DNA from: Candidatus Poribacteria bacterium
Lineage (GTDB): Bacteria; Poribacteria; WGA-4E; WGA-3G
Length of the DNA stretch: 64,000 bases
Direction: 5' to 3'
Assembly (NCBI GenBank): GCA_963665235.2
Contig: CAXXLX010000001.1
Coordinates: forward strand, 1,120,001 to 1,184,000
Shown one piece after another: positions 1 to 64,000 of this stretch. Every line of letters begins with the position of its first letter. Positions within the stretch are counted from its first letter, which is position 1. The translations under genes and the position numbers were made by a program. The notes under the pieces were generated by a model that had not been told where the DNA came from, did no database searches, and saw only the letters and a list, made by a program, of their open reading frames with translations.

Positions 1-15
1 CTAGACGATAGCGGC
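1..15 (-). tRNA. 5' fragment of a tRNA truncated by the window edge (probably tRNA-Glu)
   Basis: Minus strand reads GCCGCTATCGTCTAG (acceptor stem plus start of D arm), 13 nt downstream of tRNA-Gln; anticodon not visible. Confidence 0.5.
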
Positions 16-28
16 ACATAATAACGGA

Positions 29-99
29 CTGCCCGGGAAGGACTCGAACCTTCACTACATGGTCCAGAGCCATGCGTCCTGCCATTAGACGACCGGGCA
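29..99 (-). tRNA. tRNA-Gln(CTG)
   Basis: TGCCCGG/CCGGGCA acceptor stem, CATGG-CTCTGGA-CCATG anticodon arm, GGTTCGAGTCC T loop; CCA not encoded. Confidence 0.93.
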
Positions 100-168
100 T
101 TAATTCATGTATTATCAAGTATACCGGAATGACTATCGTTTGTCAATCTTTTTTCTCTCAATTAAGGT

Positions 169-369
169 TCAACCTACCCCTTTGAAGAGATTTTTGAACC
201 AATTGAGGATGTCACCTTGTTGTACAATACCGACGATGACGAGAATCACAAAGATAATTGCGCTCCAGACTAGGAGCCGCATAGCACGTTTGACGATACC
301 AATTATTAGGAGCACGGCAAATATGGCAGCAAATACAAAAAGCGGGTGAGTCTTGATGAATTCAAGCAT
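169..369 (-). CDS. small membrane protein (2 TM)
   Basis: 66 aa ORF with two hydrophobic segments, directly downstream of nuoN. Confidence 0.65.
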   Translation of the reverse strand: MLEFIKTHPLFVFAAIFAVLLIIGIVKRAMRLLVWSAIIFVILVIVGIVQQGDILNWFKNLFKGVG

Positions 370-413
370 AATTTCGCCTACGTCTTAGCGGACAATCTGC
401 CGAAGCCCGGCTG

Positions 414-1889
414 TTATTGCAAGGTAATATTCTTAGAGAACGTATAGAAGATATTGAGAAGGCCGATGAGAATTGTTGGCACAACAAAGACACTCAACAA
501 CGCAAAGGTGCCTTTAGAAAAAGAGAACGTATCGGTTTCTTCAGCGTCTTCAAGGTACATCGCTTTGACAATCCGGGCGTAGTAGTAGAGAGACACAACA
601 CTGTTCAACAATCCAACAATTGCCAGCCAGTACATGCCTTTATCAAGGACAGCGGTAAATAGTAGCCATTTTCCAAAGAAACCGGCAAACGGTGGTATGC
701 CTGTTAGTGAGAAGAGGAAAATCGCCATTGCCCCAGCGACTAAGGGGGCGCGTGAGGCTAATCCTTGGTAGCCTTCAATCATCTCACTGCCAGCCTCGTT
801 GGCAATCAGCACGACGACGTAAAACGCTCCCAAGTTCATAAAGAGGTAGACGACCAGGTAGAAGAGGATAGCTCCGATTCCTTCAGCGGTAAGCAGGACT
901 GCCCCCATCAATAGATAACCACCGTGCGCGATGCTGGAATACGCCAGCAACCGTTTGACATTCCGTTGCGGCAGCGCGGCAAGGTTGCCCAACGTCATCG
1001 TTAGCGCGGAGATTATTGCTAACAGAAATGGCCAATCAATAGATGTTATCAGCTCTGAACTGTCAAACCCTTCGTAGAAAAACCTGATGAACAGTGCGAA
1101 CCCTGCGGATTTTGAGGCAACAGAGAGAAAGGCTGTTATCGGAATAGGCGCGCCTTCATAAACGTCGGGGGACCACATGTGGAACGGTACAGAGGCTATC
1201 TTATACCCTATACCTGCAAGGATAAAGATGATTGAAATTAGGACAGGTAGCGAAGTCACCTCGCCTGCAGCGAGCAGCTCCGGGAGTCGGGTACTAATTT
1301 GCCCGAGGTCGCCTGTTCCTGCCATACCGAACAGTAGCGATAGCCCGAATAGCATTGTACCTGAAGCCACTGCCCCATAAGTGATATACTTGAACGCCGC
1401 CTCGCTTGAACGCGGACTATACGTTAAAAACCCTGCGAGAATATAGGATGTCAGACTCACTGTCTCCAACGAAATGAATATCATCAACAGGTTTGTTGAG
1501 GATGCCATGAGGAACATGCCGAACGTGACGGCTAACAATAAGGCGTAGTATTCGCCTTTCAACCGGGCATCCAGTTCTTCGGAACGTAGGGAGAACAGAA
1601 TCGTTGCGGCGGTCGCCAGAATTAGCAGAACTTTGAAAAATGCGGCAAATTTATCAAGGCGAATCATGCCGTGAAACAGAGAAAGCGAGTCGTTCTCACC
1701 GAGGGATGTGTGTGTGATAAGGACAGCGACTAAGGTGCACCCAAGCCCGACAAGCGAGAGATACCCAACCTTTTCACTTTCCCGATTTTTAACAATCAAA
1801 TCGAGGATAATGACTGCCGCTGCGAACACGACAAGGAGTATCTCCGGTGTGAAATAGGGAAGGCTTTCTATATTCTTTAAGTAATCCAC
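414..1889 (-). CDS. nuoN: NADH-quinone oxidoreductase subunit N
   Basis: PFHMWSPDVYEGAP and KRLLAYSSIAH motifs; operon position. Confidence 0.95.
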   Translation of the reverse strand: MDYLKNIESLPYFTPEILLVVFAAAVIILDLIVKNRESEKVGYLSLVGLGCTLVAVLITHTSLGENDSLSLFHGMIRLDKFAAFFKVLLILATAATILFSLRSEELDARLKGEYYALLLAVTFGMFLMASSTNLLMIFISLETVSLTSYILAGFLTYSPRSSEAAFKYITYGAVASGTMLFGLSLLFGMAGTGDLGQISTRLPELLAAGEVTSLPVLISIIFILAGIGYKIASVPFHMWSPDVYEGAPIPITAFLSVASKSAGFALFIRFFYEGFDSSELITSIDWPFLLAIISALTMTLGNLAALPQRNVKRLLAYSSIAHGGYLLMGAVLLTAEGIGAILFYLVVYLFMNLGAFYVVVLIANEAGSEMIEGYQGLASRAPLVAGAMAIFLFSLTGIPPFAGFFGKWLLFTAVLDKGMYWLAIVGLLNSVVSLYYYARIVKAMYLEDAEETDTFSFSKGTFALLSVFVVPTILIGLLNIFYTFSKNITLQ

Positions 1890-1898
1890 ACCGTCCTC

Positions 1899-3425
1899 CT
1901 ATAGACCCGCTTGGAGGGTGCCCACAATTTTTGTGAGTTCCATAACGGATTCCCTGAACATATCGATGGCGAAATGGGGCCAGATGCCGAGGACAATGGT
2001 GAGAATGCCGAGCGGTACAAGTGTTAGGATTTCCCTGCCATTAATTTCGGGAAGTGCTTCATACTTCGGATTGAGTGTGCCTAAGAAAACCCGTTGGAGT
2101 GTCCAGAGGAAGTATGCTGCGCCAACAACAATTCCAATCGTAGACAAAATAGCCAACGTCTCGAATTTCTCGTAAGCTCCGAGCAGGGAGAGTGCTTCAC
2201 CCACAAATCCGCTTAAGCCGGGCAATCCCAAAGATGCCATAAACGCAAGCGTTGTGATGCCTGTATAGATGGGCATTTTGCTTCCTAAACCGCCGAACCC
2301 GTTAATTTCACGATGGTGCGCGCGGTCGTAAAGCACACCGACAAGTAGGAAGAGCATCGCACTGATAACGCCGTGATTGAACATCTGGAGAATCGCTCCT
2401 GTAACCCCCGCACTGTTTCGCGCAGCGAGCCCCAAGATGACAAACCCCATGTGCCCAATACTGGAATACGCGACCAATTTCTTAAAGTCGGTCTGCGCTA
2501 ATGCACAGAAGGAGCCGTAGACGATATTAATAAAACCGAGTAAGGCAAGACTATTGCCTACGAAACCAACCCCGTTAGTGAAATAGTCTAAACCTTGCGG
2601 GAACATCGCCATGTTAATCCGCACTAAGCCGTAAGTGCCCATCTTTAAAAGGATACCGGCAAGGATAACGCTAATCGCTGTCGGTGCTTCAACGTGTGCA
2701 TCCGGGAGCCAGGTATGGAAGGGGAAAATTGGCACTTTAACAGCAAATCCAACGAAGAAACCGAGGAACACCCAAATCTGGAAACTTAGATTATTGAGGG
2801 CATGGCCTTCTGTAGAAGCCAACGTGATAAGCGTTGGGATATCAAACGTCCGGGCACCTGGGGCACCACTATTTAGATACACCGCTATCATTGCAACTAA
2901 CATCAGTACACTGCCGAAAAGTGTATAGAGGAAGAATTTAATGGCAGCGTATTCTCGACGCGGTCCACCCCACACACCGATGAGGAAATACATCGGCAAC
3001 AGTGTCAATTCAAAGAAGACGTAGAAGAGAAATAGGTCTAACGCAGCGAAAAAGCCAAGCATGCCTGTTTCCAATAACAGGAACAGTGCCATATACGCCT
3101 TAATGCCCTTCTCGATATTGCGCCATGACGCAAGCACACAAATTGGGCCCAAGAGGGCAGTGAGTAGCAGGAGCGTTACGCTTAAACCGTCAATGCCGAC
3201 GTGATATTGGATATTGAACGCCTCAATCCAAGCGATGGGCCCCTCGACTTCTTGCTTTCCAGCAAGCGTCCGGTCGTAAGTTATAAATAAGTACACTGCG
3301 ATGATGAGCGGAACAAGCGTAAAGGCGAGTGCAACCCGCTTAATCAATTCCTCCGACTCTCGCGGTAGAAGTAAAACAACTATCATCCCAAGTAATGGGA
3401 CAAAAATCATGAGTGACAATACCAT
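1899..3425 (-). CDS. nuoM: NADH-quinone oxidoreductase subunit M
   Basis: FPFHTWLPDAHVEAPT and LLKMGTYG motifs. Confidence 0.95.
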   Translation of the reverse strand: MVLSLMIFVPLLGMIVVLLLPRESEELIKRVALAFTLVPLIIAVYLFITYDRTLAGKQEVEGPIAWIEAFNIQYHVGIDGLSVTLLLLTALLGPICVLASWRNIEKGIKAYMALFLLLETGMLGFFAALDLFLFYVFFELTLLPMYFLIGVWGGPRREYAAIKFFLYTLFGSVLMLVAMIAVYLNSGAPGARTFDIPTLITLASTEGHALNNLSFQIWVFLGFFVGFAVKVPIFPFHTWLPDAHVEAPTAISVILAGILLKMGTYGLVRINMAMFPQGLDYFTNGVGFVGNSLALLGFINIVYGSFCALAQTDFKKLVAYSSIGHMGFVILGLAARNSAGVTGAILQMFNHGVISAMLFLLVGVLYDRAHHREINGFGGLGSKMPIYTGITTLAFMASLGLPGLSGFVGEALSLLGAYEKFETLAILSTIGIVVGAAYFLWTLQRVFLGTLNPKYEALPEINGREILTLVPLGILTIVLGIWPHFAIDMFRESVMELTKIVGTLQAGL

Positions 3426-3441
3426 ATTATCAATCCAATCC

Positions 3442-5649
3442 TTACAAAATTCGGAAAATCAATATTATCAACACTATTCCGCCAAGGACAATAAACAGAT
3501 AGGTCTGAATTGCCCCTGTCTGAATTCGACGGATTCTGCCACCGGCTCTCCACGTAACGTGGGCAACCCGATTGACAATCCCATCAACCACGCGGTTATC
3601 AAAAAAGCCGATGAAGGCGGCAAAGATATTTCGCGTCACAAATCCGACACCGTTGACAATCCCATCAACGATGCTCCCATCAAACCGGGCGAAAAGCCGC
3701 GACTTCCACACCGTTAGCGCGACTAGCACCCCGTCGTAAAATTCATCAAAATAGTACTTGCGCCAAAACAGATTGTATAGCGGTCGGAAAGTCGTAGCGA
3801 CAGATTCCGGGGAAAGCCTACGCGCATAGTAAAACAACCACGAAAGTAGGATGCCTAACCCCGCAACACAGATAGACAACACCATAGCGATGGTATGCGC
3901 CGGTCCGTGTCCATGATGTGCATCCGCTCCCAGTTCAGTACCGTTCGCGCCCTCCTCTTCAGCGGCTACTGCTTCAGAAACCCCGAAGAACGTTATGTTG
4001 AACTTTGCATCGCCTATTTCGGTATCAGGTAAGACCTGTGCATGTTGCACACTATGCATAAAGGGTTGTTCTGGCGGTTTTACATAGTCCTTGTTGAACC
4101 AGATAGTATTCACGACAGGAAAACTCAGCAGGGCTAGCACGACAAGCGGAACCGTCATGACCAGCGGGGATTCGTGTGCCATGTTGTGCATCTCCTGATT
4201 GCGCGGCTCACCGAAAAAGGTCATGAAGATGAGACGGAACATATAGAACGCGGTAATCCCTGCTGCAAGAAGTGCTATACCGAACAGAATATAGTGATGT
4301 GCAGAATTCCATTCCATCGCCCGTTCAAGTACGCCCGCTAAAACCTTATCCTTACTCCAGAAACCGGAGAAAATGAACGGGACACCAGAGATAGACAACG
4401 TTGCGATGAGCATCGTGACGAAGGTAATAGGCATCTTGCGGCGGAGCCCCCCCATGTTTCGCATATCCTGGTCGGGTGGGATGTCGGAACCGTGGGCATG
4501 TGCTAAACTGTGGTCATCGTGTTCATGTTCATCATCGTCATCATGAGAATGGGCATGCATCGCATGGAAGGCGTGAATAACACTGCCAGAGCCGAGGAAC
4601 AGCAACGCTTTGAAAAAGGCGTGCGTCGTGAGATGGAAAAGTCCTGCGACATAACTGCCAGCCCCTATTGCTAACATCATATACCCCAATTGGCTAATCG
4701 TAGAGTATGCCAAAACGCGCTTAATGTCAAATCGAACGATAGCGATAGTCGCGGCGACCAGGGCAGTAATGCCGCCAACATAAGCGATTACCAACGACGA
4801 GGTCGGTGTCAAAATCGGGAACATCCGCGCAGTGAGATAGACCCCTGCGGCGACCATCGTCGCGGCGTGAATTAAAGCACTGACAGGTGTCGGGCCCTCC
4901 ATGGCATCGGGCAGCCATGTGTGTAACGGCACCTGTGCAGATTTACCGACGGCACCACAAAAGATAAGAATACCCGCAATTGAAAGCCACACCAGCCCGG
5001 TAGTATCCGCCGTAAAACTTTCAGGGTTGGTAATCAGCGTAAAAATGCCGTTGTCTCCGTAGAGGGAAAGCGTTTTAAATTTGGCAAACAGCATCATCAT
5101 GCCGATAAACATGCCGACATCTCCGACGCGTGTCGTGAGGAAGGCTTTCTTACATGCATTCGCAGCGGAGTCCTTTTCAAACCAGAAACCGATAAGCAGG
5201 TAAGAGCAGAGACCGACAAGCTCCCAACCGATGTAGATGCCGAGCAGGTTGTCCGATACAACTAAAAATAGCATCGAAAAGGAGAAAAGCGAAAGGTAAG
5301 CGAAAAACCTGGGGTACCGCGGGTCGCCGTGCATGTAGCCTATCGAGAAAATATGGACGAGGGCACTAACCAGCGTGACGACAATCAGCATTATGACTGT
5401 GACGCTGTCTAGGTAAAACCCCATTGAAAAGGTAATATCACCGAGTGAAATCCAATCCACAGTGTGTGGTGCCGGTGTCGGAACGACTTCTCGTAAGAGC
5501 CAGAGGGAGCAGCCGAGGGCGATAAGCATTGCCGCGGTGGACAGATAGTCTTGCCTGGGGAAGCTCCGTTTCGCTAATCCCAATAGCGCGAAGACTGCAA
5601 AAGCCGCAAGCGGGCAAAGTAAGATGATACTAATTAATGGAACAACCAT
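3442..5649 (-). CDS. nuoL: NADH-quinone oxidoreductase subunit L
   Basis: GKSAQVPLHTWLPDAMEGPTPVSALIHAATMV motif. Confidence 0.95.
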   Translation of the reverse strand: MVVPLISIILLCPLAAFAVFALLGLAKRSFPRQDYLSTAAMLIALGCSLWLLREVVPTPAPHTVDWISLGDITFSMGFYLDSVTVIMLIVVTLVSALVHIFSIGYMHGDPRYPRFFAYLSLFSFSMLFLVVSDNLLGIYIGWELVGLCSYLLIGFWFEKDSAANACKKAFLTTRVGDVGMFIGMMMLFAKFKTLSLYGDNGIFTLITNPESFTADTTGLVWLSIAGILIFCGAVGKSAQVPLHTWLPDAMEGPTPVSALIHAATMVAAGVYLTARMFPILTPTSSLVIAYVGGITALVAATIAIVRFDIKRVLAYSTISQLGYMMLAIGAGSYVAGLFHLTTHAFFKALLFLGSGSVIHAFHAMHAHSHDDDDEHEHDDHSLAHAHGSDIPPDQDMRNMGGLRRKMPITFVTMLIATLSISGVPFIFSGFWSKDKVLAGVLERAMEWNSAHHYILFGIALLAAGITAFYMFRLIFMTFFGEPRNQEMHNMAHESPLVMTVPLVVLALLSFPVVNTIWFNKDYVKPPEQPFMHSVQHAQVLPDTEIGDAKFNITFFGVSEAVAAEEEGANGTELGADAHHGHGPAHTIAMVLSICVAGLGILLSWLFYYARRLSPESVATTFRPLYNLFWRKYYFDEFYDGVLVALTVWKSRLFARFDGSIVDGIVNGVGFVTRNIFAAFIGFFDNRVVDGIVNRVAHVTWRAGGRIRRIQTGAIQTYLFIVLGGIVLIILIFRIL

Positions 5650-5659
5650 ATTTTTATTT

Positions 5660-5968
5660 TTAACCTTTCAATGTATCTACTTCGTCCGGGCGTATGCTGC
5701 CAAATTCACGGTAGATAGCGAGGATAATTGCGAGAAAAACCGCTGCTTCCGCTGCAGCAAGCACAATACCGAAAATCGAGATTATCTGTCCCTCAATGTT
5801 TTCGGGCGGTGTAACGAACCGAGAAAACGCCGCAAAGTTCAGATTACACGAATTAAGAATGAGTTCAATACCCATCAAAATACTGATAGCGTTCCGGCGG
5901 GTTAGCACCGCGAAAATGCCAAGCGTGAACAAAATAGAACTGATTACCAAGTAGTGTTGTAATGTCAT
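5660..5968 (-). CDS. nuoK: NADH-quinone oxidoreductase subunit K
   Basis: RRN..LMGIELILN and AAAEAAV motifs. Confidence 0.95.
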   Translation of the reverse strand: MTLQHYLVISSILFTLGIFAVLTRRNAISILMGIELILNSCNLNFAAFSRFVTPPENIEGQIISIFGIVLAAAEAAVFLAIILAIYREFGSIRPDEVDTLKG

Positions 5969-6003
5969 CTTCTCTTTTTATCCTACAAGCGTGCTTCAGG
6001 GGT

Positions 6004-6522
6004 TTAGTCCCGGACCTCTTTCCGAGAAATTAGGGCTGCACCAATTAGCGCGACTAACAACAGCACGGAGACAACCTCAAACGGAAGTAGAAACTTATCA
6101 TTTAAAATCAGGGTACCGATGCGCTCCGTTGTCGGCTCAAGGGGGGTGCCATCATCCCCTAAGTTTTTCCACATCGGTGTATTGGCGATGACAGTCAAAA
6201 GCAGCATCAGCAATGCGATTGCAACCCCCGCCCCTAGCAGGAGTTGTCCCCGTTCAATGTGAATTCGCATCTCCAACCGGCCGCTGGTCATCATCACGCC
6301 GAAGAGGATGAGAACGAGGATGCCGCCGACATAGACGATGACCTGTGTGGCAGCGAGAAAATCTGCTTGTAGAAAGACGTAAAGTCCCGCCACACCGAAA
6401 AGTGTCACCATTAATGAAAATGCCGCATGGACAATGTTCCGCACTGTCACCACAACAAATGCCGAGGCAACTGTTAATAGGGCAAATCCGTAAAAAATAA
6501 ATGTTTTGAGTGTGAATTCCAT
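6004..6522 (-). CDS. nuoJ: NADH-quinone oxidoreductase subunit J
   Basis: QVIVYVGGILVL and LPFEVVSVLLL motifs. Confidence 0.95.
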   Translation of the reverse strand: MEFTLKTFIFYGFALLTVASAFVVVTVRNIVHAAFSLMVTLFGVAGLYVFLQADFLAATQVIVYVGGILVLILFGVMMTSGRLEMRIHIERGQLLLGAGVAIALLMLLLTVIANTPMWKNLGDDGTPLEPTTERIGTLILNDKFLLPFEVVSVLLLVALIGAALISRKEVRD

Positions 6523-6530
6523 CTATACAA

Positions 6531-7259
6531 CTAATCTGCAGCTTCTACTTCAGCCGCTTCCTCTTCTTCCTCTTTGTCGTACATCTCCTGCTTATCAAAA
6601 TGGTAGATTAAATCGGTGCGGTCAAACTTCGAGTACTCAATTCCCTCAAGCGTATCCTTCATCGTGAGGCATTCTGTCGGGCAAACCTCGGTACAAAGGC
6701 CACAATACATACAGAGGGACATATCAATATCGAACTGGTCAAGATAAAAGACGACCGGATTTCGCGTAACGACGCGCGAGACCTCATCTCCAGCCAAGGT
6801 CTCTGTCCGACTCTCATCTCCCGACGGTTCGAGCCGGTCTGCGACGACCTGGGGCCCTTGACGTGAGGTGATATTTGTGAGGGTTATTGCGTCTTCGGGG
6901 TTTATTTTTTTGCTGTCCCCCTCAATGATACCGATGACTTCACGTCCATCCTTGAGATGCACGACGTTCATGCTATCCCACAGTTGTTCACCTTTTGGCA
7001 GTTTGTCGCCTACAATCGTAATGCAATCCACCGGACAAATCAGCTCACACTTTTTGCATCCGATGCAATCCTCGATGCGATTGTAGAGTTGTCCGCGATA
7101 TCCTTTCGGAATTTCTCGAACGTTCCGTTTCTTTTCGTAATCGTGCTCGTAAGGGTATTGATGTGTCACGTTCGGTTCAAAAAACTGCCGAATCGTAATC
7201 CGCATCCCGACGAGAACGGTGTAAACACCTTTGTATATGTTCCGTATATATTTGTCCAT
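6531..7259 (-). CDS. nuoI: NADH-quinone oxidoreductase subunit I with a long insertion between its 4Fe-4S motifs
   Basis: VTHQYPYE, CIGCKKCELICP and CMYCGLCTEVCP; start set at MDKY (7259) after a GGAGG ribosome site. Confidence 0.9.
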   Translation of the reverse strand: MDKYIRNIYKGVYTVLVGMRITIRQFFEPNVTHQYPYEHDYEKKRNVREIPKGYRGQLYNRIEDCIGCKKCELICPVDCITIVGDKLPKGEQLWDSMNVVHLKDGREVIGIIEGDSKKINPEDAITLTNITSRQGPQVVADRLEPSGDESRTETLAGDEVSRVVTRNPVVFYLDQFDIDMSLCMYCGLCTEVCPTECLTMKDTLEGIEYSKFDRTDLIYHFDKQEMYDKEEEEEAAEVEAAD

Positions 7260-7276
7260 TAGGATAAAGACCTCCG

Positions 7277-8497
7277 TTAAGCAGAACTTGCTTGTGCATC
7301 CGGTTTCCGCGAGAGGCTCCGCCCGGCAATCGCGTACGCACTGATTAGACCGACATAGATAATCGCACAACTGATTCCTGTGCTCCACACACTGTCCTGT
7401 TTAAAAATCAATCCCCATATTCCTGTGCCTAATATGTTGAAGAAGGAGATTGGGATGAAATATTTCCAACAGAGATTCATGAGCTGATCGACGCGTAGGC
7501 GCGGTAGTGTCCACCGCAACCACATCATCAAAAAGACAAGTGCTAACGTCTTGATAACGAAACCGGGAAACCCTGCAAGGAAGTGAAAGTCTACCCCCGG
7601 CAAAATACCACCCCAACCACCGAGGAAAAGCGTCACGCCAATGGCACTGACGGCGAACATATTTGCGTATTCCGCGATGAAGAAGAGCGCGAACCGCATG
7701 CCGCTGTACTCTGTGTGAAACCCGGCAACAATTTCGGACTCCGCCTCAGGTAAATCGAACGGGGTACGGTTAACCTCAGCGATAGACGAGATAAAGAAGA
7801 TAAAGAACGCAATGAAAGTAAACGGTGTCCGGAAAATCAACCAGTCAAAGATGCCGTTGCTCTGGTTTTGTACAATCTCCGCCATATTCAGGGTACCAAC
7901 TAACATGACAACGGTAAGAATAGCGAGCCCGAGCGGGATTTCATAGCTCACAATTTGTGCAGCGGAGCGGAGTGCACCTAATAACGACCATTTGCTGTTT
8001 GAAGACCAGCCCGCCATAATCACGCCCATGACAATCACAGAGGAAATCGCCATAATGTAGAAGATGCCGATGTTAAATTCGCTTACGAGGATGCCTTGTC
8101 CGAACGGAATTGCGGCGAAAACGGCGAAGGAACATGCAAAAATGATATACGGCGCAAGCAGGAAAAGAAGTCTATCCCCCTGCGGCGGAATGTAATCCTC
8201 TTTGAAGATGAGTTTTACGCCATCTGCTAACGTTTGGAGCGTGCCCCAAGGACCAACGCGCATCGGGCCGGTACGGTTCTGAAAACGGGCGGAGACTTTA
8301 CGTTCCGCAAGCACTAATACTAGAGGGAGCAACGGTACAACAGCAACGAAAATGCCGGCACATGCAAACATGACTAGCACCGTGCTGAGCTCCAGCGGGA
8401 AGTTTGGCAGAACATTCTGCGCAAACCTTTCCGCCCAATTTCCGGCGGTTCCATCCTGAACCTGCATAAAAAAACCACTAGGTAAAATATCGTTCAT
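7277..8497 (-). CDS. nuoH: NADH-quinone oxidoreductase subunit H
   Basis: ERKVSARFQNRTGP and RTPFDLPEAESEIVAGFHTEYSG motifs. Confidence 0.95.
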   Translation of the reverse strand: MNDILPSGFFMQVQDGTAGNWAERFAQNVLPNFPLELSTVLVMFACAGIFVAVVPLLPLVLVLAERKVSARFQNRTGPMRVGPWGTLQTLADGVKLIFKEDYIPPQGDRLLFLLAPYIIFACSFAVFAAIPFGQGILVSEFNIGIFYIMAISSVIVMGVIMAGWSSNSKWSLLGALRSAAQIVSYEIPLGLAILTVVMLVGTLNMAEIVQNQSNGIFDWLIFRTPFTFIAFFIFFISSIAEVNRTPFDLPEAESEIVAGFHTEYSGMRFALFFIAEYANMFAVSAIGVTLFLGGWGGILPGVDFHFLAGFPGFVIKTLALVFLMMWLRWTLPRLRVDQLMNLCWKYFIPISFFNILGTGIWGLIFKQDSVWSTGISCAIIYVGLISAYAIAGRSLSRKPDAQASSA

Positions 8498-8518
8498 GTG
8501 ACATCCTTATTAGAAAGA

Positions 8519-9721
8519 TTACCGGTCAACTTCTCCCATCACGATATCAATACTGCCGATAATAGCGATAATATCGGCGACCATCAAGCCTCGACTCAGT
8601 TCCTGTAACGCGCTTAATGCACTGAAACAGGGTGAACGGCCTTTGACACGTACCGGTTTCGGTGTGCCATCACTGACGATGTAAAATCCAAGTTCGCCGC
8701 GGGGGGCTTCACTCCGGAAATAGATTTCGCCTTTCGGCGGGCGGACCGCCTTCAAATCTGCCATGACGGGGCCATCTGGAAGGCCCTCAGCTAGAATCTG
8801 TCGGACTATCCGCACGGACTGTTTCATTTCATCCATGCGGACTTTGTACCGGCTCCAGCAGTCTCCAAGGACCGCGCCTAACTCCGGAATATCCTTTGCA
8901 ATAGGTACATCAAAGTCAAATCTGTCATAGATGGAATAAGGTTCGTCTCGCCGCAGATCCCAATCTACTCCGGAGCCGCGTATATTCGGTCCGGTTGCGC
9001 CGTAGCTAAGTGCCATCTCTGCTGACATGATAGCGACACCCATAGTTCGCTCAGCGAAAATGCTGTTTGATGTTAGCAGCTCGTTGTATTCATCAATCTT
9101 CGGCTCAAAATAGTCCAGAAATTCTGCAATTTCATCTAGAAAGCTCTGTTCCGTGAGGGAGCCCGGTTCCATGGGGATGATTTCAGAAACACCGCCGATA
9201 CGGATATAGTTATAGGTAAGCCTCGCGCCGCAGACCTTCTCAAAAAGGAGGAGAAGTTTCTCCCGGTCTCGGAAGGCATAGAGAAATGGGGTAAATGCCC
9301 CGATGTCCATTCCATAAGTTCCGAACGAGAGCAGATGGCTTGCGATTCGATTCAGTTCACAGATAAGCACTCGTAGGTATTCCGCCCGTTCTGGAACTGC
9401 AAATTCGCGTTTTTCATCTGCCTCGAGCAGTTTTTCGACGGCAAGGCAAAATCCCCAATTCTGGTTCATTGCAGCGACGTAATCCATCCGGTCGGTAAAC
9501 GGGATAATCTGAGGATAGGATAGGTTTTCCGAATGCTTTTCAAAACAGCGGTGAAGGTACCCGATGTGCGGAATCGCTTCTCGTACCACTTCACCATCTA
9601 GTTTCAATTCCAGCCGTAAAACCCCGTGTGTGCTCGGATGCTGGGGCCCCATGTTAACGACCATCTCATCGGCGAACGGTTTCAACTCTACAAATTTGCT
9701 TTCTGTTTGTTGTGCTTCCAT
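8519..9721 (-). CDS. nuoD: NADH-quinone oxidoreductase subunit D
   Basis: NMGPQHPSTHGVLRL and C-terminal DIVMGEVDR. Confidence 0.95.
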   Translation of the reverse strand: MEAQQTESKFVELKPFADEMVVNMGPQHPSTHGVLRLELKLDGEVVREAIPHIGYLHRCFEKHSENLSYPQIIPFTDRMDYVAAMNQNWGFCLAVEKLLEADEKREFAVPERAEYLRVLICELNRIASHLLSFGTYGMDIGAFTPFLYAFRDREKLLLLFEKVCGARLTYNYIRIGGVSEIIPMEPGSLTEQSFLDEIAEFLDYFEPKIDEYNELLTSNSIFAERTMGVAIMSAEMALSYGATGPNIRGSGVDWDLRRDEPYSIYDRFDFDVPIAKDIPELGAVLGDCWSRYKVRMDEMKQSVRIVRQILAEGLPDGPVMADLKAVRPPKGEIYFRSEAPRGELGFYIVSDGTPKPVRVKGRSPCFSALSALQELSRGLMVADIIAIIGSIDIVMGEVDR

Positions 9722-9778
9722 AGCATAGGCTCTAAAAAGATTAATGTGTTCGGTATGATGTTTAATAATACTTTTTTT

Positions 9779-10140
9779 TCAATCTGCTGTCAAGTCGCGA
9801 GCACAGCTCGCTCCTACAGAAGAGGTTTGCTGATTTTTCAATCTGCTGTCAAGTCGCGAGCACAGCTCGCTCCTACAGAAGAGGTTTGCTGATTTTTCAA
9901 TCTGCTGTCAAGTCGCGAGCACAGCTCGCTCCTACAGAGGAGGTTTACTGAACAACTGGCGAAAATATAGTCGCGAGTCCAGCTTGCTCCTACAGAGGAG
10001 TTTTGCTGAACAACTGGCGAAAATATAGTCGCGAGTCCAGCTTGCTCCTACAGAGGAGGTTTGCTGATTTTTCAATCTGCTGTCAAGTCGCGTGCACAGC
10101 ACGCTCCTACAGAGGAGGTTTGCTGATTTTTCAATCTGTT
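9779..10140 (-). repeat. tandem array of 6 GTAG-type REP-like palindromes (~59 bp period) between nuoC and nuoD
   Basis: Core GTAGGAGCGAGCTGTGCTCGCGAC and variants on the minus strand at about 9794, 9853, 9912, 9970, 10028 and 10087. Confidence 0.85.
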
Positions 10141-10154
10141 GTGAGGAATAGCAG

Positions 10155-10640
10155 CTAATACGGGACCTGCATTCCACGGTATAATTCCGGCTCCTTGTAA
10201 TCCTTACGTAGCGGATATCCTTCCCAATCATCGGGGAGTAGGATGCGGCGGAGGTCGCTGTGTCCCTCAAATACAATTCCGTAAAGGTCAAAAGTTTCTC
10301 GTTCGTGCCAATTTGCGGTTTTCCAGATATGTTCGACAGTCGGAAGCCGCGGGTCCGTTTTGGAAACAAGGGTTTTGATAACGACCTTGGAGCGGTGTTG
10401 CATAGAGTAGAGATGATAGACGACTTCAAAATTCTCCTCTTTTGTGCCGAGGTCAACCCCGCTCAGACACATTAGGGAATCGAACGCCAATGTATCGGTT
10501 TCGGCGAGATATATGCACACCTCGGCGACTGCCGAAGCGGCGATGCTGATGTTCGGGTCGCCAGCCTGTTCCGTGTCAAAACTGAGAACGGCTTCACCAA
10601 ACTGCTCGGCAAGTGTCTGATAAATCGCTTCGAGGTTCAC
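10155..10640 (-). CDS. nuoC: NADH-quinone oxidoreductase subunit C
   Basis: ANWHERETFDLYGIVFEGHSDLRRILLP..GYPLRKDY. Confidence 0.95.
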   Translation of the reverse strand: MNLEAIYQTLAEQFGEAVLSFDTEQAGDPNISIAASAVAEVCIYLAETDTLAFDSLMCLSGVDLGTKEENFEVVYHLYSMQHRSKVVIKTLVSKTDPRLPTVEHIWKTANWHERETFDLYGIVFEGHSDLRRILLPDDWEGYPLRKDYKEPELYRGMQVPY

Positions 10641-10666
10641 GTTCTTATTTACTCCTTATCTGTCCG

Positions 10667-11269
10667 CTATTCGCTGGGTTGTGCTGTTTCTTCTGCTGCT
10701 TCTTCCGCTGCTTCCGCTTCAGCCTCGGCTGCTTCCTTCTCATACCATTCCGTTTTTGTAAGAAGCTTTTTCAGAAACGGAACATGGGCGCGTTTTGCAA
10801 CGGTTTGCGTTTTAATCTTTTCCTGCAATTTGAGCAGCCCTTCAATGAGTGCTTCCGGACGCGGCGGACAACCCGGGACATAAACGTCAACGGGAATGAT
10901 TCTATCGACCCCTTTGAGGACATGATAACCGTGCTGCCAATAGGGGCCTCCACTGGTTGCACAGCTGCCCATTGAAATGACGTACTTCGGTTCAGGCATC
11001 TGTTCATAGAGTCGCTTAATGCGGGTTGCCATTTTTAGTGTCACTGTGCCGGAGATAACCATCAAGTCAGATTGGCGTGGTGTTGCTCTGGGTACCCCCG
11101 CTCCAAAGCGATCTAAGTCGTAGTTAGATGCGGCTGTTGCCATAAATTCGATTGCGCAGCATGCAAGCCCAAAAGTCATGGGCCAGAGTGCGGAGGCGCG
11201 TGCCCAATTTGCGACTGCGTCAATGGAGGTAACAATAACATTTTTGTCAAGTTTCTCATCAATTATCAT
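10667..11269 (-). CDS. nuoB: NADH-quinone oxidoreductase subunit B
   Basis: FGLACCAIE and [12 protein letters not shown] motifs. Confidence 0.95.
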
Positions 11270-11670
11270 GCACTTTCCTCCCTTCGGAGGGATTGCACGG
11301 CTTGTTGTGTGCCTCTAATCCACTCCAGGTCGCCTTTTGCCCAGACGTAGGCAAGGCCGATTAGTAAGATAGCGATGAAGACAAGCATCTCTACAAAAGC
11401 AAAGAGTCCTAGGCTCCGGAAGACGACCGCCCATGGAAAAAGGAACACGACTTCCACGTCGAAGATTAAGAAGATGAGTGCGATGACGTAAAAGCGCGTA
11501 TTAAACTTAATTCGCGTGTCCCCGATTGGGTCTTCGCCGCATTCATAAGGGATGTATTTTTCGCCTGAGAACAGTTTCGTATGCAGCAGACGAGAAATTG
11601 TCAAGTTTAGTACGACAAATAAACATCCGACGACTAAAAAAATGAGTACGTTGGCAAAGTGAAAAATCAT
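11266..11670 (-). CDS. nuoA: NADH-quinone oxidoreductase subunit A
   Basis: PYECG and [15 protein letters not shown] motifs. Confidence 0.95.
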
Positions 11671-11741
11671 AATACCATCCTAAAAAACTGAAGTTGCATG
11701 TGTCTTGCTCTTGGCGTGGCATCTTTAAATAACTCACTATC

Positions 11742-11770
11742 ATTATATACCAAATTGCATGTATTTGCAA
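11742..11770 (-). promoter_or_regulatory. sigma70-type promoter of the nuo operon
   Basis: TTGCAA-N17-TATAAT on the minus strand about 70 nt upstream of nuoA. Confidence 0.55.
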
Positions 11771-11953
11771 GAAAAAAAGTGTCAACTCACGAATTTCCGC
11801 AGGTTGGACTCACGAATTTCCGCAGGTCAAAAAAGCGTTCCCTCCGCAATTTTCATCTCGGCACAGCATTTCCTCTATTTTTTTCTTGCAATGCATCTTG
11901 AATTTTGTGATAATGTATCAGAATAGAAACGATTAGGTTGAAAGGAGCAGGAA

Positions 11954-12724
11954 ATGCTAAGATGTGATTACCACATTCATACGCAACTTTCCGGATGTGC
12001 GGACAACGCGTTGAGTATAGAGAAAATTATTCAATTTCAACAAGAACAAGGTATTGAAGTCATCGGCATAACTGACCACGACTACAGTTATCAAGCCGAA
12101 GTTAAAACGATTCAAGCTGCACAACAGGCGATTAAGGCAGCGGCACCTTCAATTGAGGTGTACTTCGGTGTAGAGGCACAGATGCTAGAATATCAGGCTA
12201 CGTCTATTAACATTCGTCTGGCATCGTATTTTGATTACGTCTTGATGGCTCCCAATCACTATCATCTGCGGGGGGTAGCACAACCTCGGAGTTTTTTTGA
12301 CCCTCGGCAGGTTGCACTTCACGAAATCTATATGTTTGAGGCAGCGGTTGCATGCCCAATTACCGATGCAATTGTCCATCCGTTCCTCCTCTCCCCCGAA
12401 GTTTTCCAATTTTCTAATGAGGAACTCGCTGCCTTTGGACAGGAGATGATGCAGAACATTGAAGAGAAACGTTTAATTTATCAACTCGACCTCGTCTCGC
12501 AGCGCGGCCTCGGCATTGAAATTAGCCCTAAGATGGTTCGTTACAATCAACTACATCTCACCGAATTTTATCAACGTTGCTTGGACCGTGATGTAAAACT
12601 TCTCATCGGGAGCGATGCCCATAGCGTAAAGCAGTTGGCGGAGCTATCGCTGCTATCCCCTATTCTAGAAGAATTGGGTGTTACAGAAGAACATCTCTGG
12701 CATCCGAATAGCCCCTCCCTTTAG
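11954..12724 (+). CDS. PHP domain phosphoesterase
   Basis: DYHIHT, GITDHD and GSDAH motifs. Confidence 0.85.
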   Translation: MLRCDYHIHTQLSGCADNALSIEKIIQFQQEQGIEVIGITDHDYSYQAEVKTIQAAQQAIKAAAPSIEVYFGVEAQMLEYQATSINIRLASYFDYVLMAPNHYHLRGVAQPRSFFDPRQVALHEIYMFEAAVACPITDAIVHPFLLSPEVFQFSNEELAAFGQEMMQNIEEKRLIYQLDLVSQRGLGIEISPKMVRYNQLHLTEFYQRCLDRDVKLLIGSDAHSVKQLAELSLLSPILEELGVTEEHLWHPNSPSL

Positions 12725-12769
12725 CATCCATTGGTCAAAATGGTTGCAGCACGCAGCACTATTCCGAAT

Positions 12770-13513
12770 CTATTTTAGGGTTAGCGAAATAGTGTTGGAT
12801 GAGAGCAACGTTTTGCCCCGCCGCGACTTGATAGGCAGATAAATACCTTGGAGTTTGTCCTTATATTTCTCCTGAATGTATTTAATCTGCTCTTGGGTAT
12901 CGCCAATCGCTTCTTTTTTGACTTCCGGTGTGAACCGTGCATCCTTACTATTTTTAATGTTCTGAATTTCGCGTTCCAACTCAATGACCTGCGGATGTTG
13001 GTCCGGCAAAGATTCCCGGTAGACCTCTAATTCAATATTAACCGCTACCGTGTATTTTCCTGGGGGCAGCTGATAATGCTGCTGCATGTCTTCCAATGAA
13101 ACAACCTGTATCGCGTCTGCCTTCATTTCAAATCCGAGAATACATCGGACATTTTTTCCGTTGTGGAAGAGGTTTTTGAGGGTATTTTCCCGCTTAATTG
13201 TACGTTTGGGTTTGATAACGTCACCGTTCGCATTTTCCACCGTGAGTCCAATAAAAGCAGTTTGCGCAGCAACGTTGGAAAACGGCACAAGGAGCTCGAA
13301 TTTACCGTTCTGAATTTTAAGTTCAAGTGGAACGGCTTCTTGGGCTGAATAACTCGGATTGGGTGTAGAGAGCTGAAGCTCTGCAAGGGTACTCGGTGCC
13401 GCTGTTTCCGAAGAATCGGTTGGCTCCTCAACCGACTGTGTTGTTTGCATGCTTCCAAGGCACCCACACAAATTAATAATTAGAAAAAGGTAAAAAAGTG
13501 TAAATCGTTTCAT
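12770..13513 (-). CDS. hypothetical exported protein / lipoprotein
   Basis: Signal peptide with lipobox-like LCGC. Confidence 0.7.
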   Translation of the reverse strand: MKRFTLFYLFLIINLCGCLGSMQTTQSVEEPTDSSETAAPSTLAELQLSTPNPSYSAQEAVPLELKIQNGKFELLVPFSNVAAQTAFIGLTVENANGDVIKPKRTIKRENTLKNLFHNGKNVRCILGFEMKADAIQVVSLEDMQQHYQLPPGKYTVAVNIELEVYRESLPDQHPQVIELEREIQNIKNSKDARFTPEVKKEAIGDTQEQIKYIQEKYKDKLQGIYLPIKSRRGKTLLSSNTISLTLK

Positions 13514-13567
13514 CGTAATTCGCAGTTTGGAAATCCAAACCGCCCTCCTAAAAGTTGTTTATATGTC

Positions 13568-13705
13568 ATTGGCAATTAGCAATTGGCGATTGGCAGAAAG
13601 GAGAAATAGATGAAAATCTGCGATTTTCATTATTTTCTCTCCTGGCAAGATGTTGTGATTCTAAGCAGGTTTCTGACGCGCGTGCATCTACCTCTTCCTC
13701 TTGCC
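13568..13705 (+). repeat. heptamer-arm repeat element (related copies at ~16365-16420, ~38400-38440, 42418-42543, ~51600-51636, 52006-52131, 61260-61360)
   Basis: Arms of GCAATTG/GCGATTG/GCTATTG heptamers plus shared core TGGCAAGAT..TGATTCTAA..ACGCGCGT..CTCTT..TTGCCAA. Confidence 0.6.
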
Positions 13706-13767
13706 AACGGTTTCCAAATAAAAGGGAAACATAGCGGGCGAGGTGACCTCGCCCCTACGAGCCTAGA

Positions 13768-14898
13768 CTACGGGAAAAAATCGCGTGTCTTCAATTTTCC
13801 GTGTAAGTCCTGTGGGAATTCAAGCGACACGCCAAAGCCCGCTTCGGTGGGTACTTCAATAAACCCCTCGACAATTCGTTCAGGCGGCGTAAGGAGGGTA
13901 CCGCGCCACTCTACTTCCCCCCAGGCGTATTCAAGGATTGCAAAGTTTGGTATACTCGCCACACACTGTACACTCGCCGCGGTGGCAACAGGCCCACTCG
14001 GGTTGTGTGGCGTTACCGCAATATTCACCGATGCAGCCAGCCCGGCTATCTTTTTCAATCCCAATAATCCCCCGACGTGTTTAACATCCGGCAGGATATA
14101 GTCAACCTGCCCCTGGTTCAGCAGTCTATGGAAATCTACGAGAGTACGCAACTGTTCGCCTGTTGCAATTGGCATAGACGTAGATTGACTCACATGTGCA
14201 AGGGCAGCTAAGTCTGTCAATGGCACCGGGTCTTCAATCCAGAACAGCTGTAGGTCATCCAATTCCTTAGCTGTCTGAATGATAAGTCCCGGGTTAAAAC
14301 GGCTGTGACAATCTACCATGAGGTCAATATCGGGTCCAATTGCGGCACGAATGGCGCGAATCCGTTCTATACCAAGTCGAATAGCAGGCGTGAGCGTGCC
14401 TTTTGAGATATTCTTGACAGAGACATCGTCAAAAGGGGCACATTTTATTGCAGTAAATCCCTCTGCGACCGCCTGCTCGGCATTTCGGGCAAAGCCGAGC
14501 GGGCTCCTATCGGTTGTTGCACGGTTGATATTCGCATAAAGCCGGACCTTTTCACGACATTTGCCCCCTAACAATTGATAACTCGGAATTTTTAACGTTT
14601 TACCCGCTAAATCCCACATGGCCTGTTCAATTCCGCTGATTGCGGTATGATAGGCGTGCCCTTCCGATTCTCGGTAAAAACGCTGGCGAAATGCCTCTAA
14701 CTGCAACACATTCCATCCGATAAGCGAGGGGGCAAAGGTGCGAATCAGTTCCATGATACGTTCATCATCGCCGCCATGTGACGCTTCACCGATTCCAATC
14801 GTTCCATCCTCGGCATGGAGCTTGACGAAAAGCCAACCGCCTCTATGATTGACATCAATTTTTATCACCTCTATCGCTTTAATGTCTATCGCTTGCAT
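13768..14898 (-). CDS. mandelate racemase/muconate lactonizing (enolase superfamily) enzyme, galactonate dehydratase-like
   Basis: AISGIEQAMWDLAGK, LMVDCH, WIEDP, ATGE and PHNPSGP motifs. Confidence 0.88.
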   Translation of the reverse strand: MQAIDIKAIEVIKIDVNHRGGWLFVKLHAEDGTIGIGEASHGGDDERIMELIRTFAPSLIGWNVLQLEAFRQRFYRESEGHAYHTAISGIEQAMWDLAGKTLKIPSYQLLGGKCREKVRLYANINRATTDRSPLGFARNAEQAVAEGFTAIKCAPFDDVSVKNISKGTLTPAIRLGIERIRAIRAAIGPDIDLMVDCHSRFNPGLIIQTAKELDDLQLFWIEDPVPLTDLAALAHVSQSTSMPIATGEQLRTLVDFHRLLNQGQVDYILPDVKHVGGLLGLKKIAGLAASVNIAVTPHNPSGPVATAASVQCVASIPNFAILEYAWGEVEWRGTLLTPPERIVEGFIEVPTEAGFGVSLEFPQDLHGKLKTRDFFP

Positions 14899-14952
14899 TT
14901 TATGTGTCCCTTAATATTACGACGCGGCACGGAATTCACGCGCAATTTGTCT

Positions 14953-15600
14953 TTATGACGCTGATGCCCATTTTACCGCTTGTGTGATGAATTTCTGCAT
15001 AGCGGGCCGTTCAAAGGTGCCAGGGCCATGCCCTAACGTTGTGTAAAAGACGCGCCCTGAACCGTAGGGTTTAGCCCACGCCATCGGGTGTGCTTTCCCG
15101 AACCATTCCGCTGTTGCCAACACATGGATATGCGGGTCATGCGCGGAGATATAGATTTCATCCTCTACGTCAAAATCGGCAACGCCTTGAGTTGTCGGAT
15201 GGTCATGGTCTTCGATACGCACAGTGAACGTTGAGCCCGGCGGGTGCCAGTTCGCATGTCCGCCGATAAGGTCAACAGCACGCCCACCAATCCACCATGC
15301 AGTGCCGTGAATGCCGACTAAACCTTTGCCATCATGGACAAATTGGAACAAGCCATCTTCTTCCGCCGATGTTAAATCCGCGACGCGTGCGACGGTCCCA
15401 TCTTCCTGCCGCTCCGAGCGGGTAAAGCCGGTGCCAAAGACACAGGCATCGTAGGCATCCAGCTCATCGGACGCTAAAATCTCTTTATCTTCGGTTAATG
15501 TCACTGTAAGGTTTGTATCTGCAGCGAGAAAACTGTGAATGACACTAGCACTCGCATTAAAACGGTGGTTTTCGCCAGATAGCACGAGAACTTTTGACAC
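14953..15600 (-). CDS. ThuA-like (trehalose utilization) domain protein
   Basis: GKGLVGIH, DEIY and GRVFYTTLGH motifs; GTG start after GGAGG. Confidence 0.85.
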   Translation of the reverse strand: MSKVLVLSGENHRFNASASVIHSFLAADTNLTVTLTEDKEILASDELDAYDACVFGTGFTRSERQEDGTVARVADLTSAEEDGLFQFVHDGKGLVGIHGTAWWIGGRAVDLIGGHANWHPPGSTFTVRIEDHDHPTTQGVADFDVEDEIYISAHDPHIHVLATAEWFGKAHPMAWAKPYGSGRVFYTTLGHGPGTFERPAMQKFITQAVKWASAS

Positions 15601-15691
15601 AATTTGCCTCCTTAATAACATGGCACAAGTGCCGTTGTTATGCTGAAAAATAAAATTTGAATTGCACTTTAACGCTCAAAAGATAGTATAA

Positions 15692-15720
15692 TTGAAAAGC
15701 GAAAGTGTGTCAATAGGTGT
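15692..15720 (-). promoter_or_regulatory. sigma70-type promoter for the ThuA/enolase genes
   Basis: TTGACA-N17-TATACT on the minus strand; coordinates approximate. Confidence 0.6.
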
Positions 15721-16059
15721 GTAAAGTTTTTGTACAAAACCGGTGGAAATGTTACACTTTTGACACAAAGTGTAACTTTTGGTTTTCGGTTTTGAATGTG
15801 CCTGAACGCACGCCGCGTCTATGTTTTCAAGCGTTTTTGCCCTCTCTTTTTCGCGACACAAAAAAAACGTGTTGTGTCATTTCGGCTGACGATTTCGGTT
15901 ATCAGTCCTGCCTACTTTTCTTATCGTTCTGCCTGCTACTTTTTGGTGCTGTTCCGGTGGAAATGTTACACTTTTGACACACGCTATCGATGTCTGGTCA
16001 GGTGAGTTGCAAACCGTGCCGCTTCCCTCTCAAAAATGTTTTGGTTTTCTGTTATGTTA

Positions 16060-16325
16060 TACCATTTTTATTAATTATCCTATCATTACCGGTCGTTAGA
16101 AATGAAACGGAGAACGGAAGACACAAACTGGAAGTTTATGCTACAAGACCGCACAAACTGGAAGTTTATGCTACAAGACCGCACAAACTGGAAGTTTATG
16201 CTACAAGACCGCACAAACTGGAAGTTTATGCTACAAGACCGCACAAACTGGAAGTTTATGCTACAAGACCGCACAAACTGGAAGTTTATGCTACAATAAA
16301 GAGACATTTCCAATTAGAAATGGTA
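16060..16325. mobile_element. MITE-A copy 1 with 6 x 30-bp internal REP-like units
   Basis: Ends TACCATTTTTATT...AATTAGAAATGGTA, TTA duplicated on both sides, unit CACAAACTGGAAGTTTATGCTACAAGACCG. Confidence 0.85.
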
Positions 16326-16461
16326 TTAGTTGCGAACTGTTTGATTTTTCTTCATAAAAAATATCATTGGCGCATTGGCGATTAGCGAGTGGCGATTGGC
16401 AATTTGGCAAGAGGTTAGAACAAACGGACATTTATTATCAAGCTCGCGTAGGAATAAAAAG

Positions 16462-19374
16462 TTATGACTCCAGCTGCACCTTCGATTTTTTCCCACCGTG
16501 AATGCTCGGCTCTTTGGATAGCATGTTGCGAAGCAGGGCAAGCCCCTCATGCACATCGGGACGCTCTGTCTCCGTAATGCCCAGCACGTCTGATAACAGG
16601 AGTCGGTCAAGTTCGTGACGCACTGGGTCGTCATCTATCTGGTTGAACGGTAACATCTTTTGATGCTTGAGCTGATTGAAAATACGCTCGGCAGTGGTGA
16701 GTGCTTCATCGGAGAGTTTACGGACATCCAGGGTAGGCATGGCGTTAAAAGTGGCTCGACTGAGCACGCCTCGTCCCGGTTGTTGTTTACCGCTTTGATA
16801 GTAGTGACAGAGTAAACCAAGCGTTGAATTGCCCCACAAGGTCCACGCGTATTCATGGCTTTTATTATCAAAAACGACATTCGGCAGTTTATTCACGCCG
16901 ATAGCATTCTCCGCAGTAAACATCACCAATAAAGAATTCGCATTGAACCGTAATTCTGTGTTGTAATGCACGCGTCCGTTCAATTTCATGATTTTTTGAA
17001 CCTTTTCAGCCGAATTCGGTCGAGGGTGCGCGTGGGCATTCGGGGGGACAAGCATTGCGCGCTGCGTATCGGAGTCCGAATCGAGATGCCATAGACACGG
17101 ATATATTGCAGTGTCAGGACATCCGTTCTCTGCGTCAAAAGCCCCTCGGCCATCACCACCTATTATATCCTTCGTTCCAATTCCTAGCGTTGCAATTTCA
17201 GATACCGGTCGTATCATGAGTTGGATATCGGAGGTTTGTCGGGGAAGGCGTAACACGCTATGCGCGAGATGGTGGGCAGATTGAACGACGGTCATGTCTT
17301 TAACCCGTGAGAGCGGCCATCCCGCCTCGTTCTGAATAATAGGGGCGGTGATAGCGTGTCCGAGCGTCTCATCTCCTATTCTGATAGGGGTGCCCCCGCT
17401 AAGTATGTCATCGTCAAGTTGGCGCGCATCCTTAATGCGGTGGAGCTCTTTTGCAATTTCCAACGCCTCTAGCGGCCCGGCAGGACATCGCTTAAGGCAC
17501 ACGAACGTTCCCGTTCCCGTGTTTCTGTTTCTATGTCCCTTTGTAGCAATGACGAGACACTCCGCCATCTCTGTATCTGCCGAAAAGGCGCATGCCTTAA
17601 TGTCGGCATCGGCGACCGTAATGACAAGGACATTGTGATATTCTGAGGCCCATAACTTTCGCACCTTTTGCCAACTACTTCCCGTGATAGCTGTGACAGG
17701 CAGCACAAATGCCATTTTGCCGTTTCGCTTGAGCATCCTGTCTGCCAAATCGACAAAATAGGGGCCGAGTCCAGGGTTGTTTCCTGTCAGGCGGCACTTC
17801 TGTACCTTGCGCGCAGCTCGCATTTTTGCAGCCTCTTTTTTATCGCCGAAAATACTTTTGGGCATGTTAGAATTTCCATCTGCACCGCTTCGCGTATAGG
17901 GTGGATTTTGGATAACGATGTCAAATTCGCCATGTTTGAACGCATCCCGGAGCTCGGTTGTTTCAGTGCCCTGTCCAGTGGCGGTTTCTGCCGTTCCCAA
18001 TTTCAAAGGAAGTGTTCCCGCTGGGTCGCTGAGCAGATTGAGGGCCCCGATGCTGTAGAGGCCGTCTTTACGTTGTGTCCCGTAAGGCATCGTGTGGATG
18101 CGCGTGCCACCGATACGTACGTCAGGATATGTGCTGGCAATGATGGAGGCGGTCAGGTGTGCGGCGTTCGGCAAAATGTCACACCCGACGAGGTTATGCT
18201 CCATCATATATTGATGGATAGTCTCGCCTTTACCCCCCGCCTGCTCGTAAAGCATCAGCAAACGTTGGTAAACCCCGTTGAGAAGCGAACCGGTACCACA
18301 AGCGAAGTCTGCGATTTTTAGTTTTTTAGCATCTCTCTTGAGTTCTGGTAACGCGAGGGCACAGAGCAGTGCCGAGGATTCGGGACGGGTGTAGTTCGCC
18401 TTGAGAATTTTCCGATTGGCGATGAGTTTCTGGAAGACGATGCCCGCGAGTTCATGTTCCTGTGCAAGCCCCATCTTCTCTAATTCACGGGCGGTATCGC
18501 GCAGCACGCTCAACACCTCACCGACAAGTTTATCATCGGCTGCAAGCACTTCGACGAGATTGTAGGCGACGTTGAAAATCGGGGCATAATTCACCTTTTG
18601 AATGTCCCGCCATGCGCGCAGGACTTCGTCTGAATCGAGCTGCCCATAATCAGCAGTAAGTTCACTGAGAGAGGGGATAGTTTCCAGGTCCGGCTTGCGT
18701 GCGAGGGAGCTCTGAAACACCAGCGCGTTGCTGATGATAAGCATCGCCATCTGTGTTGCCTGTTTGCCGGGCTCCTGTACGAGAAGTTGTGCTATTTTTT
18801 CGCCGATATGTGGTCGCTGTTGAATTGCGCTGTTCACGATAACGGCGGCGCGGTAGATACCGTTTTCTAACACTTCGGCGGCTCTCTCTATTTTGGCAAT
18901 AGGGGTTGCCCCGATGCGGATAGCGGTTGCAATGTCGGCGATGCTGCCTTGAAGCCAACCTTTTTTGGGAAATCTGTAGGGTTCATCAACGCTTAGCAGT
19001 GTGTATGCGAAATCTTTTGCCTTTTCTAAGTGCTCGCGTATTTCGGGGCGCGGCATTGTGCGGAACCTATGTGGTACGCGGATTGCTATTGCACTATTAA
19101 GCGTTTCCCGTGTCATGCCGAGTGTTTTACCAAGGTATTGTTCACGGGCCTGTTTTTCACCGGTTTCATTGGGCCCGCGCTGGGTGTCGATTTTGACTTC
19201 AACCGCCATCGGGTATCGTTCGATTGTGCGGATGATGGCATCCGGTTTGCTCTGATTTTCTACGAACGGTTTTGTTGTCTGCTCGTGGATATGCCACGTG
19301 GCACTCATCGGCATCAGGATTTCGACAAATAGGGTGGTGATAGTGTTTTCACTGTTGGTGTGTTGGTGGTTCAT
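16462..19374 (-). CDS. fused restriction endonuclease / N6-adenine methyltransferase (type IIG/IIL-like)
   Basis: N-terminal PD...EVK nuclease motif, DFACGTGSLL (motif I), NPPY (motif IV), long C-terminal putative specificity region. Confidence 0.8.
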   Translation of the reverse strand: MNHQHTNSENTITTLFVEILMPMSATWHIHEQTTKPFVENQSKPDAIIRTIERYPMAVEVKIDTQRGPNETGEKQAREQYLGKTLGMTRETLNSAIAIRVPHRFRTMPRPEIREHLEKAKDFAYTLLSVDEPYRFPKKGWLQGSIADIATAIRIGATPIAKIERAAEVLENGIYRAAVIVNSAIQQRPHIGEKIAQLLVQEPGKQATQMAMLIISNALVFQSSLARKPDLETIPSLSELTADYGQLDSDEVLRAWRDIQKVNYAPIFNVAYNLVEVLAADDKLVGEVLSVLRDTARELEKMGLAQEHELAGIVFQKLIANRKILKANYTRPESSALLCALALPELKRDAKKLKIADFACGTGSLLNGVYQRLLMLYEQAGGKGETIHQYMMEHNLVGCDILPNAAHLTASIIASTYPDVRIGGTRIHTMPYGTQRKDGLYSIGALNLLSDPAGTLPLKLGTAETATGQGTETTELRDAFKHGEFDIVIQNPPYTRSGADGNSNMPKSIFGDKKEAAKMRAARKVQKCRLTGNNPGLGPYFVDLADRMLKRNGKMAFVLPVTAITGSSWQKVRKLWASEYHNVLVITVADADIKACAFSADTEMAECLVIATKGHRNRNTGTGTFVCLKRCPAGPLEALEIAKELHRIKDARQLDDDILSGGTPIRIGDETLGHAITAPIIQNEAGWPLSRVKDMTVVQSAHHLAHSVLRLPRQTSDIQLMIRPVSEIATLGIGTKDIIGGDGRGAFDAENGCPDTAIYPCLWHLDSDSDTQRAMLVPPNAHAHPRPNSAEKVQKIMKLNGRVHYNTELRFNANSLLVMFTAENAIGVNKLPNVVFDNKSHEYAWTLWGNSTLGLLCHYYQSGKQQPGRGVLSRATFNAMPTLDVRKLSDEALTTAERIFNQLKHQKMLPFNQIDDDPVRHELDRLLLSDVLGITETERPDVHEGLALLRNMLSKEPSIHGGKKSKVQLES

Positions 19375-19446
19375 GGGTTTTCCCTATTTTACGACTTGTG
19401 CCAGTTAATTAATTGTTTTTGTTGTTTTCACAGATATTTGACATCC

Positions 19447-20290
19447 ATATAAACATATCGTCCCTACCGGACTAAGAGGAGGACAGAAACCGTCGCTTCT
19501 ATAAATATACTGTAGTTTGGGCAATATCTGTGAGCCTGATGCCCGATTTTCAAAGCATTTCTGATTTTTTCTCACAGTTGCTCACACAAGGACAACTTGT
19601 AGAAAATAGACTCGAATGCACGGAAGCGCAGCCCCAGCGGGGCGGAATGTTTATAGAAGAACGCAACCCCCTCACAACCTAGCCCCAGCGGGGCGGAATG
19701 TTTATAGAAGGACGCAAACCCCTCACAACCTAGCCCCAGCGGGGCGGAATGTTTATAGATTTTACCAAACCCCGCTTCTTTCCGCGTTCTCCGTGTTCTC
19801 CGTGCCTGCCGTGATTCAGACAACACACGCCAAATCCACCCTTCCAAACTTCCACCCTTCCCTTTGACAAAAACGTTGCCTGCTCCTAAAATTGTCCAAA
19901 GTTTAGTAAATATAACGCCCATATTGGGCTAAGAAGGGAGGGTGTGTGTCACGCTATAAACATAACGCCCATACTGGGCTAAGAGGAGGGGCGTTTTGGG
20001 TTTCTATAAAAATATCGTCCCTACGGGACTAAGAGGAGGGGCGGAAACCATCGCACCTATAAATATATCGTCCCTACGGGACTAAGAGGAGGACAGAAAC
20101 AACCGCACCTTGTTCTTTTCATTATTCCGCTCCAGCGGAGCGAGCCGTGAACACGATGAATCAGATAAATTTGGTATAAGAGGAGGGGCGGAAACCATCG
20201 CACCTATAAATATATCGTCCCTACGGGACTAAGAGGAGGACAGAAACAACCGCACCTATAAACATACCGCCCATACTGGGCTAAGAGGAG
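19447..20290. repeat. cluster of hairpin repeats, family C (TAGTCCCGTAGGGACGATAT.TTTATAG and variants) in both orientations
   Basis: About 10 copies of CTATAAA.AT...G(T/C)CCC...GGG(A/G)CTA; same family flanks the Y1 transposase at 58425. Confidence 0.8.
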
Positions 20291-20297
20291 GTCGGTC

Positions 20298-21245
20298 TTA
20301 GCTTCGCCACCATCTCTTTTTTCCCTGATAGGCGGCAAGACGTTTTGAAATCGCTTTGTCCTTTTTGTTGAGACGCAATACCGCCTCACATGCTTCAATT
20401 ACCTTCTGCCTGTCGGAATCGGCATTGGTTGTTTGATAAATATGATGATAACTCTCCGCAATGGCAGTGTAATACTCTACCGGAACGACATCTGGCGGCA
20501 CTTCGGTTGGAAGTTGGACAATCAAAGCGACCGCTTCAGCCCACGCCTCAGCCTTGGCGTGACAGATAACCTGATGATATAAAGGGGTAGGGGTGGAGTC
20601 GTCAAGCCAATACGCCTGCACATAGCACGTAAGAGCATCGGGGTAGGCGGCATTGTCTACATGCAACTGGGCAAGTGCCATATAGAAGGCATATAACCCA
20701 CTATCCGCAATAGTGTAAAGTTCCGGGTCGGTGTTAGCAAGCCAGGCTCTCTCTAATAAAAATTCAATTGCCGAATTTCGCTCCGAGTCGGTGATACGGA
20801 TATCGGTGAGGAGGTGTTTGGCAACAGCAGCGTTCGGAAAAATTTTGGTCCGACTTTTCATTAGCGGGTACGCTTGCACCGGTTTGTCCATGGTGAGGAG
20901 TTTGATACCGGTTGCAATGCGGAAAAGAGAGACGATTTGGTCACCGTTCTGGCGCGACATTTCATCTACAACCTGTTCCCGATTTTGTGAGAAGTGAAGA
21001 TTGAGAGCCTCAAGTGCCTCTCGGATGTTAACATTTTCTGGGTTCAACTGATGGGCCTGTGTCAAGAAACGTTGCGCTGCGAGGAGCTCCCCCCACTCTT
21101 GATAGATACATCCGAGTCGAAAGGTGGCATGGGCGCGCGTTTCAACACCCGTTTCACATCGGATAACGTCAGCGTAAACCTGTATGGCTTGTGCAAGGTG
21201 TCCATCAGCTTCTAAAGTCTCAGCACTGTCAATCAGATTTTTCAT
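20298..21245 (-). CDS. tetratricopeptide repeat protein
   Basis: Helical TPR-like repeats (AIQVYADVI, FLTQAHQLNPEN, CEAVLRLN). Confidence 0.7.
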   Translation of the reverse strand: MKNLIDSAETLEADGHLAQAIQVYADVIRCETGVETRAHATFRLGCIYQEWGELLAAQRFLTQAHQLNPENVNIREALEALNLHFSQNREQVVDEMSRQNGDQIVSLFRIATGIKLLTMDKPVQAYPLMKSRTKIFPNAAVAKHLLTDIRITDSERNSAIEFLLERAWLANTDPELYTIADSGLYAFYMALAQLHVDNAAYPDALTCYVQAYWLDDSTPTPLYHQVICHAKAEAWAEAVALIVQLPTEVPPDVVPVEYYTAIAESYHHIYQTTNADSDRQKVIEACEAVLRLNKKDKAISKRLAAYQGKKRWWRS

Positions 21246-21311
21246 GGCGAATTCCCTTCAACACGGAGGTTTTGTCGGATTTTTCTCAGAGTTCCCAATA
21301 GCTACTCTTCT

Positions 21312-21366
21312 GTAGGAGCGAGCTGTGCTCGCGACCTCTTCTGTAGGAACGTGCTGTGCAAGCGAC
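21312..21366 (+). repeat. two GTAG-type REP-like palindromes
   Basis: GTAGGAGCGAGCTGTGCTCGCGAC and GTAGGAACGTGCTGTGCAAGCGAC, same family as 9779-10140. Confidence 0.75.
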
Positions 21367-21374
21367 GGTTTCCG

Positions 21375-22319
21375 TTACAGTAATTTTAGACACATAACCT
21401 CTAGGACCAATATTTTGTTAACGCGGGTGTTCTGAAGCAGCGTCTTTGCTTGAAAAACAGTTTTGATAGCTCGCTGGAGGCGCGAACGGGAGTAGCGAGG
21501 AACGAGGGTTTTAAGTTCCTCCAGGGTACTGACGTGCGTTATTAACTCCGTAGGTGCCCCTTGCTGCAAAAACAGAAGGTCTCGGTACCACGTTATCAAC
21601 TCGTCTAGGGTTTCCTGATTTTTTTCAAATTGTTCTGCCAATCGGAAGGCGGCTAATGGGTCGGTCTCCTTTAGGATTTCTGGAACGACCTCATTTTCAA
21701 GCATATCCCCTTCAAGTTGTGTGATAGCTTTTCCGACTAAACCGTTTACCATTCCCGCCACGGTGGCAGCCGTTTCTTTATCAACAGGAAATCGTTTCAT
21801 TAAGGCTTCGGTTAATTCGTCAAGGGGCATCGGATAAAATTGGAGAATTTGACAACGGGACCGAATTGTCGGCAGGATAACTTCAAGATTTTCTGTCAAC
21901 AAAATCAAAGTTGATGAAGCCGGGGGTTCCTCAAGTGTTTTAAGCAAGGAATTTGCAGCGTATTCATTCATCCGTTCCGCGTTGGTTAGAATGTAAACTT
22001 TCCGTGGCCCCTCAAGCGGTTGATAGATAATTTGCTGCTGTATTTCACGAATCTGATCGATTTTCATCTGTCCGCCGGCCGGTCGAACAATTTGCAAGTC
22101 CGGATGGTTCCCGTTTTTTATCTTCCTGCAAGGGAGGCATTCTCTGCACGGTGCAGTGCCCGCCATCCTTTGTTCACACAAAATCAAATTTGCGAAGTAG
22201 GCAGCGACTGTCTCCTTACCCACACCGGCTAGCCCGGCAAAGAGATACGCGCCAGCAACACGTTCCGAAGCGACAGCACTATGGAGCTGCTCTATAATGT
22301 TTTGATGCCCTATTATCAT
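21375..22319 (-). CDS. holB: DNA polymerase III subunit delta'
   Basis: AYLFAG..GVGK, Cys4 zinc motif, HPD, ANSLLKTLEEP and TIRSRCQ; start MIIGHQ. Confidence 0.92.
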   Translation of the reverse strand: MIIGHQNIIEQLHSAVASERVAGAYLFAGLAGVGKETVAAYFANLILCEQRMAGTAPCRECLPCRKIKNGNHPDLQIVRPAGGQMKIDQIREIQQQIIYQPLEGPRKVYILTNAERMNEYAANSLLKTLEEPPASSTLILLTENLEVILPTIRSRCQILQFYPMPLDELTEALMKRFPVDKETAATVAGMVNGLVGKAITQLEGDMLENEVVPEILKETDPLAAFRLAEQFEKNQETLDELITWYRDLLFLQQGAPTELITHVSTLEELKTLVPRYSRSRLQRAIKTVFQAKTLLQNTRVNKILVLEVMCLKLL

Positions 22320-22746
22320 AATATTCGGTGTCAAAACCCCCAAGCTTTAGCTGGGGGATGTAGACACCGCTAAAAACTTTGATTGCACACTAAACCTTTT
22401 AGACTATTTTTCGTTTAAATAGTTAGAGTGTACGGTTGCTATAGAGGGCAGTTACGCGCCTCATGATTAGACTTCCTATAGTGTAAAGCTCTAATGTCGT
22501 AGTCAGAAAGTGTAGCATGACAGTCGTTAGTAGGGAAAGACAGGTAATGCTGAAACCCGTTTGAACAATACGACTCAAAACAAATTTCACAAGGACACTT
22601 CGGTGTCGCAGTCGGGGTAGCGACTGTTGCAGTAGGCTTCTGTCCCTGGAGAACCGCTATAGGTTTTCTAAACAAGGTCGTTAATCGCACGAACGCTTTC
22701 GCATAACTTTGCGGAAGCCCCCTTGCTTTAGCTGGGGGTCTATCAC
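22320..22746 (+). mobile_element. non-autonomous IS200/IS605-family mini-element without transposase (possible TnpB-type right-end RNA remnant)
   Basis: Left hairpin GGTGTCAAAACCCCCAAGCTTTAGCTGGGGGATGTAGACACC preceded by TCAT; right hairpin GAAGCCCCCTTGCTTTAGCTGGGGGTCTATCAC ending in TCAC. Confidence 0.7.
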
Positions 22747-22775
22747 GGTATTGTGCATCTCTTTGTCCGTGAGTT

Positions 22776-23405
22776 TCAATTTGTCCGCAGTGATTTGATA
22801 ACTTTTTCCGTTTCTGTTAGGAGCATAAGGTGAATGTCATCAACGTCAAGTTGTGCATCGATTAGTTTGACCCGCTGTGGGTCCGCTGCTGCGATGGCTA
22901 GATACCCCTCCCTCACCTTTTCATGCGACGCTAACGCCTCAAGCTCTATGCGGGTAAGGGGTTCCGCTGATTCCCGTTTCCGCTGGCATCCAATATCTGG
23001 GGGCAGGTCAAGTAGAAATGTTCTGTCCGGGGTTAATCCGGCTGTGGCAATATGGTTTACCTGCTCTATAAGCGGACAGTCAATCCCCTTGCGATATCCC
23101 TGATAAGCGATGGTAGCATCGATGAACCGGTCGCAGATAACAGTCCGTCCAGCGTTGAGTGCCGGCTGGATACGCTCGGTGACGTGCTGGGCGCGTGCGG
23201 CAGCAATTAGCAGCAATTCGGTTACGGCTGCCATGTCGTGATGTGTAAAAAAGAGTTCACGAATCTGTTCGGACAGCGGTGTGCCGCCGGGTTCCCGCGT
23301 AACAAGAACATCTCCGTCGAGTGCTTCTGCTAATCGGTGTGCCTGCGTTGTTTTGCCAGCCCCCTCTACACCTTCTAATGTGATAAAAATTCCTCTGTGT
23401 TTCAT
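22776..23405 (-). CDS. tmk: thymidylate kinase
   Basis: EGVEGAGKTTQ, TREPGGT and DRFIDATIAYQG motifs. Confidence 0.95.
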   Translation of the reverse strand: MKHRGIFITLEGVEGAGKTTQAHRLAEALDGDVLVTREPGGTPLSEQIRELFFTHHDMAAVTELLLIAAARAQHVTERIQPALNAGRTVICDRFIDATIAYQGYRKGIDCPLIEQVNHIATAGLTPDRTFLLDLPPDIGCQRKRESAEPLTRIELEALASHEKVREGYLAIAAADPQRVKLIDAQLDVDDIHLMLLTETEKVIKSLRTN

Positions 23406-23581
23406 TGTTTTAAAATGATACCATATTGTGCCAAACGTATCAAGCAAAATTTTCTAGGAATTTCAATTTTCTTGACATAAACATATATTCCATGCTATTA
23501 TAAAAAAACGGTTTAACGGTTTAGTTGTATTAACAGATTTAGGCAATTTGCTAAGCAGCAAGGAGCGGAAGTTCAAATCCA

Positions 23582-26179
23582 ATGAGACAGAGTATCCAGA
23601 AAATAAGAACAGAATGGTGCCCCAAGCAACCAGACATTGACGTAAGTCTTGCACTTGCAGCCGAACTCGGGCTTTCCCCGCTAGTCGCCTGTCTACTTGT
23701 CAATCGTGGCATTAAGACAGCACAGCAGGCGAAAACTTATTTGGAGCCGACCTTTGCCGACCTACACTCCCCGTTCGATATGGCTGATATGGGGAAAGCG
23801 GTGGAGCGTATCCGGCGAGCGATAGAAAACGGTGAGCAGATTTACATTTATGGCGATTTTGATGCGGATGGAACAACATCGACTGCTCTCCTGCTAAATG
23901 TGTTTCGGCATCTGGATGTCTCTGCTAACTATCACATTCCTAATCGATTCACTGATGGCTATGGGCTTAATAAAAAGGCGGTTGAAAAGATATGTAAAGA
24001 TGGGGGCAACCTGTTAATTACGGTCGATTGCGGCATTCGTTCAATAGATGAAATTGAACGCGCAAATGAACTCGGCATGGATGTGATTCTTACCGACCAT
24101 CATCAGCCGCCTGAAGGCTTCCCGCCGCCTGCACACGCTATTATTTCGCCGAAGGTAGAAGGAAACGAATACCCTTACGCGGATTTAGCAGGGGTCGGGT
24201 TAGCTTTCAAAATGGCGCAAGCATTGATAGAAAACGATGAACCGTTTCTCGTTTCACTGCTAGATTTGGTCGTGTTAGGCACAGTGGCAGACATAACCCC
24301 GCTCACGGGGGAAAATCGCACGTTAACTCGCCTCGGGCTAACAGAAATTAATAAGCGGAACCGGCCCGGTATTGAGGCATTGTGCAATGTGGCGGGGTAC
24401 CAGGACAAGCCGCTTGTCGGACAGTCGCTCTCATTTGGCCTGGGACCCCGGATAAATGCAGCGGGACGAGTCGCTACCGCACAAAAAGCGGTTGAACTGC
24501 TGACAACCGAATCCAGCGAAACTGCCCAAAAACTTGCAGCGGAGTTAGACGGTTACAACGAAGAACGTAAAGAGATTGTAAATGAGATTCAGGAAGAAGC
24601 TGTAGAGCACCTTGAAAAAGATAAAAAATTAGAGCAGAACACCGGATTGGTAGTGGAGGGTGAATGGTCTGAGAAAGCACAAGGCGTTGTCGGAATTGTT
24701 GCATCACGCCTAGTTAATCAATACTACCGGCCTGTTTTCGTTCTCGCTATTAATGGGGACGAGGCAACCGGGTCAGGCCGTTGTATTGAGGGTATGAATC
24801 TCGCGGACAGTTTGACCAGCTGCGCCAATTTACTGATTAAATACGGCGGGCACGCGGCAGCAGCGGGGGTTACGCTGAAAACTAAAAATATCGCTCAGTT
24901 CGAAAAGGCATTTAACGAATACGCGTGCGAAAATCTCACCGAAGCTGACTTAAAACCGAAGCTGACTCTGGATTTTGAAACAGAGCTCGCGGCTCTAACG
25001 TTAGAAACCTTAGAACAATTTGAAAAATTGGAACCGTTTGGGGAGCAAAATCGTGCCCCCTGTTTCTCAAAGATGGGGGCGGCGATTAAAGGGAACCCCA
25101 CAGCGATGGGGAAAAAAAAGAAAGAACACCTCAAGATGTTTGTCAGCGATAGCAGCAACGGCCCCCCTAAAAAGGCAATCGGCTGGCGGAAAGCGGAATA
25201 CATCACATCTCTCAAAAATCGTAATATCTCGTTAGATATCGCATTTTCACCAAGTATCAATGAATATCAGGGAGTTCGCTCGGTCCAACTTACTCTCGAA
25301 GACTTTCATATCCATACAGCAAACCGGGCACCTAACTTAACACTCTTTCCGCCTGGCGATAAGCCTGCTTCTGTCCGAGTTGTTGACCATCGCAATCAGC
25401 CAAAAAAGGATTACCTTTTAAACTTGATTAAAACAGGCGAACCGAGTATAATCTATGTACAAAGCTCAGAGAAACAGGCACAATTGTTGACAAAGGTTAT
25501 CCCTGAAAAGTCGGCAGTTATCGGTCGACACGACGCGACAACCTCGGAGGCGGAAGAGATTGCTTTATTGAAAAAACTTGAAAGTGGCGAGCTGCATGCA
25601 GCTGTTTCCGATACAACGTTTTCTGATGCAGCCCTAGAAGCGGTGCCTATTGTAAAGCATTTAGTGTTTTGCCATCTTGTACCCCAGCGCGAATGTTTTT
25701 TCAGGAAATGCCGACCCGCAGCAAGTTCTAAAGAGACGACACGCATCCATCTCATCTATAATAAGGATTCAGATGTGGCGTTGCTAACGGAGTGGGTGCT
25801 GCGAAAATATCCAGATGATAACGCGCTCCGGGCATTTTACAAAAAATTAAAAGAGATAGCCGGCACCGATTTCATCGACTTGGAAACGTTTACAGATGCC
25901 TTGGGAACTGATTCGGAGTGTGCAATTGAAACCGGGCTTACTATCTTCGAAGAGCTACAATTGCTTGAACAGAAGACCGTGGCGGGACAATCCCAGGTAA
26001 AAGTCCTACCCGCCAAGAAAACGGGATTAGATAGGTCAAAAACGTATCTTAAATGTCAATGGCTTAGGCAGACATGTCGGACGTTTTTGAAGTTTCAACG
26101 TCAGGAAAACATCGAACAAATTTGGAGACAGGTAAAAGATGAGTGTAGAATCCCTGATTCAGAAGATTCAGAAACATAA
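23582..26179 (+). CDS. recJ: single-stranded DNA exonuclease RecJ with C-terminal extension
   Basis: GDFDADG, TVDCG, TDHH, PRINAAGR and YGGHAAAAG motifs. Confidence 0.93.
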   Translation: MRQSIQKIRTEWCPKQPDIDVSLALAAELGLSPLVACLLVNRGIKTAQQAKTYLEPTFADLHSPFDMADMGKAVERIRRAIENGEQIYIYGDFDADGTTSTALLLNVFRHLDVSANYHIPNRFTDGYGLNKKAVEKICKDGGNLLITVDCGIRSIDEIERANELGMDVILTDHHQPPEGFPPPAHAIISPKVEGNEYPYADLAGVGLAFKMAQALIENDEPFLVSLLDLVVLGTVADITPLTGENRTLTRLGLTEINKRNRPGIEALCNVAGYQDKPLVGQSLSFGLGPRINAAGRVATAQKAVELLTTESSETAQKLAAELDGYNEERKEIVNEIQEEAVEHLEKDKKLEQNTGLVVEGEWSEKAQGVVGIVASRLVNQYYRPVFVLAINGDEATGSGRCIEGMNLADSLTSCANLLIKYGGHAAAAGVTLKTKNIAQFEKAFNEYACENLTEADLKPKLTLDFETELAALTLETLEQFEKLEPFGEQNRAPCFSKMGAAIKGNPTAMGKKKKEHLKMFVSDSSNGPPKKAIGWRKAEYITSLKNRNISLDIAFSPSINEYQGVRSVQLTLEDFHIHTANRAPNLTLFPPGDKPASVRVVDHRNQPKKDYLLNLIKTGEPSIIYVQSSEKQAQLLTKVIPEKSAVIGRHDATTSEAEEIALLKKLESGELHAAVSDTTFSDAALEAVPIVKHLVFCHLVPQRECFFRKCRPAASSKETTRIHLIYNKDSDVALLTEWVLRKYPDDNALRAFYKKLKEIAGTDFIDLETFTDALGTDSECAIETGLTIFEELQLLEQKTVAGQSQVKVLPAKKTGLDRSKTYLKCQWLRQTCRTFLKFQRQENIEQIWRQVKDECRIPDSEDSET

Positions 26180-28322
26180 TCCGGAGGCGGAAATCGATTT
26201 TGACCGCTTCGCGGCATGTTACACATTTGCTGAAGATGCACATAAACATCAACGTCGAAAGTCCGGAGAACCGTATTTCACCCACTGTGTAAAAACTGCG
26301 GAGACACTCGCCCGGCTACGGTTGGATTCAGATACAATCTGTGCTGGCTTGATGCACGATGTGTTAGAAGATACAGGCATTACGCGTTTAGATATGGAAA
26401 AACAGTTCGGAAAAAGCATCGCGAATTTGGTTGAGGGGGTAACAAAAATCGGTAAATATCAGTTCGACAGCGGGCAGCGCAAACGGCAAGCGGAAACCTA
26501 TCGAAAACTTTTGTTAGCCACCGCAGAAGATATGCGTGTTATTTTGATTAAACTCGCCGACCGACTCCACAACATGGAGACACTAGAATATCTATCCCTC
26601 GAAAAACAGCAACGGATTTCCAAAGAGACGTTGGAAATCTATGCACCGATTGCCCATCGCCTCGGAATCTGGTGGCTCATGAGCCGGCTTGAAGATTTAT
26701 CACTTAAATATCTTTACCCAGATGAATACAGAGAAATCGCCAATCTGCTCGACGAAAAATTGGTCGAACGGCAGGCGTACTGTAAGAAAATGGAGGCAAT
26801 AATTCACGCAGAATTGGCGAAATCCAACATCTCCGCGCAGGTCAAGGGACGCACCAAGCATATTTATAGCATCTACCAGAAGATGCATCAGAAAGGCACG
26901 CCGTTTAAAGAAATTTGTGACTTGGTGGGCATCCGCATCGTTGTTAAAGATAATGAAACCGCTGTTAAAGATAAGGAAACCGCCCGCAAGGGAAATGCTT
27001 GTTACGTTGTACTCGGTGTGTTACATCACAAATGGGGTTACCACCCAAACCGCCTCCGAGATTGGATTGGACAACCCAAAAAAAACGGATATCAATCCTT
27101 GCATACCACTATTTTAGACAACGGCAAACCGGTTGAAATCCAGATTCGGAGCCCGGAGATGAACGAGGTCGCTGAAAACGGTATCGCAGCACACTGGGGT
27201 TATAAGGAGGGGGTACCTATAAGCGAAGAGGGACGCTCAATTTACGCCAATTATAAGGAGATGCTTGAAGACCTCCAAGATACACAGGATGGCCCGCACC
27301 GGTTCATTGAATCTATGAAGCTCAACCTCTTCCAAGATGAAGTTTACGTCTTTACACCGAAAGGGGACATTCACGCGCTCCCAGCAGGTTCAACGGCAAT
27401 TGATTTCGCATACAAAATTCACACCGATATCGGGCACACCTGTTGTGGTGCAGAGGTGAATAATGTGCTTACGCCTATCCGTGAACCGCTCCAGAATGGG
27501 GACCGCGTTAATATTCTCACAGACGCAAACTGCACACCGAGTAAAAAATGGTTGCAATTTGTAAAAACAGCTAACGCGCGCAGCAAAATTCGGCACTGGT
27601 TTCGCGACAAAGACCGCGAAGGCTGGCTCAAATTAGGGAAGCAGCTCCTCAAAAACGAACTTCAAGCCTCCTACCTCAATGCTAAAGACTATCTGAAGTC
27701 ACCTAAATTGCTTGATATTGCAAAGGAGCTTGGACTTGACAGTGCTGATGAACTTTACATCCGCATCGGGATGGGGAACGAGTCCGCCACCCAGGTAGTC
27801 AATCGCTTGAAACCTGAAAAGGTAGAACCCGCAGCGGAAGAAGCAATTGCTGCCCAACACCGTTCAGAACCCACTATACAACTTGAAAATGGTATTGACA
27901 TAGGCGGATTAGAACGGCTTATGAAATGCTGTAACCCGATTCCGGGAGACGATATTATCGGTTACGTGACACGGGGACGCGGTGTCTCTGTACATAGAGC
28001 GGGCTGCACTCGGCTGCTTGATGAACCGGAGCGTTTTGTCGCAATCCGAAACTGGGAAGCAGAAGAAAGCATCACCTACCCGGCACAAATTTTTATTGAA
28101 TGTCACGATAAGCCCGGCATGCTACGCGAAATTACAGCCGCAATCGCTAAATTTCAAGTTAACATTCGCGAAGGCAGCTTCAAACCCTCAACCATTACCA
28201 GAATTAACGACACCGCTACAGATTACTTTATACTTGATGTAACCGGTGCCGCACAGTTAGAGGAAGTCATGAACGCAATTAAACAGCTAAAAGGTGTCCA
28301 AAGCGTCATCCGAAAAATTTAG
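26139..28322 (+). CDS. relA: bifunctional (p)ppGpp synthetase/hydrolase (long RSH)
   Basis: HD domain (MHDVLED), IKLADRLHNM, NGYQSLHT, EIQIRS, plus TGS and ACT domains. Confidence 0.93.
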   Translation: MSVESLIQKIQKHNPEAEIDFDRFAACYTFAEDAHKHQRRKSGEPYFTHCVKTAETLARLRLDSDTICAGLMHDVLEDTGITRLDMEKQFGKSIANLVEGVTKIGKYQFDSGQRKRQAETYRKLLLATAEDMRVILIKLADRLHNMETLEYLSLEKQQRISKETLEIYAPIAHRLGIWWLMSRLEDLSLKYLYPDEYREIANLLDEKLVERQAYCKKMEAIIHAELAKSNISAQVKGRTKHIYSIYQKMHQKGTPFKEICDLVGIRIVVKDNETAVKDKETARKGNACYVVLGVLHHKWGYHPNRLRDWIGQPKKNGYQSLHTTILDNGKPVEIQIRSPEMNEVAENGIAAHWGYKEGVPISEEGRSIYANYKEMLEDLQDTQDGPHRFIESMKLNLFQDEVYVFTPKGDIHALPAGSTAIDFAYKIHTDIGHTCCGAEVNNVLTPIREPLQNGDRVNILTDANCTPSKKWLQFVKTANARSKIRHWFRDKDREGWLKLGKQLLKNELQASYLNAKDYLKSPKLLDIAKELGLDSADELYIRIGMGNESATQVVNRLKPEKVEPAAEEAIAAQHRSEPTIQLENGIDIGGLERLMKCCNPIPGDDIIGYVTRGRGVSVHRAGCTRLLDEPERFVAIRNWEAEESITYPAQIFIECHDKPGMLREITAAIAKFQVNIREGSFKPSTITRINDTATDYFILDVTGAAQLEEVMNAIKQLKGVQSVIRKI

Positions 28323-28328
28323 CAATGT

Positions 28329-28565
28329 TTATAACTGAGCAGACATTCGAGAAACGATTTTATTTACTTTACCGCTTCGTAAGCATTTTGTACAGATGCG
28401 AATCCGCCTCGGGCCCGACTCAGTTTGAACCCGCACGCGTTGGAGATTCGGCAACCAGCGACGTTTGCTACGACTCACAACATACTTGGGATTTTCACGG
28501 GGCCGCTTCGTAACAGCGTTACCAGATATAGGTTTTTTTCCACACAATTTACATATTCGTGCCAA
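28329..28565 (-). CDS. rpmB: 50S ribosomal protein L28
   Basis: ARICKLCGK..GN..KRRWLPNLQ..ICTKCLRSGKV. Confidence 0.92.
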   Translation of the reverse strand: MARICKLCGKKPISGNAVTKRPRENPKYVVSRSKRRWLPNLQRVRVQTESGPRRIRICTKCLRSGKVNKIVSRMSAQL

Positions 28566-28646
28566 TTTGAACGCCTCCTTTACTTGAAAACTTAAATCTA
28601 AAATATAATAATCCGGTACTTAAGGGTACCACAATTGGAGCAGCAA

Positions 28647-29447
28647 ATGCAAATTTTTCTTTCAAAAAACAGCTTAATCCTATTTTTACTAGGACTTTCA
28701 ATCCTGTTCGCATGTGGCGCGTCCGAGAAAGATGACGAAGTACCACCTGAACCACCTCCGCCAACCGGAACGCTTGAATACGGCACCGTATCGGGGACCA
28801 TTACCGATGCAGGAACAAAAAATCCGATTCCAGGCGCAACTGTTACACTGCTTGACCAAGAAATCAAAACCGAGGTAGATGGTATGTACGCATTTCAAGA
28901 GGTACCCTACGCGGATACCCACACCTTAATAATAAAGGACCCCGATTACAAAACGCATACAGCAGATTTTTCGATAAACCAAGAACGTTTGGTCATCAAT
29001 GTGGAACTCACCCCCAAACATGACCCAGAGGTGGAATTAACACAATTCCTTGAGAATCTTTCGGACCTGCTGGAAACGTTGGACCCAGAAAACAGAGAAG
29101 CGATTCAGGCTCTTTTCTCAGAGTCTTACGTGGCAGCTGATGACCCGGTCACGGATTTTGCTGTCACCACGGGGGTCGTTCCAGCAAATTATGAAAAAGT
29201 TATACCAACCGTTATAGCCCTCTTCGAAACCTATACCTCACTGAAATTCACTTTCAAAGATATAAAAATGGACATAACCCATGCAAGAAAAGCAGCACTC
29301 AGCGTCCTGCTTGATATAAACGCTACGAACGCAGAAGAAGACAATGCAAGGCACCTTGAGGCGAAGTCTCTTTTCGAATTCCGTCGGGAGGGTGAGGCGT
29401 GGAAAATTATCTATTGGCAGGTCTTACAGATAAACCTATTGCAATAG
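28647..29447 (+). CDS. lipoprotein with carboxypeptidase-regulatory-like domain
   Basis: Lipobox LFAC; GTVSGTITDAGTKNPIPGATV. Confidence 0.75.
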   Translation: MQIFLSKNSLILFLLGLSILFACGASEKDDEVPPEPPPPTGTLEYGTVSGTITDAGTKNPIPGATVTLLDQEIKTEVDGMYAFQEVPYADTHTLIIKDPDYKTHTADFSINQERLVINVELTPKHDPEVELTQFLENLSDLLETLDPENREAIQALFSESYVAADDPVTDFAVTTGVVPANYEKVIPTVIALFETYTSLKFTFKDIKMDITHARKAALSVLLDINATNAEEDNARHLEAKSLFEFRREGEAWKIIYWQVLQINLLQ

Positions 29448-30263
29448 ATTAGCTAACGCTGCAAACTCCGTAATATTTAGTGTTTCAGGCCGCCGTTGCG
29501 GCGCAATGTCCAATGCTGCAAGGGCACCTGACAACGTCTCTGCCGATGCAAACCGACGTAACGAATTTTTGAGCATCTTCCGTCTGCCACGAAACGCCTC
29601 ACGAACCAGTTTAAAAAAGAACGTTGCATCATCTACAGAAACCCGCGGTTCATCAAGCATCGTCAGTTTTAGCAGGGCTGAATCCACCTGCGGAGCAGGA
29701 TAAAAATTGTCTGGGGAAAGCACGTTAATTAACTCGGTATCCGCAAAATAGGAAACTCCCACCGTCAATGCTCCGTAAGTCTTCCCCCCAGGCGAGGCAA
29801 CAATCCGTTCAGCGACCTCGCGCTGCATCATTAAGACGCAGCTGTCCAGCTGCTGGGCATACTCCAAAAGTTTCCACAAAATGGGGGTGGTAATCCCATA
29901 CGGGAGATTGGCGATAACTTTCGGCTGAACCCCCGACGGTAATAAGGTTGAAAACTCCAACTTAAGAATATCCCCCTGAACAATCCGGATTGCCGAATCA
30001 GCCGAAAATTGGGCATCCAATGCCGCAGATAACAGCGGGTCCACTTCAACAGCTATCACCTTTGCTGCGCGAGCTGCCAAAACAGCCGTGAGGCAGCCCA
30101 GGCCCGCACCGATTTCTATGACTACATCGGTCTCTGCTACTTCACCGGCTTCAACGATAATTGATAAAACATCAGGATTGATAAGAAAGTGCTGTCCCAA
30201 TCGCTTTTTGGGATGTGTGCCGTGTGTTCTAAGAAACGCGCGGACATGTTGCTCAAGTGTCAT
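29436..30263 (-). CDS. rsmA: 16S rRNA adenine dimethyltransferase
   Basis: KKRLGQHFL, EIGAGLG, ANLPYGIT and QREVAERI motifs. Confidence 0.95.
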   Translation of the reverse strand: MTLEQHVRAFLRTHGTHPKKRLGQHFLINPDVLSIIVEAGEVAETDVVIEIGAGLGCLTAVLAARAAKVIAVEVDPLLSAALDAQFSADSAIRIVQGDILKLEFSTLLPSGVQPKVIANLPYGITTPILWKLLEYAQQLDSCVLMMQREVAERIVASPGGKTYGALTVGVSYFADTELINVLSPDNFYPAPQVDSALLKLTMLDEPRVSVDDATFFFKLVREAFRGRRKMLKNSLRRFASAETLSGALAALDIAPQRRPETLNITEFAALANLLQ

Positions 30264-30267
30264 CGGT

Positions 30268-31479
30268 TCAAGCTCTATATGATTTTGCTAATAACGTTAC
30301 GACCCGGTCAAAGATAGCATCTGCTACATCTCGCTTGGAGAGGCGTGGCAGCTGTTCACAGTTTCCGGTGCTATCCAGCAGGGTTACAACATTTGTATCG
30401 CCTGCAAATCCTGCTCCCTCAGCGAGAATATCATTGGCAACAATTAGCTCACAATTTTTGCGGATTAACTTCTCTCGGGCGTTCTCCAAGACATCGTTTG
30501 TCTCCGCTGCAAAACAGACGATTAGCTGATGCGTTTTGCTTGCACCGAGGGTCTGTGCGGTATCAGGATTTTTTTCTAGGGCGAGCGTTAGTGCGTCTGT
30601 CCGTTTCTTTATTTTATGGGGTGTAAATTCTGCGGGCCGGTAATCGGCAGGTGCCGCTGCCATAACGACAATATCTGTCTCCTCAAACGCTTGTAGGACA
30701 GCCTCGTGCATCTCTAAAGTCGTCCTTACATGACAAATTTCAATGCCGGGGGGTGGGGGTACAGTGGCATGGCCACTAATTAATTGGACAGTGCCGCCTC
30801 GTGCCGCTGCGGCTTGAGCGAGGGCATACCCCATCTTTCCGCTGGACGCATTGGTGATAAATCTAACCGGGTCAAGATATTCTCGCGTCGCGCCTGCTGT
30901 AACAAGGATTCGTTTCCCTTGCAAATCCTGACATTTCCCCAAAATCTCATGCGTCCGTTCGAGAATAATATCTATAGGGCTCAATCGGCCTATGCCTTTA
31001 TACCCACATGCAAGGTCGCCGCTTTCAGGCGCAACGAATTGCATCCCGTGCTCCCTGAGGATGTCTATATTTTTTTGCACGAAGGAATTGTGATACATGT
31101 GCCCGTTCATCGCTGGGGCAACGAGAATCGGACAGTGTACAGCGATAGCGATGGTAGAGAGGGGGTCATCGGCGATGCCGTTAGCCAGTTTTCCGAGAAT
31201 ATTAGCGGTCGCGGGGGCAATCACAAGTAGGTCAGCCCGGTCAGCCAAATCGATGTGCGGTGGTTTCCACTCCTGTCCGACCTGAAATAGGTCTAGCAGC
31301 ACAGGATTCCGTGAGATGACCTGAAATTGTAGCGGATTTACCAGCCGCGTGGCATTTTCTGTCATCACCACATGAACATCAGCACCCGCCTTAAGCAGCT
31401 GGCTGGCAAAATCAAGCGATTTATGGATAGCTATCCCCCCGGTAACACCTAAGAGAATAGTTCTGTTTTTGAGTTCCAT
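30268..31479 (-). CDS. coaBC: phosphopantothenoylcysteine decarboxylase / ligase
   Basis: GVTGGIA, APAMN and TAGATREYLDPVRFITNASSGKMG motifs. Confidence 0.95.
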   Translation of the reverse strand: MELKNRTILLGVTGGIAIHKSLDFASQLLKAGADVHVVMTENATRLVNPLQFQVISRNPVLLDLFQVGQEWKPPHIDLADRADLLVIAPATANILGKLANGIADDPLSTIAIAVHCPILVAPAMNGHMYHNSFVQKNIDILREHGMQFVAPESGDLACGYKGIGRLSPIDIILERTHEILGKCQDLQGKRILVTAGATREYLDPVRFITNASSGKMGYALAQAAAARGGTVQLISGHATVPPPPGIEICHVRTTLEMHEAVLQAFEETDIVVMAAAPADYRPAEFTPHKIKKRTDALTLALEKNPDTAQTLGASKTHQLIVCFAAETNDVLENAREKLIRKNCELIVANDILAEGAGFAGDTNVVTLLDSTGNCEQLPRLSKRDVADAIFDRVVTLLAKSYRA

Positions 31480-31490
31480 GAGGTTAATGA

Positions 31491-32150
31491 TTACAAATCT
31501 ACACTACGCGGGGTGCTAAAAGATTCAACAAACCGTGAAGTCTGTTCAGGGTTGATACGGCAGCGTTCTGCAGTGATAATCGCCTGAATCTGATGAACTG
31601 TATGTTGCATCTTATTTTCAGTATTGATAACACAGTAATCGTAATACTGAATCTGTTGCAACTCCTTTTTGGCTATCTCCAATCTATTGGTAAGTTCTGC
31701 CTCAGATTCAGTTTTTCTACTCCGTAGCCGCTGCTCAAGCACAGCGAAAGATGCTGGCATCATAAAAATTAGAACACTTCTAGCGGGGGCGATGTCCTGT
31801 TTTCGGACTTGGCGTGCGCCTGCCACGTCAATCTCTAAAATAGTGTCTTTCCTAGCTTCGCTCGCGGCTGTAACTTCAGATATAGGGGTCCCGTAAAAGT
31901 TTCCAGCGTATTTTGCCCACTCTAGAAAAACGTTCTGCTCAATCTGTTCCTCAAATTGTGCGGTTGACAAGAAATGATAATTCACCCCATCAACCTCTCG
32001 GGGTCTAGGCGGACGCGTGGTCGCTGATACCGAGAGCTGAAGCGTTTCATCTGCCTTGCAAAGCCTTTTGATGACGCTGCTTTTGCCACCCCCAGAAGGT
32101 CCGGAGATGACGATAACCAAATTGTCGCGATAAAACGGTGTAGAACGCAT
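31491..32150 (-). CDS. gmk: guanylate kinase
   Basis: SGPSGGGKSS and SVSATTRPPRPREVDGVNYHF motifs. Confidence 0.95.
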   Translation of the reverse strand: MRSTPFYRDNLVIVISGPSGGGKSSVIKRLCKADETLQLSVSATTRPPRPREVDGVNYHFLSTAQFEEQIEQNVFLEWAKYAGNFYGTPISEVTAASEARKDTILEIDVAGARQVRKQDIAPARSVLIFMMPASFAVLEQRLRSRKTESEAELTNRLEIAKKELQQIQYYDYCVINTENKMQHTVHQIQAIITAERCRINPEQTSRFVESFSTPRSVDL

Positions 32151-32168
32151 GTCTAAATTCAGTATAGG

Positions 32169-32627
32169 TTAGTCTGCCGCTTCAGCAAGCTCCAATAACA
32201 TCGGCGACTCAACACGGATAGCATCCTTAATGCATACCTCTTCGCATAACTTGCACCCAACGCAATCCTTCGGTTTGACTAATTCACAAATACCGAAAAA
32301 ACTTTCAGCGTGCTCACCTGTAACCGGGTCTTTGAGTTCAAGACACTCCCAGGGACAGATATGAACGCAGAAATCACACCCAGAACAGAGCTCCTCATAG
32401 ATAACAGCAATGGGCTGATGGGTCGGCCGGGGGATAAACTTGCACACCTCGCCGAATTGGTCACGGATGGCTTCCACCGGACACACTATGCCGCACGCGC
32501 TACAATCAATACAGATAGTCGGGTCAATGATGTGCAACATATTCCGATCGCCGGTAATTGCATCAACCGGACAGTTGGTTAAACAAGCCGTACACCCAAT
32601 GCATTCTTCAGTAATATAATATGCCAT
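32169..32627 (-). CDS. polyferredoxin with four 4Fe-4S motifs
   Basis: Four CxxCxxCxxxC motifs. Confidence 0.85.
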   Translation of the reverse strand: MAYYITEECIGCTACLTNCPVDAITGDRNMLHIIDPTICIDCSACGIVCPVEAIRDQFGEVCKFIPRPTHQPIAVIYEELCSGCDFCVHICPWECLELKDPVTGEHAESFFGICELVKPKDCVGCKLCEEVCIKDAIRVESPMLLELAEAAD

Positions 32628-32744
32628 AGCTAACAATACCTCCTAAGTCTTTATTGTAACGTACTTTTTTAAAAAAGTCAAATTGAAATTATTAGAAAAA
32701 AATGATACAATGTCAGAATATAGTAATTTGTAGGTAACGCGATA

Positions 32745-33473
32745 ATGCAAACAAAACGGATTTGTCTTTGGTCAGGACCACGGAACATATCAACAGCACT
32801 CATGTATTCCTTTGCACAGCGAAGCGATACGGCGGTTATTGATGAACCGTTATATGCCCACTATCTCCATGTCACGGGGGCAGTGCACCCAGGGCGAGAA
32901 GCGGTGTTGGCCTCTATGGCTGTTGATAGTGCAGCGGTCATACAAGATGTGATTTTGGGACCGTGTGCCAAACCTGTCCTTTTTATGAAACAGATGGCAC
33001 ACCATCTCGTCGATATGGATAGAGATTTTCTGCGGGAGACCCTCAATGTTTTGCTTATCCGTGACCCGCGGGACATGCTGCCCTCGTTAATGAAGGTCAT
33101 CGGCGTGCCAGCTTTGAAAGATACAGGATTGAAGGTACAGGCGGACCTGCTTTCGGAATTGAAAGCGATAGGACAATCGCCGCCGATTTTAGACGCACGG
33201 GAATTGTTACGCTCGCCAGCTGAGGTGCTATCACAATTGTGTATTCGGCTCAACTTACGGTTTGAGGAGGCGATGCTATCGTGGCCGCGGGGTGGGCATC
33301 CATCAGATGGCGTTTGGGCACAGCATTGGTATGAAAATGTTCACCGAAGCACAGGTTTTGAACCCTACCGTCCGAAGCAGGAGCCGTTTCCTGCGGTGTT
33401 GAAAGAGATTTTGTCGACGTGTTTGCCGTATTATAATGTCCTACGTGCTGGTGCAATTGAGCCAACAAGATAA
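32745..33473 (+). CDS. sulfotransferase-like domain protein
   Basis: WSGPRNISTALMYSFAQR..DEP and LIRDP motifs. Confidence 0.8.
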   Translation: MQTKRICLWSGPRNISTALMYSFAQRSDTAVIDEPLYAHYLHVTGAVHPGREAVLASMAVDSAAVIQDVILGPCAKPVLFMKQMAHHLVDMDRDFLRETLNVLLIRDPRDMLPSLMKVIGVPALKDTGLKVQADLLSELKAIGQSPPILDARELLRSPAEVLSQLCIRLNLRFEEAMLSWPRGGHPSDGVWAQHWYENVHRSTGFEPYRPKQEPFPAVLKEILSTCLPYYNVLRAGAIEPTR

Positions 33474-33539
33474 CAAGTTGCTAAACACTGAAAAAATAAT
33501 TTGCACACAGCTATTTTTTTATGGTATAATGGAAAAAAT

Positions 33540-34406
33540 ATGCTGAATATCACACGCACAAAGGCATCCCGAATTGCACTGATTGAACGGAATACCGAGG
33601 AGGCTTTCCAAAAGCTGCTCCGAGAGTACTGGAGCTGGCACTTTGATGATTCGCTAACCGATGCAGTTCGGTTACTATTAAGTACAGAACTCGGGTGGGA
33701 GAGGACACTACAGCTGACAACTCCACCGGTGGGTGAGGTCATCTCACCCCTGGGATACGCGTTTGCACATGCGGATGAAACGGTTCGTGAGGCTGCTTTT
33801 CAGGTGCTAGCGGCAACCGTGCGTATTCCACGCGGCACTGCGTTAATCGGTGAAGAGTGCACCCCGCTGGAAGTGAATGCCTTTGAAATAGGGGTCTATC
33901 CCGTAACAAACGCACACTATCATCAATTCGTTCAGGAAACCGGTTACCCACCGCCAAAAGCGTGGGAAAATGGAACGTATCCGGAAAACAGAGGAGCACA
34001 CCCGGTCGTTTGGGTCACTTGCGAAGATGCTGAAGCTTATGCGAATGCTACCGGCGGCAGATTGCCGACCTTCGCGGAATGGCAATATGCAGCACGAACG
34101 ACTGACGATAGACTTTTTCCATGGGGATATGAAATTGATAAACCTCGATGCAACACTGCTGAACTCGGGGTCGGAGACACAACCCCGGTCGGTGTCTTTC
34201 CGGAGGGCATGAGTCCTTTTGGATGCTACGATATGCTGGGGAATGTTTGGGAATGGACAAGCACTGCTTACGACGACGAAGACAATTTTCGTGTCGCATG
34301 TGGCGGGGCATGGTATTACAATCATGAGTACAGCACCTGCATCAGTTACGACTTTTTTAGTAAAAACTATGCAGAATTTGTAATCGGATTCCGAATCGCT
34401 CGTTGA
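33540..34406 (+). CDS. formylglycine-generating enzyme (SUMF1/FGE-sulfatase) domain protein
   Basis: YPVTN, HPVV, RLPTFAEW, DMLGNVWEW and IGFR motifs. Confidence 0.88.
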   Translation: MLNITRTKASRIALIERNTEEAFQKLLREYWSWHFDDSLTDAVRLLLSTELGWERTLQLTTPPVGEVISPLGYAFAHADETVREAAFQVLAATVRIPRGTALIGEECTPLEVNAFEIGVYPVTNAHYHQFVQETGYPPPKAWENGTYPENRGAHPVVWVTCEDAEAYANATGGRLPTFAEWQYAARTTDDRLFPWGYEIDKPRCNTAELGVGDTTPVGVFPEGMSPFGCYDMLGNVWEWTSTAYDDEDNFRVACGGAWYYNHEYSTCISYDFFSKNYAEFVIGFRIAR

Positions 34407-34420
34407 GAGGAGATTCTAAG

Positions 34421-34878
34421 GTAAAGATCACCCTGCTAAAGCATGGGTGCTTTGACATAACGTAACCACACACGTTCCCTGTCAAAGATTAAGTTCTTCA
34501 CTACACACATATATCGCGACATCGCGGCGTGGTAGCCGCAGGTATCTATAAAACGCGGGTAGGAAGTGATAAGCCTATTCGCTAAGGATGCTCCCCAAGT
34601 CTTAGGTAAGTGCTGATGTTCGTGATGTGGATGGGGAAATATATACTGCGAGAGCAGGCTTTATCGGAAAACCACATCTTTGGGTAAGGACACCGTGTCA
34701 GGTCAAGTAGACAGAAAGTGCGAGCTCTGTTGAACGAAGCAGCACACCCGAGTCCCAACACCCAGTGTGCTGGTGGTGTTAAAACGGCACACGCCCCCCT
34801 TGGGGGAATCTACAAGAACAAAGGAGGCGGTGTTTCCTCCCCCCACTAAAGCAGGGGGTATCCACACCGAATATTTTG
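34421..34878 (+). mobile_element. non-autonomous IS200/IS605 element resembling an orphan HEARO/omega-RNA locus (no iscB ORF)
   Basis: 5' hairpin GTAAAGATCACCCTGCTAAAGCATGGGTGCTTTG; internal GGATGCTCCCCAAGTC able to pair with downstream TGGGGA; 3' hairpin GGTGTTTCCTCCCCCACTAAAGCAGGGGGTATCCACACC followed by ATGA. Confidence 0.7.
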
Positions 34879-35496
34879 ATGAAAAACAGTAAAACCGAGG
34901 CAGAACGCCAAATCGCTAAAGAGCCGCGTCCTGAAAAAGCGACGCTAAAACGTGACGATTCAGCAATCTCATCAGACGCGTTGCAGAAAGAACTTATTCA
35001 GCGTGGACGTTTGGATATTCACACACATGAAGCCGCCGCGAAACATCTAAAACAGGGCGCGGATGCACTTAACGCCCGCAATTACGACAAAGCGATTGCA
35101 GAATTTCAGCAGGTCATTCAACACAACCGTGAATCCGCTGAAGCGCACTTCCACCTCGGCCTCGCTTACTTCATGATAGAGGACTATCACAAGGCGATAG
35201 ATGCTTACAAAATGGCGATTGCATGTGAGCCGAGCGAAGTGGCAGCACATATCAATCTCGCAGCAACGTACCGTGTACTCAAACGTTACGATGAGGCTAT
35301 TGACGTATATGAACGGGCTATCCGGTTTATACCGAACCATCCGGAACTGCATTCGGAACTCGGAACCGTTTATAATTTTCGGGGCAAACGGAAAGAAGCT
35401 GTCGCGGCATACAAAACCGCAATGCGACTCAAGTTGAAACTTACTGATGATGCTCGGCCTACGAAAATAGGAAAAACAGACGAGAATCCCAATTAA
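34879..35496 (+). CDS. tetratricopeptide repeat protein
   Basis: Four canonical TPRs (AEAHFHLGLAY, AHINLAATY, LHSELGTVY). Confidence 0.85.
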   Translation: MKNSKTEAERQIAKEPRPEKATLKRDDSAISSDALQKELIQRGRLDIHTHEAAAKHLKQGADALNARNYDKAIAEFQQVIQHNRESAEAHFHLGLAYFMIEDYHKAIDAYKMAIACEPSEVAAHINLAATYRVLKRYDEAIDVYERAIRFIPNHPELHSELGTVYNFRGKRKEAVAAYKTAMRLKLKLTDDARPTKIGKTDENPN

Positions 35497-35508
35497 AAGG
35501 AAAGCATC

Positions 35509-36108
35509 ATGTTTACCTCAGACGAAGATTTAATGATGGAATGCCGTAGAGGCGATATGGGGGCGTTTGAACTGCTGGTCAGACGCTACCAAGATGCCCT
35601 CGTAAACTACATTCACCATATCATTAACGATTATCACCTCGCCGAAGACTTGGCACAAGAGACATTTCTCCGTGTTTTCAAAAGCGCAAGTCGTTACGAA
35701 CCGAAAGCGTCCTTTAAAAGTTGGCTCTACACAATCGCAACCAATTTGTCGAGAAACGAACTCCGAAACCGCAAACGCCGAAATACCTACTTTCTAGAGG
35801 ACCTCGTTGAAGAAGGCGAAACGGTTCATGACTCCGAATTCATGGCGGATACACGGTATCAACCGGATATACTTTACGAAAAGAAGGAACGGCAACAGCT
35901 CATCCGAAAAGTGCTCAACCAACTTCCAGAAAATCAACGGTTGGCACTCACGTTGGTAACCTATCAGGAGCTCAGCTATGAAGAAATAGCCGAAATCCTT
36001 AAGTGTTCAATCGGGGCAGTGAAATCCTTAATTCACCGGGCACGCCAAAACATGAAAAAACTGCTTATCAAGGCGGGAATAGGAGAAGGGGTCAATGCAG
36101 AAATATAG
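35509..36108 (+). CDS. ECF RNA polymerase sigma factor
   Basis: AEDLAQETFLRV, FKSWLYTIATN and SYEEIAEIL..GAVKSLIHRAR motifs. Confidence 0.92.
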   Translation: MFTSDEDLMMECRRGDMGAFELLVRRYQDALVNYIHHIINDYHLAEDLAQETFLRVFKSASRYEPKASFKSWLYTIATNLSRNELRNRKRRNTYFLEDLVEEGETVHDSEFMADTRYQPDILYEKKERQQLIRKVLNQLPENQRLALTLVTYQELSYEEIAEILKCSIGAVKSLIHRARQNMKKLLIKAGIGEGVNAEI

Positions 36109-36622
36109 AATCAGCTCTTGTGAAAATATTCAGGCACACCTGTCAATCTATTTTGACGATGAGATGCCCCTATGGAAACGGCACCTCATCCGACAGCATC
36201 TGAAAAGATGTTCTGCCTGCGCGGAGCAGGCCGCATCCATTCAGCGAACAGATAAACTCCTTCGCTTTGTGGAACCTGTTGAAGCCTCTGAGACCTTCTT
36301 ATCGCATGTCATGCGACGCGTATCGACGGTGAAAACTTATCAGAAACCGCAACGTTCAGGTCTCCACCGACTCGGAATTTTCGTAGAGAAGATATTCACG
36401 CGGCTCCGACACAACATTCGCGCCTATACCCCCATTTATACGTTGGTGTTAACCTTCGCGGTCTTTACAATGATAGGCGTAACATTCTGCTTGCCACCGG
36501 GCGAAAAATTTGAACCGAAAACGCAATTTGATGCGGAGATGTCCGAAGCACATCGTGAAAAACTGATTCTGTTCGAAGTGATTCCGACACAGCACACTAA
36601 ACAAATTCTGAAAACCCGTTAA
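36095..36622 (+). CDS. zf-HC2 (ZAS) anti-sigma factor
   Basis: HLKRCSAC motif plus a TM helix; overlaps the ECF sigma gene. Confidence 0.85.
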   Translation: MQKYRISSCENIQAHLSIYFDDEMPLWKRHLIRQHLKRCSACAEQAASIQRTDKLLRFVEPVEASETFLSHVMRRVSTVKTYQKPQRSGLHRLGIFVEKIFTRLRHNIRAYTPIYTLVLTFAVFTMIGVTFCLPPGEKFEPKTQFDAEMSEAHREKLILFEVIPTQHTKQILKTR

Positions 36623-37276
36623 TCCTGCTAATCATGAAGATTCGCGCAACGCTAAAATAGTAATATGGAAAATACTCGAAATAGAAATCAATCCGCAGTG
36701 GGTCTGATAAACTTACCGTTTCAACGATACAATTTGGTAGTAAGAGACCCGTTTTATGCGTATCCTGACGATATGCTGCGATTTCTCCTGCAGGAAAAGA
36801 AATTCAGGTTCGTTGAACATTTAGACAGTGAATTAGCCACGGTTGAAGTCCGAACCATGGACATCTTATTAAAGGTGGAGATTGATGGAAAACCAGTCCT
36901 GATACATTGTGAAATACAGACAGACGATTCAAACCCAAACATGACTAGGCGAAATGTTGGATATATGGGCAGATGTTACGAACGATACGGACTGCCTATC
37001 TATTCCTCCGTGATTTATCTGAGGGAAACCGCAGGGAGTAGAGACACCGGCGGGTATATACAAGATATACCCGGATATCGTTTCATCGTTGAGTATCAGG
37101 TAATACGATTGTCCAAGATTGAGGGCGAGCCTATACTTCAAGCCAAATCCCCAGGGCTAATGCCATTCACACCTTTGATGAAAACTCCTGAAGGTATGTC
37201 AGAGGTTGAGTGGACAAAACGTTGTGTAGAAGTGACGAAATCACTTGATATAGATGTACAGTTAAGGAATAACTTA

Positions 37277-37779
37277 TACCATTTTTATTAATTATTCTAT
37301 CATTACCGGTTGTTAGAAATCAAACGGAGAACGGAAGACACAAACTGGAAGTTTATGCTACAATAAAGTGCACAAACTGGAAGTTTATGCTACAATAAAG
37401 TGCACAAACTGGAAGTTTATGCTACAAGAAAGAGCACAAACTGGAAGTTTATGCTACAATAAAGTGCACAAACTGGAAGTTTATGCTACAATAAAGTGCA
37501 CAAACTGGAAGTTTATGCTACTACAAGAAAGAGCACAAACTGGAAGTTTATGCTACAATAAAGTGCACAAACTGGAAGTTTATGCTACAAGAAAGTGCAC
37601 AAACTGGAAGTTTATGCTACAAGAAAGTGCACAAACTGGAAGTTTATGCTACAAGAAAGAGCACAAACTGGAAGTTTATGCTACAAGAAAGAGCACAAAC
37701 TGGAAGTTTATGCTACAATAAAGTGCACAAACTGGAAGTTTATGCTACAAGAAAGAGACATTTCCAATTAGAAATGGTA
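37277..37779. mobile_element. MITE-A copy 2 with 13 x ~32-bp REP-like units
   Basis: Same termini as copy 1; TTA duplication at 37274-76 and 37780-82. Confidence 0.88.
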
Positions 37780-37920
37780 TTACTTGTGGAACAGTGGGTC
37801 TTGAGCGGGTTGCGACATGGCCAACAAGACTTGCTAAGCACACTATCGGAGGATATTTTGAACAACTCACCGGTTTACGACCTGATTATTGAACGCGGCA
37901 TCGAACGCGGACGAGAACAA

Positions 37921-38016
37921 GGCATCGAACAAGGCATCGAACAAGGCATCGAACAAGGCATCGAACAAGGCATCGAACAAGGCATCGAACAAGGCATCGA
38001 ACAAGGCATCGAACAA
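37921..38016 (+). repeat. coding tandem repeat, 8 x GGCATCGAACAA (GIEQ)
   Basis: Perfect 12-bp units read directly from the sequence. Confidence 0.9.
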
Positions 38017-38709
38017 GGAAAGCAGCTAGGTGCAAAAGAGAGCACTATTGACAACATTCTCGGATTGATTGACCGACGTTTCAATATCAACGCTGCGCCT
38101 GCCTTAACACCTTTGCTCGAACCGATTGATGATTTACAGCAACTCCAACAACTGCTTTACGAAGCGTTAGACGCAGCACATTTGGAGGATTTCATCCGAA
38201 CGGTAACGGAAAGCACACGCTAACTAGCAACAGTGGGTCTTGAGCGGGTTGCGACATGACCAATAAGACCTGCTAACGGAAATTACTAAACTTTGGACAA
38301 TTTTAGGGAGGCACAACGTTCTTGTCAAAGGGATAGGTGGAAGGTTGGAAGATTGGAAGGGTGGAAGAGGGGAAGAGGTTTTTGAGGCGCGGCAGAGATA
38401 TGCTTAGCATCACAACCTTCTTGCTAACTGCCAACTGCCAAGGGTTTCCAACATTCTATAAACATTCCGCCCCGCTGGGGTAACCGTGCTTTGGAAAACC
38501 CATCGGCGGAAACCATTTTTCTCCTGTTTGCATTTGTGTGAGGCACTTAGAGAAAAATCAGAGATGCTTTGAAAGCGGGGATCCGACTCATGGATATTGT
38601 CCAAACTATAGTAACGGAAATTAACCGAACAATCAAAACTAACAAACATAAGGAGGGCGGGCTTTCCTCGCCACTTTGAAAGACGGGGACTTCAGTCCGT
38701 GAAATTTCA

Positions 38710-40464
38710 ATGAAATCTATAACCCGTAGTGCACTAGGCGTTTCCATGATACTCCACGTGATACTGCTGATTTTACTGTTTTTCTTCGTAGTACGCGACC
38801 AAGTACTCGCCCCTTTTCTTGATAAAGTAGACGTGGAACTTATATCAGCACCGAAACCCCTACAACCGAAGATGATAATAAAACCCCCGAAACCGCAGAT
38901 GCGACAGGTACAGGTCCATGAGGCAGAAAAGACACCTGTCACTAGGGTCGCCCCTATCCCAAACGCTGAATTCCAAGAGCGGCTTACCACCAAGGTTCCT
39001 GTCGATACAACACAACCTAACCTCAAACAGGTGGAGAAGGTGCCAACAGTAAAAACGGATATCAGCACCGCACTCGAAGACTTTACCACGAGGGACAGCC
39101 AGTTATCGCCTGCTGAAACGGCTGACATAACAGGCGAGAGAGCGTTCGGCGGGAAAACTGTTGGAGTACAAGGCGTTCGACGGACACCTACCCGCTCCAC
39201 CCTGGGGTTCTCGGAGACTGAAACCGGTACAGAGCCTGCACAAATCGGGGACCTCCACGAAAAGGGACAGACTTTGGACATCATCCCCTTCGACCGAATT
39301 CTGAGAAGCCTCGCAAGCAAAATCGTTGGCACAAGCGAAGGCGGGCCTATTGATGTCGTTTTCGTCGTTGATAACAGCGGCAGTATGAGCGATAATATCA
39401 GGGCAGTTTCAACACACCTCCGAGAGATGGTGGATGTCTACGAAAACACCGGAATTGATTACGCCCTCGGACTAACCCAATTCTGGACGAATGAAGGTGA
39501 AAACGTCATTCAACTCATACCCCTGACGCAAGACCTAAGGCAATACCGACGCGACATTGAAGAAATGTCTACTTACAGAGATGAAAATGCATTAGACGCT
39601 ATTATCAAAACTGTCAGAGAATTCGAATTTCGCGCAACGTCCAAAAAACATTTTATCCTCGTTACCGATGAACCTTTCACAAGCTTAGTCGGCGTAACCC
39701 TAGAAGACGCTATTGCCCTTTGCAGAGAATTCGGCATTTATGTCAATGTCCTCGGATTGGAGGACGACGAACACAAATTGCTTGCCAAAGAAACCGGTGG
39801 CAGTTGGCACGTCATCCCTGGACTGGCAAAAAAGATGTTACGTCCTCAAGTGCAGCGACCCAATACACCCCAAAACCCGCAACGCCAAACCCGGAATCTC
39901 CGAAAAGCACAATGGGCAAGCGTCAGTAAAATTGGCGATGCATTACTTCAAACCGTCGGAAGTACCCCCGTCGATATTATCCTATTTATTGATAGCAGTA
40001 AAAGCATGGAAGATAAAATTCCACACTTTTTGAACCAGCTGGACATCCTGGTACGCGATTGGGATAATGCACTTATTGACTATCAACTCGGCGCAGTACG
40101 GTTTCGGGCACGCGGGGCAGTCAACATCGTCAATACTTTCGACCCACCGCAAACGCTTGAAGAGGTTAAGAAAATCGCAGAACTCCCATGCGAAAAAGAT
40201 GAAAATGTTTCTGAAGCTTTGACCGAAGGACTACAACGGATTAAACTCCGCCCCAATGCAAAACCTTACCTCATCCTGATTACGGATGAACCGGTCCGAG
40301 ACAAAGCCTCAGCCCTGGCTGCCATTCGATACTTAAAGCAGAAAAAGGCTACTCTCAGCGTTATCGGCACTTATGACGATTTCCAGGAACGGGTCGCCAT
40401 CGAAACAGGAGGCATCTGGATACCCATCCCTGATGGACATACAACTAACGTAACACAGTGGTAG
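38710..40464 (+). CDS. membrane-anchored protein with two VWA domains
   Basis: N-terminal TM; DVVFVVDNSGSM and DIILFIDSSKSM MIDAS motifs; ILVTDE and ILITDE. Confidence 0.85.
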   Translation: MKSITRSALGVSMILHVILLILLFFFVVRDQVLAPFLDKVDVELISAPKPLQPKMIIKPPKPQMRQVQVHEAEKTPVTRVAPIPNAEFQERLTTKVPVDTTQPNLKQVEKVPTVKTDISTALEDFTTRDSQLSPAETADITGERAFGGKTVGVQGVRRTPTRSTLGFSETETGTEPAQIGDLHEKGQTLDIIPFDRILRSLASKIVGTSEGGPIDVVFVVDNSGSMSDNIRAVSTHLREMVDVYENTGIDYALGLTQFWTNEGENVIQLIPLTQDLRQYRRDIEEMSTYRDENALDAIIKTVREFEFRATSKKHFILVTDEPFTSLVGVTLEDAIALCREFGIYVNVLGLEDDEHKLLAKETGGSWHVIPGLAKKMLRPQVQRPNTPQNPQRQTRNLRKAQWASVSKIGDALLQTVGSTPVDIILFIDSSKSMEDKIPHFLNQLDILVRDWDNALIDYQLGAVRFRARGAVNIVNTFDPPQTLEEVKKIAELPCEKDENVSEALTEGLQRIKLRPNAKPYLILITDEPVRDKASALAAIRYLKQKKATLSVIGTYDDFQERVAIETGGIWIPIPDGHTTNVTQW

Positions 40465-40533
40465 CTCGAAAACGTTACCACAGCAGTTGTGCTTACTCCC
40501 ACGGGAGTAGGCACACCCCGTTTTAGAGATAAA

Positions 40534-41145
40534 ATGAAAATAGCGGTCCTTGTTTCCGGGAGCGGAACCAATTTACAAACCCTCATTGACCAGTTACATC
40601 AAGATGAAAATAGCGGTATCGAAATTGCTGTCGTGATTAGCGACCGACAGCAGGCTTACGCCTTGACACGCGCGAAACGTGCCGACATCCCAACGCTGGT
40701 TGTTAGAACAAAACATTTTGAAAACCGAATCGATTATGACGCTGAAATCTCACGGCACATCGAACATTACGCCGCTGAACTCGTCGTACTTGCCGGGTTT
40801 ATGAAGCTGTTCCAACCCCCGTTCGTCCAAAAATACCGGAATCGCATCATTAACATACACCCCACGCTTCTGCCAGCATTCCCCGGAGCCACCCCGGTTG
40901 CCGATACGTTGGCTTACGGTGTTAAAGTGACAGGGGTCACCGTTCACTTCGTTGATGAAGGCGTAGATTCAGGACCTATTATCGCACAAACCGCCGTACC
41001 GGTGCTTGATACGGACGACGCAGAAAGCCTACATAACCGCATACAGATTGAAGAACACGAACTCTACCCCAAGGTGATTAAGTGGTACGCCCAAGGACAC
41101 CTGAAAATCGAGGGGCGAAAAGTTATCATCGAAAAGAAATGTTAG
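40534..41145 (+). CDS. purN: phosphoribosylglycinamide formyltransferase
   Basis: LVSGSGTNLQ, NIHPTLLP and GVTVHFVDEGVDSGPII motifs. Confidence 0.95.
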   Translation: MKIAVLVSGSGTNLQTLIDQLHQDENSGIEIAVVISDRQQAYALTRAKRADIPTLVVRTKHFENRIDYDAEISRHIEHYAAELVVLAGFMKLFQPPFVQKYRNRIINIHPTLLPAFPGATPVADTLAYGVKVTGVTVHFVDEGVDSGPIIAQTAVPVLDTDDAESLHNRIQIEEHELYPKVIKWYAQGHLKIEGRKVIIEKKC

Positions 41146-42098
41146 CAATATCGACAATGTGGAACGCGCTTCGGCAACAGGACGGGGCGGAACTGTTTGA
41201 CGAGCTGAAACGCCTCGGTTTCGAGACAATTGAACTCAGCCGACACCTTACACATGAACAGCTAGAACAACTTAAGCTGTCTCTCCGTGATGTTGGACAA
41301 GTACCGCCCTGCTCTATACACAATTTTTGCCCGATTTTACCCAATACCTCCCAAGCTGAAGCGGAACATGACAAAATTCTGCTGTCCAGCCTGGATACAG
41401 ATGAACGGAAAGAGGCACTCCGCCGAACCTTACAAACGATGCAACTCGCCACAGAACTGGAAATACCCACCGTGGTACTTCACCTCGGCGCAGTAGACAC
41501 GTACGACCGTTCCTATCTCATGACTGACCTTTACAACTATGGCGAACGTGAGTTTGAGGCTTTTCAGAAAAAAGTGACGGAAGCAACGGAATGGCGAAAA
41601 CGCAAAGCCGCGAAACATCAAGACGCTATACTCCGAAGTCTTGACACACTAAACGAACACGCACTCCGAATGGACCTCTACATCGCTATTGAGAATCGAC
41701 CCCACTATTATCAAATACCGAATTTTGACGAAGTCGCCTTGTGCTTCGAGAAATTCTACGGCAGCCCAACCCGCTATTGGCACGACGTTGCACATGCCGC
41801 ATACCAAGAAAAACTCGGCCTCTGCCGCGCACACGAATGGCTCGATGCATACACTGAACATCTCATCGGGGTTAACCTGCACGACATGCAAGACCTCGAA
41901 CCTTACCATCTACCAGGAACAGGCGACCTGCTGTGGGAGGCGGTGTTCGAGCAACTCCCCGCGGAGGTCGTAAAGGTATTGGAAATTCAGCACGGAGACG
42001 CGGAAGCGGTAATACAAGCCCGTGAGTTCTGTGAATCGCTAATTCAAAATATTGACAAACGTTACAATGAAGTGTATAATATTAACACTAGTTCGTAA
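41139..42098 (+). CDS. sugar phosphate isomerase/epimerase (xylose isomerase-like TIM barrel)
   Basis: VVLHLG, IAIENR, WHDVAHA, LHD, HLPGTG and VLE motifs. Confidence 0.8.
   Translation: MLAISTMWNALRQQDGAELFDELKRLGFETIELSRHLTHEQLEQLKLSLRDVGQVPPCSIHNFCPILPNTSQAEAEHDKILLSSLDTDERKEALRRTLQTMQLATELEIPTVVLHLGAVDTYDRSYLMTDLYNYGEREFEAFQKKVTEATEWRKRKAAKHQDAILRSLDTLNEHALRMDLYIAIENRPHYYQIPNFDEVALCFEKFYGSPTRYWHDVAHAAYQEKLGLCRAHEWLDAYTEHLIGVNLHDMQDLEPYHLPGTGDLLWEAVFEQLPAEVVKVLEIQHGDAEAVIQAREFCESLIQNIDKRYNEVYNINTSS
42052..42080 (+). promoter_or_regulatory. consensus sigma70 promoter of Rpn gene 2 (identical copy at 51642-51670 for gene 3)
   Basis: TTGACA-AACGTTACAATGAAGTG-TATAAT with a 17-nt spacer. Confidence 0.7.
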
Positions 42099-42127
42099 TT
42101 ATCCCTGTTTTGAAGGATAACATCCCT

Positions 42128-42965
42128 ATGAAAGATAGGACAGAAGATTTTTTTAGACAGCTACTCGAAGCATTACCGCATCAACGCTACGATATTGTAA
42201 GCAAAGGCATATTCGCGGTGTTTGCCGAGGCCTTGTTGCGACATTTTACCAAAATCCGTGACCTTGAGTTCATAGAACAGCTCGATACAGAGCTGCCAAC
42301 CGTTGAAATCCGCCGCATGGATATTTTGGCAAAGGTGCGCATTAATGGTAAAGAGGTCTTGGTGCATATAGAGTTTCAAGTCGGCAGCCAGCCCGAAACA
42401 GAAATAGTGAAACGGAAACTGGCTAATGGCTATTGGCTATTGGCTTATGGCAAGATTTTCTGATTCTAATAAGAACTCTAACGCGCGTCAGAGTCCTCTT
42501 CTTCTTTTGCCAATTGCTAATCGCCAATTGCTAATCGCTAAATTGGCATTCACGCCCCTAATGAAGCGACCGGACGATGTATCCGCGGTGGAATGGGTCG
42601 AACGGTGTCACGAACAGGTACGCACGCTGGAGCTTGACCCTGATGTTCAAGACAACCTACTACTTTGGCAATGGATTCTGAGCGGGTTAATAGTTGACCC
42701 CGAAGAAATCAAACACCTAATGGAGGTTCCCATGTTTGAATCATCCACTTATCGATATATCTTCGAACAAGGACAACAAGAAAATGCTGTCAAAAACATC
42801 TTGAGTGTCCTTGATGTTCGCTTCGGCATCGGCACAGATCAAACCTTGCAGATAGAACTCGAGCAGATAGAAGACATACAACGCCTCGAAGCACTGCACC
42901 GAACAGCTGTCCAAACAGATAGTGTCGAGGCATTCATGCAAAAATTGACTGAAAACGGAAAATAG
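42128..42965 (+). pseudogene. Rpn/YhgA-like nuclease gene 2; central ~65 codons replaced by a repeat element
   Basis: RRMDILAK..VHIEFQ, then non-homologous 42418-42543 with a stop, resuming at AFTPLMKRP; homologous to gene 1. Confidence 0.78.
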
Positions 42966-43044
42966 CCGCAGGCAGCCCCAGCAATGGATTTAGCGCGGGT
43001 TAATCGTTGACCTGTCAGACATTGCACATCTTATGGAGGTTTCC

Positions 43045-43279
43045 ATGTTTGAATCATCAACTTATCGATATATCTTCGAACAAGGACAACAAGAAATTGC
43101 TGTCAAAAACATCTTGAGTGTCCTTGACGTTCGATTCGGCATCGGCACAGACGAAACCTTGCAGATAGCTCTTGAGGCGATAGAAGACATGCAACGCCTC
43201 GAAGCACTGCACCGAACAGCTGTGCAAGGTCGATACCTTCGATGCATTCAGGCAGACCTTGACTGAAAACGGAAAATAG
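43045..43279 (+). CDS. stand-alone Rpn C-terminal domain copy 1 (RpnS-like; apparent +1 frameshift near 43227)
   Basis: GGAGG-N5-ATG, then MFESSTYRYIFEQGQQE... nearly identical to the gene 2 C-terminus. Confidence 0.6.
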
Positions 43280-43398
43280 CACCGGGCAGCTCCGCAGATG
43301 GATTTCGCGCGGGTTATAGGTATCAGCCGATAGCTTACAACCCGCGTAATCCCGTAATCCGCAATAATCCCAGATCCTGACAAAAAATGGAGGTTCCC

Positions 43399-43633
43399 AT
43401 GTTTGAATCATCTACTTATCGATATATCTACGAACAAGGGCAACGAGAAATTACTGTTAAATACACCTTGAATTGTCCTTGACGCTCGATTCGGCATCGG
43501 CACAGATGAAAACTTGCAGATAGCTCTCGAGCAGATAGAAGACATGCAACGTCTCGAAACACTGTACCGAACAGCTGTGCAAACTGATAGTGTCGAGGCA
43601 TTCATGCAAACCTTAACAGAAAACGGAAAATAA
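43399..43633 (+). CDS. stand-alone Rpn C-terminal domain copy 2 (apparent +1 frameshift near 43472)
   Basis: GGAGG-N5-ATG, then MFESSTYRYIYEQG...FMQTLTENGK*. Confidence 0.55.
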
Positions 43634-44177
43634 TACCATTTTTATTAATTATTCTATCATTACCGGTTGTTAGAAATGAAACGGAGACCCAAACGGAAGA
43701 CCACAAACTGGAAGTTTATGCTACGATAAAGCGCACAAACTGGAAGTTTATGCTACGATAAAGCGCACAAACTGGAAGTTTATGCTACGATAAAGCGCAC
43801 AAACTGGAAGTTTATGCTACGATAAAGCGCACAAACTGGAAGTTTATGCTACGATAAAGCGCACAAACTGGAAGTTTATGCTACGATAAAGCGCACAAAC
43901 TGGAAGTTTATGCTACGATAAAGCGCACAAACTGGAAGTTTATGCTACGATAAAGATAAAGCGCACAAACTGGAAGTTTATGCTACGATAAAGCGCACAA
44001 ACTGGAAGTTTATGCTACGATAAAGCGCACAAACTGGAAGTTTATGCTACGATAAAGCGCACAAACTGGAAGTTTATGCTACGATAAAGCGCACAAACTG
44101 GAAGTTTATGCTACGATAAAGCGCACAAACTGGAAGTTTATGCTACAATAAAGAGACATTTCCAATTAGAAATGGTA
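43634..44177. mobile_element. MITE-A copy 3 with 14 x 32-bp REP-like units
   Basis: Same termini; TAA duplicated at 43631-33 (a stop codon) and 44178-80. Confidence 0.88.
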
Positions 44178-44299
44178 TAACCCCGCACTGAAACATTAAC
44201 TTTACGCACCCCCTCTAAAAATTTTTATTTGACAAAATGATGCAAATTTGGCATAATCGTACTATAAACATTAATCTATTAAGAAGGAGAGATTTTTTG

Positions 44300-46401
44300 A
44301 TGATTCAAATACTAACAAAGTATAGAACTTTTGGAGGCACCTCTCATACTCCTATCCTGCCTTGTCTTGGTGCTATACAGTACGCCTGTGGACGCACAGC
44401 GCAGTGAAGCCACAGTTGCAGGAATCTGGACATTTGACGATGGTACTGCAAACGATAGTTCAAATCAAGGATTAAACGGCGTGATTGTTGGCAAACCGAA
44501 GTCCGTAAAGGGGCTCGCTAACAACGCCTTTGAATTCAATGGCACAAGCGACGGTATAAAGATTCCGGACTCACCCAGAATCAACATCACTAACAAAGTT
44601 ACAAACCGGACAATCGCAGCCCTTTTTAATTGTAGTGATGTCAACAAGGATCAGAAGCAGGTGATTTTCGAGGAGGGAGGTCAGACCCGCGGATTAGCTA
44701 TCTATGTGTTTGAAGGGAAAGTCTACATCGGCGGTTGGAATCGCGCCGAATACAACTGGGCAGGTGCATGGCCCTCCACGGACATCAAATCGAATCAATG
44801 GTACCATATCGGTCTAGTGCTAAGTCAGGCTGCTTTGGTAATTGACGGGTAAAGTTTTTTGAGTTTTATACGTGCATCGTCAGTTGTAAACCGCCAGTCG
44901 GAATATATCGGCACGTTGTTCGTTTCTTCGGTTTTGATAACGCCCGTATCTCCTTCTTTAGGGTCTCTTGGTCAGCGATCCGCTTTGAAAGACAGCCGCG
45001 GGATAGCACCGATAGTTCAATCTCCGCCATATTCAACCAACTGCCATGCTTCGGGGTATAGATGAAACTCAAGTCTTTTCGCAATACGCCGGGCTTCAGC
45101 CGGTTCAAAAGTTTATACAGCGAAGCGGTTTTATGTGTGTTGAGATTGTCACAAACGAGTGTAATCTTTTCAGCCTCCGGAAAATGGACATCCACTAGGT
45201 CTCGGCAAATGAAGGCAAAGTCAATGCTTGTGCGTCTGTCGGTTACCTCAACGTGCCGAAATCCGTCAAAGGGTGCGAAAATCATGAACAGATTACTCAC
45301 ACCATTTCGCTGGTATTGATAATCATATCGGAGCGGAGCCCCTTCAACCATGGGTAAAGGGCTTCGGGTTTCTTTGATGTGTTGTTTACTTGTTTCATCA
45401 ACACAAACTACAGGATTTTTGGTATCTTGTGGACACTGATAGACTTCGAGAACATCTTCCATCGCTGCAACGAACTCCGCATTTGATTCGGGAGGAATAC
45501 ACCATTGCTTTATTAGCCAAGGGCTAAAACCGATTTTTTTAGGACCCGGCGTATGGTCTCGTGAGATATGCTATCAAAATGTTCCAATCTCCACCATTAT
45601 TTTCCGCTAACATCGAAGCGTCCATCTCGCACACCTCTGGCGGTTCCGAGCAAACTAAAGCGATTAGATGTGCTTCTTTTTCACCATCAAACTTTTTGCC
45701 TGGGGTGTCTGAACGCTTTTTCGGGTTGAGTGCGGCTGTGAGGTTTTCAAGCACAAAGGCTTTACGGGTTGCAAACGATAGTTCTCAATAGCCCGGTATT
45801 GCTTCAACAGCCTTTTTATTTTATCATCAAGTAGGCGGGTCCGAACTCGCCTTCATCGGCTTTCAAGAGGATCCGGGCACGGCCCTAAGTTTGCGTGCCG
45901 ATTCTTTCCCAGAAGATATCAGAGTAAGGAGATAATCTCGTTGGGTCAGATCAAGAATGACTTGATATTGTTTTGCTGCCATAATAGACTCGGCGGTTAT
46001 GAATCGCGCACGAATACAACTCATGCATACCCTTTATCAATCAACTATCAAGCAATGACCTAACACTAGTCATTCGCAACGCTGCCGCAAAGGTGGAAAA
46101 AGACAAGCTTGAAATGTGGCTTGATGGCGAACTTATTGCCAAAGAATCGGGCGGGCTGCTGAATCCACACGCCGATGATAACGGCATCGGTTTCCTCAAT
46201 CAAAATTCCTTCTATCATGATGGCGGACGCGGAGCTACCAACACCGACTGGTTCGGCGGCCTAATTGACGAAGTTATTATCTACGGCTCCGCTTTTAACA
46301 AGGCGGATTTTCAGGCAGTCGCACAGCCGCTAAGTGTCGAACCAGCAGGAAAATTCACAACGACCTGGGCAAACCTAAAGACCCGGCGAACGCAAAACTA
46401 G
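44300..46401 (+). pseudogene. secreted LamG-like domain protein interrupted by IS630
   Basis: Excising 44817-46066 plus one TA gives WYHIGL|VIRNAAAKVEKDKLEMWLDG, colinear with the downstream paralog; additional frameshift near 44335. Confidence 0.82.
44817..46066 (-). mobile_element. IS630-family insertion sequence with frameshifted transposase (start ~45982)
   Basis: VVCVDET, DNLNTH and YTPKHGSWLNMAEIE motifs; imperfect TIR GTG(C/T)TA(A/G)GTCA; TA duplication within CTAG. Confidence 0.9.
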
Positions 46402-46516
46402 GTTTATCAAGATTTAGGCAATGTACCACTCGGCACCAAAACGAGCCTATCGGGTTCAATTGCGTAAATTCTACTTACTACAACGCGGAGACATCTCCGC
46501 AGAGGAGAAGAAAAAA

Positions 46517-47350
46517 ATGACAAAATTTATCTCTATTTTCACTGTTTTACTCATGCTCGTCGCTCTATCTGTCCACGCAGCAAGAGACGAAGCAACGGCT
46601 AGAGCTATTTGGACCTTTGATGAAGGCAATGCTGCTGATACCTCCGGCAACAATGTCAACGGAAATTTAGTCGGTGACCCTGAAGTTGTCGACGGTATCG
46701 TCGGAAAAGCATTTCAATTCGACGGGATAGATGATGGTATCAAATTACCGGATGCCAACGGGCTCAACACAGGCGGCCCCTTCACGAACAGAACGATTGC
46801 GGCTTACTTCAAATGTGACGACGTTAGTGTCACAGACCAAAAACAGACTATCTTTGAATCGGGCGGTCGGACCCGCGGTTTCGTTGTCAATGTCTTTGAT
46901 GGACGCGTCTACGTAGGGGCGTGGAACCGTGCCGAGTACCGATGGGAGGGGGCATGGCCCTCTGCCGCTGTCGACTCTGGCAGATGGTATCACGTTGCAT
47001 TAGTCCTCCGGGATACGAAGAACGCCGTTGAAGATGACAAATTTGAGCTGTGGCTCGATGGAGAAAAGATTGCCAGCGAACCCGGCGGTCAGCTCAACGC
47101 ACACGCGGACGATATCGGTATAGCACATACCAACACAAACGCTGTTTTCCACGATGACGATGGAGCTGGCACTAACATTCACTACTTTGGCGGCACTATT
47201 GATGAGGTTATTGTCTATAACTCCGCATTTGATGCCGATGATTTCGCGGAATATGCTGATGTCATTCAGGCAGCTACAAGTGTTGAACCACAAGGCAAAT
47301 TTACCACAACATGGGGAACGTTGAAAGCACAACGCATAGGCATGCGATAG
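46517..47350 (+). CDS. secreted LamG-like (concanavalin A-like) domain protein
   Basis: Signal peptide, IWTFDEG, WYHVALV, GTIDEVIVYN, C-terminal SVEPQGKFTTTWGTLK. Confidence 0.85.
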   Translation: MTKFISIFTVLLMLVALSVHAARDEATARAIWTFDEGNAADTSGNNVNGNLVGDPEVVDGIVGKAFQFDGIDDGIKLPDANGLNTGGPFTNRTIAAYFKCDDVSVTDQKQTIFESGGRTRGFVVNVFDGRVYVGAWNRAEYRWEGAWPSAAVDSGRWYHVALVLRDTKNAVEDDKFELWLDGEKIASEPGGQLNAHADDIGIAHTNTNAVFHDDDGAGTNIHYFGGTIDEVIVYNSAFDADDFAEYADVIQAATSVEPQGKFTTTWGTLKAQRIGMR

Positions 47351-47434
47351 ACATTATGCGGCTTTGATTCAGATCTAACAAGGCAAGCTAATCATTTTCG
47401 ATACCATTGGACAAAAGGTTTCTTATCTCACGCA

Positions 47435-47466
47435 GCACGGTAGTTTTTTATCTGCCGTGCTTTTCT
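47435..47466 (+). terminator. putative intrinsic terminator
   Basis: AGCACGGTAG...CTGCCGTGCT followed by T residues. Confidence 0.5.
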
Positions 47467-47555
47467 GTTCCTGCCAAAATGGCACAATCCAAAACACAAT
47501 CCTGCCCTTTAAGATTTCCAGACGGTTCACCGTGTCAAAAAGACCCGATAAACAT

Positions 47556-47570
47556 TGGCATAAATTTTGC
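47556..47570 (+). promoter_or_regulatory. sigma54 (-24/-12) promoter upstream of clpB
   Basis: TGGCATAAATTTTGC fits TGGCA-N6-TTGC with exact GG/GC spacing; palindrome TGCCAAAATGGCA at ~47472. Confidence 0.55.
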
Positions 47571-47650
47571 TATAACCTAAGCCTAAAATAACGTGAGTTT
47601 GAAAAAAAGTTTTTGACCTGCGGTGTCCTCCGATATTTTTAGCGAAGACA

Positions 47651-47960
47651 GCACAAACTAGGAAGTATGTGCTACAAAATAAAATCCAAAGCACAAACTA
47701 GGAAGTATGTGCTACAAAATAAAATCCAAAGCACAAACTAGGAAGTATGTGCTACAAAATAAAATCCAAAGCACAAACTAGGAAGTATGTGCTACAAAAT
47801 AAAATCCAAAGCACAAACTAGGAAGTATGTGCTACAAAATAAAATCCAAAGCACAAACTAGGAAGTATGTGCTACAAAATAAAATCCAAAAGCACAAACT
47901 AGGAAGTATGTGCTACAAAATAAAATCCAAAGCACAAACTAGGAAGTATGTGCTACAAAA
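47651..47960 (-). repeat. 8 x 40-bp tandem REP-like units in the clpB leader
   Basis: Unit GCACAAACTAGGAAGTATGTGCTACAAAATAAAATCCAAA; reverse complement of the core starts with GTAG. Confidence 0.9.
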
Positions 47961-47984
47961 TACAAATCGCAAAGGAGCTATAAA

Positions 47985-50564
47985 ATGAGACTCGATAGAT
48001 TTACAATTAAAGCACAAGAAGCACTACAAACCGCACAAACGTTAGCAAGCGAAGCACAAAACCCGGAGCTTGGCGTTGAGCATCTGATGCTCTCCCTTAT
48101 CGAACAGACAGATGGCATTGTCACGCCAATTTTGCAGAAATTAGGGGCGGACATCCACGGAATTACCGAGGCACTTGCCGCAGTCGTTCAAAAAAAACCC
48201 ACTGTACAAGGTGCAACCTCGGAACTGCAGCTCTCCGCCGCACTTCAAACTGTCTTAGAGACTGCTCTCAAAGAGGCGACATCACTTAAAGATGAATACG
48301 TTAGTACAGACCATCTCCTGATTGCCTGTGCTGAATCGAAGCAGAGCCAAGCCGGACAAATTCTACGGGACGCTGGCGTAACGAAGGACAAAATCCTCAA
48401 ATCCCTCGTTGACATTCGTGGCACCCAACGGATAACCGACCGGAATCCGGAGGACAAATATCAAGCACTCACCCGATTTGGTAGAGAGCTCACACAAGAG
48501 GCACTCGCCGGCACACTTGACCCTGTTATCGGGCGGGATGATGAAATCCGACGCCTGATGCAAGTCCTCTCCCGAAGACGCAAAAACAATCCTGTCCTGA
48601 TTGGTGAACCGGGAGTCGGGAAAACGGCTATCGTGGAAGGCTTGGCACAGCGGATTGCGGATGGAGACGTACCGGAAACCCTGCGCGAAAAACGGCTCAT
48701 CGCGCTGGACCTTGGCGCACTTATCGCTGGCAGTAAATATCGCGGTGAATTTGAAGACCGACTCAAAGCGGTCCTCAAAGACATAGAACAGGCAGCGGGA
48801 CAGGTTATCCTCTTCATCGACGAACTCCATACCATTGTCGGGGCGGGTGCAGCGGAAGGCGCAGTGGACGCATCTAACATGCTCAAACCCGCCCTTGCAC
48901 GCGGCGAATTGCGATGCATCGGTGCAACTACACTCGATGAATATAGGAAACATATCGAAAAAGATGCAGCCCTCGAACGCCGATTCCAACCCGTTCAGGT
49001 ATATGAACCCTCCGTTGAAGGGACAATCGCTATCCTCCGGGGCTTGAAGGAACGATATGAAACACATCACGGCGTACAAATCCAAGACAACGCTATTGTC
49101 GCCGCAGCTACGCTCTCAAAACGGTACATCGCTGACCGATTCCTGCCCGATAAAGCGGTTGACCTCATGGACGAAGCGGCATCCCGATTGCGCATCGAAA
49201 TCGATAGCGTCCCCGAGCAAATCGATGATGTCGAACGCCGGATCATCCAACTCCAAATTGAACAGCAGGCCCTCGAAAAAGAGGAAGACGAGGCATCAAA
49301 ACAACGTCTCGATAAACTGAACGGCGAACTCGCTGAACTCAAAGAGAAAGCGAACACCCTAAAAACCAAATGGCAAAACGAAAAAGCAAACCTGGTACAG
49401 ATTCGAAAACTGATGGAACAGGTTGAAGCACTCCGCACTGAATCCGAACAGGCGAAGCGCGCCGGCAACCTCGCCAAAGCGTCAGAGCTGGAATACGGCA
49501 AAATACCTGCACTTGAAGCACAACTTAAATCGCTACGGGAAACGCTTGAAACAACAGCGAACGGCACACAGATGCTAAAAGAACGGGTCAGTGCTGAAGA
49601 TATCGCCGAAATTGTCGCAAAATGGACAGGCATCCCCGTTTACCGACTTATGGAAGGCGAAACGCAAAAACTGCTCCACATGGAAGAACGACTCCGAGAA
49701 CAGGTCATCGGACAGGATGAGGCGGTCTCTGCTGTTGCTAACGCAATTCGCCGCTCACGTGTTGGGCTCAGCGACCCGGAGCGACCCCTCGGCTCGTTCC
49801 TCTTCATGGGACCGACCGGTGTCGGAAAAACGCACCTGGCAAAATCCCTTGCAGAATTTCTGTTCGACGATGTCAACGCTATGATACGTATCGATATGAG
49901 TGAATACATGGAAAAGCATACCGTCTCCAAGCTTATCGGCGCACCCCCAGGCTACATCGGATACGATGAAGGTGGACAACTCACCGAAGCGGTCAGACGA
50001 CACCCATATTGTGTTATCCTCCTAGACGAAGTCGAAAAGGCGCACCCTGAGGTGTTTAATGTCCTCCTCCAGATGCTTGATGATGGCAGAATGACCGATG
50101 GACACGGCCGAACGGTCGATTTTAAGAATACTGTTGTTATCATGACCTCTAATATCGGCAGTCAATGGATTAGCGACACCGAACTCACTGCACCCGACAT
50201 TCACAAGAAAGTGATGAACGCTTTACAGGCACATTTCCCACCGGAATTTCTAAACCGTATCGATAACCTAATCATTTTTGAACGGCTCGGCATTGATGAA
50301 TTGAAACAGATTGTCACCCTTGAACTTGCAAAACTGAGCGGACGGTTTGCCGAAAAGGATATGACGCTAACGCTCACCGAAACCGCAAAGGCGGAACTTG
50401 TCACACGCGGATTTGATGCTGTATACGGCGCACGTCCCTTGCGACGAACACTCCAACGTGATATTCTCAATCCGTTGGCAATTCAGATGCTTGAAGGCAA
50501 TTTCCACAATGGCGATGCTGTCACCGTCGATGTCGCAGATGACGCATTCGTCTTCCGTAATTAA
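47985..50564 (+). CDS. clpB: ATP-dependent chaperone ClpB
   Basis: Two AAA+ modules ([16 protein letters not shown]) with a long coiled-coil middle domain. Confidence 0.96.
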
Positions 50565-50580
50565 ACGTAAGTTGCCCATC

Positions 50581-50607
50581 GTAGGGGCGAGGTCACCTCG
50601 CCCCTAC
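50581..50607 (+). repeat. GTAG palindrome after clpB (related copy at ~13732-13758)
   Basis: GTAGGGGCGAGG-TCA-CCTCGCCCCTAC perfect hairpin. Confidence 0.7.
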
Positions 50608-50717
50608 GGCGGGCGCGATTGTAGGGAAACCGTTCATTGACCATCTATAAACGTTACAAGCGCGAGGGTTTCTGCCCCCGCTTCTCAGTCCTGTAGGGAC
50701 GATATGTTTATAGAACA

Positions 50718-50868
50718 ACGTGAGTTTGAAAAAAGTTTTGACCTAGAGCGTTCTCTGGTAGTTTTAGCAAAAAACTGCACAAACTAGGAAGTATGTGCTA
50801 CAATGATGCTGCTTTTTTCTCGGTGAAAAAGGTTTAGAGCAAACGGATATTTATTATCAAGTTCACTT
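50718..50868. mobile_element. MITE-B with one REP unit, nested in a family-C repeat
   Basis: Imperfect TIR ACGTGAGTTTGA / TCAAGTTCACTT flanked by direct repeat TAGAACA; related ends at ~47591, ~62734 and ~16420-16449. Confidence 0.6.
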
Positions 50869-50889
50869 TAGAACAACAAAACGACCCTG

Positions 50890-51595
50890 TCCTAGTCCCG
50901 TAGGGACGATATCTTTCTAGAAAACCCAAACAACACACAAACTAGCCCCAGCGGGGCGATATCTTTATAGAAAACGCAACCACACACAAACTAGTCCCGT
51001 AGGGACGATATCTTTCTAGAAAACCCAAACAACACACAAACTAGCCCCGTAGGGACGATATCTTTATAGAAAACGCAACCACACACAAACTAGCCCCGTA
51101 GGGGCGATATCTTTATAGAAAACGCAACCACACACAAACTAGCCCCAGCGGGGCGATATCTTTCTAGAAAACGCAACCACACACAAACTAGCCCCAGTAG
51201 GGGCGATATCTTTCTAGAAAACCCAAACAACACACAAACTAGTCCCGTATCTTTATAGACGATATCTTTCTAGAAAACGCAACCGGTTGTTAGAAACACA
51301 AAGACCCAAACTAAAAGTTTATCCCAAACTGGTTTATGGGACGAGTTTATCTTTCTAGATGGTATTAAATCCCAAACAACGATTGACACAAACTAGTGTA
51401 TAATATTAACCCGTGAAGGGACGATATCAGATTCTAGAAAACCCAAACAACACACAAACTAGCCCCGTAGGGACGATATCTTTCTAGAAAACGCAACCAC
51501 ACACAAACATTAGTCCCGTAGGGACGATATCTTTGGCGAAGGTAGAAAACGCAACCACACACAAACTAGCCCCAGCGGGGCGATATCTTTATAGA
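50890..51595 (+). repeat. tandem array of family-C hairpin repeats (~52-bp period), scrambled in its central part
   Basis: Repeated CACACAAACTAG(C/T)CCC...GGG(A/G)CGATATCTTT(A/C)TAGAAAAC. Confidence 0.8.
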
Positions 51596-51715
51596 ATGTT
51601 GGTTATTAGAATCACAACCTCTTGCCAATCGCTAATAACGATTGACAAACGTTACAATGAAGTGTATAATATTAACATGCATAATTATCCCAGCTTTGAA
51701 GGATAACATCCCATC

Positions 51716-52553
51716 ATGACAGATAGGATAGAAGAATTTTTTAGACAGCTACTTGAAGCCTTACCGCATCAACGCTACGATATTGTAAGCAAAGGCATAT
51801 TCGCCGTATTCGCTGAAGCATTGTTGCGACATTTTACAAACATCCGAGACCTCGAGTTCATTGAACACCTCGATACGGAACTCCCAACCGTCGAAATCCG
51901 ACGCATGGATATTTTGGCGAAGGTCCGAATTAATGGTAAAGAGGTTTTAGTCCATATAGAGTTCCAAGTCAGCAGCCAACCCGAAACAGAAATAGTGAAA
52001 CGGAAACTGGCTAATGGCTATTGGCTATTGGCTTATGGCAAGATTTTCTGATTCTAATAAGAACTCTAACGCGCGTCAGAGTCCTCTTCTTCTTTTGCCA
52101 ATTGCTAATCGCCAATTGCTAATCGCTAAATTGGCATTCACGCCTTTGATGAAGCGACCGGACGATGTATCCGCCGTGGAATGGGTCGAACGGTGCCACG
52201 AACAGGTACGTGCGCTGGACCTTGATTTTGATGTTCAAAACAACTTACTACTTTGGCAATGGATTCTGAGCGGTTTAATAGTTGACCCCGCAGAAATCAA
52301 ACATCTAGTGGAGGAAAACATGTTTGAATCATCTACTTATCGATATATCTTCGAACAAGTACAGCAACAAACTACTGTCAAAAACATCTTGAGTGTCCTT
52401 GATGTTCGCTTCGGCATCGGCACAGATGAAACCTTGCAGATATCTCTCGAGGAGATAGAAGACCTACAACGCCTCGAAGCACTGCTCGGAACAGCTGTGC
52501 AAACCGATAGTGTCGAGGCATTCAGGCAAACATTGACTGAAAACGGAAAATAG
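51716..52553 (+). pseudogene. Rpn/YhgA-like nuclease gene 3 with the same internal replacement as gene 2
   Basis: Paralog of 42128-42965; identical insert at 52006-52131; internal GGAGG-N5-ATG at 52320. Confidence 0.78.
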
Positions 52554-52695
52554 CACTGCACAGGCGCGGGGGGTTCTGCCCCCGCCTCTTAGTCCCGTAA
52601 CGTTCCCATTCCCGAAAAAATTCGTAAAAAACGCCAAAATATCAAAAAAATTAACCCAATTTCGTAAAAATTCTACATTTTTTGCAAAAAAAAAT

Positions 52696-53115
52696 TTGAC
52701 ATTCCCCCAAAATTAAGGTATACTTAATAGGTAAAATGAAAAATCAACACATTTTTTGCGAAAAATTGTTGACATCCTAACCCGTTTCATGCTATAATTA
52801 AAACGTATATAGCGAAAACGATACCGAAAATAGCCGAAATAAAAAATTAATTTGACTTTTTTGGTAAAATATCGTATACTTAAGTATGTGAACGGAAAAT
52901 CAACCAACGCATCGCAAAAAAAAATTGTTGACAAACATATCCGTTTTATCGTATAATTAAATGTAAAGTTGTAAAAACGGCAACGAAAACAGAAACGTAA
53001 CACGGACCTAAAAATTTGACATTTTTTTGTAACCCGTGTAAAATACGTAACGTTAGATAAACGTAAACCCGAAAAAACAGTAGCGGTTGACATTTTTTGT
53101 AACCGACGCTATAAT
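52696..53115 (+). promoter_or_regulatory. six tandem sigma70-type promoters
   Basis: TTGAC(A/T) at 52696, 52769, 52852, 52928, 53016 and 53087, each followed after 17-18 nt by TATACT, TATAAT or TAAAAT. Confidence 0.75.
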
Positions 53116-53545
53116 GGGTAACGTTAATTAGAACGAGTTTGGCGTAAACAACCGAGCAACAAAAATGCAATTGCGACTTGCACATCCCTCTGAAAAACCC
53201 AGTTTTTCAGCGCGACCCGCAGGCATCACTCGGACAAACAGAAAATCCCAACGCCAAAAAACGTTCTCGGTAGGCGAAGGTATGGGACACACGGAAAAAT
53301 CCCAACCCCCTACACACACATGTTTTAGGAAGACGAGGATTCAACATAAGTGCATCTGCACACAACAAGTTTTGAACCCCCAACACTCCTAATACTATAG
53401 GTTAGTAGAATAGATTATCATATCCCTGAATCTGTTCTTGATATTTCATTTTGTAGTATTGTCGGGCGCGATAGTACGCAATACGCACATCGCCCCAAAA
53501 TTAAATGTTTTAGTTAGATTTTATATAATAGAGGAGAAATAAGTA

Positions 53546-56500
53546 ATGCGATTGTCAAATAAATCGACATTTTTCCTAGTATGTTTAGTTTTACTGATGG
53601 CGTTCGGGACGGTCCCAGCCATGGCACACGACGCATCGCAAATTGGGAATCTCCGAGCGCATTCATCACACCCAGCAGACACATTGGATCTCAGGATCTG
53701 AATGATGATAACGACTTCGCAGATGTTGGTGAGGGGGCGGTTGATGCGCATGCTACGCACCCGAAAGTCAAATCGATAACGTTAAAGCCGATACCCGCAG
53801 CGGGCACAGGTGATAACGCAACACCAGCTAGGACTCTTGGGAATGTCGTGGTAGTCACCGCAGATACTGATGGGGACCCAAGTACCCCTACCACTGGTCT
53901 TGGGAACAACCAATTTATACTCATCGTTGAGTTTGACCAGAAAATAGGAACTAGTAACCAATTTGAAGCGGCTGAGTTCACAAGAAAACTATGGAACGCA
54001 ACGAAGACAAGCGAGGCAGCTCAAGGTGACTTTGAGGTTAGTTCAGTTACCGCAATGACCGGTTCCGAGACAAAGTTTGAGGTTAAAGTAACGATTGATC
54101 AGAACAGTAATGATGGCTCTGTTAACCCACTAATAAAACGACTGATGATATTCTTCCAACTGGCACAGCAGGCGATCTTCTGGAAAAATTATTCTTCCAA
54201 ATTACAGTAAACCACGATGCTGTAATTGGTAAAGAGGCCGAGGTAGTAGACACGGGGTTCGGGGAGATCTCGTACCCTGCTTCACAGAATAACAAGTCAG
54301 ACATGTATGAATTTGTGTTGGTCAAAATGCTCCCAGCAGCCCCAACCTTGACTGTTGCTCAGGCCCCTGCTGATAACGTAGCCCTCCCCGCAAGTGGTAA
54401 AGTGACATTCACGTTTACATCGACTGGGACTCTAGGGACGGACGGATTTGTAGCTGGCGACATCGACGTTACAAATGGAACGGCATCCGGTTTTGCTAAA
54501 GCCACGACACCCGCCAACACGTATACAGTAGATGTAACACCAGATGCTGAAAACGGACAGCCCAAAAGTGTTACAGTTACAGTCGCAAAAGGTGCTGTGG
54601 AAGATATCTACGGTAACAAAACTACTGTAGCTACGACTGAAACGTGGACATCACCAGACATAATCAAGCCAACGTTGGCGATTACATATACTCCTGGTGA
54701 TGATGCAGCACTTAGGACTGGAAACCTTGTAGACTTCACTTTCACGTTTAGCGAAGTACTTGGAACGGGTGATGCTGCATTTACTAAAGAGGATATCACT
54801 GTTCCTACTGGAACGGTTCTTGGTGCGCTTACCAAAACTGGCAACGCTTATGCGGCAGTAATACAGGTAACCGATCCTACAAAAGACGTGGTGGTCACGG
54901 TGGCGAAAGATGCCGTAAAAGACACATCACTGCTCGTTGGCGGGCCTAACGGACTCGCTATGGACGCGACTGCCACGAAAAAACTAGCAGTGGCACCAAC
55001 AGTGGGTATTACACATACTCCTCTTGATGGTGTGCTAGTCGGTGATACTAAGACGGTAACGTTCACTTTCACATTTAGTGAAACACTTGGATCGGGTGCT
55101 GGTGCATTTACTGAAGATGATGTCATGGTAAGTGCTGGCACGAAAGGCACGGTTACGCAAGGCACAGACGATACCGCCACAACAGATGTGGACGAGTCGC
55201 TGGTATATACCTTACCCGTGACCCTTACGGATGTATACAAAGACGTGAAGGTAGATATAGCGGCCTCCAATGTAGAAGATGCAGCGGGCAATGCATTAGC
55301 TACTGCTGCGACGGAAACGTATACTGCACCGAAACAACTGACTGTTGCTATCGCGCATACACCTGCTGATGGCACCAAGGTTGGTACGGATAAGACGGTA
55401 ACGTTTACGTTCACATTTAGTGAAGCCCTTGGAACGGGTGATGCTGCATTTGCTAAAGAGGATATCACAGTCAGTGCAAACGGCACGGCTGGCGATGTTA
55501 CACAAGGCACAGACGATTCCGACACAACAGATGTGGACGAGTCGCTGATATATACCTTACCCGTGACCCTTACGGATGTATATACAGACGTGATGGTAAG
55601 TGTTGCTACGACCGCCGTAACAGATGCAGCAGGCAATGCATTAGCTGCTGCTGCGACAGAAACGTATACTGCCCCAACAGCACCACCTGCGGATCCGGAT
55701 GGTACTATCACGCTTCAACCCGGTTATACTGTTGTTGTGAGAAATCCCAATTCTAATGCAGCAGGTGCAGAGGGTGTGGATTTTACCTTAGCTGGTACAA
55801 ATGTTACAACAGCGACGTGGGCAGGTATGCCTGATTTAGAGGCACTTTTTGATACAGATAATCCCGCGCACGGTAAGGCTCTTATTGTGAAGGCGGCTCC
55901 CGATCAAACTATCACTACAGGCTCAGTCGGTATCAATGAAATTATGTGGGCTATTGATACAAGTTATTACCCAACTCCAGCAGCTTTAAAAGCTTCACAG
56001 TGGATTGAACTTAACAATCTTAACAGCGAAGCCGTGAAGGTTCAGTTGAGCACTAATACTGACGCTACTGGTGCAATTGACTCAGTACTCAACAAAGATG
56101 GGAATAACAAATGGAAGGTGCCGGGAACAAGCGGTAACAGCGTTGATGGCACCGCAGACTTCGCCTCAATGTACCGTATTCTACCGGGCGGAAAAGCAGA
56201 TTATGCCGATGCCGATGGCGCAAGGTATAATAACCGACCGGGTAATAAGGCAGGCCACTGGAAAGCCTCAACCGGTGTTTATGGAAGGTTCCGCACAGAC
56301 AAAGGCAAGTTCTACTATTATAAAGGCTCACCGGGCAGTAAAAATTCGTCCCTCGCCGCAGCGGGTAAATCAACCGTTCCAAGTAGTCCTATTGTCATCA
56401 ACGAAGTTGGGAACCATACGAATAATATGTACGATTGGATCGAACTGAAGAATGTGTCTGGCGCTGAGGTAAACCTACGAAATTACATGATTTCGATAGT

Positions 56501-58265
56501 GAGAGCGAAGGACAGCGATGTACCGTTGATTCAGTTTGATAACAATGATAACGCGAAGGTTGGTGCTGGCAAACTGATCCTCCTAGTTGCTAGCGATCCG
56601 GCAGACAATGGCAATCAGAACCATCCGATTGCTCCCGGACGCAATGTCGATACAGGCACAGTCCAACGAGGGGGTACCGCTAATAGCCCAGTTCAGTATA
56701 AGGTTTTTAGTGGCGGGGCCCGTGGCACGCTGACTTTACCTAATGATGACGGCGGTAAATTTGTCCTGATAGTGCGTAAACCTGACAACCTTGAAGGTCA
56801 CAGATCCGGCCAAGATGGTGGCAAAGGTGTTGCCGAAACAGGTAATGCAGATCTTGACAAAATCGTGGATATTGCTGGATATGAGGATAGCAGTGTAGCG
56901 AAATCCGCTTATCCGAATCCAGCGTCAAGCACTAACCTCTGGCCGTTGTATCAATTTAATGCACCAAAGTTTTCTAATAATGCGTTTGTAGCAGGCACAG
57001 TTCATCAACGGAATCGTGTGGGCACAAACAAAGGTGCCAGTGGTGCGGGTGCTGATGATGATAACAACGGCAAATCCGCTTTCGGTGATATCGGTTTCAC
57101 CGGTATCGGGTATAAGCGTATGGCTGCTCAGACTGCGGCAAACGGGGGTACCCCCGGTTATGATAAGGACGCGCTGAAGTCAAACGGGAACGATGTCATA
57201 GTACCTGTTTATATCAGCGAAATTATGTATGCCGATCATAAAGGCACACTGCCACAGTGGATTGAACTTCGGAATAGTTCTAAGACGCATGGTGCTAATC
57301 TACACGACTGGCAACTTATTATCACTAACCACGCAGATAGTATGATGCACGAGGATGATGGTTGGGCAGGTAAAGCGTCGGCAACTATCTGGCTACGCAA
57401 CCTGAAGATAAAACCGAATTCTGCTGTGTTGATTACCACGCGCAAAGGGCCTCGGTCTGATGTTTACCTTCCGGACGCTGATATTTTCGTCCTCTGGCCA
57501 ACACATAAGGATGCTTTCGGTATGAAAACTGCTGGTGATGATGTTCTGAATCCTTACGGGTTCAAGATAGTCTTACGGGCGAAAGCTGGCAACGCTTGGC
57601 AGCCAGTTGACATGGTCAGCAATCTTTCGACTGAAACAGCCGACAACCGTACCAATCCCAATCCAGAGCGTTTCGATAAGCCGCGTTGGGCATGGCCGAC
57701 TGCTGTTGAGGATAGTGTCAGGAGTTCCGTTGTGCGCGTGAACAACGCGCGTTCTAATAGTAATGTTTTGACTAAAGCCTCTGACGGTTCAAAACAGGGG
57801 GCGTGGATCCTATCCGGCGACCATAAGAAGCATGAGTTAACAGATGTTACCTATTATGGTCACAAAGATGATATTAGCACGCCAGGTCAAACGTACGGTC
57901 AACCCCTCCCTGTTGAATTGTCCTCCTTCCGTCCTACCCTGGAAGACGGTAAGGTCGTCGTTCGTTGGACAACTGAATCTGAACTAGACAACGCAGGCTT
58001 TAACATTTACCGTAGCGAAACACGCGATGGTGAATTTAAGCAGATCAACGCGCAGCTCATTCAGGGTGCAGGCACCACAGGTGAACGTAACACCTACGAA
58101 TGGGTGGATACGACTGCGAAACCGGATGTTGTTTACTACTACCAGATTGAAGATGTATCTTTCGCCGGCGAGCGTCAAACCCTCGCCACGAACCGCTTGA
58201 GAGGCTATGTCTCCGCAGAGAACAAACTCACCACGCGGTGGGGCGAATTGAAATCACAAGATTAA
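53546..58265 (+). CDS. large secreted protein (~1570 aa) with Ig-like repeats and lamin-tail-like domains; two apparent frameshifts (~53680, ~54125)
   Basis: GAGGAG ribosome site plus signal peptide at 53546; three frames join into 54303-58265; VTFTFTFSE repeats; INEIM/INEV/ISEIM..WIEL motifs; PVELSSF..KLTTRWGELK tail. Confidence 0.8.
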
Positions 58266-58289
58266 CTCAGGGATAATCTAACTAACCCA

Positions 58290-58333
58290 AAGAACGGGCG
58301 ACGGACTTCGGTTCGAAGCCCGTTCTTTCTTTT
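58290..58333 (+). terminator. intrinsic terminator
   Basis: AAGAACGGGC...GCCCGTTCTT followed by TCTTTT. Confidence 0.7.
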
Positions 58334-58424
58334 ATAGATAACCATTTTCCAAAAACAGCATAGTCCCAGTATTCGGGGTGAAACTCCGCTCTTAAGGACG
58401 ATATATTTATAGAGAGGAAAAATT

Positions 58425-58898
58425 ATGCCTAACACCTACACCCAACTTTACATACACATTATCTTCGCTGTAAAAAGCAGACAACCCCTCATTTCAAAAC
58501 AACATAAAGCAGAACTAGAACAGTATATAACAGGTATCATCAGAAACAAAGGGCAGAAACTTATACAGATTAACGCCATGCCTAATCACATCCATATCCT
58601 AATTGGAATGACCCCAGACATTGCGGTGTCAGATTTGGTCCGGGACATAAAGGCAAATTCATCAAGATTCATAAACAAGAAAGGATGGCTGCGGGGAAGG
58701 TTTGAATGGCAGACAGGTTTTGGTGCATTCACCCATTCGCATTCTCATCTTGATACTGTAGCGAATTACATCAAAAATCAGGAAAAACATCATGCGCGGT
58801 TTACCTTCCGAGAGGAATATCTTAGGTTTCTAAAACGTTTCAATATTCCCTATGATGAGAGATATGTTTTTGAGGACGATACAACATCCGCGTCCTGA
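58425..58898 (+). CDS. tnpA: IS200/IS605-type Y1 HUH transposase (REP-associated-like)
   Basis: HIIFAVK, NHIHIL (HUH), WQTGFGAF and YIKNQ (catalytic Tyr); flanked by inverted family-C repeats. Confidence 0.88.
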   Translation: MPNTYTQLYIHIIFAVKSRQPLISKQHKAELEQYITGIIRNKGQKLIQINAMPNHIHILIGMTPDIAVSDLVRDIKANSSRFINKKGWLRGRFEWQTGFGAFTHSHSHLDTVANYIKNQEKHHARFTFREEYLRFLKRFNIPYDERYVFEDDTTSAS

Positions 58899-59712
58899 TT
58901 CTATAAACATAACGCCCCTATAGGGCTAATAGATTGACGGGTTGTTGCATTTTCTATAAATATACCGCCCCTACGGGGCTATAGACTTGTGGTTCCCTCG
59001 GGTTTTCTATAAATATACCGCCCCTACGGGGCTAATAAATCGATGGGTTGTTGCATTTTCTATAAATATACCGCCCCTACGGGGCTATAGACTTGTGGAA
59101 ATGCGTGAGCCGGGCCTTATGGCATTCACGCCCCTAATGAAGCGACCGGACATAGATTGACGGGTTGTTGCATTTTCTATAAATATACCGCCCCTACGGG
59201 GCTATAGACTTGTGGTTCCCTCGGGTTTTCTATAAATATACCGCCCCTACGGGGCTAATAAATCGATGGGTTGTTGATTTTCTATAAATATACCGCCCCT
59301 ACGGGGCTATAGACTTGTGGTTCCCTCGGGTTTTCTATAAATATATCGTCCCTACGGGACTAGGGGTTGTTGAAACATCTGCTTCTATAAATATATCGTC
59401 CCTACGGGACTAGGGGTTGTTGAAACATCTGCTTCTATAAATATATCGTCCCTACGGGACTATAGACTTGTGGTTCCCTCGGGTTTTCTATAAATATACC
59501 GCCCCTACGAGGCTATAGACTTGTGGTTCCCTCGGGTTTTCTATAAATATACCGCCCCTACGGGGCTATAGACTTGTGGAAATGCGTGAGCCGAGCCTTA
59601 TGGCATTCACGCCCCTAATGAAGCGACCGGACATAGATTGACGGGTTGTTGCATTTTCTATAAATATACCGCCCCTACGAGGCTATAGACTTGTGGTTCC
59701 ATCGGGTTTTCT
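58899..59712 (-). repeat. array of ~13 family-C hairpin repeats with variable linkers downstream of tnpA
   Basis: TTCTATAAATATACCGCCCCTACGGGGCTA and the GTCCCTACGGGAC variant, separated by ~20-23 nt linkers of a few types and two long linkers. Confidence 0.85.
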
Positions 59713-59860
59713 TTCCCGCTATCATATTTACAAAAACTTTACACACACCTTTGTTCGACGTGATTTCCCCACGACGATTTTCCACTTTACATTTTCCTCA
59801 ATTCCCCGTATAATTAAAAAACAATTTGACAAAGAACACACAAAACGGAGAACATATTCT

Positions 59861-61258
59861 ATGGAACTTTACGAAGCTGTCAGTCCGCTGGATTTCAGAT
59901 ATTATGGCGGAGATGCTAATTTTATGAACCGTCTCCTGCCCTATGTATCCGAGGCGGGATATGTCACCTATCAGGCAAAAGTGGAGGCAGCCCTGGTACG
60001 CACCCTTGCCGCCTATGGGGTTTGCTCAGAGGCGATTGCCGATGAAGTGGAACAAGCAGTAGAACAGGTAACTGCTGAAGCGGTTTACGAAGAACAGCGA
60101 CGCATCCGGCACAATATCCGTTCGCTCGTCAATGTGATTCGGGAGAAGATCAGCCCAGAAGCCCGGCCCTATGTACATCTATTCGCCACTTCAGCCGACA
60201 TCCTGGATACCGCCACCGCCTTGCGATTCAAGGCACTGATCGAAAACGTTATTATTCCGGACCTGATTGCATTGGAAATGCAGCTTATTGCGTTAGCACG
60301 TGCCCATGCAGAGACCGTCCAGATAGGCAGAACACACGGACAACACGCCGAACCTACGACGTTTGGTTATGCTTTAGCCCTATATGTGAGTCGTCTTGGA
60401 ACGCGTATAGAGAAGATTTACGAAGCGGGCAACAATTTACGGGGACAATTTTCTGGGGCAGTCGGCGCGTTTAACGGATTGGCCCTCATTCATGACACGC
60501 CGGAGGAAATTGAAGCCGATTTTCTTGCACGGCTCGGCTTAAAACCGTCCGATACACACACGTCAACGCAATGTGTCGAACCGGAGTTTATCTCCGATGT
60601 AGCGTATCAGGTCACAGCAGCATACACCGTGCTTGCGAACTTCGCAGACGATATGCGTCACCTTTACCGGACCGAACTCGCCGAGGTGGGACGGAAGTAT
60701 AACCCGCAACTAGTCGGCTCCTCTACGATGCCGCACAAAGTGAACCCGGAGGCTTATGAGAATATCAAGAGCCTCTGGAAAGCGTTCGTGCCACGGATGC
60801 AGACAGTCTTTATGGATAGCATTTTGGAACATCAACGCGACCTAACTAACTCCGCATCCAGCCGATTTTTGACTGAGTTGTTCACAGCGTTCGATTACAG
60901 TATCTATAGACTTCGACGTGCCTTGGACGAGATGGATGTGAAGGCGGATACGATGCGCCGCAACTTGGAGATGAGCGCGGAGGACACAATTGCGGAGCCT
61001 ATCTATCTATTGATGGCATATTACGGATTTCCAGATGCTTATGACCATACCCGGAAATTGATAGCACGGGTGCATGAGACAGGAAAAAGCCTGACAACGT
61101 TATTGTGGGAGGATGAGACGTTTCGTCCATTCCTTGATAAGTTGACAGAGGCACAGCGGGAAGCCCTTCGGAATCCGACACATTATATCGGCACCGCGGT
61201 TCAGCGGACTCATGCCACGTGTGATGTGTGGGAGAAACGATTAGAAGACCTTCAATAA
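59861..61258 (+). CDS. purB: adenylosuccinate lyase
   Basis: VSPLDFRY, GRTHGQHAEPTTFG, GSSTMPHKVNP and HQRDLTNS motifs. Confidence 0.88.
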   Translation: MELYEAVSPLDFRYYGGDANFMNRLLPYVSEAGYVTYQAKVEAALVRTLAAYGVCSEAIADEVEQAVEQVTAEAVYEEQRRIRHNIRSLVNVIREKISPEARPYVHLFATSADILDTATALRFKALIENVIIPDLIALEMQLIALARAHAETVQIGRTHGQHAEPTTFGYALALYVSRLGTRIEKIYEAGNNLRGQFSGAVGAFNGLALIHDTPEEIEADFLARLGLKPSDTHTSTQCVEPEFISDVAYQVTAAYTVLANFADDMRHLYRTELAEVGRKYNPQLVGSSTMPHKVNPEAYENIKSLWKAFVPRMQTVFMDSILEHQRDLTNSASSRFLTELFTAFDYSIYRLRRALDEMDVKADTMRRNLEMSAEDTIAEPIYLLMAYYGFPDAYDHTRKLIARVHETGKSLTTLLWEDETFRPFLDKLTEAQREALRNPTHYIGTAVQRTHATCDVWEKRLEDLQ

Positions 61259-61362
61259 AGCAATTGGCTGTTGGCTGTTGGCGATTAGCAAGAGATGGCT
61301 CTAAGCCCTCTGACGCGCGTCAGACCGCTTATTAGAATCATAACATCTTGCCAATTTGCCTG

Positions 61363-62571
61363 CTAATTGCCCATCGCCAATTCCGCGTGAAACATCATCG
61401 GCTCCACAATCTTATAGGTTTCGATTTTCTCATCTCGAACCGTCAAGATTGCCAAGCTTTTAACGGGGTGTCGGTTCTCATCGTAATGAGAAATATATGT
61501 TGACCCTTGAAAGGCTTTCGTTGCGGCTAACGCGTCGCGAATCGCTCTCGGCTCCGTTGAATTCGCCTGCTTAATTGCATTCGCTAGGAGCAGCATCGCA
61601 TCATACCCCGATGAAGCGATACCATCAGGTGCCGTTTTAAACATAGCCATGTAGGCATCAAAAAATTGTTTTACCTCGTCACCCGGCATTTCCGGCGCGA
61701 AATTTGTTGTCTGGTAAATACCTTCCAGCGGGGTGTTATCGTCCAAGGTATTGAAAAATTTTTCCGGTTCATCCCAGGTATCTCCCCCGATAAAGGGTGT
61801 CTCAATACCGAGGTCTCTCGCTTCCTTAATGACCAAAGGCACCTCTGGTGCAAAACTGGAGAGCAAGATAACGTCAGGATTCGCTTCCTGAATCCGTTGA
61901 AGTTGTGCGGTAAACGTTGTATCGCCTCTTTGATAAACTTCATTGGCGAGAATTTGACCGCCTAATTCCTGAAAACGCGCTACAAACGCCTCAACGTGTC
62001 CCGTTGAGTAAACATCCTGCTCTTGTTGAATTGTAGCAGCTGTTTTTGCGTTCAGCTCTTCCGAATCCGCTGCAAATTCGGCTATCACTTTCCCTTGAAA
62101 AGCATTTGTGATAACAGACAGAAACAGAAAATCTCCCGCCGCGTTAGCGAGTGTACCAGCGGAACCGAGGATTGTGGGCCGTTGAAGCTCCTGGATAGTC
62201 GGTCCCGCTTGGTCAGCAATCGTTGAGAAAATTGGTCCCAGCAGCGCAACAACTCCCTCATCTTCAACCAACGTTGTAGCAAGCGCGACAGTTTTATCGA
62301 CATCCGGAAATGTGTCAGGGGCAGTCTGATTGTCTCTCTGGATAAATTCAACTTGCATACCGAGGACACCCCCATCAGCATTGATTACCTTCCTCGCCAA
62401 ATCCGCGCCTCTTCCGAAAGTTACGTAATGGTCCGACGGTTGAATCAAACCAATTTTAAGCACCTGCGGCGTAGTTGGATCCGTGGGTGGCGTTACCATG
62501 TCGCTCATCCGTTGACATCCAGAAAGTGAAAGAAATACACAAAGGACCAGGCTAAAAACTTTTACATTCAT
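61363..62571 (-). CDS. branched-chain amino acid-type ABC transporter substrate-binding lipoprotein
   Basis: Lipobox LSGC; INADGGVLG, GYDAMLLLANAI and PRAIRDAL motifs. Confidence 0.85.
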   Translation of the reverse strand: MNVKVFSLVLCVFLSLSGCQRMSDMVTPPTDPTTPQVLKIGLIQPSDHYVTFGRGADLARKVINADGGVLGMQVEFIQRDNQTAPDTFPDVDKTVALATTLVEDEGVVALLGPIFSTIADQAGPTIQELQRPTILGSAGTLANAAGDFLFLSVITNAFQGKVIAEFAADSEELNAKTAATIQQEQDVYSTGHVEAFVARFQELGGQILANEVYQRGDTTFTAQLQRIQEANPDVILLSSFAPEVPLVIKEARDLGIETPFIGGDTWDEPEKFFNTLDDNTPLEGIYQTTNFAPEMPGDEVKQFFDAYMAMFKTAPDGIASSGYDAMLLLANAIKQANSTEPRAIRDALAATKAFQGSTYISHYDENRHPVKSLAILTVRDEKIETYKIVEPMMFHAELAMGN

Positions 62572-62765
62572 ATAATATCTCCTTAATAATTGTGATTGTG
62601 TTTGAACCGAGTGGCATAATAGGCATTTTATCACAGCCCATTGAAAACGTCAAGCGAAAAAAGAGGGCGGGGTGTGTAAAGTTTTTGTACACCCGTTTGT
62701 AGTAGGGCGATTCATCGCCCGTCGTGTCGTATAACGTGAGTTTGAAAAATTTTCCCCTCGTATGA

Positions 62766-63525
62766 GCAGCGGGCTGGGTGCCCGAATACTGGGCGATAAG
62801 TCGGCTTCTTAGGGACGATATGTTTATAGGCATCTGGGTTTCAGCCCGCCTCTTAGTGGTTCACTCGGTAAATTCTTCTGTCTTATGAGTTTACAGATAA
62901 TAGCCAAGACGGACTACTGTGCTTGCGACGATGGCGTGTCCATATTACCATATAAACTTAGCGAGCAAACCACTTAGTCCCAGTATTCGGGCGACAAGCC
63001 CGCTCCTCAAGGACGATATCTTTATAGAAAACCGTTTCCGCCCCGATTCTTAGTCCCAGTATTCGGGCAAGCAGCCCGCTCCTCAAGGACGATATCTTTA
63101 TAGAAGCAGCAGTTTCTGCCCGCCTCTTAGTCCCAGTATTCGGGCAAACAGTTTCCCGCTCTTCAAGGACGATATCTTTATAGAAGCACAAAAACGCCCA
63201 CCCCCTCTTAGTCCCGTAGGGACGATATCTTTATAGAAGCACAAAACGCCCACCCCCTCTTATACCAAATTCATCTGATTCATCGTGTTCACGGACCGCG
63301 ATGTCGAATGCTAACGGGCAGGTTTTTGGTATGTTTACGACTTGTGCCAGTTAACGAATTGTTTTTGTTGTTTTCACAGATATTTGACATTCATATAAAG
63401 ATATCGTCCTTGAGGAGCGGGCTGCTTGCCCGAATACTGGGACTAAGAGGTCGGGGCGGAAACGACTTTCTATAAAGATATCGTCCTTGAGGAGCGGGCT
63501 GCTTGCCCGAATACTGGGACTAAAG
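62766..63525. repeat. cluster of family-C repeats including loop-expanded variants, both orientations
   Basis: TAGTCCCAGTATTCGGGC..GCCCGCTCCTCAAGGACGATATCTTTATAG repeated; inverted copies at 63393-63522. Confidence 0.8.
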
Positions 63526-63626
63526 AAGAAATCAACCAATGATAAAAACTAACAAGACGTTATATAATTGTGAAATAATATTGGACAAATAGTTATTTAG
63601 CACAAATCGTTATGTTTATGTTTATT

Positions 63627-63882
63627 GTCTGAATCACGGAAGGCGCGGAGAACACAGAGGGTGCGGAAAATGCGTTTGTGTTTCGGACATTTCGTTTCGC
63701 GAGAGACGGTTCGGTAACAAAGGCTCTCTTATTTCCGCGTTCTCCGCGATAATCCGCGATTCTGATAGGTATTTTTATACCCTCTGTGTTCTCTGCGATT
63801 TTCCGCGTTCTCCGCGTCCTCCGCGCCTTCCGCGATTCAGATAACACGCGCAAAATCCTCCCTTCCATTCTTCCACCCTTCC
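63627..63882. repeat. nonamer/octamer simple-repeat element (related copies at 19780-19910 and 38283-38370)
   Basis: (CCGCGTTCT)n-GATTCAGA and (CCTTCCA)n blocks shared among three loci. Confidence 0.6.
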
Positions 63883-64000
63883 TGCTATCATTATGACAAA
63901 AACTGGACACACTCAGAAAATATATTTATAGAAAAACGCGAACGCACAATCCTGCCCTACGGCCAAAAATTATACATCGGCTGCTGCGTCACAACACTGA

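Follow-up and report, generated by a model that had tools for sequence, protein, structure and literature searches.

Copies of the internally started C-terminal unit of Rpn-like genes as candidate orphan antitoxins in Candidatus Poribacteria

Three interrupted genes and a tandem array

We analysed a window of 64,000 nucleotides (G000:C1:1120001-1184000) from a four-contig assembly of 5.3 Mb (G000) of Candidatus Poribacteria bacterium, to which all C1 coordinates below refer. It contains three interrupted Rpn-like genes, the second of which is followed by small C-terminal units in tandem.

36665..37276, + strand, N-terminal part of gene 1, which belongs to another subfamily (intact sister C1:2467899-2468939)
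37277..37779, + strand, MITE splitting gene 1, with a TTA target duplication
37848..38223, + strand, C-terminal unit of gene 1 (121 aa); GGAGG 37848-37852 and TTG 37858, 5-nt spacing, in frame with the C-terminal ORF
42052..42080, + strand, sigma-70 promoter consensus TTGACA-17-TATAAT upstream of gene 2, 12 of 12 matches
42129..42418, + strand, N-terminal part of gene 2, matching the intact sister to its codon 100
42419..42545, + strand, patch of a REP/REPIN-like repeat, 127 bp in place of 207 bp (codons 101-169)
42722..42965, + strand, unit 1, an RpnS-like 77-aa C-terminal ORF; GGAGG 42722-42726 and ATG 42732, 5-nt spacing, in frame
42981..43279, + strand, unit 2, a duplicated segment starting 64 nt before the start codon; GGAGG 43035-43039 and ATG 43045, 5-nt spacing, in frame
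43317..43388, + strand, short dispersed repeat in the spacer of units 2 and 3, abutting the ribosome-binding site (RBS) of unit 3
43389..43633, + strand, unit 3; GGAGG 43389-43393 and ATG 43399, 5-nt spacing, in frame; one extra base near 43471 leaves 27 aa in the assembly
43634..44177, + strand, MITE at the stop codon of unit 3, with an 8-bp terminal inverted repeat and a TAA target duplication
51718..52553, + strand, gene 3, with the patch at 52007-52133 and a 77-aa unit; GGAGG 52310-52314 and ATG 52320, 5-nt spacing, in frame

An earlier note on this DNA had described an in-frame GGAGG-N5-start in each of the three genes (TTG 37858, ATG 42732, ATG 52320), a break upstream of that start in every case, and two diverged tandem tail copies behind gene 2 (43045 and 43399), each with its own GGAGG. 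All of this was confirmed. Gene 1 was broken by a MITE and genes 2 and 3 by the patch, which is one shared lesion rather than two.

The patch deletion was measured against the intact sister at C1:4132746-4133669 (P0001, 308 aa). The copies of the patch in genes 2 and 3 were identical, and a third patched paralog, L002 (C1:211.1 kb), carried one that was one base shorter. Over the whole patch tract, 165 bp were identical between genes 2 and 3 and one base differed in L002, whereas the N-terminal parts were diverged, with a pS of 0.43 and a pN/pS of 0.04 between genes 2 and 3 and ranges of 0.38-0.43 and 0.04-0.09 among the three patched paralogs. The lesion is thus much younger than the paralogs, and the knock-out allele was likely copied between them by gene conversion. 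The N-terminal frame of gene 2 continues into the patch and stops at 42463; the D/ExQ/R residues are retained and the remainder of the nuclease core is lost. With the core truncated by the patch after residue 100 and its remainder gone, an active nuclease is an unlikely product of genes 2 and 3.

The patch repeat family occupies at least 236 loci in the genome. In L003 and L004 (sisters C1:66.7 kb and 4015 kb), its closest variant has taken the place of the entire N-terminal part, and both retain the tail, its RBS and promoter-like sequence. Strains differ in the patch: a patched ORF with a different tail is encoded in another assembly (P0091), intact alleles are found in other assemblies (P0002), and contigs of the public run X3 have loose ends at 42418. 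As a dispersed repeat of the hairpin type with short repeated arms, and with a Y1 transposase in the same window, the patch resembles REPIN/RAYT repeats, but it replaces sequence rather than only inserting. Its fold is modest (z -1.9; 8 of 200 shuffles were as good), so that no strong hairpin is claimed. The idea that the repeat targets Rpn genes was unsupported, three of the five matches being one event, and repeat insertions in Rpn-like genes may be no more frequent than chance would give in dispensable DNA.

Several other mobile or repeated sequences lie in the window. The IS200-like Y1 transposase (58425-58898; PF01797, 103 bits) is followed by a REP-like tandem array (58960-59700) holding two 59-bp coding pieces of the gene 2/3 subfamily (59093-59151 and 59574-59632), which are 88-90% identical to nt 479-537 of the intact sister and overlap the right edge of the patch deletion. 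A broken IS630-family transposase (NF033545; 44866-46024) lies inside a LamG-like gene (44331-46401). At 51250-51550, MITE, promoter and repeat fragments are mixed in what looks like a noisy consensus. The two MITEs that border or split the Rpn-like genes are of one family, presumably of the Tourist/IS5-like class with its 3-bp TTA/TAA duplications. The genome contains 110 complete copies, 102 of them with a 3-bp duplication, and their length (112 to about 2000 bp) varies with an internal 29-32-bp tandem array, which in the copy at 43634..44177 has a 32-bp period. Just behind gene 1, 48 bp (38229-38276) duplicate the region immediately before its internal start and end before the RBS; this stub reads as an aborted or eroded tail copy.

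The perfect promoter consensus at 42052..42080, which is also retained upstream of gene 3, would drive the whole array. An internal promoter-like site (42665-42694, 9 of 12) was dismissed as being at chance level (5 found, 4.4 expected), and Rfam gave 0 matches on 36500-53200. Units 1-3 and the tail of gene 3 are 77-codon homologs with a mean column identity of 88%. The unit 1 ORF was modelled as one long and three short helices. Units 2 and 3 each contain one extra base in the assembly, that near 43228 shortening unit 2 to a 73-aa ORF, and both look translatable. When unit 3 was read with an X at the break, 74 of 77 residues matched an intact protein of another assembly, P0122; likewise, the tail of gene 3 occurs on the intact gene P0002 with 74 of 77 residues. 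The 5' and 3' parts of units 1-3, gene 3, L001 and L002 showed mosaic relations. The spacer repeat at 43317..43388 gave 51 blastn matches in the genome and also follows two sister genes, those at C1:210.6 kb and 4132.7 kb.

The window was compared with contigs of six public runs (X1-X6, of which X1 and X2 are from one study). The junction of units 1 and 2 was bridged with 0-2 differences in X1, X2 and X5 (two studies), and the end of unit 3 continued into the MITE in X1, X2, X4 and X5, the X5 record being 176 nt long. The right junction of the patch was bridged in X3 with 0 differences at a depth of 77 versus 27-36 for single-copy pieces, or about 2-3 times single copy, and the left junction of the gene-2-type patch was bridged in X6, from a study other than that of X3. 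The junction of gene 3 with the patch was bridged by no contig listed for the public runs. The patch lesion is real.

Of the two +1 frameshifts to which the earlier note drew attention, the one at 43471 was the more clearly explained by the public-run contigs. The extra base was absent in all covering depth (26.1 of 26.1 in two contigs of X1; 10.2 of 10.2 in one contig of X2), X4 and X5 giving no cover at this position. Since the base is absent in X1 and X2 and P0122, an intact 77-aa protein, exists elsewhere, the frameshift of unit 3 is probably an assembly error. The evidence was thinner at 43228, where the extra base was absent in the single spanning contig (X1, depth 5.06), which has 8 other differences and is possibly another allele; no closely matching contig for the window version of 43218-43258 was found in the six runs, a gap that is no evidence in either direction. 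A murA frameshift suspected as a general sign of assembly error proved to be a false lead. Metagenome and genome contigs scanned with unit 1 gave only 5 and 2 weak, unrelated matches, respectively. In terms of largest contig size, six small proteins agree with intact P0002 and three with patched P0091. These equal sizes, the only basis for the arrangement on the 38,998- and 20,175-base contigs, hint at longer arrays in other strains, and the 20,175-base contig of the other assembly appears to carry the patched gene with three intact small proteins.

The internal start and the protein family

The aligned column of the internal start was chosen on a protein alignment, and only then was the DNA examined. 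GGAGG-N5-ATG/GTG/TTG was found at this column in 18 of the 18 intact paralogs of the genome (ATG 16, GTG 1, TTG 1), GTG or TTG being used where the aligned residue is not Met. Only 2.05 such sites were expected from the residues encoded there and the codon usage of the genome, and the background in long ORFs was 116 in 1,042,985 codons; because the paralogs are not independent, no p-value is attached to 18 of 18 versus 2.05. A GGAGG-linked internal start was present in 58 of 61 full-length genes at loci from seven genomes. A separate RBS count for relatives (26 of 26) is partly circular, since the motif itself was used for their selection. The conserved in-frame internal RBS and start is a trait of RpnL/RpnS that the Poribacteria family shares, and it likely yields the C-terminal unit as a separate antitoxin.

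The genes had been labelled Rpn/YhgA-like. The internal start, the tetrad repeats and the catalytic pattern bear out the likeness to RpnL/RpnS, and the HMM cut-offs speak against formal membership. P0001 scored 19.6 bits and two paralogs 22.6 and 24.4 with TIGR01784 (cut-off 52.1). PF04754 had no match in P0001 and none listed for 103 homologs at E 0.01, its best score being 14.9 (cut-off 21) in one paralog; DUF4351 reached 15 and 13.4 in paralogs (cut-off 25). Since the TIGR01784 and PF04754 scores are below the cut-offs, we file the family as Rpn-like and not as a member. Fragments from the window were likewise rejected as Pfam/NCBIfam members, giving sub-threshold TIGR01784 and repeat-driven FliH matches only, and two homologs are named 'predicted transposase YdaD'.

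In the 103 homologs, D68, E85, Q87 and R99 are invariant and D25 is near-invariant. These residues match D11, D63, E82, Q84 and R94 of RpnA, as given in PMC5350276, by pattern and spacing and not by alignment. In the P0001 model (pLDDT 89), residues from about 20 to 150 aligned to 2ixs (SdaI), 2vld (a repair endonuclease of Pyrococcus), 2okf (the fdxN excision factor) and 8bao. These alignments to PD-(D/E)XK folds were middling (Z 5.4-5.8, rmsd 2.9-4.3 over 100-109 residues), the top rows being helical bundles, and a Foldseek search with the P0001 model returned nothing at E 0.001. By analogy with E. coli RpnL/RpnS, the full-length protein would be a toxic PD-(D/E)XK nuclease.

The tail of the P0001 family matched, with 98.9% probability, that of a true PF04754 protein encoded in the same genome, and Atlas look-alikes at 0.97 were Rpn-named or DUF4351/DUF2887 clusters. 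The 4-residue repeats are inserted in the long first helix of the small protein in variable number, and the C-terminal unit of gene 1 contains a long run of them. The helical model of the tail gave only generic bundle matches. 7TH0, the structure of RpnAS, was not among the PDB matches listed for P0001, the tail profile or the fold search with the tail model, which is no evidence of a different fold, and PADLOC 2023 held no relevant model. The true PF04754 Rpn proteins of this genome, L054 (C1:2799468-2800929) and L055 (C1:3556341-3557510), have a similar tail type and are also trailed by tail-only copies, with a longer RBS spacing.

The closest known systems are those of E. coli. According to Zhong et al. 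(2023; PMC10400941, PMC10327210; commentary in PMC10400984), RpnS is translated from within the rpn gene. Its neutralisation is cognate-specific and set by repeat number, one extra repeat abolishing it (PMC10327210). Second tail copies, ypaA/rpnESs and rpnCSs, lie downstream and are open to loss or fusion; protein is produced from ypaA, and an N-terminal domain fused with a downstream copy has been described (PMC10400941). The Poribacteria genes resemble E. coli RpnL/RpnS in the putative PD-(D/E)XK-type N-terminal domain, the internal RBS and start, the many paralogs, and a helical C-terminal unit with 4-residue repeats starting 8-20 residues after the start. They differ in being a diverged clade below the PF04754/TIGR01784 cut-offs, known here from sequence, and in having a tail of 70-140 aa and four helices versus the 5.4 kDa and three helices given for RpnAS.

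Tail copies in this genome and its relatives

The earlier note regarded the Rpn loci as reduced to an array of mini-genes and supposed intact toxins elsewhere in the genome or on incoming DNA. The first statement holds for the local picture only, and intact copies elsewhere do exist: the genome contains 18 intact genes, one of them the direct sister of genes 2 and 3. Against these 18 full copies stand, by hand count, some 27 tails that lack an intact nuclease, of which about 25 retain RBS and start. Tail copies were found behind 6 of the 18 intact genes, and no intact nuclease without its tail was seen among 26 N-domain matches in the genome. The tail of the sister at C1:4132746-4133669 has 77 aa, equal in length to units 1-3 and the gene 3 tail, and is 75-84% identical to them. 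Broken copies included L001, L080 and one at C1:768.9 kb, with stubs at C1:210.5 kb and at window 38229-38276. Identity between the L001 copy and its parent is 100% over the 5' part and 77% over the 3' part. At L050 (G000:C2:15050-17356), an internally deleted gene, an intact gene and two intact tail copies lie together; none of the 18 intact genes provides a full-length partner for its 74-aa tail type.

Of the 18 genomes of the family that were searched, 17 contained homologs. Among the full genes that were fetched, 27 of 34 in G003, 9 of 16 in G001 and almost none in G008 were followed by one to three copies, the loci having been chosen partly for having copies and not all full genes having been fetched. 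G003 has 93 tail matches, and its loci L103-L105 (G003:C1:5263500-5325400) are long tandem arrays of full-length Rpn-like genes with interspersed tail-only copies. Of the 62 copy ORF rows, 58 were complete and 53 had a start matching the parent, 45 of these 53 with GGAGG; some complete copies were only 60-70% identical to the parent. In 36 of 52 rows the left edge of the duplicated segment fell 7-62 nt ahead of the start codon, and in 10 it fell further upstream; six rows with a negative upstream extension are fragments or mis-assignments.

Of 53 copies, 9 were as long as the parent, 36 differed from it by 4 residues or a multiple thereof, and 8 differed in other ways; length variation followed 12-nt steps inside helix 1. 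Since 12-nt repeats slip spontaneously, this mismatch needs no selection. Among 46 copies of G001 and G003, 39 had no same-length partner of at least 80% identity among the fetched full genes, and in 15 of 46 cases another full gene matched the copy better than its parent did. If specificity is cognate as in E. coli, the length mismatch and the scarcity of same-length partners suggest that the majority of copies may lack a target in the cell that carries them. Copies aligned to parents contained 1 stop in 4192 codons with a pN/pS of 0.46, compared with 0.35 for intact tails among themselves and roughly 0.7 for a neutral copy; these ratios are uncorrected counts, and the kin are not independent. 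The duplicated sequence upstream of the start was also free of stops, with a pN/pS of 0.49 (672 codons). Since these upstream bases are stop-free and tails are mosaic, part of the divergence signal may predate the duplication.

Orphan antitoxins and the alternatives

We consider it fairly probable that these genes are gene-in-gene toxin-antitoxin systems, in which the nuclease halves are freely lost and the tails persist and duplicate together with their RBS. The promoter of gene 2 would then drive three orphan antitoxins, the likeliest target of which would be the intact sister or incoming alleles, and the units at 42732, 43045 and 43399 are likely a small orphan-antitoxin operon behind a dead nuclease. 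The small protein would bind the full-length protein through its long first helix and block it. Partial tandem duplication, or displacement of the old tail, would give rise to copies, which would be retained when the RBS was included and be reshuffled by recombination. If loss of the nuclease is harmless and the antitoxin is useful against sister or incoming alleles, repeats would knock out the N-terminal part and the tail would stay; one such knock-out allele likely passed among three paralogs by gene conversion. Since neutralisation is cognate-specific in E. coli, cross-protection by tails of 75-84% identity is not to be assumed. The antitoxin stockpile against intact toxins that the earlier note proposed is partly supported: the RpnL/RpnS likeness and the 18 intact genes favour it, but the 'reduced' loci are a local picture.

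The strongest alternative, which we judge unlikely, is that the internal start matters in the intact genes, whereas the broken genes and copies arose recently in a genome full of repeats and recombination and serve no function at present. Such wreckage would fit a genome in which REP-like repeats occupy at least 236 loci and the MITE is present in 110 copies, the patch is polymorphic between strains, several copies are broken and the repeat number mostly differs from the parent; mosaic tails such as L001 can explain a low pN/pS without selection on the copy. Against this, the edges of the copies cluster just upstream of the RBS, 58 of 62 rows are complete even though some are only 60-70% identical to the parent, and copies stand behind 27 of the 34 full genes fetched from G003 and 9 of the 16 from G001. 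The E. coli copy ypaA, moreover, is made as protein according to PMC10400941.

Less probable still is a role of the copies mainly as DNA donors, recombination fusing a new tail or repeat number to a nuclease and the RBS being carried along in the crossover region; such a role is not exclusive of the toxin-antitoxin reading. It would account for the mosaic 5'/3' relations, for the 36 of 53 copies offset from the parent by multiples of 4 residues, for the 15 of 46 that match another full gene better, and for the fusion of an N-terminal domain with a downstream copy in E. coli (PMC10400941). However, gene 2 has no working nuclease to receive a tail, the other assembly apparently also combines a patched gene with three small proteins, and many copies have only 7-30 nt of upstream homology. 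An origin of the array and the shared patch from collapsed or mis-polished repeats is very improbable: the frameshifts, like the 3' end of unit 2, have the appearance of consensus noise, the repeat mixtures near 51250-51550 are garbled and the gene 3/patch junction is unbridged, but the unit 1/2 and patch junctions are bridged in runs of two studies each and P0091 and P0122 come from independent assemblies.

Read as orphan antitoxins, the Poribacteria copies resemble ypaA/rpnESs and rpnCSs, as reported, in being second tail copies directly behind their own gene, nearest to it in sequence and with their own start. Unlike these, they number up to three, lie behind 6 of 18 intact genes here and most fetched G003 genes, usually differ from the parent in repeat number and persist behind dead nucleases. 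Orphan immunity arrays of the Vibrio cholerae T6SS (PMC5361080) are described as forming by sequential displacement, with old immunity genes behind the active one, and the orphan modules of Rhs/CDI (PMC3150448) are a comparable case. The likeness is an analogy only, Rpn being without known delivery to neighbours. As toxin and antitoxin share one sequence, each relic would at once be an old tip and an antitoxin.

Stand-alone RpnS copies of E. coli have already been published (PMC10400941), and with them the central part of this finding. What is new is the diverged clade, on which our literature search found no paper, the scale of the arrays, the systematic repeat-length offsets and a knock-out allele common to paralogs. 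Zhong et al. leave the role of stand-alone RpnS copies and the cause of repeat-number changes unanswered. In this clade, pairs of parent and copy with known repeat-length offsets occur naturally by the dozen, and one genome supplies a local test set of one predicted intact toxin and seven sister tails (77, 81 and 85 aa, the latter two lengths being those of L002-L004).

We suggest, as a speculative and rather doubtful extension, that Poribacteria Rpn-like toxins may form a polymorphic conflict system. Toxin genes would trail libraries of orphan antitoxins of varied repeat length, which would immunise against past, sister or incoming alleles and serve as swappable tips, while a repeat-borne knock-out allele spreading by gene conversion would give rise to promoter-driven, antitoxin-only operons. 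The analysis extends the gene-in-gene design to a family missed by standard HMMs. Should the copies prove protective in trans, toxin-antitoxin loci acting inside the cell would resemble in behaviour the orphan-immunity arrays that accompany secreted toxins.
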